Source: Octopus vulgaris (lineage: Eukaryota). From it: 64,000 nt of DNA. Made by a program: the position numbers and the translations under genes. Within the stretch, counting starts at the first letter, position 1. Every line of letters begins with the position of its first letter. This document shows positions 1-64,000 of this stretch, one piece after another. The notes under the pieces were generated by a model, which was not told the DNA's origin, searched no databases, and saw only the letters and a program-made list of their open reading frames with translations. The stretch is taken from NCBI GenBank assembly GCA_951406725.2, contig OX597814.1:143778001-143842000 (forward strand), given 5' to 3'.

Positions 1-420
1 TGGACTACAAACAAACAAATGTATTAATATAGCGCTCAGGAATAGAAATAGAAAAATGCTTTTACGTTTCGAGCCTACGCTCTTCGACAGAAAGATACAC
101 AGAAAAAAAAAACAAGGAGAGAAACAAGGAGAGAAAAAAATGCGTGTAGAAGCTAACGATCTATCATGGATATATATATATATACACATATATATATATA
201 TGTATATACATATATATACACATGTATACATACACACACACATATATATAGTTGAAATTTACAGAAAAACAAAAGATAAAAACAGGTGTATGAACAATAA
301 GCTGGTGTATTAGTTTGACGCTGGGGAAAGTGAGAAAGTTCTTTACGTTTCGAGCCTACGCTCTTCAACAGAAAGGAATAAGAAAAAATAAACAGAGTGA
401 GAATGAAATACTTGTGTTTG
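1..420 (-). mobile_element. Penelope-associated repeat ends, two tandem copies (period ~281) with hammerhead-like motifs
   Basis: TTTACGTTTCGAGCCTACGCTCTTC at 61 and 342; related copy at ~50990-51140. Confidence 0.5.
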
Positions 421-995
421 TGTGTGTATGTATGTATTGTGTGTCTGTGTGTGTGTGTATGTATGTGTATATATGTATGTATTGCTTCTATGTATCATAG
501 TTAATTAAAATTTGCTCAAATATATCTTTGTCGCCCCGCCCCCCGCCACCTGCAACCAACAACGGACTCTCAATATCAGCAACAACACAGACAATATGAC
601 AATATACCACATCATCATCATCATCATCATCATCAACATCAACAACAAGAAGAAAGACAACAAAATTACCGTCAATTAGAACCACAAAGGCAACAACTGC
701 ACCTACATTTGCGAAACCAATAAAACTGCCAGATATCACAACAAAAGCATCTGAGACGTGAACAGCCCTAACAACTCGATCATCACCATCAACATCAACA
801 GGAAAAACATCTGAAAGAACAACCCTGGGTGCGTCTCAACCCAGCTCTCCCTCTCTGAAATAGACACTCAGACAGACATTCACACGAACATAAAAAACAC
901 TCATACACTCCGAGGATAGATTCCACAGACTTTTGCTCCTCCGCATCTCGAAGTGAAGATGCGGGGGAACTACACATACACACACACACACACAC

Positions 996-1036
<41 letters not shown>

Positions 1037-1779
1037 TAGAAAACACAGAAAGAAAAAAGAGGCACAGAAAAAATACCTGGCCTCATATCAACACACTAGA
1101 AACCGCGGAAATGCTTTCACAGCAAAATACAGGTACATCGAAAACAATGCCATTCTCACCAGCTCAAAAACAGTCAGCACCAACCTCAATATCACAACCC
1201 CTCCTTGCTTCCAAAAGAAAGTTCACACTATAGCAGTCAACCACACAGACATCAAATTTCATGTTTCTGAAGAGAACCAACCAAGTACTGATGGCCCGCA
1301 TTGCACAAAATAAGGATATTGAGAGAGGGGATGCAATTTACGACACCAGTACCTTTAAAGAGCCAGAATATTTAATGTTAGTGCGCATGATTCTGGACAT
1401 ATACAAAAACATTAGGGAGATGTTCTCCTACAACGTGGGAACCCCGAACGTAAATGCCCCCGCTCAAAAGGTCCCCGAATAAAGTATATTTAAGGATGCT
1501 GAACGCAACAACTATGCTTCCAAAGGTGAATTCCTATCAAAACATGGCTATGATGCTCCCCCACCACTTCTGCTCGTGATCAGAGATGCACATATGGTCA
1601 GCCACTAAGGGACATACTCAAATGGTTAAGGTCACACAACTAACAAGCAAAGTTGAGGTGTCACGCAGAATATTTGTTGCAGACCATCTTTTATACCAAG
1701 TCAAAACAATAACACTTCCAATCAGTTAAGATCAAAAGCCATGAAAGCCACTGCTTTGTACTGCTTGTCATTATTATCA

Positions 1780-1838
<59 letters not shown>

Positions 1839-2168
1839 GTTGGAGTTGTTGTTGTTGTTATTGTTTTTGTTATTGTTATTATTTACTTTGAATTTGCATG
1901 CTTGTTGCAATTACTTGCCGAGACTCACCCAGTGTCCTAGGGCGTGTGGAGGATAAGAGATGTTACAGTATGATTGAATGTTTGGGTAAAGGGAAGTCGC
2001 AGGGCAGTAGTGAAATAGCTTCATGTTATACATTATTATTAATATTATTGTTGCTGTTGTTGTTGTTGTAAAAAGAAGAAGAAGAAGAAGAAGAAGAAGA
2101 AGAAGAAGAAGAAGAAGAAGAAGAAGAAGAAGAAGAAGAAGAAGAAGAAGAAGGTAACAAGCTTGTAC

Positions 2169-2252
2169 CTGAATCTCTGCTTCTTGGTATATATTCCGTT
2201 TAGTCCCTCCCATGCGACAATGGCCATCATTAGGGATTACTGCACCTGCAAG
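2169..2252 (-). CDS. ITGB: Integrin beta exon 10 (LAGAVIPNDGHCRMGGTKRNIYQEAEIQ); gene continues beyond left edge
   Basis: ttcattcag acceptor, CAG|GTACAA; L.G.V.PNDG.C motif; next expected DYPS exon not found in 1-2168. Confidence 0.93.
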
Positions 2253-2314
2253 CTGAATGAACAGCATAAATTGTGAAATGCATTTAATTAGGCATAATAA
2301 TATTAAACATGAAA

Positions 2315-2898
2315 GGGTGGCGAGCTGGCAGAAACGTTAGCACGCCGGGCGAAATGCTACTTATGAGTTCAAATTCCGCCGAGGTAGACTTTGCCTTTCA
2401 TCCTTTCGGGGTCGATAAATTAAGTACTAGTTACGAACTGGGATCGATATAATCGACTTAATCCGTTTGTCTGTTCTTGTTCGTCCTCTCTGTGTTTAGC
2501 CCCTTGTGGGTAGTAAAGAAATAGGTATTTCGTCTGCCGCTACTTCTGAGTTCAAATTCCGCCGTGGTCGACTTTGCCTTTCGCCCTTCCGGGGTCGATT
2601 AAATAAGTACCAGTTACGCACTGGGGTTGATATAATCGACTTAATCCGTTTGTCTGTCCTTGTTTGTCCCCTCTGTGTGTAGCCCCTTGTGGACAGTAAA
2701 GAAATAAGAATCGTTAGCACGCCCGACAAAATGTTTTTAAATTCTTTAAATTCTGAGTTCAAATCCCGCCGAGGCCGACTTTGTCTTTCATCTCTCGGGA
2801 TCGATAAAATAAGGACCATTTGAGCACTGGGTTCGATGTAATCGACCTACACTTCCCCACGAAATTGCTGTTCTTGTGCCAAAATTTGAAGCCGATAT
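2315..2898 (+). mobile_element. tRNA-derived SINE (Meta-domain-like), partial tandem multimer
   Basis: GGCGAGCTGGCAGAA..GAGTTCAAATTCC box A/B-like head, GTCGACTTTGCCTTTCATCCTTTCGGGGTCGATAAA core repeated 3 times. Confidence 0.75.
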
Positions 2899-4376
2899 TA
2901 TACGGTTCATATGTATGTTATAAATCCCGTAATTAGGAAATTCTGGGACAAATCAAATGGATTTTAATCATGTAATGTTAATATTGATCGGAAATTGTCG
3001 TTTAAAAAAGCTAATTCAAAACTTATTGAACGAAATTTCTTTTTTTTTGGGGGGGGGGGGGGAGATTTTAAGTGGTAAATATATAATTTAGGTACAAGAC
3101 CAGCAATTTGAGAGGAGAAATTTAGTCAATACGATCTATTCCAGTACTTGACTAGCAATGTATTTTATCGGTTCCGGAGAGATGAAACGCAAAGCTAACC
3201 TTGGAAGGATTTAAACTCAGAAGTTAAAGAGCTGCAAGAATATATCATTACGTATTTCGTTCAAAGTTCTTAAGGAATATGCCAATCGTTCGCCGTCATT
3301 GCAGATGCATAATTAATTCAAAATGAAGGATCATTCTACGTATAAGTTGTTCAAATATCCCTTAAGAGAAGTTCTCAGTTCTACCTGCCGATGACAAAAT
3401 AAATTCTGATGATAAAATAAATTCTCATAAATTCTGCGGAAAGGATCCAACCGATTATATTTACTTCATTACTTCACACGTGTTTATTTAACAAACCAGG
3501 ACAAATTTCGATCCAGCAAGAATTAAATTTAGAACGTTAAATTGCTTAACTTTCTATCCATCACGCCTCCAGTTTAGTCAATCGACTACCCCATTTTTTC
3601 CACGAACCACTAATTCTGTCAATCCACCATTCCATTTCATTCATTATTTAAGACGATGTTGTTTAAGTACTGGTTGCGATTTACATCGCTATAATATGGA
3701 TAATAAATGAATAAATAAATAAAGCTCCTTCTCGAGGTATATTGACTCATGAGGCCCGTTTCACGGTTTCAGTGGCGTATATAGATCAAGAACTAAAGCA
3801 ATGACCACTGGTCTTTTAAGCTGAATATAGGACTATCTATGCATTTTTGCCCATCAAGAATTAACATATCCACTGTAAATTTCTACATTTATAACAGTCA
3901 CTTAAGTTATGGTGGCGATTTATATTCTGAAAATGCATTTTATATGTGAATGCTGTTATAGAAATAGAAGTTAGAGTGTAATTTGAGGAAGATGTTATTG
4001 ATAGTCCTGGCGGGTGATCGACCGGCATCATAAAGACACACTCGTTGGCCTTGAGACATTGTAGTGACAACGGAGGTTTATAAGTCGCTAAATAGCAAAA
4101 CGTTCATGGACATTTTATATAATATTTATTTTGAAGCACATTGTTATAAACGGTTCAGATTCTAAATCTCAGCAGTACACTCCTTTAACGAAGAAATATT
4201 CAATGTTCATACTAACACACACACACACACACACACACAAGGTATTCTTTGTTATAACATAACGTATCGTCAAAGAAACAGTATAGAACATTGTTACCAA
4301 TGATCTCGATGGTAAAATTAAAGATCTAACGCTTAAGGGAATTAATAAATAATTCGTTGGTGATATAAGCACATAG

Positions 4377-4436
<60 letters not shown>

Positions 4437-4437
<1 letters not shown>

Positions 4438-4866
4438 TATGTTTGACTTTTGCTTTATGTTTGTACAAGTTGGCTCCAAGTCTCACCCAGAGACCTCAAG
4501 AGACAACAGGTTGGAAGTTCACGTTGTTGTTATGCCTAGTGTGCCATATATTTGGGGTTTTTTGGGTGTTGTACTAGTGAATGTCTAATAAATAAATTTT
4601 AAAAAAAAAAAATTTTTTTAAATGTTTGTTTTAAACCTTGAGATTACATAGAGAGTATTTTGCGTAGGATATGAACAGTTCCCATGAGCACTATCTTTTG
4701 AATTTCTGCCATTTTGGGGTTTCCTGGTATCTGAGTTAGGTAGCAATCATCCCCTTTCGCTATCATTCCCAGGGTACCTATGACAACAGGTATTGTTTTA
4801 GTCTTCAGGTTCCACATTTTGCTGATTTCTATTTCAAGATCTTTATATTTGCTCAGTTTTTGGTAG

Positions 4867-4868
<2 letters not shown>
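4437..4868 (-). mobile_element. 3' end of R4/Dong-type RLE non-LTR retrotransposon inserted in (TAA)n
   Basis: Minus strand reads KYKDLEIEISKMWNLKTKTIPVVIGTLGMI...QKIVLMGTVHILRKILSM*; (AAT)n on both sides. Confidence 0.8.
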
Positions 4869-4922
<54 letters not shown>

Positions 4923-4977
4923 TGTACATTGGATATTCTAAAAATACATATACGATGTTCATAAATGATCTACTCAC

Positions 4978-5061
4978 CAGTCCATCTCCTGCATAATGGA
5001 ATGGAGCATCAGAACAATAGATAATAATCTTTCGCGATTCGTTCCGCCATCCCACATTTTC
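4978..5061 (-). CDS. ITGB: Integrin beta exon 9 (ENVGWRNESRKIIIYCSDAPFHYAGDGL)
   Basis: ttaaag acceptor, CTG|GTGAGT; GWR...R.....(S/T)DA.FH.AGDG motif. Confidence 0.95.
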
Positions 5062-5711
5062 CTTTAAGGTAAATGAAATAAAAATAAAATAATAAAGTCA
5101 TTATAAAATTTCTCAGCTATGTCTTCTGCATGGAAAAGAAATAGTTAAAACCATTTTAAGATATTTAATATGGACTTTAATGCGATAAACCAAAATTAAA
5201 TTTTAATTAATTTAATTTAATTCCTTGGTATGCGAAGAACAGTCACAAGTAAAATTACTTTTGTAGTCAAGAGATGCCGGGGAGAGAACTGAAATTTACA
5301 TTATTAAAGATTAAAGTAGGGGCATGCAGTTGGTAATGAATTTTATTATTTTTAGTTGTGGTAATAATTCTGGGCATTTTCTGGTGGTATTAGATACCCA
5401 AAGTGAAATATATCCAATCATATAACTGCCAGATCTTATAATGACTTTTGAATTGTTTAATTTTGGGGCGGTAATTATATATAGCGATTAGATAGTTCAA
5501 ATCAATGAAAATATAAATATTTAAGCTAAAATTAAAAAAGTAAACTCATTAGGGTCTTCTGGATATTTTTCTATGCTGTTGTTGTTTATTTTCAGTTTGG
5601 ACTTGAATTTAAAAACCAGCGATCAAAATTTGTTCATGTATGATAACATTGTTTTTCTGCGTGTCCGAGGTTATATAATCTAGTGTGTCTTTTCACTTTA
5701 ATGACAGTACA

Positions 5712-5800
5712 GGTTAACCCCTAAGGGTGGATGCTACTGTAGTTTGTAGCCCCAGGAGGACACCTCCTCCAGCTGGCTATAGACACACTTTCTGTGCCCT
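5712..5800 (-). mobile_element. 89-bp fragment of the 8.2-kb retrozyme-like element
   Basis: Near-identical reverse complement of 8600-8688. Confidence 0.85.
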
Positions 5801-7311
5801 GTGTGTGAAATTAGATCAAAATATATATTTGCTATGTTTGATATATATAAGCAGAACAAGAGGAGACACGTAGGATAGAGAATCAGTAATGAGGTCACAT
5901 AATCTGTGACGAAAGACCTTAGACAAGGAAACTAGACTAAAATAATGCTAATAAAGTTGAGGTAAAGATCAAATATATAGCGCATGTATAGCAATATCTA
6001 ATATCACAGTTTCACATCAAGAATCTTACAAAATTAATATTATCATACTATTCCTTATCAAAACAGATTAAAGTTTTTCGTGTAGTAACAGTTGACAATT
6101 CTGTTCAAAGATATCCCAGCCGTGACCTTACCCTTTATTAAGGTACTGGCTTAAAAGCCCGCACTCTGTGCGGACTTTTACACTGGCTCATGCAGAGGGC
6201 TTTTTGGGCCTGCCGCCCAAAACTCAAGAGAGCTGAATAGCATAACTATAATACGTCTATAATGACTATATTATCCGGTGGTGCTTGATCAGAGGTTAAG
6301 GATGGATGAGAATTAATCCTGTAATGCAATCATTTTATCGTTTCAATCCCAAGTTGAATTCCAACTGTTGGCTAATGTGTCCCAAAGTTCTTATTTCGAT
6401 GTAAAATCAACGAAGCAAATGTCATTTGTCTCCCCTTTGATCCTTGACGTCACCTGACAAACACCAACCAAAATGCCATGAATCAGCCAAGCTTTACCTG
6501 CTAGAAATAGCAACCCAAATGCTTTTAAATCAGATCCCAATGCTCGATGTTCAAGAACTAAATGAAGGGCAGAATTTCAATCCCGGGATCATCCTAATTC
6601 CCAAAAGGTATAATATGTCTATGTAGAGCCAGTGTAGACTGAGATACAGAGGTCCTAGACGAACAGACAGACTTTCGTTTTTCTTATTGTAGATAGCTTT
6701 TGTCGAACTACATTATTCAATGTGTCCAGTTTTTATTGAGTGATGTACGAGAGATTTTGTTTCTATTTCTAGCAAGTCTAGCGTTAGGCTTATATGCAAT
6801 ACATGTTGTACAGTTTCCAGTTGCCCTTTCATCCATTTTGTTTGATATTTAGTATAAATGTTTGATAGATTGTATAATCTAACAAGCTAATAAGGGTGGA
6901 TCCGCAATAAATAACAATCCCATATCCGGCAAATCATACACTACTGTATTAAATCATTTGGGATGTCTTAGGTTGTGATTTCTCTATTCGAACAGACAAG
7001 GGGTTAAACAACAATAGTCCATGAATAAAAAACAAAAGGACAATTTTCTATAACGACATGGTCTGTATTTAAGCTCGAAACGTAAAGACCCCGAACAAAT
7101 AAAACAATGTATTTTAACCAATACCCCTAATGATTCTACGGATTCATTACCTTCCTTTGGGATACAATGTAACAATATATGTCATTGTATATCTAACGCA
7201 TTTAGTATGTGTGAATGATTTTGATTTTTGTTGTTTAGTTCCACGTCGTCTCTGATTACAGCCATGCTTTAATTTCTTATGATCATAATGAGTGATTAAA
7301 AGAAGATTTAT

Positions 7312-7840
<529 letters not shown>

Positions 7841-8072
7841 CACATACATACATACATGCAGCGCGAAGTTTATGAATGAACAGGTTGCGGTTTCAAATCA
7901 ACGAAAATATTTTGACACGAATTAGATTTAAATCTTGAAGTGAATCTAACGCTGTTTTGTTTGTTCTTAAATAGTTTATAAACATCTTCCACGCTGCAAT
8001 TGTTTTTGTTTCAGCACACGATCTCAGATCAAGTCACTTGCTATGCAAGTACATCTCCGTAATACATGCATA

Positions 8073-8113
<41 letters not shown>

Positions 8114-8116
8114 AGT

Positions 8117-8710
8117 AGTTATAAACAGTAGCTGCAACACATCGTGACGTATATTTGCCATTTAAATATGGTTAACCCCTAAGGGTGGATGCTACTGTAG
8201 TTTGTAGCCCCAGGAGGACACCTCCCATAGCTGGCTATAGACACACAGGGCACAGAAAGTGTTTCTAAAGCCAGCTGGAGGAGGTGTCCTCCTAGGGCTA
8301 CAAACTACAGTAGCATCCACCCTTAGGGGTTAGCCATATTTAAATGGCAAATATACGTCACGATGTGTTGCAGCAACTGTTTATAACTCGCTCTAAGATT
8401 TACTATTGCTTGTTTACACTTTTTCGATATCAGTGTCTTTACGATACTGGAAAAAGTATATGTATTTGTGAAGGGAACCTACTTTTCATCGACAACTGTG
8501 ATCGTCACACGCCGATGACTGGTCAATATCCAGAAACTCGAGTCCGTGTGTATCGTAAGTTGGAGACGGGAAGGATGGCTTCCCTTTTCAAATACTGATA
8601 GGGCACAGAAAGTGTGTCTATAGCCAGCTGGAGGAGGTGTCCTCCTGGGGCTACAAACTACAGTAGCATCCACCCTTAGGGGTTAGCCATATTTAAATAA
8701 CAAATATACG

Positions 8711-8714
<4 letters not shown>
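8117..8714 (+). mobile_element. Retrozyme-like element: 353-bp unit + 115-bp direct repeat, preceded by inverted copy
   Basis: AGGGCACAGAAAG starts at 8247 and 8600; 8117-8245 is reverse complement of ~8259-8388; flanked by (TA)n; contains hammerhead. Confidence 0.75.
8506..8550 (+). ncRNA. Type I hammerhead ribozyme (minimal stem III)
   Basis: CACACG-CCGATGA-C-TGG[TCAATAT]CCA-GAAA-C[TCGA]G-TC/CGTGTG: 6-bp stem I, GUC site, U4C core variant. Confidence 0.72.
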
Positions 8715-8765
<51 letters not shown>

Positions 8766-9073
8766 TATATATATATAGTGTGTGTGCGTGCATGTGTGTG
8801 TTTGAAAATATGTTGCCGAAATATTTTAAGGAAAGAAAACGTCTCTCACTAATAACGGACCAAAAGTCAGCGAATGACTCTCATCTACCCAAAAACACCA
8901 ACACCGCGCAATAGGACAGTCCCATCACAAAAAGGTTAGATTATATAATGTATTTACTGAGGTACTACGAAATGGAGAGGGATGTTACAACTGGATTGCC
9001 TATCCAATTGTGAGGTTAAGTCAAATTACAGTAGGATGATAATGATGGCGAAACAATATAAAAACCTGCTTAC

Positions 9074-9166
9074 TTCACAGACAACTGCTTGCATCATAGC
9101 TTCCAATCCTGCTTCTGGAATATCTGCATTGTTTGTCGTGAATGAATGCAACTTTTTGATAGTGCC
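9074..9166 (-). CDS. ITGB: Integrin beta exon 8 (GTIKKLHSFTTNNADIPEAGLEAMMQAVVCE; SyMBS/MIDAS Glu)
   Basis: ttcttctcag acceptor, GAA|GTAAGC; N.D.PE.G..A.MQ..VC motif. Confidence 0.95.
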
Positions 9167-9380
9167 CTGAGAAGAAAACAAACATGTTAATTCCTCAAAG
9201 AAATCTGTATTTAGTCACAAATAAAAACATTCACACACACACACACACACACAGATATTTATATATATATATTAAAACACATACACTTACATACATATAA
9301 AGTCATATATATATATACGTAGACATGCCTGTACATATATAATCATATGTATGTATGTATGTATGCAAGGGAGTATGTGC

Positions 9381-9425
<45 letters not shown>

Positions 9426-9606
9426 TAAATAAAATAAAACATATGCATATATAAAAACATATATGTACCTATATACGCGCATATATGAGTACAGGACACT
9501 AAAAGGACGTCGAACACAATGAGAAACGAAAACAGACACAAACCAAAGGAACTGGACATTTTTTTAAAAACAACAAAAAAATAGAGTACAGGACAATTAA
9601 CACATG

Positions 9607-9642
<36 letters not shown>

Positions 9643-9667
9643 ACATTATATATATATATATAAACAC

Positions 9668-9707
<40 letters not shown>

Positions 9708-10827
9708 CAGAGCTAATAACGAGGTATTATCAATCCAGGCAAAATGCTTCATAAGCTCTCTGTTGATACACCAGGCTAACAATATTGTTTAGATTAGTGA
9801 AGTACTCCAAGTTTTCTTATGGCAGTCTCCAAGGTTATGGTTCATCACAATTCTATATTCTAAATCTGTGGTTGGGCTCCTGTCAAACTAGTTTTTGCAT
9901 AGCGTGATATATTGATATAAGACAAGTTGAAAATAATGGTCATTACATATTTTCCTTACAGTTGTTTCCAGTAGTCATTATAGGTACGTTACTGTTCAGC
10001 TGAGAAATATTGAACTACCTAAAATAATTCATGCTACTTTCATCAGAGCCAATATGGTTATAACGAAGCAGAATGCTGAAGGAATGGTGCGTGCACAGGA
10101 GAAGGAGTGAAAAGAGGTACAGAGGCAAGTAGAAAAGAGAAAAGTGGAACAAAAATTACAATAGAGGGAAGAGAAGAAAGGAAAGAATAGAGGAAGGAAC
10201 AGAAAGAATAATGGGATCATTTATAGAAGAAAGGAGGATAGGAAATTTGAGAAAAGGACAGTCAGAAAATATTAGTATTTGTAATAAGATCAAACGTGAA
10301 CATATTAGCATTGTTTTTAGGTCAGATATTCTCCAAATGGTGTGTTGAAATTTGATACGGGCTATTTACACACGTGGTCAATTTAAACCTTTAATATTTG
10401 GTCATTGGTGCTATCAAGTAGGGGAATTGTATTAGAAAAATGGATGAAATATCTGTAGTAATCAACGTAGAGGTTGAGAAAACTCTGATTAGCTAGCATA
10501 TAAAACACTGAGAGATTGAGAGATGTGAGTTTGAAATGAGATAAACAGTTAACTGGAAACAGCTGTAAGCCAAATTTACTCAAATCAGGGAAAAGAGTGT
10601 AATCATCATTATTTATATTTTGGATCAAGGTTCCACTCGGTCTGAACATTTTGTCTTTCTTCCTTCTCGGCCCTTTTCTAGATACTCTGGAAAAAATATC
10701 ATAGTCATCATGATAATCATTGCACGTACTCCTTTATCTGAATCAGAAATAACTGCCATTACACTTTCAGTCTATTGCTTCACTTATGATATTTAGAAAT
10801 TGCGAGGTAGACATATTTTGTGCTTAC

Positions 10828-10915
10828 TTTGAATTCTTTTGCGTCTTGTGTTAATTTTGTAACGAGACGATATGTATCAACCTTCTTCCAGATATCATCT
10901 TTACCTTGAACTAAT
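10828..10915 (-). CDS. ITGB: Integrin beta exon 7 (LVQGKDDIWKKVDTYRLVTKLTQDAKEFK)
   Basis: long pyrimidine tract + ttctag, AAA|GTAAGC; phase 2/0 bridges exons 6 and 8; Y..V..LT.D...F pattern. Confidence 0.85.
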
Positions 10916-11049
10916 CTAGAAAAGATAAGAAAGGAGTAAAGTTTGAAGTAATGTCAAATCTATATTATTCTTTTACGTTTCCACTTGTCTCTGTTGCTTG
11001 ATTCCGGACATTCTTGGACACTGTCTATAAGAATTTGGAATTTATTATA

Positions 11050-11250
11050 CTGTTTTCCAAGGGAAAGGCAAAAGCCGATATAGCTTGGCACCAGTGACGT
11101 CGTAACTCATGTCTACAGCTGAGTGAACTAGAGCAACGTGAAAAAAAAGTGTCTTGCTCAAGAACACAACACAGCCCGGTCTGGGAAAAGAACTCACAAC
11201 TTTACAATCGTAAGCTCGACACGCTCTAACCACTGAGCCATGCACCTTCA
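11050..11250 (-). mobile_element. tRNA-derived SINE (third family)
   Basis: Minus strand TGGCTCAGTGGTTAG head, GTGTTCTTGAGCAAGACAC..TTTCACGTTGCTC core; copies at 23650-23920, 36800-37085, 39684-39930. Confidence 0.7.
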
Positions 11251-11273
11251 CTTTATATATATGTATGTATATG

Positions 11274-11482
<209 letters not shown>

Positions 11483-12091
11483 GTCTGTTCAAGACTTTGA
11501 TGCAAGAACACTTTCTGTATTGTACTGGACAGTGGGATTCAGGCTGGAACCGCATGTCCGATCGACTTAACCGATTTGAGATGTTTTACTAAATCGATAT
11601 CAATAGCCATTTACAAAAACATTTTGGTTATATCCCGAGATATACCATAGTATACTACCAAGAATTAATGAGCGTAAGAGGTACTACATTTGGCCTTGTA
11701 GTGTATGTATCAAAAATGACTGATAAAACTGGAACATCTTTCATCATGGGTCCCGTGCCGACCTAGTGACAAACAACAATCACAACAAGTGGGACAATAT
11801 TAGTTCACAATCTCAGTTGGACACAGACACAAAAATCTCGCTAACGAAAATACGTTTGTATTCCAGCCAATCATAGTAGTTACGTCCCCTTATACTTGGT
11901 TTGACTTGTCCACGTCGCTTGACGGGATCGCAGCAATAACTACCAAATTACTGGTAGCAATATAATCGATTAAAACAACCTTCAGTGTTGTTTGTTTTAG
12001 TATTGCTGCTGTCCAATAACTGAAACTAATAAAATTATTAAACAATTTATTGGTAGATTTATATATTAATAAAAGCATTGATTCAACTTAC

Positions 12092-12170
12092 ACGAAGGGA
12101 AGTACTGGTTTCTCCACAAATACTCCCGCTCCGACTCGGAAACTCCCCGTCATATTTCGCAGGCTTTCCA
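12092..12170 (-). CDS. ITGB: Integrin beta exon 6 (VESLRNMTGSFRVGAGVFVEKPVLPFV)
   Basis: tttcaccag acceptor, GT|GTAAGT donor (phase 2); matches FRIGFGSFVEK..PY motif. Confidence 0.92.
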
Positions 12171-12498
12171 CTGGTGAAAAACAATGGATTATTTCTTACA
12201 TAAGAAAATGGTAATATATGTATTGAGACGGAGGATGGTGACTATACTTAATCAACACTATAAACATACTGAGATTATTGAGATGCGGTAAACGTTAATA
12301 AAATAACAATGCATAGGTTTAACGAAGGCCAATTATTTCTTTTCTTTGAGAAATTGCTTCATGCGCGCTAGTCTCGATTAACTGAAACTGGGAATAGGCA
12401 AGATTTGTAGTAGCTTTTTCAAAAAAATAAACAATAAAATACATCAATGTCTATTAGCCATTGCCTAATTGAAAAGCTTGTAATACATTTCTTGTTTA

Positions 12499-13045
12499 AG
12501 GCGGCAGGCTGGCAGAAACGTTAGCACGCCGGGCGTACTGGGGTCGATCTAATCGACTGCCCGCCACCACTCCCCCAAAACATCGGGCCTTGTGCCTAGA
12601 GTAGAAAATAATATTTTTTAAAGGGGCGGCGAGCTGGCAGAATCGTTAGAACGCCGGGCAAAATGCTAAGAGGTATTTCGTATGCCGCCTACGTTCTGAG
12701 TTCAAATTCCGCTGAGGTCGACTTTGCCTTTCATCCTTTCGAGGTCGTTAAATAAGTACCAGTTACGCACTGGGGTCGATATAATCGGCTTAATCCATTT
12801 GTCTCTCCTTGTTTGTCCCCTCTGTGTTTAGTCCCTCGTGGGTAGTAAAGAAATAGGTATTTTGTCTGCCGTTACGTTCTGAGTTCAAATTCCGCTGAGG
12901 TCGACTTTGCTTTTCATCCTTTCGGGGTCGATTAATTATGTACCAGTTACACACTGGGGTCGAGGTAATTGACTTAAATCCCTTTGTCTGTCCTAGTTTA
13001 TCCCCTATATGTTTAGCCTGTGGGCCTGCGGGCAATAAAGAAATA
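12499..13045 (+). mobile_element. Meta-domain-like SINE cluster/dimer
   Basis: Same head and core as 2315-2898. Confidence 0.75.
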
Positions 13046-14522
13046 TATTTCTTATTTGCATGGTAGTGACGTAACAACCTAGCAACTGTGACAGAATTCT
13101 GGTCAAGCAGCTTTGTGGTATCTAGTTACGGCTCTTTATATTCGCAGATTAAATTCCACCTTTGGTAGAGTTTATGTTTTATTATATGGGGGTCGTCGAA
13201 CCAAATAATAACGAAATAGTGGAGACGATTATATCTCCTATATTTCTGTCGTACACTTATTCTCATGTGCCGCTGTTAGAAATCAATGTTTTTACATTTT
13301 ATGGCCTCCTCTTTTTTCATAGTAATTGTTTCAAATTTTGGAAGAAGGTCAGTAATTTCTTAGGTGGAAGTGGGGTTAGACGGTTATAATAAGGTATTTG
13401 AGTGGTGCTTTATTTTATCGTCGGTGAAAGAATAAGAATCAGAGCCTATTTCAGCGGGATTTGTAATCAATACGTAAAGAGCGGTAAGAAGTTCCGCAAA
13501 GTTAAACTCGGCAGTATTTGGAGTCAGAGTGTAGACTGCTAAATTGTCATTTCCGTTATATAAACTGAATATTTCTGTAGGCACAAGGCTTGAAATTTTG
13601 GAGACCGGGCCTGTCGATTACTTCAATCCGAATGGTCGACTAGTAGTTCTTTTATCATCCTCGAAAGGGATGAAAGGTTTAGTTAACTACGGTGGAATTT
13701 GAACTTAGAGCGTACTTTTTTCACGTACATATAAATAGAATATTTTAAGGGAACTACAACCAAATAGATCTGAGTCCAGTATGTTTCTGTTACTATTCTG
13801 TCGATTCAGAAGGTTGAATTACAAAAATGGACTCCAATAGATTTTTAACAGGGCAGGAGTAAGTCGATTACATCGACTCCAGTATGGAACTGGTACTTAA
13901 TTTATAGACCCCGAAAGGATGAAATGCAAAGTCGACCTCAGAGGAATTTCAGCTCAGAACGTAAAGACGGACGAAATATCGCTAAGCATTTTGTCTGGCG
14001 TGCTAACGCCTCTGCCAGTTTGCCGCCTTGACATAACTAAATATCGCAAATCATTTTGGCTGTCACTCTACCGTTTCTGCCATCCGCCTCTGTTGGGGAC
14101 ATAATTGAAAACATGATTTCTAATATCCGTTGAACGACTACATCCTCGGAGAAAGGGATATAGTCGATCACAATGTTGATGATACCAGTGCTTCACTGTT
14201 ATTTACTTTATGAATCCTAGAAAGATGAAACATAAAGTAAACGACGACAGAATTTGAATTTTAAAACATGGGCCTTAAAATATTAATTAAATGCACATTT
14301 TCCCTGTTGCTCTAAAAAACGATAAATATTATTTATTCCTGAGCACGAAGTTCCAATTGTTTTCGAGTGAGTTACTGGGTAGTATTTATTTTAATCGTAA
14401 GAATAAATGGCAAAGTCTAATTCAGCAAGATTAAGCTCAATAAGACATAATTAAATAGACATAGCAGTTTTCTTCTGCGGTACTTCAAAATTCAATAGTT
14501 ATTGAAAAATATATATGCTTAC

Positions 14523-14654
14523 CAAGATGTATCGAAACATTTGCTAACTCAGTAATGTATTTTTCCATTGTTTTTGATATATCGATAAGGAAAAACATAT
14601 CCACGGCAGAATCTTTGGTTTGGTAAAACTTAAATGGAATTTCCACTGTTTGAT
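14523..14654 (-). CDS. ITGB: Integrin beta exon 5 (HQTVEIPFKFYQTKDSAVDMFFLIDISKTMEKYITELANVSIHL; MIDAS)
   Basis: ctttttag acceptor, G|GTAAGC donor, phase 1/1; VD.Y.L.D.S.(S/T)M MIDAS strand. Confidence 0.93.
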
Positions 14655-14685
14655 CTAAAAAGAGATATGCATATATTAAATTCAA

Positions 14686-14743
<58 letters not shown>

Positions 14744-14940
14744 TTATATATATATATTTATATATATATATATATAAATGGGGTGTGTGTTGCGTACCGT
14801 TACGTAATAATTGAAAAATGCATTGTAAACAAACAACGACGAATACATAACGTATATGTATAAGAAACAGAGGGTCCCTAATTCTTCATCAGTTATCAAC
14901 CAAAATGGTAATACTCAGTTTCGCACCATTAATGATATAT

Positions 14941-15742
14941 ATGAAGGGATACCGAAAAGTAACTGGAGACGTTCTCCGTGGGACAGGCCCGTTGCAGGTT
15001 AGGCTTCTACCGCTAGAGACCACTTGGTGCAACCCTCGACTATCAGTCTACCGACCGGCGTTTTTCGGTGACTGAAACGAAGAATCAGCATGCTTCCGTG
15101 AAATTCTGTTTTCTGCTGGGGAAAACGGCGACCGAAACAGTTGTCATGCTTCAAACAGCTTACAAGGACGCTACCATGAGCAAAACACAAGTTCAATAGT
15201 GGTTTTCATGCTTTAGAAATGGTCACTTGTCGCTTGGGAACCAACCTCGTTCAGGGCGACGGTCGACCTCCCTAACGAATGAAAACATCACGTAAATTCA
15301 TGAACTGATCTTGGAGGACCGTCACCGAACAATTGACAAACTTGTTGATATGGCTGGTGTATCCTGGAGCACCTGCCAATGACTTTTGAACGAGGAATTG
15401 CGAATGAAAATAGTTGCAGCAAAATTTGTGCTTCGCTTGCTCACGGAAGATCAAAAGCAGTCACGACTGAATGCTTGTCGTGAACTGAAAGAACAGTTGG
15501 AAGTGACGAAAGCTTGCGGTATGGAATTTGCAAATGTAAAAGAATGAAGCAAAAATTGATGGAGGTGTTAAAAGATATTACTTTGCAAGAGTTCCAGCAC
15601 CGTTTCGAAAATTGGAAAACGCGTCTGGACCGATGCATTGCTTCAAATGGAGAATATTTCGAAGATGATAAATGAGTAAACATGTAAAACTAAGTAAATA
15701 AAATTCCGGCAAAATTCCAGTCTCTTTTGGGTACCCTCTCGT
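14941..15742 (+). mobile_element. Internally deleted mariner element
   Basis: Imperfect TIRs (GAAGGGATACCGAAAAG / CTTTTGGGTACCCTCTCG) with TA flanks; VKFCFLLGKTATET...W...F.NG...PRSGR HTH with stops; end fragment also at 25069-25150. Confidence 0.8.
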
Positions 15743-16418
15743 ATTTATCCAAAAGGGTGCTAAAAAGTTGTTCCTGATTTTAAGGATGTCGCGAAAGGCC
15801 TGGCTGGAGGTCCAACCTTGCAGGGTTTAGAAAAGCTGAAGGATTGCTGAATGAAGTGTGTGAATTTGTTGAATACAATCATAATTAACTGATCCTCCTG
15901 TATTTACTTTTACCGAAAGCCAGTAATTGTTCAGCGCTCCTTCTTATATGTCACCCACCCACACTCATATATAGAAACTGAGAGATAGAGAATGTACTGG
16001 CTTCAAATTTGCGCACAAGACTAGCAATTACGGGGGGTGGGGTAAGTCTATTGCATCGATTCCCAGTACTTAACTGGTACTTATTTTATCGACTCCAAAA
16101 GGATGAAAGGCAAAGTCAACCTCGGCAGAATTTGAACTCAGAGCATAAAGACAGACGAACTGCAGCTAACCATTTTTCCAGGCATGCTAACAATTCTATC
16201 AGTTCGCTGCCTTAGATAGATAGATCACGTTTGGTCTAATAATAGTAAAATGGTCAAAATTTGGTGATGCTTGAGCGTATTCGGCGTAAACTATTTTAGG
16301 AACAGATCACGCGTCGAAGCAATATTATACCCCGTACACTACTTTGAGCAAGTGACTTCGATACCCACTGACTGAGAATAGTGAGTGAAATTTAGTAAGA
16401 GGATCAGCACAAAAACCC

Positions 16419-16489
<71 letters not shown>

Positions 16490-16651
16490 ACACATACACA
16501 CACACAAACACACACACATACACAGTATTTATATTATGTGTATGTGTGTATAGACACAGAAAGAGTATATAATATGTTCTTTTATTCTTTTACTTGCTTC
16601 AATCATTAGACTGTGGCCATGCTGGAGCACCGCTATATATAGATATGTTAG

Positions 16652-16711
<60 letters not shown>

Positions 16712-16903
16712 ATATCTTTAGGACTGTATAGGACATGAGTGATTCTGTACAATTTCCAACTATTAAATTTCACTTAAAATTCATTGGTCAACTTGAAGCA
16801 ATTGTAGAAGACACTTACCCAAAGTGGAGCGCTGTTCGTTTGCACTCAGTGCCATTTGATAGTTAATGTCTGTGCTGATATCTTTAAATGAAGGTATACT
16901 TAC

Positions 16904-16985
16904 GAGGTCGTATTCTGAGGTGGATTTTCTGTGGCTGCATAACCACTGCTTTCTTAGTTGTTGAACCGTCTCTGACTTTTTCGTC
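16904..16985 (-). CDS. ITGB: Integrin beta exon 4 (DEKVRDGSTTKKAVVMQPQKIHLRIRP)
   Basis: acaatag acceptor, C|GTAAGT donor (phase 1); QPQ.I.L.LRP hybrid-domain motif; not in the ORF track. Confidence 0.9.
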
Positions 16986-17020
16986 CTATTGTAATAATGA
17001 TTATGCATATGAATATATAT

Positions 17021-17231
17021 TTAACCCTTTAGACTTCAGATTACTCTGTCAACTGTAATGCTTATTTACTCACATTGTTTTGAATTTATTATTCGTTATC
17101 TTGTAGTTTAGAGATTTCGACGATGTGTATGCTTAGTTTTAGAATGGCATTGTAGAGCTGGTGTCAGTTTCAACATAAAACAGGCTGAATATGTTGGCCT
17201 GATATGGCCGCTTTGAATGCTAAAGGGTTAC
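17021..17231. mobile_element. piggyBac-like MITE (TTAA-CCCTTTAG...CTAAAGGG-TTA)
   Basis: Short TIRs; second copy in opposite orientation at 30442-30667 inside the mariner. Confidence 0.6.
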
Positions 17232-18449
17232 AATATAATGTTCTTGTTACAACACGTGCTCAAAATACTCCAAAAGAGCCTCTGATTTCTCTACCTAGTC
17301 ACGCTTATTATTTTATTTCTATGCAATGAGAACCGACTTGGGTTCATACAACATCAACTTAAAATTATATAACTAAATATTTAAGGTGTATATAATTACT
17401 GTGTAGTTGTGGATCTTTAACCACATGCCAGCCCTGATCTAGTAAACCCCTGATGTTTAAGATGTGACCAACCTGATTATATTTTATTTCAGAGACTACA
17501 TTGTGTATTTTTTTTGTTTATAAGTGTGCTGGATTTTGACTACTTTTTGTAACATGTCGAGCGATATCGTAATGATTTTTTTCTCGTTGGTTAATACTAT
17601 AGCTTCATGCATTTATACAACTTATACAATAGCTTCATGCATTTATACAATTTAGTAGCTATATGATAATTAAAGTATCGAAGATTTGGTTGGCCCAAAT
17701 GCTATAAGAGAAAACACTTGCCAAAGGTGCCACGTAGCGGGACTGAACCCCGAAAACATGTCGTTGGGAAGAAAACTTCTTACCACACAGTCACAAAAGA
17801 AGGAAAAATAATAGGGCACATTTACAGTTTTGCAAAAGGAAAATTCGAAAGCCCAAGATTATTTCTCTGTTAAGAAGCTCACAGCTAATCACGGGGCCAG
17901 CGCCTATTCTGACAATATTTTTCTACATATCGCTGTAGAACTATTCCAATCAAAACTTACATGCCAACAATTAACAACAAAGATGAACTGAATGACTGAC
18001 AATAGATACTATATATATACCAAGCTTTATAACACTTGATATAATTCATCCACGTACACGTTTCAATCCTATGTCACACTTGCACTCAGTTACCTACTAC
18101 GATTCGTCAAACCACAAGTGGATGCTTAATTTATATTCATATTCCGATAGATTTGGGTCAAAGCCTAGGCCTTTTGGGATAAAAATAAATGACTGATTGC
18201 AAACAAATAAACAGTATGGGACCCTTTCATTTTTATACAAATTTTTGCTTATCTGTGATTATAGCCAGCAGCCTCCACGATACTTGTGTGTGTATGTGGG
18301 GGGGGGGAGTGTGTGTGTGTGTGTGTGTTTAACTGTGTGTATGTGTTCCGTTGTGTACTGTAACTTAGCAGTTTGACAAAGACTGTCCGTAAAATACATA
18401 TTAGAATGGGGGGAAAAAAGCATCGGAGGGGCAATGCATACCATGCGCG

Positions 18450-18790
18450 CGCACACAGATAAAATAAAATTTAATAAATATATTCTCAGACGAATTCGTA
18501 TTTCAACAAAATGACATCAAGAGTTATTTCCCCTTTTTATTGTTTATGCATATACATTTTGATACACTCGTCCGCCAGTTTTGAAGATAATCAAACGAAA
18601 ATAATGAGTTCGAGCCACTCACCCAATGTGTACTTCAGCCGAATTTGGTGAAAATCCGTTCAGCCGTTTTCCAGTAATTTTGCAAACACACAGACAGACT
18701 AAGACAAGCTACTACAAACATAGAGACAGACAAACACACAGACAAACAGAAAAAGCTTGCGCTTACGCGCGCAGGGTGATATACTAAATA
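18450..18790 (+). mobile_element. Helentron/Helitron-type non-autonomous fragment
   Basis: AATTTGGTGAAAATCCGTTCAGCCGTTT, (ACAG)n, terminal hairpin CTTGCGC..GCGCAGG. Confidence 0.45.
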
Positions 18791-18897
18791 ATGAAGCCAA
18801 CATGATCGAGTAAGCATTGGAAGATGCTACACCAGTTTAACGGCATCCAATTAGTAAAACAGTGTAAGAAAAAAGAATATGCAGTTAAAATATTTAC

Positions 18898-18993
18898 CTC
18901 AATCGATGTAATTGTGTACTGTGGATCATTAAAATCATTGCAACCATTGGCAATATGCTTTTCTTTCTGATTACAACGCATGCTGGCATAATT
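18898..18993 (-). CDS. ITGB: Integrin beta exon 3 (NYASMRCNQKEKHIANGCNDFNDPQYTITSIE)
   Basis: tctttcag acceptor, GAG|GTAAAT donor, phase 0/0; RC...GC...P end of PSI. Confidence 0.9.
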
Positions 18994-19039
18994 CTGAAAG
19001 AATTAAAGAATGATTTGTTATACATACACGAAGCGGTAG

Positions 19040-19739
19040 TTAAGATGCTGGTTAATGTTTACAATATTACCGGGAACCGAAATCAAAACCAAAAGAAATA
19101 GTGCAACGGATGTAAAAGTGTAGGAAACAAATATGGAAACAAAAATGCGCGCAAAGCAACGGGGGTAGGGTGGAGAGAGGACTTTGGAAAATTCATGAGA
19201 TCCGAGGTTTTCCCTCATAACTTTTAGGAAAATGGTTTTTTTTAAATGAAATTTTAAATAAATACCTTTCAAACGGCATATATTGCGATTATAAAGAAAT
19301 TTGTGGATAAATCTTTTCTAAGGGGGTGGGGAGAGGACACTTCAGGAAATTCCCAAGATCTGATATTTTTCCCTCATAACTGTTAGGGAGATGGATTTAT
19401 TGGAAAATGTTGTTTTCGTTTATTCGATGAATGAATTACGGTAACCTAATATGCCACAATCAGCAGTTTGGGATGAATATATCGAGTGATTTCAAGAGGT
19501 ATACTTTTTTACTCTTTTACTTGTTTCAGTCATTTGACTGTGGCCATGCGGGAGCACTGCCTTTTAGTCGAACAAATCGACCGCAGGACTTATTCTTTGT
19601 AAGCCTAGTACTTAATCAATCGGTTCTTTTGCCGAACTGCTTCGTTACGGGGACGTAAACACACCAGCATCGGTTGTCAAGTGATGTTGGGGGGTACAAA
19701 CACAGACACACAAACATAATATACACACACACACATACA

Positions 19740-19797
<58 letters not shown>

Positions 19798-20790
19798 TAC
19801 GACGGGTTTCTTTCAGTTTCCGTCTACCAAATACATTCACAAGGCTTTGGTCGGCCCGAGGCTATAGTAGAAGACACTTGCCCGAAGTGCCACGCAGTGG
19901 GACTGAACCCGGAACCATGTAGTTCGTAAGCAAGCTACTTACTACACAGCCACTCAGATATTTTGTTTTAATATTATACTTTTACTTGTTTCGCACACAC
20001 ACACAAACACTAACGTGGTTTCTATAAGGATTTTGTATCATTCTTTCTCTCTCCTGTCCGGACCTCGATACCACTAATTTTTATAACATCAGCATTTTCA
20101 CTTATTATTCTTTTCAAACTCGTCAGAATTTTCAATCTAATGTAATCCACTCTCTAGTAAACGTATTTCTGCAAAATATTCGGATTCTTAGTTATGGTAA
20201 AGGTGCACTTGTAAAAATTTAATGAAATTTTAAAGAAAGAAACAGCCCACGTTTTCCAAACAAAAAAAGTGTTGTGTGGCATATTAGGTCATCGTAATCC
20301 ATTCATCGAAAAAATCAAAAACATTTTCCAATAATTCCGGTTCCCCGCCCCTTTTTTTCCGAAGAAAAATAAGAAATTTGCGGCACATTAGGCATCCGTA
20401 ATGCATGCCATTTGAAAGGTATTTATATACAATTTCATTAAGAGATATAAATTTTCCTCAAAGTTACGAGGGAAAAAATCGGGTCTTGTGAATTTTCCCA
20501 AAGTCCTCTTCCCATCCCCTCAGAAAAGATTTTCCACACACATTTCTTTATAACCGTAATGTATGCCCTTTGAAAGGTATTTATATGAAATTTCATTAAA
20601 AAACCCCATTTTCTTAAAAGTTATGAGGGAAAAACTCGGATCTTATGAATTTTCCGAACTCTTCTCCACCACCCGTTGCTTTACGCGCATTTTTGTTTTC
20701 ATATTCGTTTCCTACCCTTTTTACACCCGTTGCACTATTTGTTTTGTTACATTTCCGGGTAATATTGTAAATATTAACCAAGATGTTTAA
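19040..20790. mobile_element. Old foldback-like element with ~350-bp diverged inverted arms; SINE nested at 19509-19955
   Basis: 19040-19390 is reverse-complement homolog of ~20450-20790; ORF track shows near-identical peptides on opposite strands. Confidence 0.65.
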
Positions 20791-21114
20791 TGTTTCGTTA
20801 ATCACGTAAATAAATAACATGTCACCACCAGCGATATACGAACTCACGACTTGAGTGGTTTGTGCTGAATACCTTATCCGTATGGCCATCAAGCTTTTGG
20901 TGTGACTTATAGTCCTACGACGAAAGCCATTCTTGCTCAAAGTTATTAAAATGACGATTATTTTGAGGATGGGTATATCATACATTTTCGCACGCACACA
21001 AGTTTGTATGTATGTGTGTGCGCGTGTGTATGTACGTGCGCTATATGAATGTGTGTGGAAGTGAAGTGTGTGTACATGTGTGTGTGTGTGTGTGTGCGTG
21101 TGTGTGTTTGTGTT

Positions 21115-21177
<63 letters not shown>

Positions 21178-21351
21178 CACATCTTTTACTGTTCGGAAAA
21201 ATCAGAAGCAGTAGTAGCAACTATATCCTGAAAGAGGCGCAACTAAGTTTCAAGTGGGTGAGAAGAAGAAAAACAAGGAGGAGGAGAAGAAGAAGAAGAA
21301 GAAGAAGAAGAAGAAGAAGAAGAAGAAGAAGAAGAAGAAGAAGAAGAAGAA

Positions 21352-21401
<50 letters not shown>

Positions 21402-21644
21402 CGATGACGACGACTATGGTCATTAAGATCCTGATAACTGACAATGCCCCCTTGTGTTAAGTAGTAGTTCAAGATATATTGTATCGTATACTATAAATTA
21501 TAAGGAAAGAAAGATGATAGAAATCTCGTGTCGAGCGGAAAGCAGAGAATGTTCGTTGACTGATGGGCCTTATGACAATTAAATATATTATTATTGTTGT
21601 ATTTATTTTGGGAATTATTAAACACGCTAATCTAATTTTGGACA

Positions 21645-22115
21645 GGGCGGCGAACTGTCAGAAACTTTAGCACGCCGGGCGAAATGCGTAGCCGTATTTC
21701 GTCTGGCATTACGTTCTGAGTTCAAATTCCGCCTAGGTCGACATTGCCTTTCATCGTTTTGGGGTCGATAAATGAAATATCAGTTACGCACTGGGGTCGA
21801 TGTAATCGACTTAATCCCTTTGTCTGTCCTTGTTTGTCCCCTTTGTGTTTAGCCCCTTGTGGGTAGTAAAGCAATAGGTATTTTGTCTGCCGCTACGTTC
21901 TGAGTTCAAATTCCGCCGAGGCCGACTTTGCCTTTCATCCTTTCGGGGTCGATTAATTAAGTACCAGTTACGCACTGGGGTCGGTATAGTCGACTTAATC
22001 TGTTTGTCTGTCCTTGTTTGTCCTCTCTGTGTTTAGCCTCCTTGTGGGCAATAAAGAAATATAATCTAATTTTGGACTTCTGTCTGTCTATCTGTCCGTC
22101 TGTCTCTGTCTCTGC

Positions 22116-22148
<33 letters not shown>

Positions 22149-22650
22149 CATCTATCTATCTATCTATCTTTCTTGCACTCTCTCTCCCACTCACTCTCCA
22201 TTCTCCGTTTTCCCATTTATGTATTTATCTATTTATTTATTTATTTATTTATTCATTTATTTATTTTGCTTACTGTAGCACTCAGATTTTCAGGTTGAAC
22301 AAAGTCTTATCACTCTGGAAAGGTATGCAACGGTCATGATCCACTCCGTCTTACAAATATATACAAAATATACATTGACATCTACTAACGTACATTAATA
22401 TACACTTACTTCTTTTGAAGGCGGCGAGCTGGCAGAAACGTTAGCACGCCGGGCGAAATGCGTAGCCGTATTTCGTCTGCCGTTACGTTCTGAGTTCAAA
22501 TTCCGCCGAGGTCGACTTTGCCTTTCCTCCTTTCGGGGTCGATAAATAAAGTACCAGTTTCGCACTGGGGTTGATGTAATCGACTTAATCCGTTTGTCTA
22601 TCCTTGTTTGTCCTCTCTGTGTTTAGCCCCTTGTGAGTAGTAAAGAAATA
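21645..22650 (+). mobile_element. Two Meta-domain-like SINE insertions (21645-22062 dimer; 22419-22650, ending 11 bp from exon 2 donor)
   Basis: Near-identical to the other family copies in the window. Confidence 0.8.
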
Positions 22651-22661
22651 TGTACACTTAC

Positions 22662-22756
22662 CTCTTTTGTACACCAATAGCACTGCGGTGACGCTGTAAT
22701 GCATTTCCTACATGATTCTTGATCCTCGCAAATATGCTTAGAATCCTCGGTATCAC
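22662..22756 (-). CDS. ITGB: Integrin beta exon 2 (PSI domain: DTEDSKHICEDQESCRKCITASPQCYWCTKE)
   Basis: ttttgcag acceptor, GAG|GTAAGT donor; CxxC...CxWC PSI pattern. Confidence 0.93.
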
Positions 22757-23226
22757 CTGCAAAATTTAACAACAAAATATATTCATATATCACTATGTGG
22801 TTTAAAAGGTTCACTTTTTAACAATCTACTTCTGTGTTCAATTCCATTGCCCAGTACATTGTGTCTATCAGAACCTTACAAGCGAAACTTCGTTGAGGAA
22901 AATTGGGCGTAGGCAACATGAGATTTCTACACAAACACACACATATCCAACGGACTTTTTTGCCGGCCTCCACCAACCCCCCGATTTCATCGTACATTGA
23001 GAAACGGTTTACCCCATGGGCTCCTAGGGAGCGTTCGTGTTCGAGTTGCTTGCTGCGGCTTTGTTTTGTTTTGGACATCGTAATTGCTGAATTTTCCTGA
23101 AGAGAAAGCTGCAATATGGTATCCTTATTCAATCAGAATTCGGAAATTTGTGGCCTTTGAAACATGTGTAGAATGTAATAAAAGGAATTCTGTAGAATCT
23201 TCGTTCAGCTCCATTTCTTCCATTCA

Positions 23227-23260
<34 letters not shown>

Positions 23261-23264
<4 letters not shown>

Positions 23265-23496
23265 CATAAGGGACTAAAGCCATCTGAATATGGCTAGGGA
23301 CAGGGCAGGGTGGTGGGGGTGTTACTGTTGCATTTAGCCCCAGGCGAACATCGACGTCACCAGAAAGGCTAGACACCGACGGTGTCTAGCCTTTCTGGTG
23401 ACGTCGATGTTCGCCTGAGCTAAATGCAACAGTAACACCCCCACCACCCTGCCCTGTCCCTAGCCATATTCAGATGGCTTTAGTCCCTTATGTTAT
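23261..23496. repeat. ~236-bp near-perfect palindrome, diverged relative of the 8.2-kb element
   Basis: Centre A23379 (GACACCG-A-CGGTGTC); shares GTGTCTA..GCC, CCTGGGGCTA, ACAGTA.CA.CC, TAGCCATATT.A.ATGGC blocks. Confidence 0.9.
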
Positions 23497-23538
23497 CGAG
23501 CAGTTACTGTCTATATCTCTTTTAGAGAATTATTATTG

Positions 23539-23573
<35 letters not shown>

Positions 23574-23945
23574 TATATATATATCTGTGTATAGATATAG
23601 ATATATGCATATTTTAAAGGTAAAGATGGTATCTACAAAGGTTCTCACTGATGCACAAGTCTGTTTATGAAATACCAGCAGTTGTTCATGCATACCATCT
23701 CTCCCCTCTTTACGCAACTGATGTTATCCAAGAGAAAGCAAGGGACCGCTACAGCTTGGTACCAGTGGTAACGCAAATCATTTCTACACCTGGCTGAACT
23801 GGAGCAACATGAAATAAGGTGTTTTGCTCAAGAACACAACACATAGCCCTGTCCAGGAATCGAACTCACTACTTCATGACTATAAGCTCGACGCTATAAC
23901 CATGGAGCCATGCTCCTTCACACACACATACACACACGCGCACTC

Positions 23946-24005
<60 letters not shown>

Positions 24006-24029
24006 CATAAAAATATATATATGCACATA

Positions 24030-24646
24030 TGTTAATAACACATGGAAGGAGGTGCTTTTTCCACTCATCCAAGTGAATGCAGCTTTGGTCAGGATGAACT
24101 GATGTCATAAGACGGTATTGAACGTTCATCGGTGTTTCGACTCTAAAGAGTAACACCCTCCCTTTGATAGGCCAGAAGTGGTGGCCAAATCACTGCTCTT
24201 CATCTTGTGGCTTCCATTATAACTCTCCTCACTTCTTCCAAAGCCAACAAGAGGTTCTTTCCGCACAGCCACCCTTCGCTTCTCTCTTCTCATTCCCATG
24301 GTTGTAAGCATTCACCATGCCGACTGGGTAAGGAGCCCCCATACAACCAGCCACGACTGGGAAAAAGCCATAACTGTCATCCTTTCACCCTGCAATCCTG
24401 CAGAAGGGTCTCACACTTGGTACGCTTCAGTTCGTGGGTAAGCTCACACCCTTCTTCCCACGCCACCTTAAGTTCAATGAATATCATTTTCTTGATATTT
24501 TCAGATCACAGAATCCCATCTGGTTTCAGGGTCATATGGACGACCTGGGGGAAACTACAGTCTCTCCCGCAGGCTCACATTCATATCCTAAGATTGGGAT
24601 CGATGCAGCAAGCTATTAGTTGTTTTTTGCTCTCAATACTGCCCTC

Positions 24647-24693
<47 letters not shown>

Positions 24694-24850
24694 CTCTCTC
24701 TCTCTCCGGCTTAATTGTTGCTGTTGTTTTTTTCCCAATGATGATGTTTCTTGAGCCTTTTCTGCTCCAGGGTGTGAGCGTGTGTTGCAAGCACCCTATT
24801 ATTGTGTTACTAATATCTGCCTTGAGAAAGTTTTATTTTGCACCCTGACA
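24030..24850 (-). mobile_element. Degenerate LINE fragment (probable)
   Basis: GC-richer block between microsatellites with broken ORFs; family not resolved. Confidence 0.35.
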
Positions 24851-24973
24851 AAATGTCACACACACACACATACACACGAGTGAGTGGGCAAACGAAAGAA
24901 GAGCACTCAACACAGGTAATGTGAATTACATGTATGAATCGAAGCTGTTTAATCCATATATATATATATATAA

Positions 24974-25042
<69 letters not shown>

Positions 25043-25454
25043 TACACATACACACACACACAAATATATACGAGGGGGTTACCCAAAAGGAACCAGAATT
25101 TTACCGGAATTTTATTCACTTAATTTTATTCACTTTGTTACGTTTACATATGTTCGTTTAATTTGAAAATCTTATGAATGGGAAGTCCAACATTTGAAAA
25201 TAGTCTCATTAGTTATTGATTTCAAATGTTGGCACAAGGCCAGCAATTTCGTAAGTAGCGTAAGTTGATTACAACGACCCCAGTGTTCAACTGGTACTTA
25301 TTTTATCCCCCCCCCCGAAAGTAGGAAAGGCAAAAGTCGACCCCGGCGGCATCTGAACTCAGAACGTGAAGTCAGAAGGAATGTCGCTAAGTCTTTTTCC
25401 CGGTGCAGTAACGATTCTGTTAGCTCACCACCTTAGCTAATGTAGTTATTTGAA

Positions 25455-26030
25455 AGAGAAACTGGGAAACGTTTTTAGATGAGTGCTTTATTTTATGAAG
25501 TGAAAATCATGATCGAGCGAATGCAGTAAACGATTTCATTGAGAGTATAAACGCTCGCTTCTAGTTTTCTATCGAGTACAGCGACCTAGACTTTTTTCTG
25601 GGATACATAAGCGATTAAAAGGGACTAGAAATTAAAAACTAAAACTTATATACATTCTTTATTTACAGGCTTATGAAAATACCACTTTTATATTGCCTTT
25701 CGAAGCATACCCAAATTAAAATTCCACACAGCGAAGAGACTGTGCACAATAATTTTGAATCCGTCAACACTAAATTATAGACAAGATAAAATAAAGGAAA
25801 TACTTATCAATAGAAAATATTCCTTGGATTTAATCAATAACCACATTAAAACAGCGAAGTAAACTGTAATTGGGAAACTTCATAAAAGAGAATGCGATTG
25901 TGAAGAAAATATATTAGCATTTCTCTGTATTTTTAATCCAAAGAATATCAAAGTCTTTGTAAGCGTTCATAGAAGCCTACTTAAAAGTCGCGAAAAGTTT
26001 CATCCAATCGTTAAAAGACAAATGCAAACT
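25455..26030 (+). mobile_element. Degenerate Penelope-like RT fragment
   Basis: W..FLDECFIL* (RYxDD-like), FSIEY....FL, KIPHS...CTII...KEILINRKY...LI...IK.AK thumb-like region with stops. Confidence 0.55.
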
Positions 26031-27704
26031 AGAAAAAGACGGACTATGTAGTATCACGCACTAATAGAGTATTTATTTATTAATTAGTAAATTCTGAATT
26101 TGATTTCAAGTAAGGATTTAATCTAAAAATGAAAAATGACTTTTCATGCTACTTAAACATTTAATCTTTTATTCATTATCTATTCCAATCATTGGACTGC
26201 AGCCATGCTGGGGCACCAACTTGAAAGGTTTTAGTCTAACAAATTAGCCTTAGTACTTATGCTCCGTGGAGTTTTTTGGTAAAAATTTACTCATAAAGCA
26301 TTTAACGTCCCGGGATTATAGTAGAATAGGCTAACCCAAGGTGCAGCACAGTAGGATTCAACCAGAAACCATGCAGTTGCAAAGTAATATTTTAACCACA
26401 GAGGCATACCTTTATATATTTTAACATGCAAATATTTGCTGAAAACGTAATATTATTCAAATAAATATTGCACTCTGCGCTTGAATGATCTTACAAATTA
26501 GTGAGTTGTACGTAAGAATCAACATATAAATAACTTTGAGGGACAAAACTTTCAGAATTAAAGATATTATGCCTTTCTACCAGTGAGACGATTCACCAAC
26601 AGATAAACAAAAAGTACAGATTGCAAAGAATCATCGGCCAAAGTGAAACGCTTAATTGACCAGAATTCATAACTTATTGATAGTTCGTATCTGAATACAG
26701 TCACGTCTTGGGAAGTTGTAATTTCTTTTTACGGTTACTATCGAAACTAGCAAACAGAGAACAAGGTCCGATAGCTGTCAGGATTGCTGGCGAATTTCCG
26801 AATAAGTTTCATTTAGACCATCATATCTTGATCTTTCCTGATAAACAGGTGAGCAATGCTGTCTCCGCTAACAGTTCCTACCGAATCCCTATAACACGAT
26901 TGTTTCAAAAAGAGGTGAATAATATCCCAAGCCACTTTCGTACAAGTTTGCTGCTACATACTTCCAGTTGGTCAAACTTGTATCTTCCAGTACAGCCAAT
27001 CACCGCTGAACTTTTTAAAGTTTTTAATTTCAAAAGGCCTTCCAGCGCAGAAATTGATTCTTGTGTATAGATCCAGCAAAGAACTATATTCTCTCTATCT
27101 TCACATTCAACAGCTTTCTTCCTGGGGGGAACAGAAATTGACCGATCCTCAGGTTTTACCACAGATTCTTCTTCTAGACAGCTTTTTAAACAAAAATAGA
27201 AGTTCTCACTAGTTCACCATTAAAAATGTATTTCTACGTTCGCGTACAGTTGCTAGATAGTCGTGAACTGCAGGTTGGTTGGGATCATCCGTTCTTATGA
27301 CATTATTTAGTTGGGTTTCTAATAACTTTACATAACAGGAAAACGTGTCGGGGAATTGGTTTTGTCACCGACGATACTATTTTGCAACTGGTTGTATCGA
27401 ATCACATGTCATCATTACCACAAGTGAACGACATAACTCAAGGTCACGTGAATACCAACAGGACTTAATCCATGGGAAACATCTATGGTCATGTCGAATT
27501 TACATAAAACTGTAATGTCTTCTCCGACATTTTATCTCTATTTTGCTGTGATTTGAGTCAATATCAACTTTATATTTGTGCGCACGTGTTTGTGCGTGTG
27601 TATGTGTGTGAGAGAGAGAGAGAGGGGGGGGTAGATACGTACGTACGTATAAATAAAAATATACATACAGTTATAAACACATTCATACACACATACGCGT
27701 GTGC

Positions 27705-27772
<68 letters not shown>

Positions 27773-27880
27773 GCATATATATATATGCATATATATATAT
27801 ACGTATATAAATACAAACATATATACATATATACATACATACATATATACATACATACTTACATACATATATATATATAT

Positions 27881-27913
<33 letters not shown>

Positions 27914-28049
27914 TATACTTTGAGCTTTTACACATATACATGCGTAGATATTCAAGGTATATTACTACCAACGTAGAAAACATTCCAAAGGAAATGTTGA
28001 AGTGTTAACAACGAATTTCTGTTAGATAAATAAATATAGATAAATATAT

Positions 28050-29170
28050 ATTCCAAGATGGCAGAAAAAGTCATGCAAATATTGAAATTATATGAATTGC
28101 TTATAAAAAGGATTGTGCCATGATTCCAAGTTAATAAAATTCCTTTACGCTGTGGAGAATACTGAGGTTAAGAAAATCATTTTTAAAGGTTATGAGAATA
28201 TGGAAAATAAATTTGAGCTATTCTGAAAAAGTTAAAAGTTATAGATCAACGAAGGATCTCTCAGAGTGATTGCTTATCTTCTTCGCTTTTTGCAATGTAT
28301 ATTATACTTTAAGGAGTTCAACAAAGGATGTTAAGAAATTAAAGACCAGCATTCGTAAAGTAAATAGCTTACCTTTAAGGGATAAATTGAAACTGTTCAT
28401 AAAGAATGAACATCAAATGGATGTTTTAGTAGAAACACGACTTGGATTTAGAGAAAATATTAAAACAGGAGGTGGGATTTAATAGCGTAAAGTTTTAATA
28501 ATAAATATAAGATGAAAGCTGGTTGAATATAACGGATAGATTTATGAGGTAAAAATAATAATAAACAGGGCAGATACAGAAGTTTATAAATACTTAACTG
28601 ATCTAAAAGAGATAAGCGAAACTTAATATGTCGGAATATTTGGTATAGGATTGCTTCAGAAAGTTAAAGCCAGTACTTACTTGCTATTAACGTATGATCC
28701 TTATGTATTGTAAGGTATAGGATAAACATGGGGAAATGGAATAAAGATAGGTTCAGCTTACGTAATAACACTCGAAAAGCAATGGTGATATATTAAATAT
28801 ATCACTGTTCAAGTCCGAAAACGATATTAAAATCTACATAGCTCTTAAAATAAGAAGAAACAGAATTAATTATACGTGAAGGATATATACAAAGCAAAAA
28901 GGGGGGAAAAAGGGTTACCCTGGTATATACGTAATGCTATAGAACCACTGTTAGAAAAGATTCGGAAAGCTATAATAGTTAAAGCTTACGAATTTATGGT
29001 ATCCTGTTAACTCAAGAGGAGAGATCTTTAAAAATCAGAATACACTTGGCAAGCAAACATGTGTGAACGGTTCGATAGGGCAGCGGAAGAATGTGTAGAG
29101 AGGAATGAAAAACCTAGACATAAATCCTGAGAATAAAGCAATGTTCTTCAGAGCAGAAGACAGACTCTAA
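28050..29170 (+). mobile_element. Degenerate L1/Tx1-like LINE ORF2
   Basis: SKRG.K.G.P...AIEPLLEKIRK..IVKAY RT motif remnants; multiple stops. Confidence 0.5.
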
Positions 29171-29671
29171 GAACACTTCCAATCACATGAAATTTCATTA
29201 ACACAAAATTGTGTTTTTGGTGTTTTTGTTTTGTTGCTGTTTAGCTTTCATATCGCGAATGAGCGAGCCAACCTAATGATCAAAATCATTCCAGCCGTGA
29301 TTATTCTTTTCTCTGTACATCCAGGACTGTTTTATCCAAAAAGACATAAATACGGTAAAAACGCTAAGCTATTATTTAAAGGAAATTTAGCATATATTTC
29401 TAGTAAGTCGAGTTTCCACATAATGGCTCCCTGGTTGACTTAGTGAAAGGAGATTTGCTAAGTGGATGTTGTAAATTATTTCAGAGGCAATATAAGAAAA
29501 TGAATAATGAAGTATTGTCAACTTGGAATTCAATGGAAAGCATGGGCCAGAAAGGAAAGAAAGATAGGAACAGCAGCAGCCCACTATGGTAGAACATAAG
29601 GGCATACAATCCTACGTTATCCAATTCTACGTTAAGACGAAGAGTAAGGGATTTAATGTCTTCATAATCTA

Positions 29672-31248
29672 TCAGGTCATCCCATAAGTAATGTTCGAAA
29701 TATCATATATGCTATTTCTATCAAATTATACAGTATTCTAAAATGTGGTATAGATTGATACTCAAACGAATTTCGAAACATTTAACTTAATATGAATTCT
29801 TTTAACAGAATGATTTGACTAAATTAATTACGAATATTAACCCCTCAAAGATGGATATATCGAAGGAGCATTTAGGGCACATAATGCTCCATGAGTTCAT
29901 AAAGGGGAGCAACGCAGCAGAAGCAACCGGTATTATCCGTTTTCTTTATGGTGAAGAGTGCTTCAACGAAAGAAGTTGCAGAAGGTCATTTGTAAAGATC
30001 ATAAATTGTGATTTCAGCCTAAGAGTGAGGCCACAAATAGAACGCCCTATTTGAATTTGATGATGTGCTTCTTTTGCTAGCGCCTGAGAAGGATAATGCT
30101 GTGTAAGTTGAAAAATTGGCAACCAAGCTCAATTTAAGTCATTCAATTGTTCACTGTCATCTTCAACACCTTGGAAAGGTGCCCAAAGTCGGAAAATGGG
30201 TTCCCTATGATTTGACATAAGCCAACCGAAAATCACGAATGGATATCTGCTCATCTCTTTACTCTCGTGAACGTACCTCACCATTTGTGGACAGATTAGT
30301 AAGTGGTGAAGAAAAATTATATTTTATGAAAATGTAAAATGATGCAAGCAATGGCAGCATTTCAACCCAGAATGTAAAGACAGATGAAATACCTCTAAGT
30401 ATTTTGCCCAGCATACTAATGATTCTGCCATCTCACCGCCTAAACCCTTTAGCGTTTAAACCCACCATATCTGGTCCAATTATTCTTCCTGTTTTATGTT
30501 TAAACTGGCCAGATCCAGTCTCTCATACATAACCTACAATGTCATTCTAAAAATAAACAATCGCTTCATTGAAATCTCAAAGCTACAAGCTAATGCATAA
30601 TTAATTCAAAGCAATGTGAATAAATAAACATAACATTTCATAGAGTAAGCGAAATGCTAAAGGGTTAGAACAGGCTAAACTACAACCCCAAAAGGCCTCC
30701 ATTCAAAGAAGGCTTTTCTCTCTGATGGGAATGCATTGGAGTCATCCACTTTGAGTTGCTACCAACTAATGGAACAATTACTAGTCACACCTGTTACTAA
30801 CAATTAGCACGTTTGGACACTGCTTTGAAGATGAATGGCCTGCTTCGGTGAATCGTGTGGGAGTGGTGGTTCATCATTATAATGCAAGGCGCCACACTGC
30901 GAAGTTTACATTAGAAAATATCAAAGAACTTGGCTGGTAAAAAAATCCGTCCCCCAACTTATTCTCCAGACCACGCTCCTTCTCATTACCATTTGTTTAG
31001 AAGCTTACTGAATCATTTAGATGGATTAGTACTCTGAATCCCCAAAGAGGTCGAAACTAACCCCTCCTTTCTTCTCATCAAAATCAAAAGGGATTTTTGC
31101 AAATTGAATTTTAAGGAACTGATGAGTAGATGGAAGGAAGTCATAGATAATGATGAGAATTATATACAGAATTAAATTTTGATAAAATGTAAAATTAGAT
31201 CACTATTTTCGTACTCAAAATTCAGGCATTACTTATGGGATGACCTAA
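29672..31248 (+). mobile_element. Full-length degenerate mariner transposon
   Basis: TIR TCAGGTCATCCCATAAGTAATG / CATTACTTATGGGATGACCTAA with TA TSDs; HIMLHEF..G..AAEA, GKWVP, NARPHTA, YSPD.APS.YHLF motifs; nested SINE+MITE at 30355-30667. Confidence 0.9.
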
Positions 31249-31589
31249 TATAAGAGACTGTGAAACTGGTCTTAATGAGCGAGAAATTTGAAGAAGTTTC
31301 AGGACTTCAAGTGAAAGATTGAAAATATTAATAATAATACTGAATATTACTAATGGTATCAACTGACGAAAATGTTTAATTTAAAACAAATCATTTACAT
31401 GATAATCCTAATCAAAATTTTTATGAATATAACTAACCTAGTGAAATCATAACTCCAGCTAATTGAGTCAATGAGTCTCTGAAGTTTGTCAGTACTGAGT
31501 CGATGGAGTCACCAGTGCTTTGTCAGTAGTGTGCTTGAAGTGTACGTGTGCGACTGTGTACTAAGTTCACATATTCCATACACCTTCTT

Positions 31590-31750
31590 AAAGCCAAGAA
31601 ACTGTATAAACATCGCAAACAACATTTGCTATATTTGCTGTGACTTAACAGTCAAATCACAAAGATAGCGTTTCACGATATTGATTAAAAAGTGCTACAT
31701 GTATTATTTTGATTGCAAAGTGGGTGACCAGGATAAAAGCTGGCCGAATC
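31590..31750 (+). mobile_element. DNA transposase N-terminal fragment (Chapaev3-like)
   Basis: RNCIN..NNICYIC...QR....IKKCY.YYFDCKVGDQDKSWP; superfamily assignment from memory. Confidence 0.5.
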
Positions 31751-32706
31751 TTGTGGTGTGAAAAATTAACACATAACAACGTGGGGCACAGACGTGGGTG
31801 AAGTGAAACACAACACAGCGTGCGGTTGTCATGATAACAAGCTGTTAATGCCTCAAATAACATCAGATTCTTTAATTTATGAAATAAAATGATTTGGTTG
31901 ATCGTTATGAAAATTCAGAGTTGCATCGATACACCAAAATTGAAAGCAATCTGAGCAAAATTAAAGGGAACTGATTTTGTGAATCAGTTTAACTAGATCC
32001 GAAGCACTGGGGTCGATATAACTAACCCCCGAAATTGTCGGCTTGTACCAAAATTTTAAACCAATATTACTACATTAATAGAATATAAACAGCAAAAATG
32101 TTGGTTACGAAGAAAAGTGAACCTACTCATATAGAAATATCAAAACCCCTTAGTGACATGGAAAGCAAACATACAGCAAAAAAAAAAAAAAAAAACACAG
32201 AAAAGGAAACATCACTTGTGATTTTGATCGATAACGAACTGCTACAACTAAAAAAAATGTGAGGCGAAAATAGCACAGAAATATAATAGCATAGGAAAAA
32301 GTATTCAGAATAAGAGAACACTTGAAACAAATGATCTCTAAATTGCATGGTAAGCGACAACAATTCTTTGAACAAAAACATCTGTTCAACTCCATCCAGC
32401 ACAAACATAAAATTTTGAAGTATTGAAAACTAAATGAAAATAAAATACAAAAAAACCACTGCAACACCAACGAAAATCTTATCTTTTTCAGTTACTAGAC
32501 AACGACCATGCTGTGGCATCGACTTGGAGGGTTTAGAGGAACATATCGACTCCTGCAGTTATAGTTTTGAGTCTGGTGCTTTATTCTATTGTTTGTTTTG
32601 ACCGAACCGCTAAGTTACGGAGGCGTAAGCAAACCAACACGAGTTGTCGAACGGCTGGGAAGGACAAACACAAATGGAAAAATATCTAAACACACACACA
32701 CAAACG

Positions 32707-32768
<62 letters not shown>

Positions 32769-33260
32769 CATAGATTTATATATTTATAGATGAAGCTAAC
32801 GATGACGACGAGGAGAAATTTGCCACGAAATTCAATGACAATAATGAGATGATTTCCGAAAGCTTTTGTATTTTGCCTTTCTTTTCCTTTTTTACAAAAT
32901 AATAAATAATAACATTTGTTGAATCCGGAACAAGGCCCACACCTTATATAAATAACTAAAATTGTCCATTCACATCTGTGATAAAATGATATGTGTTTTC
33001 CTCGTCAAGTACATAAAACAATGTGATCTATTCAGATAAGTCCAGCAACAATTTTATAGTATCTAATTGAGCAGCGAAGGTTAGATAACGTTTTAAAATT
33101 TCAATGTATACAATAGGTGTAAGTGTGGATGTGTGGTAAGAAATTTGCTTCCCAGCTACATGATTTCAGGTTCAGTCCCACTAAGTATTTTCAACTATAA
33201 CCTCAGCCCGACCAAAGTCTTGAGAGTAGATTTGGTAGAGAAAAACTGCAAGAATCCTGT

Positions 33261-33307
<47 letters not shown>

Positions 33308-33719
33308 TTGTGTTTGTTCCCCACCACCGCTTGTCAATCGATGTTGGTGTGTTTATGTCCCCGTAACCTAGCGATACAATATGCACCGGGTTTTAAAAAC
33401 ATAATTCCTGGGAGCGATTTTGTTCCACCAAAACCCTTCAAAGCAGTTCCTAAGCTGGCTGCAGTCAAATGACTTAGGATACACGCTATGCTAAAGTTTA
33501 GAGTTTATTCTTTTTCTCTGTCCAGCATCACGCGAACATACAAACTAGCAGGGTCACACACAGGACGACCAGCAAACTAGTTCTCAATTACAATCAGGAT
33601 GTAAAGGCAGTATCATCCGCCACTTCAACAACCTTTATGTAGATTGTCGTGATACTCAAATACTGCGTTTTAAAATACTTCAGTATATCCGCAGTATTTG
33701 CGTTGTGTTTTAGTACAAT

Positions 33720-33985
33720 GGAATTTGAACTCAGAATGTAAATTTGGAAGAAATACCTATTTCTTTACTACCCACGAGGGACTAAACTCAGAGAGGACAA
33801 ACAAGGACAGACAAACGGATTAAGTCGATCATATCGACTGCGTAACTGGTACTTATTTAATTGACCCCGGAAGGATGACAGGCAAAGTCGACCTGGGCGG
33901 GATCTGAACTCAGAACGTAGCGGCAGACGAAATACTGCTAAGCATTTCGCCTGGCGTGCTAACAGTTCTGCCAGTACGCCGCCTT
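33720..33985 (-). mobile_element. Meta-domain-like SINE
   Basis: Reverse complement of family consensus seen at 22419. Confidence 0.75.
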
Positions 33986-35167
33986 GAGTAGCACCTATAT
34001 TGCTAGAAATAAGAGTTAGAAATCTTTAAGGCTTATGTGTGTGCGTGTGTGTGTATTTATGATTGTTTCTTTCAGTTTCCCTATATCAAGTTGACTCATA
34101 CACTCACAAGGCTTTTGTCATTCTGGAACTATGTGTGTTTGGGAAGTACGCTTCTTGTCACGCAGCCATACCTAGCTCAGTTAGAGGATGGACGGAAGAC
34201 AAGAAAACACTCATGACCGTTTCAAGTGGGAAAAGAGACGAAGAAAATCACAAGACGTGATACATTGCCGCCTCAATGTTTAAAACAGGATGTTAAAGGC
34301 AACATGGACTGAGTGGTCGTGTTTAGCCGGGTGTCATATTTAATCTACCAATACGTACCATATTATCCATAACAGTAATTATCTTATTTCAAATTTAACG
34401 CAAATTCACAGGGTTGCTGAAAGGGATTGTTGATTACTTAAGTGATATCAGTGCTTATTCGATAAAAGAAACATTGGGGGAATGTTAAAATTTATGGTAT
34501 TTGTAAAATAGACGAAATTTTACAATTTTACATAATTTTTAGAGGGGGTAGAATAGTTGATTAAATCGATCCCAGTACTTGACAGGTACTCTATTTTATC
34601 GACCCCGATAGGATAAAAGGTAAAGCGTATCTCGGGGAGATTTGAACGTGGAATGTAAAGAGTCAGCAGAAATATTACAAGATATTTTTTCCTGATGCTT
34701 CAGCGATTCTGCCAGCCTACAGTCTAACGGCGATAGCTACAACAATTATAATAATAATAATAATAGGTTTCCTATTTTGACACAAGGTCAGTAATTTCGG
34801 GGTCGGGGCTAAATCAATTGACCCCAGTGCTCAACTAGTACTTATTTTATCGATCCTAATAGATGAAAAGCAAAGTCGACCTCGGTGGACTTTGAACTCG
34901 GAACTTAAAGATGGACGAAATGCCACTGAGCATTTCGTTCGGGCCACAAGGCCTGATAATCTGGTGGTAAGGGCTAGTCAATAATAAAAATATTAATAAT
35001 AATAATAATAATAATAATCCTTTCTCCTGGAAGCACAAGGCCTCAAATTTAGGGGAAAGGGATTAAGTCGATTGCATCAACTCCAGTGCGTAGAATGAAA
35101 GGCGAAGTCGACCCCGGCGGAATTTCAACTCAGAACGTGCAAGCGATTCTGCAAGCTTGCCGCCTTA

Positions 35168-35266
<99 letters not shown>

Positions 35267-35382
35267 CAAAGACAGGAGTACTGTTGAAATATCGTTCAAC
35301 TAATAAAATATCTTACAATCGAATCGTGCTCTTCGTCCTGACTGTTTACCTTTGTGAAGAGTTAGGTCAATCCTTTTTTAGA

Positions 35383-35449
<67 letters not shown>

Positions 35450-35705
35450 GATGATGATGATGATGATTTTCTTATTAACCACAAAGTGTTTACAAATGAA
35501 TCGCGGACGTTAACTGGACTATACAATACAATGTGATATGATGTGAAATGAAGCAGTGTACAAGAAAAAGAAGAACAAGAACAAGAACAAGAACAAGAAC
35601 AACAACAACAACAACGACGACGACGATGACGACGACAACGACAACAACAACAACAGCAACAACAACAATAACAATAATAAAAATAACAACAGCAACAATG
35701 AGAAA
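35168..35705. repeat. Compound (AAT)n/(GAT)n/(AAC)n/(AAGAAC)n microsatellite in integrin intron 1
   Basis: Direct inspection; representative of dozens of (TA)n, (CA)n, (AAT)n, (GAA)n tracts in the window. Confidence 0.9.
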
Positions 35706-35734
35706 AATGATAATAACAACGAGAGTTAACCAAC

Positions 35735-35819
35735 CTGAAAGGCTTGCAACTAATATCCAACAATATATACTCAATATAAAGAACTTCGTGTAGTATACAT
35801 TTTGCATTTGCGTTGCCAT
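35735..35819 (-). CDS. ITGB: Integrin beta subunit, coding exon 1 (signal peptide MATQMQNVYYTKFFILSIYCWILVASLS-G)
   Basis: ATG at 35819, hydrophobic leader, donor CAG|GTTGGT in phase 1 matching the phase-1 acceptor of the PSI exon. Confidence 0.75.
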
Positions 35820-36001
35820 ATTAGCAAGTAGCAAAACAAGAACACTACAGACCTAAGTACTGTGGGTGCGTTGTTTTGCCTTTGAATCTGATGACAAATC
35901 TCTATTATAAAAATCTTAAGTGATATACTTAAATTTATTCAAGAGCCTTCTCTATTTTTCACATTATTCGTTTATATTTCCGTTCATGCACCTGCAAGCA
36001 G

Positions 36002-36011
36002 GCGCATGCGC
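36002..36011. promoter_or_regulatory. NRF1/EWG-type palindrome GCGCATGCGC upstream of integrin ATG
   Basis: Exact GCGCATGCGC ~185 bp 5' of the start codon in very AT-rich DNA; function inferred. Confidence 0.3.
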
Positions 36012-36355
36012 ATTTTTGTAGCTCGTATTTTATAATACTTAATTTAACATCCTGTGCAACTTCAAGTATGTCTGTTTTGAAATGCGCGTCTGATTTTTGT
36101 TATATTTAGCTACACATAAAAAAAAAACCCCAAAAAACTATTGGACATATCGAATTTTTAGTGAATATTTTCGTGGTTTACTCATAAAATATATAAATGG
36201 ATAATACTCTGTCAACAGATATATTATGTAGATGCTATTTTATCGGTTTTATTGTACCTCTGTGTATGTTCCTTATTGCAGTCTTGGGTTGACGTTGTGG
36301 CTGGAATGTTAGTCAGAAATAGGCGGAAGCTCCTCATGCCTCATATGTATGTATG

Positions 36356-36389
<34 letters not shown>

Positions 36390-36707
36390 TGTATGTATGT
36401 ATGTATGTATGTATGTATAAGTGTGTGTATATAATTATGCCTGTGTGTGTGTGTGTGTTTGTGAAAAAAATATATATGAATATGTTTCATATCTATTCAT
36501 ATATATCATACAAGCAGTGTCCTCTTCAAGAACATTTACTTGCTCCAGTATTACAATCCAATATGTATATGGTGTTGTTGCATTTACTCCACAAACGCTT
36601 TGTCGTCAATGCTGCACTTGCCCCATATCACTTGTTTCAGCATAACTGAAATATATATGTACAAACTATGCCATTTAAATCCAGACCAACGCCAAGTATC
36701 ACTGCTA

Positions 36708-36793
<86 letters not shown>

Positions 36794-37101
36794 GGGGGGG
36801 GAGCACTCCGTCGGTTACGACGACGAGGGTCCCAGCTGATACGATCAACGGAACGGCCTGCTCGTGAAATTAACGTACAAGTGACTGAGCAATCCACAGG
36901 CACGCGTGCCCCTAACGTAGTTCTCAGAGAAATTCAGCGTGACACAAAGTGTGACAAGGCCCTTTGAAATACAGGTACAAATCATTTTTGCCAGCTGAGT
37001 GGACTGGAGCAACGTGAAATAAGGTGTCTTGCTCAAGAACACAACGCGTCGTCGGGAATCGAACTCACTATCTCACAATGGTTAGTGGTTAGGGCATTCG
37101 G

Positions 37102-37133
<32 letters not shown>

Positions 37134-37136
37134 ATT

Positions 37137-37173
<37 letters not shown>

Positions 37174-37181
37174 ATATATAT

Positions 37182-37230
<49 letters not shown>

Positions 37231-37233
<3 letters not shown>

Positions 37234-37868
37234 TTCAGTAAAATTTCGATTCAGATGAATATAGTACTTAAGTTAAAGGCACCAGAATTTAGTATGGTAT
37301 TATCCATATAATTCAAAATGGGGTGATTATAATCAAAATAAGCAACAAGGATATCCAGATGTAATGCAGTACGATCGTTTCATGCGACTCCATTAAATTG
37401 AACAATGCAAACATTTCATCAATTTAAAATGTAGAGCAATTTTCAGCTGCATAAAAATATAGAATTTAGTTAAAAAAGGACTCATTTGTATAATTTTCTT
37501 TTTATCCAAAATCCCCAAGAGGATAAGGAGATAGACAAAGAGCTTACTTTATGTACGACACCACAGTTGTAACAGATTTTTTCAAAAAAAGTCACTGCTT
37601 TTCACTGATTATTTCTGCTATTTAGAATCTAAATAACAGAAATAATCAGTGATAAGCAGTGTCTTTATTGAAAAAATCTCAGTTTCAACTGTGATGCCGT
37701 TGATAAAACATGTTCTTTGTCTATCTACTAATCCTCTTGGTGATTTTGGATAAAAAGAAAATTATACAAATGAAAATTATACAAATTATATAGGATTAAG
37801 TAAATTCTATATTTTTATGCAGCTGAAGATTGCTCTATATTTTAAATTGATGTAATGTTTGCATTGTT
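37231..37868 (-). mobile_element. Penelope-type terminal segment folded into ~470-bp imperfect palindrome, with hammerhead motif (37364-37452)
   Basis: Shares TGGGGTGATTATAA, AAGCAACAAG, GTAC.ATCGTTTCAT with 45415-45585; arms 37401-37626 / 37628-37868. Confidence 0.7.
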
Positions 37869-37906
37869 GAGTCAAATGCTTATTTTAATATATATATATA
37901 TATATA

Positions 37907-39617
37907 CTAGCATTATGACCCGTCGTTGCCGGGTCATAGTGCTAGTGCATATATATATGTGTATATATATGTGTACATATTACATGTACATCTATATATA
38001 TACATCTACACATAAAATACAAAATACAAAGTTATATCTTGATATCGCTAGTGATAACAATACTCAAAATATATAAAAGACTGGAATTGTAGGCCCGTCT
38101 CTTGCAATTTCGATCAATTGTATCTTGTCCTCCCTCTTGTATAGAAGTGTGGCTACAATCCAGCCTACATCTACTTCTGGGGAGACATTTTAAATTTTTA
38201 TCCGGGACGTCCTATGTCCCAGATATAATGGTAAAAATAAAATATTTCCACTTTGCAAGGTTCAAGTCAAGTACTCCCTTGCACGCTCCGTTGACTCGAA
38301 CCTTGCTTCTATTGTGGCAAATTTACCGCCTCTGGTTAGATATCTTTCATAGTCGCGCCAAGAAACTTTTCGATGGTGCTTTCCTCCAGGTGTTCTTTTT
38401 TTTCTCTACATTGTATACTTTATAGACAATAGTCTTTTCTTTAATTTAATTTTTTACTTCGTTTGGTGGTGTTATCCTAGATTCACCGTCTTTGTCGGTG
38501 ATCAATCCGAAATAGGTTTGTATTTCTTCCATTTTAATTTTAATGAGTTTGCGCCCGCCGACGGCTGCAGCGAAATTCATTTTTGGACTTTCTTCTATCA
38601 AAGGCATTCTAACAAAAATGCTTCCGTGTAAACGGTGAAAATATTGTCAATTTCCACAAACAGGGACACAATTAAATTTTTAAACAATAACCAAAGCTCC
38701 TTCTTCCAAGGGGGGGGGGTTTACAGTTTACAAATGCAACACAACAACGTTTCCCTTACGAGGAACCAACAAACGTGATAACAATAGTTAAACAGTAATA
38801 ATAATAACAACAAACCTTACGGTGAATCAAAAAGCAGTACGCAGTTGAAGCTATAGTCCTTTATGCATAAGAAATAAACCAACAGCAGTACTCAGTAGAA
38901 GCGTCTGTTCGAGAAAACAGACATTACATGCAGCCAAACTTCATATAGATACTTAATGCTAGCTAATTAGCAGATAATCTAATGTAAAAGCCGTGGTAAA
39001 CGGTATGTGCACACCTCCATCTGGACTATTCGATTTCTGCACACTAATTTTATTTTTAATTTATTCCCATTCATGTGAAACCACTTATTCAAGTTCAAGA
39101 CATTGATGCAATTTTATACCAATTGTTATTTTTATTTTTGTTATGTTACGATTATATTATACTTTAGTTTGATTTTAATTATTACTTACTACATATAATT
39201 CAATTGTTATTATTATCTCTAATTTTTATTGTTAAAGTGAAAGTATTTGACATAAAATAGAGAAATGTTTTTGTTTCACTTTTAACACGTAATACTGAAA
39301 TAGTGGAGAAGATATGATATTGCTATGGGCTCGCCCTAGGCAAGAAGTTGAACATTTTTTTTGCCCATGAAACTACATGAACCCTAAGTAAGGCATGTGT
39401 AAAATTTGAATGAAATTGGTTGTGTAGTTCTGAAGTTTTAGGGAATCGTAGTGGAGAAGATATGATATTGCTATGGGCTGGCCCTAGACAAAAAGTTAAA
39501 AATTTATTTTGCCTAAGTAAGGCATGTGTAATATTTGAATGAAATTGGTTGTGTAGTTCTCAAGTTTTAGGGAAACACACAGACAGACAGACAGACAGAC
39601 GGACACATATTCTCAGT

Positions 39618-39620
<3 letters not shown>
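37907..39620 (-). mobile_element. Non-autonomous Helitron carrying a LINE ORF1-like fragment
   Basis: 3' hairpin ATGACCCG..CGGGTCAT + CTAG|T in (TA)n; 5' (GTCT)n end; internal direct duplication 39301-39575. Confidence 0.7.
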
Positions 39621-39686
<66 letters not shown>

Positions 39687-39927
39687 GCATGTGGCTTAGT
39701 GGTTAGGGTGTCAGTATCATGATCGTAAGATTGTGGTTTCGATTCCTGGACCGAGCGACGCGTTGTCTTCTTGAGGAAAACACTTTATTTCACGTTGCTC
39801 CAGTCCACTCAGCTGGCAAAAATGTGTAACGCTGCGATGGACTGGCGTCCCTCCCAGCTGGGGAACACATACGCCATTGAAACCAGAAAACCGGGCCCAT
39901 GAGCCTGGCTAGGCTTTAAAAGGGCGC

Positions 39928-39981
<54 letters not shown>

Positions 39982-40246
39982 AATGTGTGTGTGTGTCTAT
40001 CTGTCTGTCTGTCTGTCTGTCATTCTATATATGTCTGCCCTTTTCATAAGCCTCTACCAGTTAATTGACGTAACATTGCATACTTCCTATCTGCCTACAC
40101 GTTGCATGTATTAGAAGTGCATAAGAAAACACTGATCAGTTGAAATTACGTCCTTAGAGATGCTCGATCTCCCCTTAAGCCATTGGTGGAGTAATTACCC
40201 CTCCTATTTTTTGTAAAAACCTAAATGTTGCCCTAAAAGGGTGTAA

Positions 40247-40302
<56 letters not shown>

Positions 40303-40414
40303 TTTGTGAAATAGGCTGACTGTGTGCTGTTAGTTTTAGAGTAAAAGCTGATATAAAGCCCACACGTCTGAGAAGATGATGTCTAAATCAGCTGCTTTGT
40401 GAAGCTGCACGTTA

Positions 40415-52829: not shown

Positions 52830-53174
52830 GTATTGATCCACTGAGGAAGCAAATTTCTTTTTCCCCTGCGCTTTAACTGAGTGTTGCCAACTTTGCAAGA
52901 ATTGTTTAAAATGTTCGTCTTTAATGCAACAAATTGAGTCGCAACTCTTATAACACGTCCACACACGCCCGTGTGTGCACATATTCACACACACACACAC
53001 ATACGCACACATATCGGTATATATTTATGTATGGGTATGTGTGTGTGTGGAACTTTGTATGTATGAATGTAATAATAAATCATTACTCATTTCCAGTTAG
53101 AAATTGGCCAACGGAATACTTTAATTTATAACAATAATGGAAATTGTATTTCATTAACATACACATAAACACAC

Positions 53175-53223
<49 letters not shown>

Positions 53224-53249
53224 CATATATATATATATATATATATATA

Positions 53250-54050
53250 CAGGGTATCCCAATAAATGTATATAAACTTTAGCAGCTGTTAACTCAATTT
53301 ATTTTCACTTCTTTTTAGATTTGACCCAATAAAAATAATGAACAAAGGATATTTATTAACAAAGTACACGAAAAAATATGTGCGACAAGTGGGTCGTGAG
53401 ATGGAAATTTCAAAATCGAATGTCTATCGGAATTTGAAGCGTTGTCATTGCAAAAGTTACATTCCAAGAATAGTCCGCGTTCTTATTGAGGAAGTTTCGA
53501 ATATAAAGTGGAGTATTGCAAGTGACGTTTGACTAAATATCTAGAAGATGCACTCTTCCGAACAAAGATTGTTTGGAGTGATGAAGCTGTATTTAAATTA
53601 ATTGGCTCAACCGCTAAAGTTGCACTTATTGGGGACTTGAGAATCCGCATGCTACAGGGAACGTCTTATTAATTTTGAAGAAAGTACTGTATGGTGCAGT
53701 TTATCATCAAAAGGATGAATTGGACCATTCTTTTTTAACGGTACTCTGACTTCTCCCATTTACTTGAACATGCCGCGACAATTTTTTTCACGCCAAGTGT
53801 TCTAGAGGACTTTGAATATATGGAGTTTTATGTCTAGTAAGATGTTGAGATTTTACTAAACAGATGAGTTGAATGAATAGGTTTGGTAGAATACCCTCCG
53901 CATTCACTGGACTGCACACCACTAAAGCTTTTTATAGAGATACTTTAAAGAAAATTTGTACAGTACATAACTGGCAACAGTAGCTGAATTGAGAGTAGGC
54001 ATTGAACGAAAATGCACACAAACACCGAACAAAATTTTTCAAACATTTTC
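53250..54050 (+). mobile_element. Degenerate Tc1/mariner-superfamily transposon
   Basis: TA|CAGGGT start; RQVGREMEISKS.V.R.LK, IVWSDEA.F.L, VWC..S..G.IGPFFF, YPP.S.D.TPL motifs with stops. Confidence 0.75.
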
Positions 54051-55431
54051 ATTCCCCGTGTAACTCAAACAGTAAATTCTTAATACTAGAAGCTAAAACT
54101 GAAACTTAAACCCTAAGACAATACCCTTAAACTATCCCTAAATTATTAACTATAACAATAAAGCAGAATAAGTCCGTACAGGGAATAAAATTTCAAAACA
54201 GGAGAAGTTTCTAATACCTGTGTACTAAGGAAAGGAGAGGGCGAGAACTTCCCCAAATTATATCTTTGTAGCCTTATAGGGAAAATAGAAAAAAATTACA
54301 GTTTAGAAGTTGAAAACAAAGGTACGGTTGGTAAAAGTCACATTGCACAAAGCCATAGAAATATATGTTGTTGAATGTACGTATAATTTTATGTTTGTTG
54401 TTTCATATGGTTGTAGATGTGATTCTGTTGTTACGAACATCACTTCGTAACCAAGTGGGTTCTCAACACCATCAGCACAAAACATTCGTTAACATAAGTT
54501 AGCATTGTTGAAAATATAACATTTAGGCATATACAAATGTTCATAAAAATATGTGTGTGTGAATGTCTATGTATGTGTATATATACATATGCTTCTCCGA
54601 GATTAGTAAATCTAGCGGATCTCTAATTTTTATCCATCGATGCCATTTATGATAATCGATATTGGTCCTTTTTGCTGGTCGATAACTTTGCCATTATTAT
54701 CTTTATTATTGTTATCAATAACAATTGTATGATTTTTCACATGTTGACCTTCAAAATCCCTCTATGCAGGAACAACCTTTTTTATCCTTCGTTCTGCTAC
54801 TGCATTTGTTCACTGCTAAAATGTATTCCACTATAATTTCGCTCTACATATTACCTACCACCGGGTCAGTCTAAAGTGTACGTACATCCAACACTAAAAG
54901 GGTTATGTGCATGTCTGAAGATACAACAGTATTATTTGGGAGCAATAAGGCAGCGAGCTGGCAGAATCGTTAGCACGCCAAACAAAATTCTTAGTAGCAT
55001 TTCGTCCGTCCCTACATTCTGGGTTCAAATTCCACTAAAGTCGTCTTTTCCTTTCATTATTTCGTGTTCGATAAAATAAGTACCAGTTGGGCACTTATAC
55101 AAAACTTATCCAAAACTGTTGGCCTTGTGCCAAAATTCGAGCCGAATATTATCTTGTAGCAATAAGGCGGTGAGCAGGCAAAATCGTTACCGCGCCCGAC
55201 AAAATGCTTAGCGGCATTTCTTTCGAATTTAAGTACAAAATTTCTACAAATACCACTGGAGTCAAAATGACATTCATCTTTTCAGAGTCGATCAAATAAG
55301 TATCAGTTGAGCACTGGGGTCGATGTAATCGACTTATTTTCTACCCACAATATTGTTGGGCATGTACCAATATTTGAAGGTATTATCTACTAGGAATATT
55401 CGACGCGGAAATGAATTTAACATTCTAACAA

Positions 55432-55527
<96 letters not shown>

Positions 55528-55873
55528 GCGTGCGTGCGTGTGTTAGTTAATAAATTGTACGGTATAATAGACCTGGTAGTTTACCGATAAAGCAAGTTCA
55601 CTTTCTCAATGTTTGTTTGGCATTTGATTAGTGAGAGACAGAACATTTAAGATACATCTTGTCACCTGAGGAGACACATTTACACCGAGAGATACATCAA
55701 AACCAGATGAACGGTAAGCCAGCCGTGAGGAATCGGAGTTAGATGGGTTCAAATAATTGTAGTGATCGATAAACATTTTCATATCTTCCATCTTCTGTCT
55801 CTCTCATATATATATATATATAGTGAATGTGTGTCTGCGTGCTAATGCGTATGTACGTATGTATATATGTATG

Positions 55874-55919
<46 letters not shown>

Positions 55920-57409
55920 TGTATGTGTGTGTGTGTGTCTGAAGAGAGACAGAGAGAGGGAGAGAGAGAGGGATTCATATACAAATATATTTATTCATAT
56001 ATTTATACATTCTGCTTCCCTCTATAAAGTGTGTTCACTATAGCACCCTGTGTTTTTCTAAAACAAGAATATACATAATATTATCTTTCGGTATAAAAAT
56101 ACAAAGTGCCCAAAACCCACACTTAGCAGAGATTGAAAGAATATATAATTATTCAATAAAGATCAAAATAAATACACGTTTATGAATGATCAAATGGCTA
56201 AAACTTCAGGTACAAAGTGGTTTTGTTTAATGCAAACACACAAGTCACATTTTATCATTTTATCCTTTACTTAATTTCAGTTATTGTATTGCGGTCATGA
56301 TGAGACGAACTTCCACACGGTTTCCGATTTCCATATCCACTCACGAGTCATTAATCGGTTTGGGTCTACAGTAGGAAACACGTGCCCAACGTGCCACCTA
56401 CTGGAACTGAACCTGAAACTACATGGTGGCAAAGCGACCTTCTTCACCACACAGCAATGTTTGTGTCTAAATATTTTTGTCTAATGATTGCAAACAACAA
56501 CGATGCACAAACCATGACTGTTATACCAAGTTGAGTGCCCGATGTTTAACGTGATTAGCTATACACAGAAACACCATATATAGGGATTATGTCTTCTTTA
56601 TCTGCTGAAGATTACACGTCCAACAACCCCCTGTTGTAGGGATGGTGAAAATTGCGAAGTTTATTGAAAAAAGATCAAGGATCTACGATTTCGTATTGCT
56701 TTTTATCTAAAACCTTTCAACACCCGAATGTGTGTATTAACAGAAAACAAGACATTCCGACAAATTTTACTCATTTGAACATTTATCAAGATGTATTAAA
56801 GATCATCAGCTGGGAAAGAAATAGCTTTCCCACGTGAAAAATTAAAAATTTGAACGAATGGTTGTAGTTTGTTAAGAATAGAAGGTCGTAGCTAAGTCAG
56901 CATAATTTCTTTAATCCAGCATATTTCCTTTATGCGCTGTTCTATTCATTTATACGACAAGCATCACATGAAACCTCGAACAAAAGAAATGAAATAGCTC
57001 ACAAATCTCATAACGCACACGATAATACATTCCTCTTTTCCCCGTGTTTATTTCTTCAGATATATGTTAGGTAATGGAAATCAGTATAAATTTAAATGTA
57101 TACATGCATGCCAGAAGCGACCGTAGATGGCTGGAATCTGGCGACTGTGCTATCTCTCTACCGTACGGTTTCAGCTTTAGAGTGAGGCATCGTCAGAAGA
57201 GCCGGCGCAGTTCGCCAGTTCCCGGACAGCCTCGCTACGAGTAGAAAAATAACTTCAGGTACAATATAATCTGATGCAATCCTCTCTTAGGAAACCATGA
57301 GAAATCTAATATCTGGAAGATATTATGAGTTCAAATTCCGCCGAGGTCGACTTTGCCTTTCATCCTTTCGGGGTCAATAAATTAAGTACCAGTTGCGTAC
57401 TGGGGATAC

Positions 57410-58440
57410 GCAACTCTACAACTCTTATACCATTACAACCATACTACCATTCTATATCTTTCCCACATAATACTAAGTTGGATTATTACCCCTCAAATAA
57501 TAATCTTTTTATATATACTAAAATACACCTTCTGTATAACCAACACATCCCTATCCAAATTGTTATTTTTTACACATATCTTTCTCCGCTCATTTATCTC
57601 CACTTCATTTACTTTGGTCTATCTAACTTCATTTTTAAATTCAATTTTTCATCTTTATAAACACAGCAAGAACATACTACTTTAATTGTAATATCAATAA
57701 TTGCTTCTCTGTTTTTACTTGTTTTTTTTTTCTTTTATTATTAATACCTATATACATGTTACCTAATATGATTTTTTATGCAAATATGAGTCCTTTATAT
57801 ACATCATCCCTCTATAACTCATTCTCATTCGTCTATTTTTTGCCATTTGTTTACATTCACTATCTCGTATTAGCTCCTCATATACCGCTACCTGACGCTA
57901 AACTTCATTCTTTGGTAAAGATTTTTTTAAGCACATTATACAATGTACTGATTTCAACGGTTAGTTTTAATGTTAATTTTAATTTCAATTTGGTACTGTC
58001 TCCCCATTGGACATTTCTACTACTTACTTGCCCTACGCTACTTATAATTCTAATAGAGGGAAAGTCTCCGATACCTCTTTACTTATATCTCCAATTAACC
58101 GTTGAAGCCGATAGCTATGGCTCAATATCCGACATGATTCACCTCTTTCTCACACGGATACCACTATGACTCTCCTAGATCCAATTTTTAATGCTCTAAT
58201 CCTTTTAAGCTCCTTGCATTATGGTTTCTTTCCTTCCTGTGCTAAAGAGTACGTTGATATTTATTTAATTTAATTCAATCATAAATTTATATTGTGATAA
58301 TATTTCTGTACGAAACGATCGTCTGCAAGAATTAAACTTATAAATTTTAACAAGTTGTTTCCTCCATTTTTAACAAAATTGATGGCATTTTTGCAACTTC
58401 ATTCCATAAATTCATCATACATTATGTACAAGTACTACTT
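57410..58440. mobile_element. Degenerate retroelement remnant with mutated hammerhead (58234-58331, + strand)
   Basis: CTAAAGA-GTAC...GTAC-GAAACGATCGTC with TTCCTGTG/TGCAAGAA stem; body not assignable. Confidence 0.4.
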
Positions 58441-58557
58441 TCATATCTTCGCAAATTTACGCCTGTAAACTCCCAGCAAAGTATGAAGAATCAACATCAG
58501 AAATCTTTTTTGGAAACCTCCAATTAAAGGCCGAATCCATATTCAACCTTCATACAC

Positions 58558-58606
<49 letters not shown>

Positions 58607-58797
58607 TTTATGTGTGTGTGTGTGTGTGCAAGATTTTAGACGTATGTATTAAATACACTCACAGACACACACACACACATATATGGCTGAAATTGCGAAG
58701 ATAATCTGGTACTTGACTGAGGAAAGAAAACTCCGAATGACCCGTCCTTGTTTTCTTTTTATCGTCTATCTGAATGTTTTGCGTTCTTGTCCCATTT

Positions 58798-58874
<77 letters not shown>

Positions 58875-59414
58875 ATAAAACCAATTCCCAACAGGAATGT
58901 CAGTTGGAAGGGCACTCTTGCACTTCCAAGACAGTCTGAAGCGATGCAACATTCCCTTTTTTTACTGAGAAAAAAAAGCATCAGAACGCAGGACATGGCG
59001 CCAGTCTTGCTTCTCCTCAGTTCAAAGATTTGAGCAAAGTCGACTCCAACATCGGGACTAACTTCCTGCAAGCATGAAGGCTTGCTGGTAAAACACTATT
59101 CCTCTAAATGGAAACCTTACCTATCATTGTATTATTGTGGCACGAAGCAGAGCAGGCTTTGGCGTTCATGAAAAGAGAATCCTTCATATATATATATATA
59201 TATATGGCATATTTTTCCGTGAAGGAAAGATCAAGAAACACATACAAACACTCACACATACACACAAACGTACACACACACACCACATAAACGCGCGCGC
59301 GCGCGCAAACAGCGGGAGAAGCAAATGGAAAGCAGGACAAGTGACATAAACAACGATCTTTCGGCTGTCCTTCTACTCCTTATTTCGACCATTGAACGAC
59401 AATGCATATATATA

Positions 59415-59450
<36 letters not shown>

Positions 59451-59452
59451 TG

Positions 59453-59506
<54 letters not shown>

Positions 59507-59511
<5 letters not shown>

Positions 59512-60637
59512 TATTATAAAAGGCAGATTTTATCTGCCTCCCTTTGGGAGTTATAGAAATCTACAATATAGGATTTCTTCAATTACAATTTACCTGGCAT
59601 TTTTGAGAGTACAATGCATCGCGTAGGTCCAGTTTTTAAAATTTAAACTCCAATTAAGCAAAATTTACAGAAAACTCACATTCTGGTGTGTGTGTCAAAT
59701 GCTTTTCTTAGTCTGGTTTACACCACACGCAAACGCACACACACACAAAGGGAGCGAATTGTTTCACTGACGCTATCACCCTTCTCCTCCTTTGTCTTTG
59801 CAAGTTGGCAGCTATTAAAGTGAAAACAGTGAATCCGACAGCGATAAAGAAAACGAATTGGTACCTGAATGGAGTGAAAATTTAAAAACTGTTTCTTTCG
59901 GTGAGTTTTCTGAAGAAACTGGACCTAGCCACAGACTTTCCCAGAAGAGTAAAGCCTTAGACTATTTCTATTTACTTTTTCGAATGAGCCTATTTGAAAT
60001 CATTACGCTAAACGTAAACAAACCGAAAGAAAGGATAGTTTGTTATTTCCCACAATCTTAAATGAAATTAAGGCCTATTTTGCCATAAATATTATTATGG
60101 GTATCAGAAAGTTACCCAGAATAACAAATTCTATCGTAAAATTTTGTTGTATACCCAATTGAATATTAGCTAATAACCCATTTTCTATAGCGATGTTTGA
60201 ACAAAATTTTAATAATTTTACAGAAAGTTACCCAGAATAACAAATTCTATCGTAAAATTTTGTTGTATACCCAATTGAATATTAGCTAATAACCCATTTT
60301 CTATAGCGATGTTTGAACAAAATTTTAATAATTTTACAGAAAGTTACCCAGAATAACAAACGAGCCCTTCTGGGTATTAGCGCGCGTCTACGATGAGTCT
60401 ACGATTTAAAAAACAATTACCATCATATTTTTCCATTTTAATGCATTTTTTTCGCTTTTATATAAGGGAAGTAACTCTCTAAAAATATCTACGATGTGTC
60501 AACGATTTAAAGAAAAATTTACCTTAATTTTTTCAATTTTTAATGCATTTTTTTGCTACTTTTTGGCTATAACTCTCTAAAAATGCTTATATAGTTATTT
60601 CCCTTACAAACCCGAGCAACGCCGGGCGATACTGCTA

Positions 60638-60638
<1 letters not shown>
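59507..60638 (+). mobile_element. Non-autonomous Helitron with captured piggyBac fragment and 116-bp tandem repeat
   Basis: A|TC start, CCCGAGCAACGCCGGG hairpin, CTAG|T end; FSEETGP..ALDYFYLLF...EIKAYFAINIIMGIRKLP; repeat starts 60105, 60221, 60337. Confidence 0.85.
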
Positions 60639-60691
<53 letters not shown>

Positions 60692-60775
60692 TATATTATT
60701 ATTTGATTGAACGCCACGCATCCATTTCTAAGTAAGTTTATCTTAATATTTTTTGGTGCGACTCTACCCTTTACT

Positions 60776-60831
<56 letters not shown>

Positions 60832-61557
60832 CTTTCGTTTTCTCTCTCAACCTTTCTCTAATTCTTTTTTCCCCACTTCATCACTTTCTATATGTCTGCC
60901 TTCCTCTCTCCCTCTTCCTCCTTTACTCTCTCCAGTTGCTCACACGTTACCATCGTCCATCTTTCTTTTCCTCAACTGATCATCTTTCTTTTCCTCAACT
61001 GATCATCTTTCTTTTCCTTCAGTTCTGACGTACAGACTGCACGTATTCCTATCTATCTCCTCTTCTGTCTTTTCTCTTGTCAAAGGCAACATTTCTCCAG
61101 CGTTCACTACTTTACCTCGTCTGGTCTATCGACTTTCCACGTTTGTTTTCGTTCGGTTTCTTTGCATGTCTTCACTGTTCTGTTTTTGTTACCAACTTTG
61201 ACCCTCCGCAAATCCTAAATTGTATTTTGATTAGCGGGAGCAACTGCCTTCAGAGTCTTATATTGTCGTTCAATGCTCGAAATAGATGTAAAAGGACAGC
61301 CGACAACTGATGAAGGGTCGTTCTTTATGTCACTTGTCTTGTTTCCATGTTTCTCTCGTTGTTTGCGTACCCAACTTTTCGTATTTGATGTTGTTTACGT
61401 TTTGTGACATCCTGTACCCATATATGCATATCTATATACATATATGTGTATGTATGTACATATATGTATGTGTGTATGCGTAATTATATATATACACCAC
61501 ACATCCATTTCCAGGTAAGTCTATCTCTCTCACTCTCTCTCTCTCTCTTTCTATCTC

Positions 61558-61595
<38 letters not shown>

Positions 61596-62157
61596 GAACG
61601 TCATTAGATATGAGTGAGAGAGTTAGAACACCTACACTGCTAGAAATAAGAGCTACATGGCTCTGTTATTGCTGTTATAATTTTATACATACATACTGGC
61701 CTCGAGCGTAGATTGCCGAAAACGGGCCGAACCATCTTCAGAAGACCCTCAGTTATTTTTAATGACGTTTATTGTTTGCCTTTTTGGTGAAACTCTGCAA
61801 ACTAGCTGACTCATTTAATTATTTATATGCACATTAGCGCTTCGCTAAATCATCCATAAATTTTTATGAAGTACACATATATGTGTGTACTCGTAGCGCC
61901 AGTTTCCAGACAGCCGCGCTACGAGTGGCTGTTCGGAAACTAGCGAACTATGCCGACTCTTCTGACAATGTTTCAGTCTACAGCTGAAACCGTACGGTAA
62001 AGTCACCAGTTTCCGGCCATGTACGGCCACTGCCGGCATGCATGTATACAATTATATCTGCGTTGATCGCAATAACAGAGTCATTTAGCTCTTATTTCTA
62101 ACAGTGTAGGTATTCTAACACCCTCAGTCATAACTTGCTGCCTTGTTTAATTAATTA

Positions 62158-62191
<34 letters not shown>

Positions 62192-62299
62192 GGTATAACA
62201 AAGATGAAGAACACAAGAAACGGGGTATGTTATGGGAAACACTTTTATTCTGAAAATGAACATAAATATAAACATTTATATGGATGGATGTATGGCGGG

Positions 62300-63170
62300 T
62301 TCTTCTGTGCCCCAGGTTTTGGTTGACGCTGCTTTAAATTTATTCTTCAAAGGAAAGACATCCAAATTTGTGAGTGGAAATTACAGAGGAATTAATTTTC
62401 TTGAAACAATTGGTAACTTCAGCTTAATCATAAAAGTGCCTATGCTCCTCTATTATCCCAGGAAGTTGATGTGGTTTTAGATCAGGTCGTGGTACAAATG
62501 ACATTAGTCTTATTGCTCCTCAACTCAAGAAGAAACGCACCGAACATCTCATAGCTCTTTACCAGGTCATTGTCAATTTAACAAAGGCTTTCGACACTGT
62601 TAATAGAATCAATCTTTGGACCATTCTAGGTAAATGGTTATGTCTGCCTCAGTTTGTCAGTTTTAAGCAACTCCATAGTAAGATGAAAGCCCGTTTTAAC
62701 TTCAGCATTTCCCTCTCGGGACCAATTTCCATCAGTAACAATGCCGAATAAGGTGAAATTCCTGCTCCAGCACTTTTTACCATATATTTTGCTGTGTCTG
62801 TTTCGTACGCTTTCTAGAACTGTGATATCAGCGTCTACATTCATTCAGAACCACAGTTAAGGGTTATATAATACGCTTCAACGGAAAATCGAAGACTTTA
62901 CAGGGCCTGGAAAGTCTTCGATTTTCAGTTGAACTCCTTTGTATTGACGATGTAGTTCCCGTTGATCAGACAGAAGAAAACATGAAGGTTATAATGAATC
63001 TCTTCTTAGGGCATGCACTGCTTTCGGAAATACAATCAGTCTGAAGAAGACATAAGTCATGTTTCTCAGCCTCCATGCCAGCCCTATATCGAACCTATAT
63101 ATATATATTACCAATGTCACACACTTACTGTATGGGTTTGCTTACGAGCCTACTGGTTGAGGGATAGCGT
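62300..63170 (+). mobile_element. Degenerate RTE-type LINE RT fragment
   Basis: FKGK.....GNYRGINFL, NLTKAFDTVNR..LW.IL, ELLCIDD remnants. Confidence 0.75.
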
Positions 63171-64000
63171 CAGGGAAAAATCTCTTGATGATACCGAGTG
63201 TTTAAAAACTGAATACTTCAAAACATGCAAGAGAAAGCCTCCTTAGATGATCAAGAATGAAGGATGTCAATATTTCACTATTTATGGAGCTCTTCGGCAT
63301 CGTGTATTCGAGTCACCTTGGAACGAACTGCAATCGCTGTTCTGAGGCTTATATAGAAATAATACAGAGTCTATCTACTAATGTGTACTAGCGCAGCACA
63401 AGCAGCCCTAATAATGTAAACATTACCGCTGGCACATAAATAAAAATACGTGTTTCGTTTATGCGCTCATTGCCTGAGGTATAGCGTCAATAGAAAAAAT
63501 GACTCGAGTACAATTTGTTGAGGAGCTGCAAAAACACCGAAATATCGATATCCATCATTCACGATCACCTAGGGAGTGAGTTGTCTTGCCTGGTTTCTAT
63601 GCACATGCAATTGCTTGTATATACTTGTGTGTGTGTGTGTGTCTATGTGTGTGTGTGTGTGTGTGGGGGGTGTATGTGTGTGTGTGTGTTCAAATGAAAT
63701 TAAATAAAGATCAAGGGAACAGGAATTATGTCATCAGCATAATAACCTTACAGCTGTTTCTGCTATAAGATGCAGTGCATTCAGAGCTGAGTGCTTGTGC
63801 TTTACCTTATAGCTCCATCAGAGCTTCTTGATTACGTAACTGCCGTTCCTCTTTTTTTATTTTCTTAGTATGCTTTGTACTCGTCTAACGCTTTAGTATG
63901 CACCATGTATGTATGACTACCATATTTTCCGGCATGCAATTCGACATATACTATAAACATGTAATGCAAACAATGGAACATCGTCGCTATCTTTCCAAAT

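Follow-up and report, generated by a model that had tools for sequence, protein, structure and literature searches.

The closest described systems are PLEs and retrozymes. According to the accessible text of PMC8557442, a typical PLE insertion prefers (TA)n and comprises an adjacent inverted, 5′-truncated copy and a tail of 30–40 bp at either end; the way in which the tandem and inverted ends form is called undefined there. Head-to-head palindromic junctions of PLEs are described in PMC3846280, in whose accessible part self-priming is proposed and terminal repeats alone are reported to have mobilised other sequence in trans. As to the enzyme, the accessible text of PMC11167929 states that the PLE GIY-YIG domain nicks AT-rich DNA and that reverse transcription begins within the RNA, at sites separated by the length of a tail; with the Poseidon element of Anolis in vitro, both strands were nicked and extended, and there were two internal start sites. 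Metazoan non-LTR retrozymes were defined in PMC7229834 (mussel units measure about 350–390 bp), and their mobilisation by PLE machinery has been proposed (bioRxiv 10.64898/2026.07.22.740005). Inverted 5′ arms are not described for retrozymes in the main text of PMC7229834 or in the accessible text of that preprint.

The window analysed here, a 64-kb stretch of Octopus vulgaris DNA, contains two related insertions, A (23261–23539) and B (at 8.2 kb), that resemble both systems. With EN+ PLE insertions carrying an inverted pLTR, as the accessible papers describe them, A and B have in common a head-to-head 5′-truncated copy, a palindromic junction, a tail, (TA)n and a partial tandem. Unlike EN+ PLEs, they are non-coding and have no counterpart among the coding PLEs of the window, and their tails (43 nt in A, about 27 nt in B) lie near, but outside, the published range. 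Poseidon is similar in its AT-rich target and in the internal start sites that explain the tail; it is, however, an autonomous element, and the accessible text of PMC11167929 leaves the origin of its 5′ inverted junction unresolved. With the metazoan non-LTR retrozymes of PMC7229834, as far as its main text goes, B shares a non-coding tandem unit of 353 nt and 42% G+C, a motif resembling a type I hammerhead and a helix III that is palindromic and weak, and this unit lies within the retrozyme range (150–450 bp, under 50% G+C, non-coding tandem). Unlike those retrozymes, B has 1.3 units in the window with one non-canonical motif, and A has no motif. Compared with the EN+ PLE papers, junction positions are here mapped over the 353-nt unit. 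A and B are members of a new octopod non-autonomous PLE/retrozyme-type family, whose integration signature is itself already known. A literature search, for which subscription papers, repeat databases and supplements were mostly beyond reach, found no paper that treats this octopod family or inverted insertions of retrozymes; family lists could already contain its repeats.

Anatomy of the insertion and of its sister repeat

The initial annotation described a 236-bp palindrome with a 1-nt centre beside (TA)n, and so it is: a left arm of 118 bp (23261–23378) and a right arm of 117 bp (23380–23496) flank the single nucleotide A23379. One substitution and one indel distinguish the arms, which match perfectly over the 38 bp around the centre. 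The block CCTGGGGCTA, which had been quoted as the reading of one arm, belongs to the left arm in its minus-strand reading, and a mutated form of it stands in the right arm. The palindrome edge at 23496 was correctly placed, but it is not the end of the element: the following 43 nt (23497–23539, plus strand), which the initial annotation had missed, are still family sequence, matching B 8367–8409, and (TA)n restarts only after 23539. A is therefore an asymmetric insertion, not a pure palindrome. It consists of an inverted 5′-truncated copy (23261–23378, minus strand), the outer end of which meets (TA)n and corresponds to B 8366, and of a forward 5′-truncated copy of 160 bp (23380–23539, plus strand), homologous to B 8259–8409, that ends in the one-sided extension, a PLE-type tail. 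The (TA)n target lies at 23228–23263 on the left and at 23540–23606 on the right, and the flanks of A have no mirror symmetry (score of 25, against 682 for self). The combination of a (TA)n target, an inverted 5′-truncated copy and a one-sided tail is the published PLE signature, and A bears it. B is built alike: its inverted copy lies head to head, its tail is one-sided and (TA)n borders it left and right. In both elements the orientation was set by the unit and motif of B.

The claim that A and B are diverged sister elements was confirmed by alignment. The two share 97 identities over 146 aligned pairs (161 columns), for a score of 85.5 that none of 2000 dinucleotide shuffles reached (mean 25.5, maximum 44), and the best non-self matches of A in the 64 kb are the copies of B. 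The A-like and B families are only about 65% alike. No second copy of A was found within the 64-kb window, no frame of at least 100 aa over A or B, and no match of a degenerate family-wide motif in viral and metagenome contigs. A hammerhead core is absent from A, a truncated copy that starts downstream of the position of the motif in B.

B begins with an inverted copy of 130 bp (8117–8246, minus strand) that starts at unit position 8612. It is followed on the plus strand by one full 353-nt unit (8247–8599), starting at unit position 8600, and by a second, partial unit of 115 nt (8600–8714) that ends in (TA)n. The two starting points, 8600 for the forward copy and 8612 for the mirror arm, leave a 12-nt spacer. 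The inverted arm overshoots the 3′ end of the forward array by about 27 nt and has a 13-bp duplication (8107–8131) at its outer end. A third, solo copy (5712–5806, minus strand) also starts at unit position 8600 and is preceded by 6 nt, ACACAC, identical at the 8.2-kb junction. The copies of B in the window differ by 1–7 per 77 nt, and the right arm of B carries T8621A, a family variant making up 14–18% of depth, which the left arm lacks. A head-to-tail joint of 8714/8711 to 8362/8363 closes the 353-nt unit in all four contig runs described below, and the unit is predicted to fold into a rod-like structure.

The motif of B (8505–8550, plus strand, core at 8512) was recognised by pattern and fold. 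It has a short, weak palindromic helix III, is predicted to lie at the tip of a long stem and would be cut after 8544. C replaces U4, and helix II lacks a basal G-C pair; among the B contigs, C accounts for most of the depth at this position, with T in 34–48 contigs per run. Rfam gave no match at the gathering score in the window and no hammerhead family for B at an E-value ≤10. For these three reasons the motif is called hammerhead-like only. In sister subfamilies of B, the base of helix II and the loop of helix III seem to differ (unit 8531–8568), and the block after 8633 seems intermediate between B and A, which suggests a continuum of subfamilies.

Other inverted elements in the window

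Comparison of the window with itself revealed three adjacent inversions beyond A and B, here called C, D and E. D (37232–37890, minus strand) is a PLE terminal-repeat fragment related to E, arranged as a head-to-head palindrome with a 1-nt centre at 37627 and with (TA)n on both sides. E (45415–49426, minus strand), also between (TA)n tracts, is a 5′-truncated coding PLE in which an 864-bp inverted arm is joined across a 2.2-kb loop. The relationship of D to the terminal repeat of E gives a score of 178, against a shuffle maximum of 115.5 (0 of 300 shuffles). Since D also has a 1-nt centre, such centres are not special to A. The centre of D maps to about 45.84 kb in E and the arm of E starts at 46393, so that the turns are about 550 nt apart and these related PLE sequences of the window have no turn in common.

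The frame of E (47147–48283, minus strand) is of GIY-YIG type. It has GIY-YIG-type neighbours and 3443 relatives at an E-value ≤0.001. The best relative is 74% identical and comes from Octopus sinensis and another is from Argonauta hians, which puts the window among octopods. Two long relatives carry, by eye, what I take to be reverse-transcriptase-like motifs upstream of the matched domain. Two word-index protein searches with the frame gave no match and Pfam no passing family; with the relatives, Pfam returned GIY-YIG only below threshold, in two of seven. P0084 had no match among solved structures. Between the linker and the GIY-YIG-type domain lies a long asparagine-rich stretch, which resembles the N-rich inserts of rotifer Penelope elements described in the accessible part of PMC3846280.

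An ORF with both reverse transcriptase and GIY-YIG, the hallmark of an autonomous PLE, is lacking in A and B and is present only in part in E. No autonomous partner of A or B was found within the window. E and D are not supported as partners, the observed scores being reached by 237, 20, 276 and 173 of 300 shuffles. The terminal repeats of E (45560–45670, minus strand) and D (37390–37450, minus strand) contain hammerhead-like motifs in which helix II is long; Rfam gave no hammerhead family at an E-value ≤10 for that of E. C (11374–11481 and onward) has perfect 47-bp arms and a 16-nt spacer, with (TA)n on the left and unique sequence on the right. It has no similarity to B or E and is possibly another PLE-type family. 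A, B, D and E are thus enclosed by (TA)n, and C adjoins it on one side.

The window holds further repeats. A 57-bp imperfect palindrome at 62877–62933 has no adjoining (TA)n. At 19049–20780, two arms of about 340 bp, 82% alike, enclose a SINE-like repeat and a TA tract; this older long inverted repeat may be what is left of a DNA transposon. Two frames at 40598–41257 (minus strand) seem to resemble a PIF1-type helicase of Helitrons. A repeat of about 184 bp is abundant in both orientations and frequently forms short tandems (2293–2886, 12625–12976, 21646–22654, 55017–55336 and 57323–57422), and a short, telomere-like tandem of CCCTAA type lies within the window at 44618–44663.

Turn points along the family B unit

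The initial annotation held that A and B both turn just 5′ of GTGTCTA, which is true of the mirror arms but not of the forward copy of B. In A, the mirror register starts at 23380, 2 nt before the anchor at 23382; the mirror arm of B likewise starts 2 nt before its anchor (8612-equivalent, anchor at 8614), and the forward copy of B starts 14 nt before it, hence the 12-nt spacer against the 1-nt centre of A. A start of the mirror arm at 8612–8613 is thus common to B, to one contig joint and, as judged by alignment, to A. Two independent ends would fall within 12 nt of each other with a frequency of 11% under a uniform null, and 25 of the 144 pairs of observed ends do so; an exact match within 2 nt has a chance of about 2% per pair, a figure obtained post hoc. 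At the other side of the element, the outer ends lie, in B coordinates, at 8366 and 8409 for A and at 8361 and about 8388 for B.

To the annotation, this coincidence meant an inversion programmed at a fixed end, to be refuted by turn points scattered among copies. Family B is present in 20 of 24 listed runs, under four organism labels; no RNA source was listed as containing it, which says nothing about its expression. Contigs of four runs, one per label, were mapped onto the single B unit 8362–8714 (4951, 5020, 3090 and 2098 contigs), and the joint data accordingly concern family B only. Among the 15 joints listed, of 17 in total, nine switch strand, at nine different pairs of unit positions: 8454/8580, 8514/8589, 8523/8561, 8564/8653, 8574/8658, 8574/8676, 8575/8674, 8576/8613 and 8584/8636. 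Four of them were seen in two runs each; run X1 had none among its listed joints. Between 0 and 4 letters fit both sides of the joints. Their ends span 8454–8584 (130 nt) and 8561–8676 (115 nt), and only one of the 18 falls within 8598–8614. The turn of the window itself, 8600/8612, is absent from the nine, and the contig mapping listed no position on the B unit where many molecules begin or end. Head-to-head orientation could be read in one joint of the nine (8576/8613, run X4). The offsets all lie between 37 and 126 nt, so that tight fold-backs such as those of the window may be lost in short-read contigs, which report the presence of joints and not their absence.

The strand-switch point therefore varies among the copies of family B. 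This scatter excludes an obligate fixed turn in family B and leaves a programmed end unsupported; how often 8600–8613 serves is not gauged by the joints. Folding back thus has at most a preferred position, not a set one.

A favoured zone likely remains. All nine joints have one end in 8561–8589, 17–45 nt past the predicted hammerhead cut. Simulated joints shared some 29-nt window, a width picked after the data were seen, in 0 of 5000 trials with a uniform null; the counts were 56 and 96 of 5000 with depth weighting and 20 of 5000 with an intermediate scheme. Since sister subfamilies diverge near 8557–8569, the apparent joint ends could be shifted. The same divergence makes the steps in summed depth (3.6–8.0-fold near 8530–8553, and a rise of 1.4–3.6-fold across 8590–8613) unusable as copy counts, because diverged subfamilies drop out there.

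Hairpins are predicted at 8568–8584 and 8601–8619 (plus strand), where the junction ends cluster. Four joint ends (8574, 8574, 8575 and 8576) are in the loop of the former, and the junction of B in the window brackets the latter, the forward copy beginning at the foot of the hairpin and the mirror arm at the border of the loop; by homology, the centre of A at 23379 may possibly correspond to that predicted loop. Simple priming at this natural hairpin of B was rejected, for it predicts a 5-nt loop and B shows a 12-nt spacer. The suggestion that the conserved blocks form a structured RNA received a hint from one conserved hairpin, 8630–8645, in which a sister subfamily has changed on both sides (GGAGA with TCTCC, 9–17 contigs in three runs) and whose homologous stretch in A is predicted to pair similarly. 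G8603A and A8697G are one-sided compatible changes. All of this amounts to hints of structure. Covariation within the window has no power to add to them: RNAalifold on the six in-window copies gave double changes in 2 of 19 pairs and a positive covariation term, with the first hairpin misregistered and two lineages represented. The comparison of A with B is uninformative on structure, since the GCCAT/ATGGC stem is identical in both.

Origin of the mirror arm

In my view, and with moderate confidence, palindrome A arose when a small non-coding repeat entered (TA)n in 5′-truncated, head-to-head form; the 353-nt tandem unit of its sister family, B, carries a hammerhead-like motif. The enzyme of a PLE, working in trans, likely carried out the insertion, and the mirror arm likely derives from a stalled nascent cDNA that switched onto itself. 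The inversion most likely arises during integration, as the annotation held; this is known PLE behaviour, for which self-priming has already been proposed in the accessible part of PMC3846280. The fixed end of the annotation is not supported. I infer the identity of the enzyme as a PLE, the cDNA stall and the self-copying. A PLE enzyme acting in trans would nick (TA)n and prime cDNA at internal RNA sites, leaving outer ends a tail-length apart. Synthesis would stop early, and the 3′ end of the cDNA would pair over 0–4 nt with its own strand and copy back. Such self-copying could give rise to centres of 1 nt (A and D), 12 nt (B), 37–126 nt (contig joints) and 2.2 kb (E). The switch point would be biased to a hairpin-rich zone about 17–70 nt 3′ of the predicted ribozyme cut, in which case the match between A and B would represent two hits in or near this zone, and not a programmed end.

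In the main rival reading, though this seems unlikely, both ends of the target would be primed. A PLE dimer would nick both strands, each end would prime its own cDNA at an internal start site, and the truncated cDNAs would join head to head, the mirror arm then coming from a second RNA. In the accessible text of PMC11167929, purified PLE protein, a predicted dimer, indeed cleaves and extends both strands. The outer ends differ by a tail on either side (right +43 in A, left about +27 in B), T8621A is present in the right arm of B only, and neither the joint offsets of 37–126 nt with a 0-letter overlap nor the 2.2-kb loop of E would need a hairpin. Wide loops without microhomology fit two-ended priming and self-copying equally well. 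The 1-nt centres of A and D, however, would require two cDNAs to stop at one base, which is unlikely if stops are scattered, and the differences between the copies of B are compatible with ordinary post-insertion decay and cannot tell the two models apart.

That the inversion is programmed at one fixed RNA end common to both subfamilies, for instance a transcription start at 8600, I consider improbable. The mirror arms of A and B share a register, the 5.7-kb copy begins at 8600 behind the identical 6 nt, one contig joint ends at 8613 in two runs, depth, which is no copy number, rises across 8590–8613, and tight fold-backs may be invisible in contigs. Against these points, the nine joints use other pairs of positions, and no site at which many contigs begin or end was listed; the spacer of B measures 12 nt, the centre of A a single nucleotide; and the B cDNA went past 8600 once without turning. 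Once the common variant T8599C is allowed for, four of the six shared nucleotides are left to be explained, and the 5.7-kb and 8.2-kb copies may share a source.

It is very improbable that A is a palindromic MITE, a TA-targeting foldback DNA transposon, that has taken up part of a B-like repeat. A is a near-perfect palindrome between TA, and palindromic MITEs of about 200 bp occur in animals (accessible text of PMC5625713); a TA target-site duplication would be indistinguishable inside (TA)n. But 43 nt of family sequence stand on one side only, in place of symmetric terminal inverted repeats, the homologue of A is a head-to-tail tandem unit and not a palindrome, A is a single copy in the window, and a like arrangement is seen in D and E, whose PLE sequence is unrelated.

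Tight palindromes form a known class of artefact, and the junction of A is read here from the assembly sequence. A fold-back generated by sequencing or assembly is nonetheless scarcely credible here, given the two differences between the arms of A, the recurrence of four opposite-strand family B joints in two different runs each, and flanks that are not mirror images, which argues against such an artefact. Formation of the mirror arm after insertion, by replication template switching beside unstable (TA)n, would account for the slippage-like 13-bp duplication at the outer end of B and for the contact of all five inverted elements with (TA)n, but it is equally far-fetched, since the mirrored part is element sequence only, never host flank, and the commoner SINE-like repeats of the window are not among the adjacent head-to-head palindromes found.

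The preferred reading, insertion by a PLE enzyme followed by self-copying, has consequences for retrozymes. The locus adds a retrozyme-type non-coding repeat bearing the PLE integration signature, and the structure of A and B supports the proposal, made in the accessible text of bioRxiv 10.64898/2026.07.22.740005, that animal retrozymes use PLE enzymes. If transcribed, palindromes such as A would be ready-made double-stranded RNA, a putative link to editing; the octopus has unusually many double-stranded RNA structures and high editing, according to the accessible text of PMC5625713. Family B is short and abundant (2098–5020 contigs per run), so its junctions could reveal how the tandem and inverted ends of PLEs form. 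A tentative and still rather doubtful extension is that octopod retrozymes are inserted by PLE enzymes and that cDNA synthesis ends and turns back where the ribozyme cut and the hairpins immediately downstream of it dictate. In this reading, the 8601–8619 hairpin is a second hot spot, retained in both families despite their divergence. If this were true, the PLE hammerhead would gain a role, and thousands of junctions on a 353-nt unit would chart in vivo the second step of PLE integration, so far unresolved.
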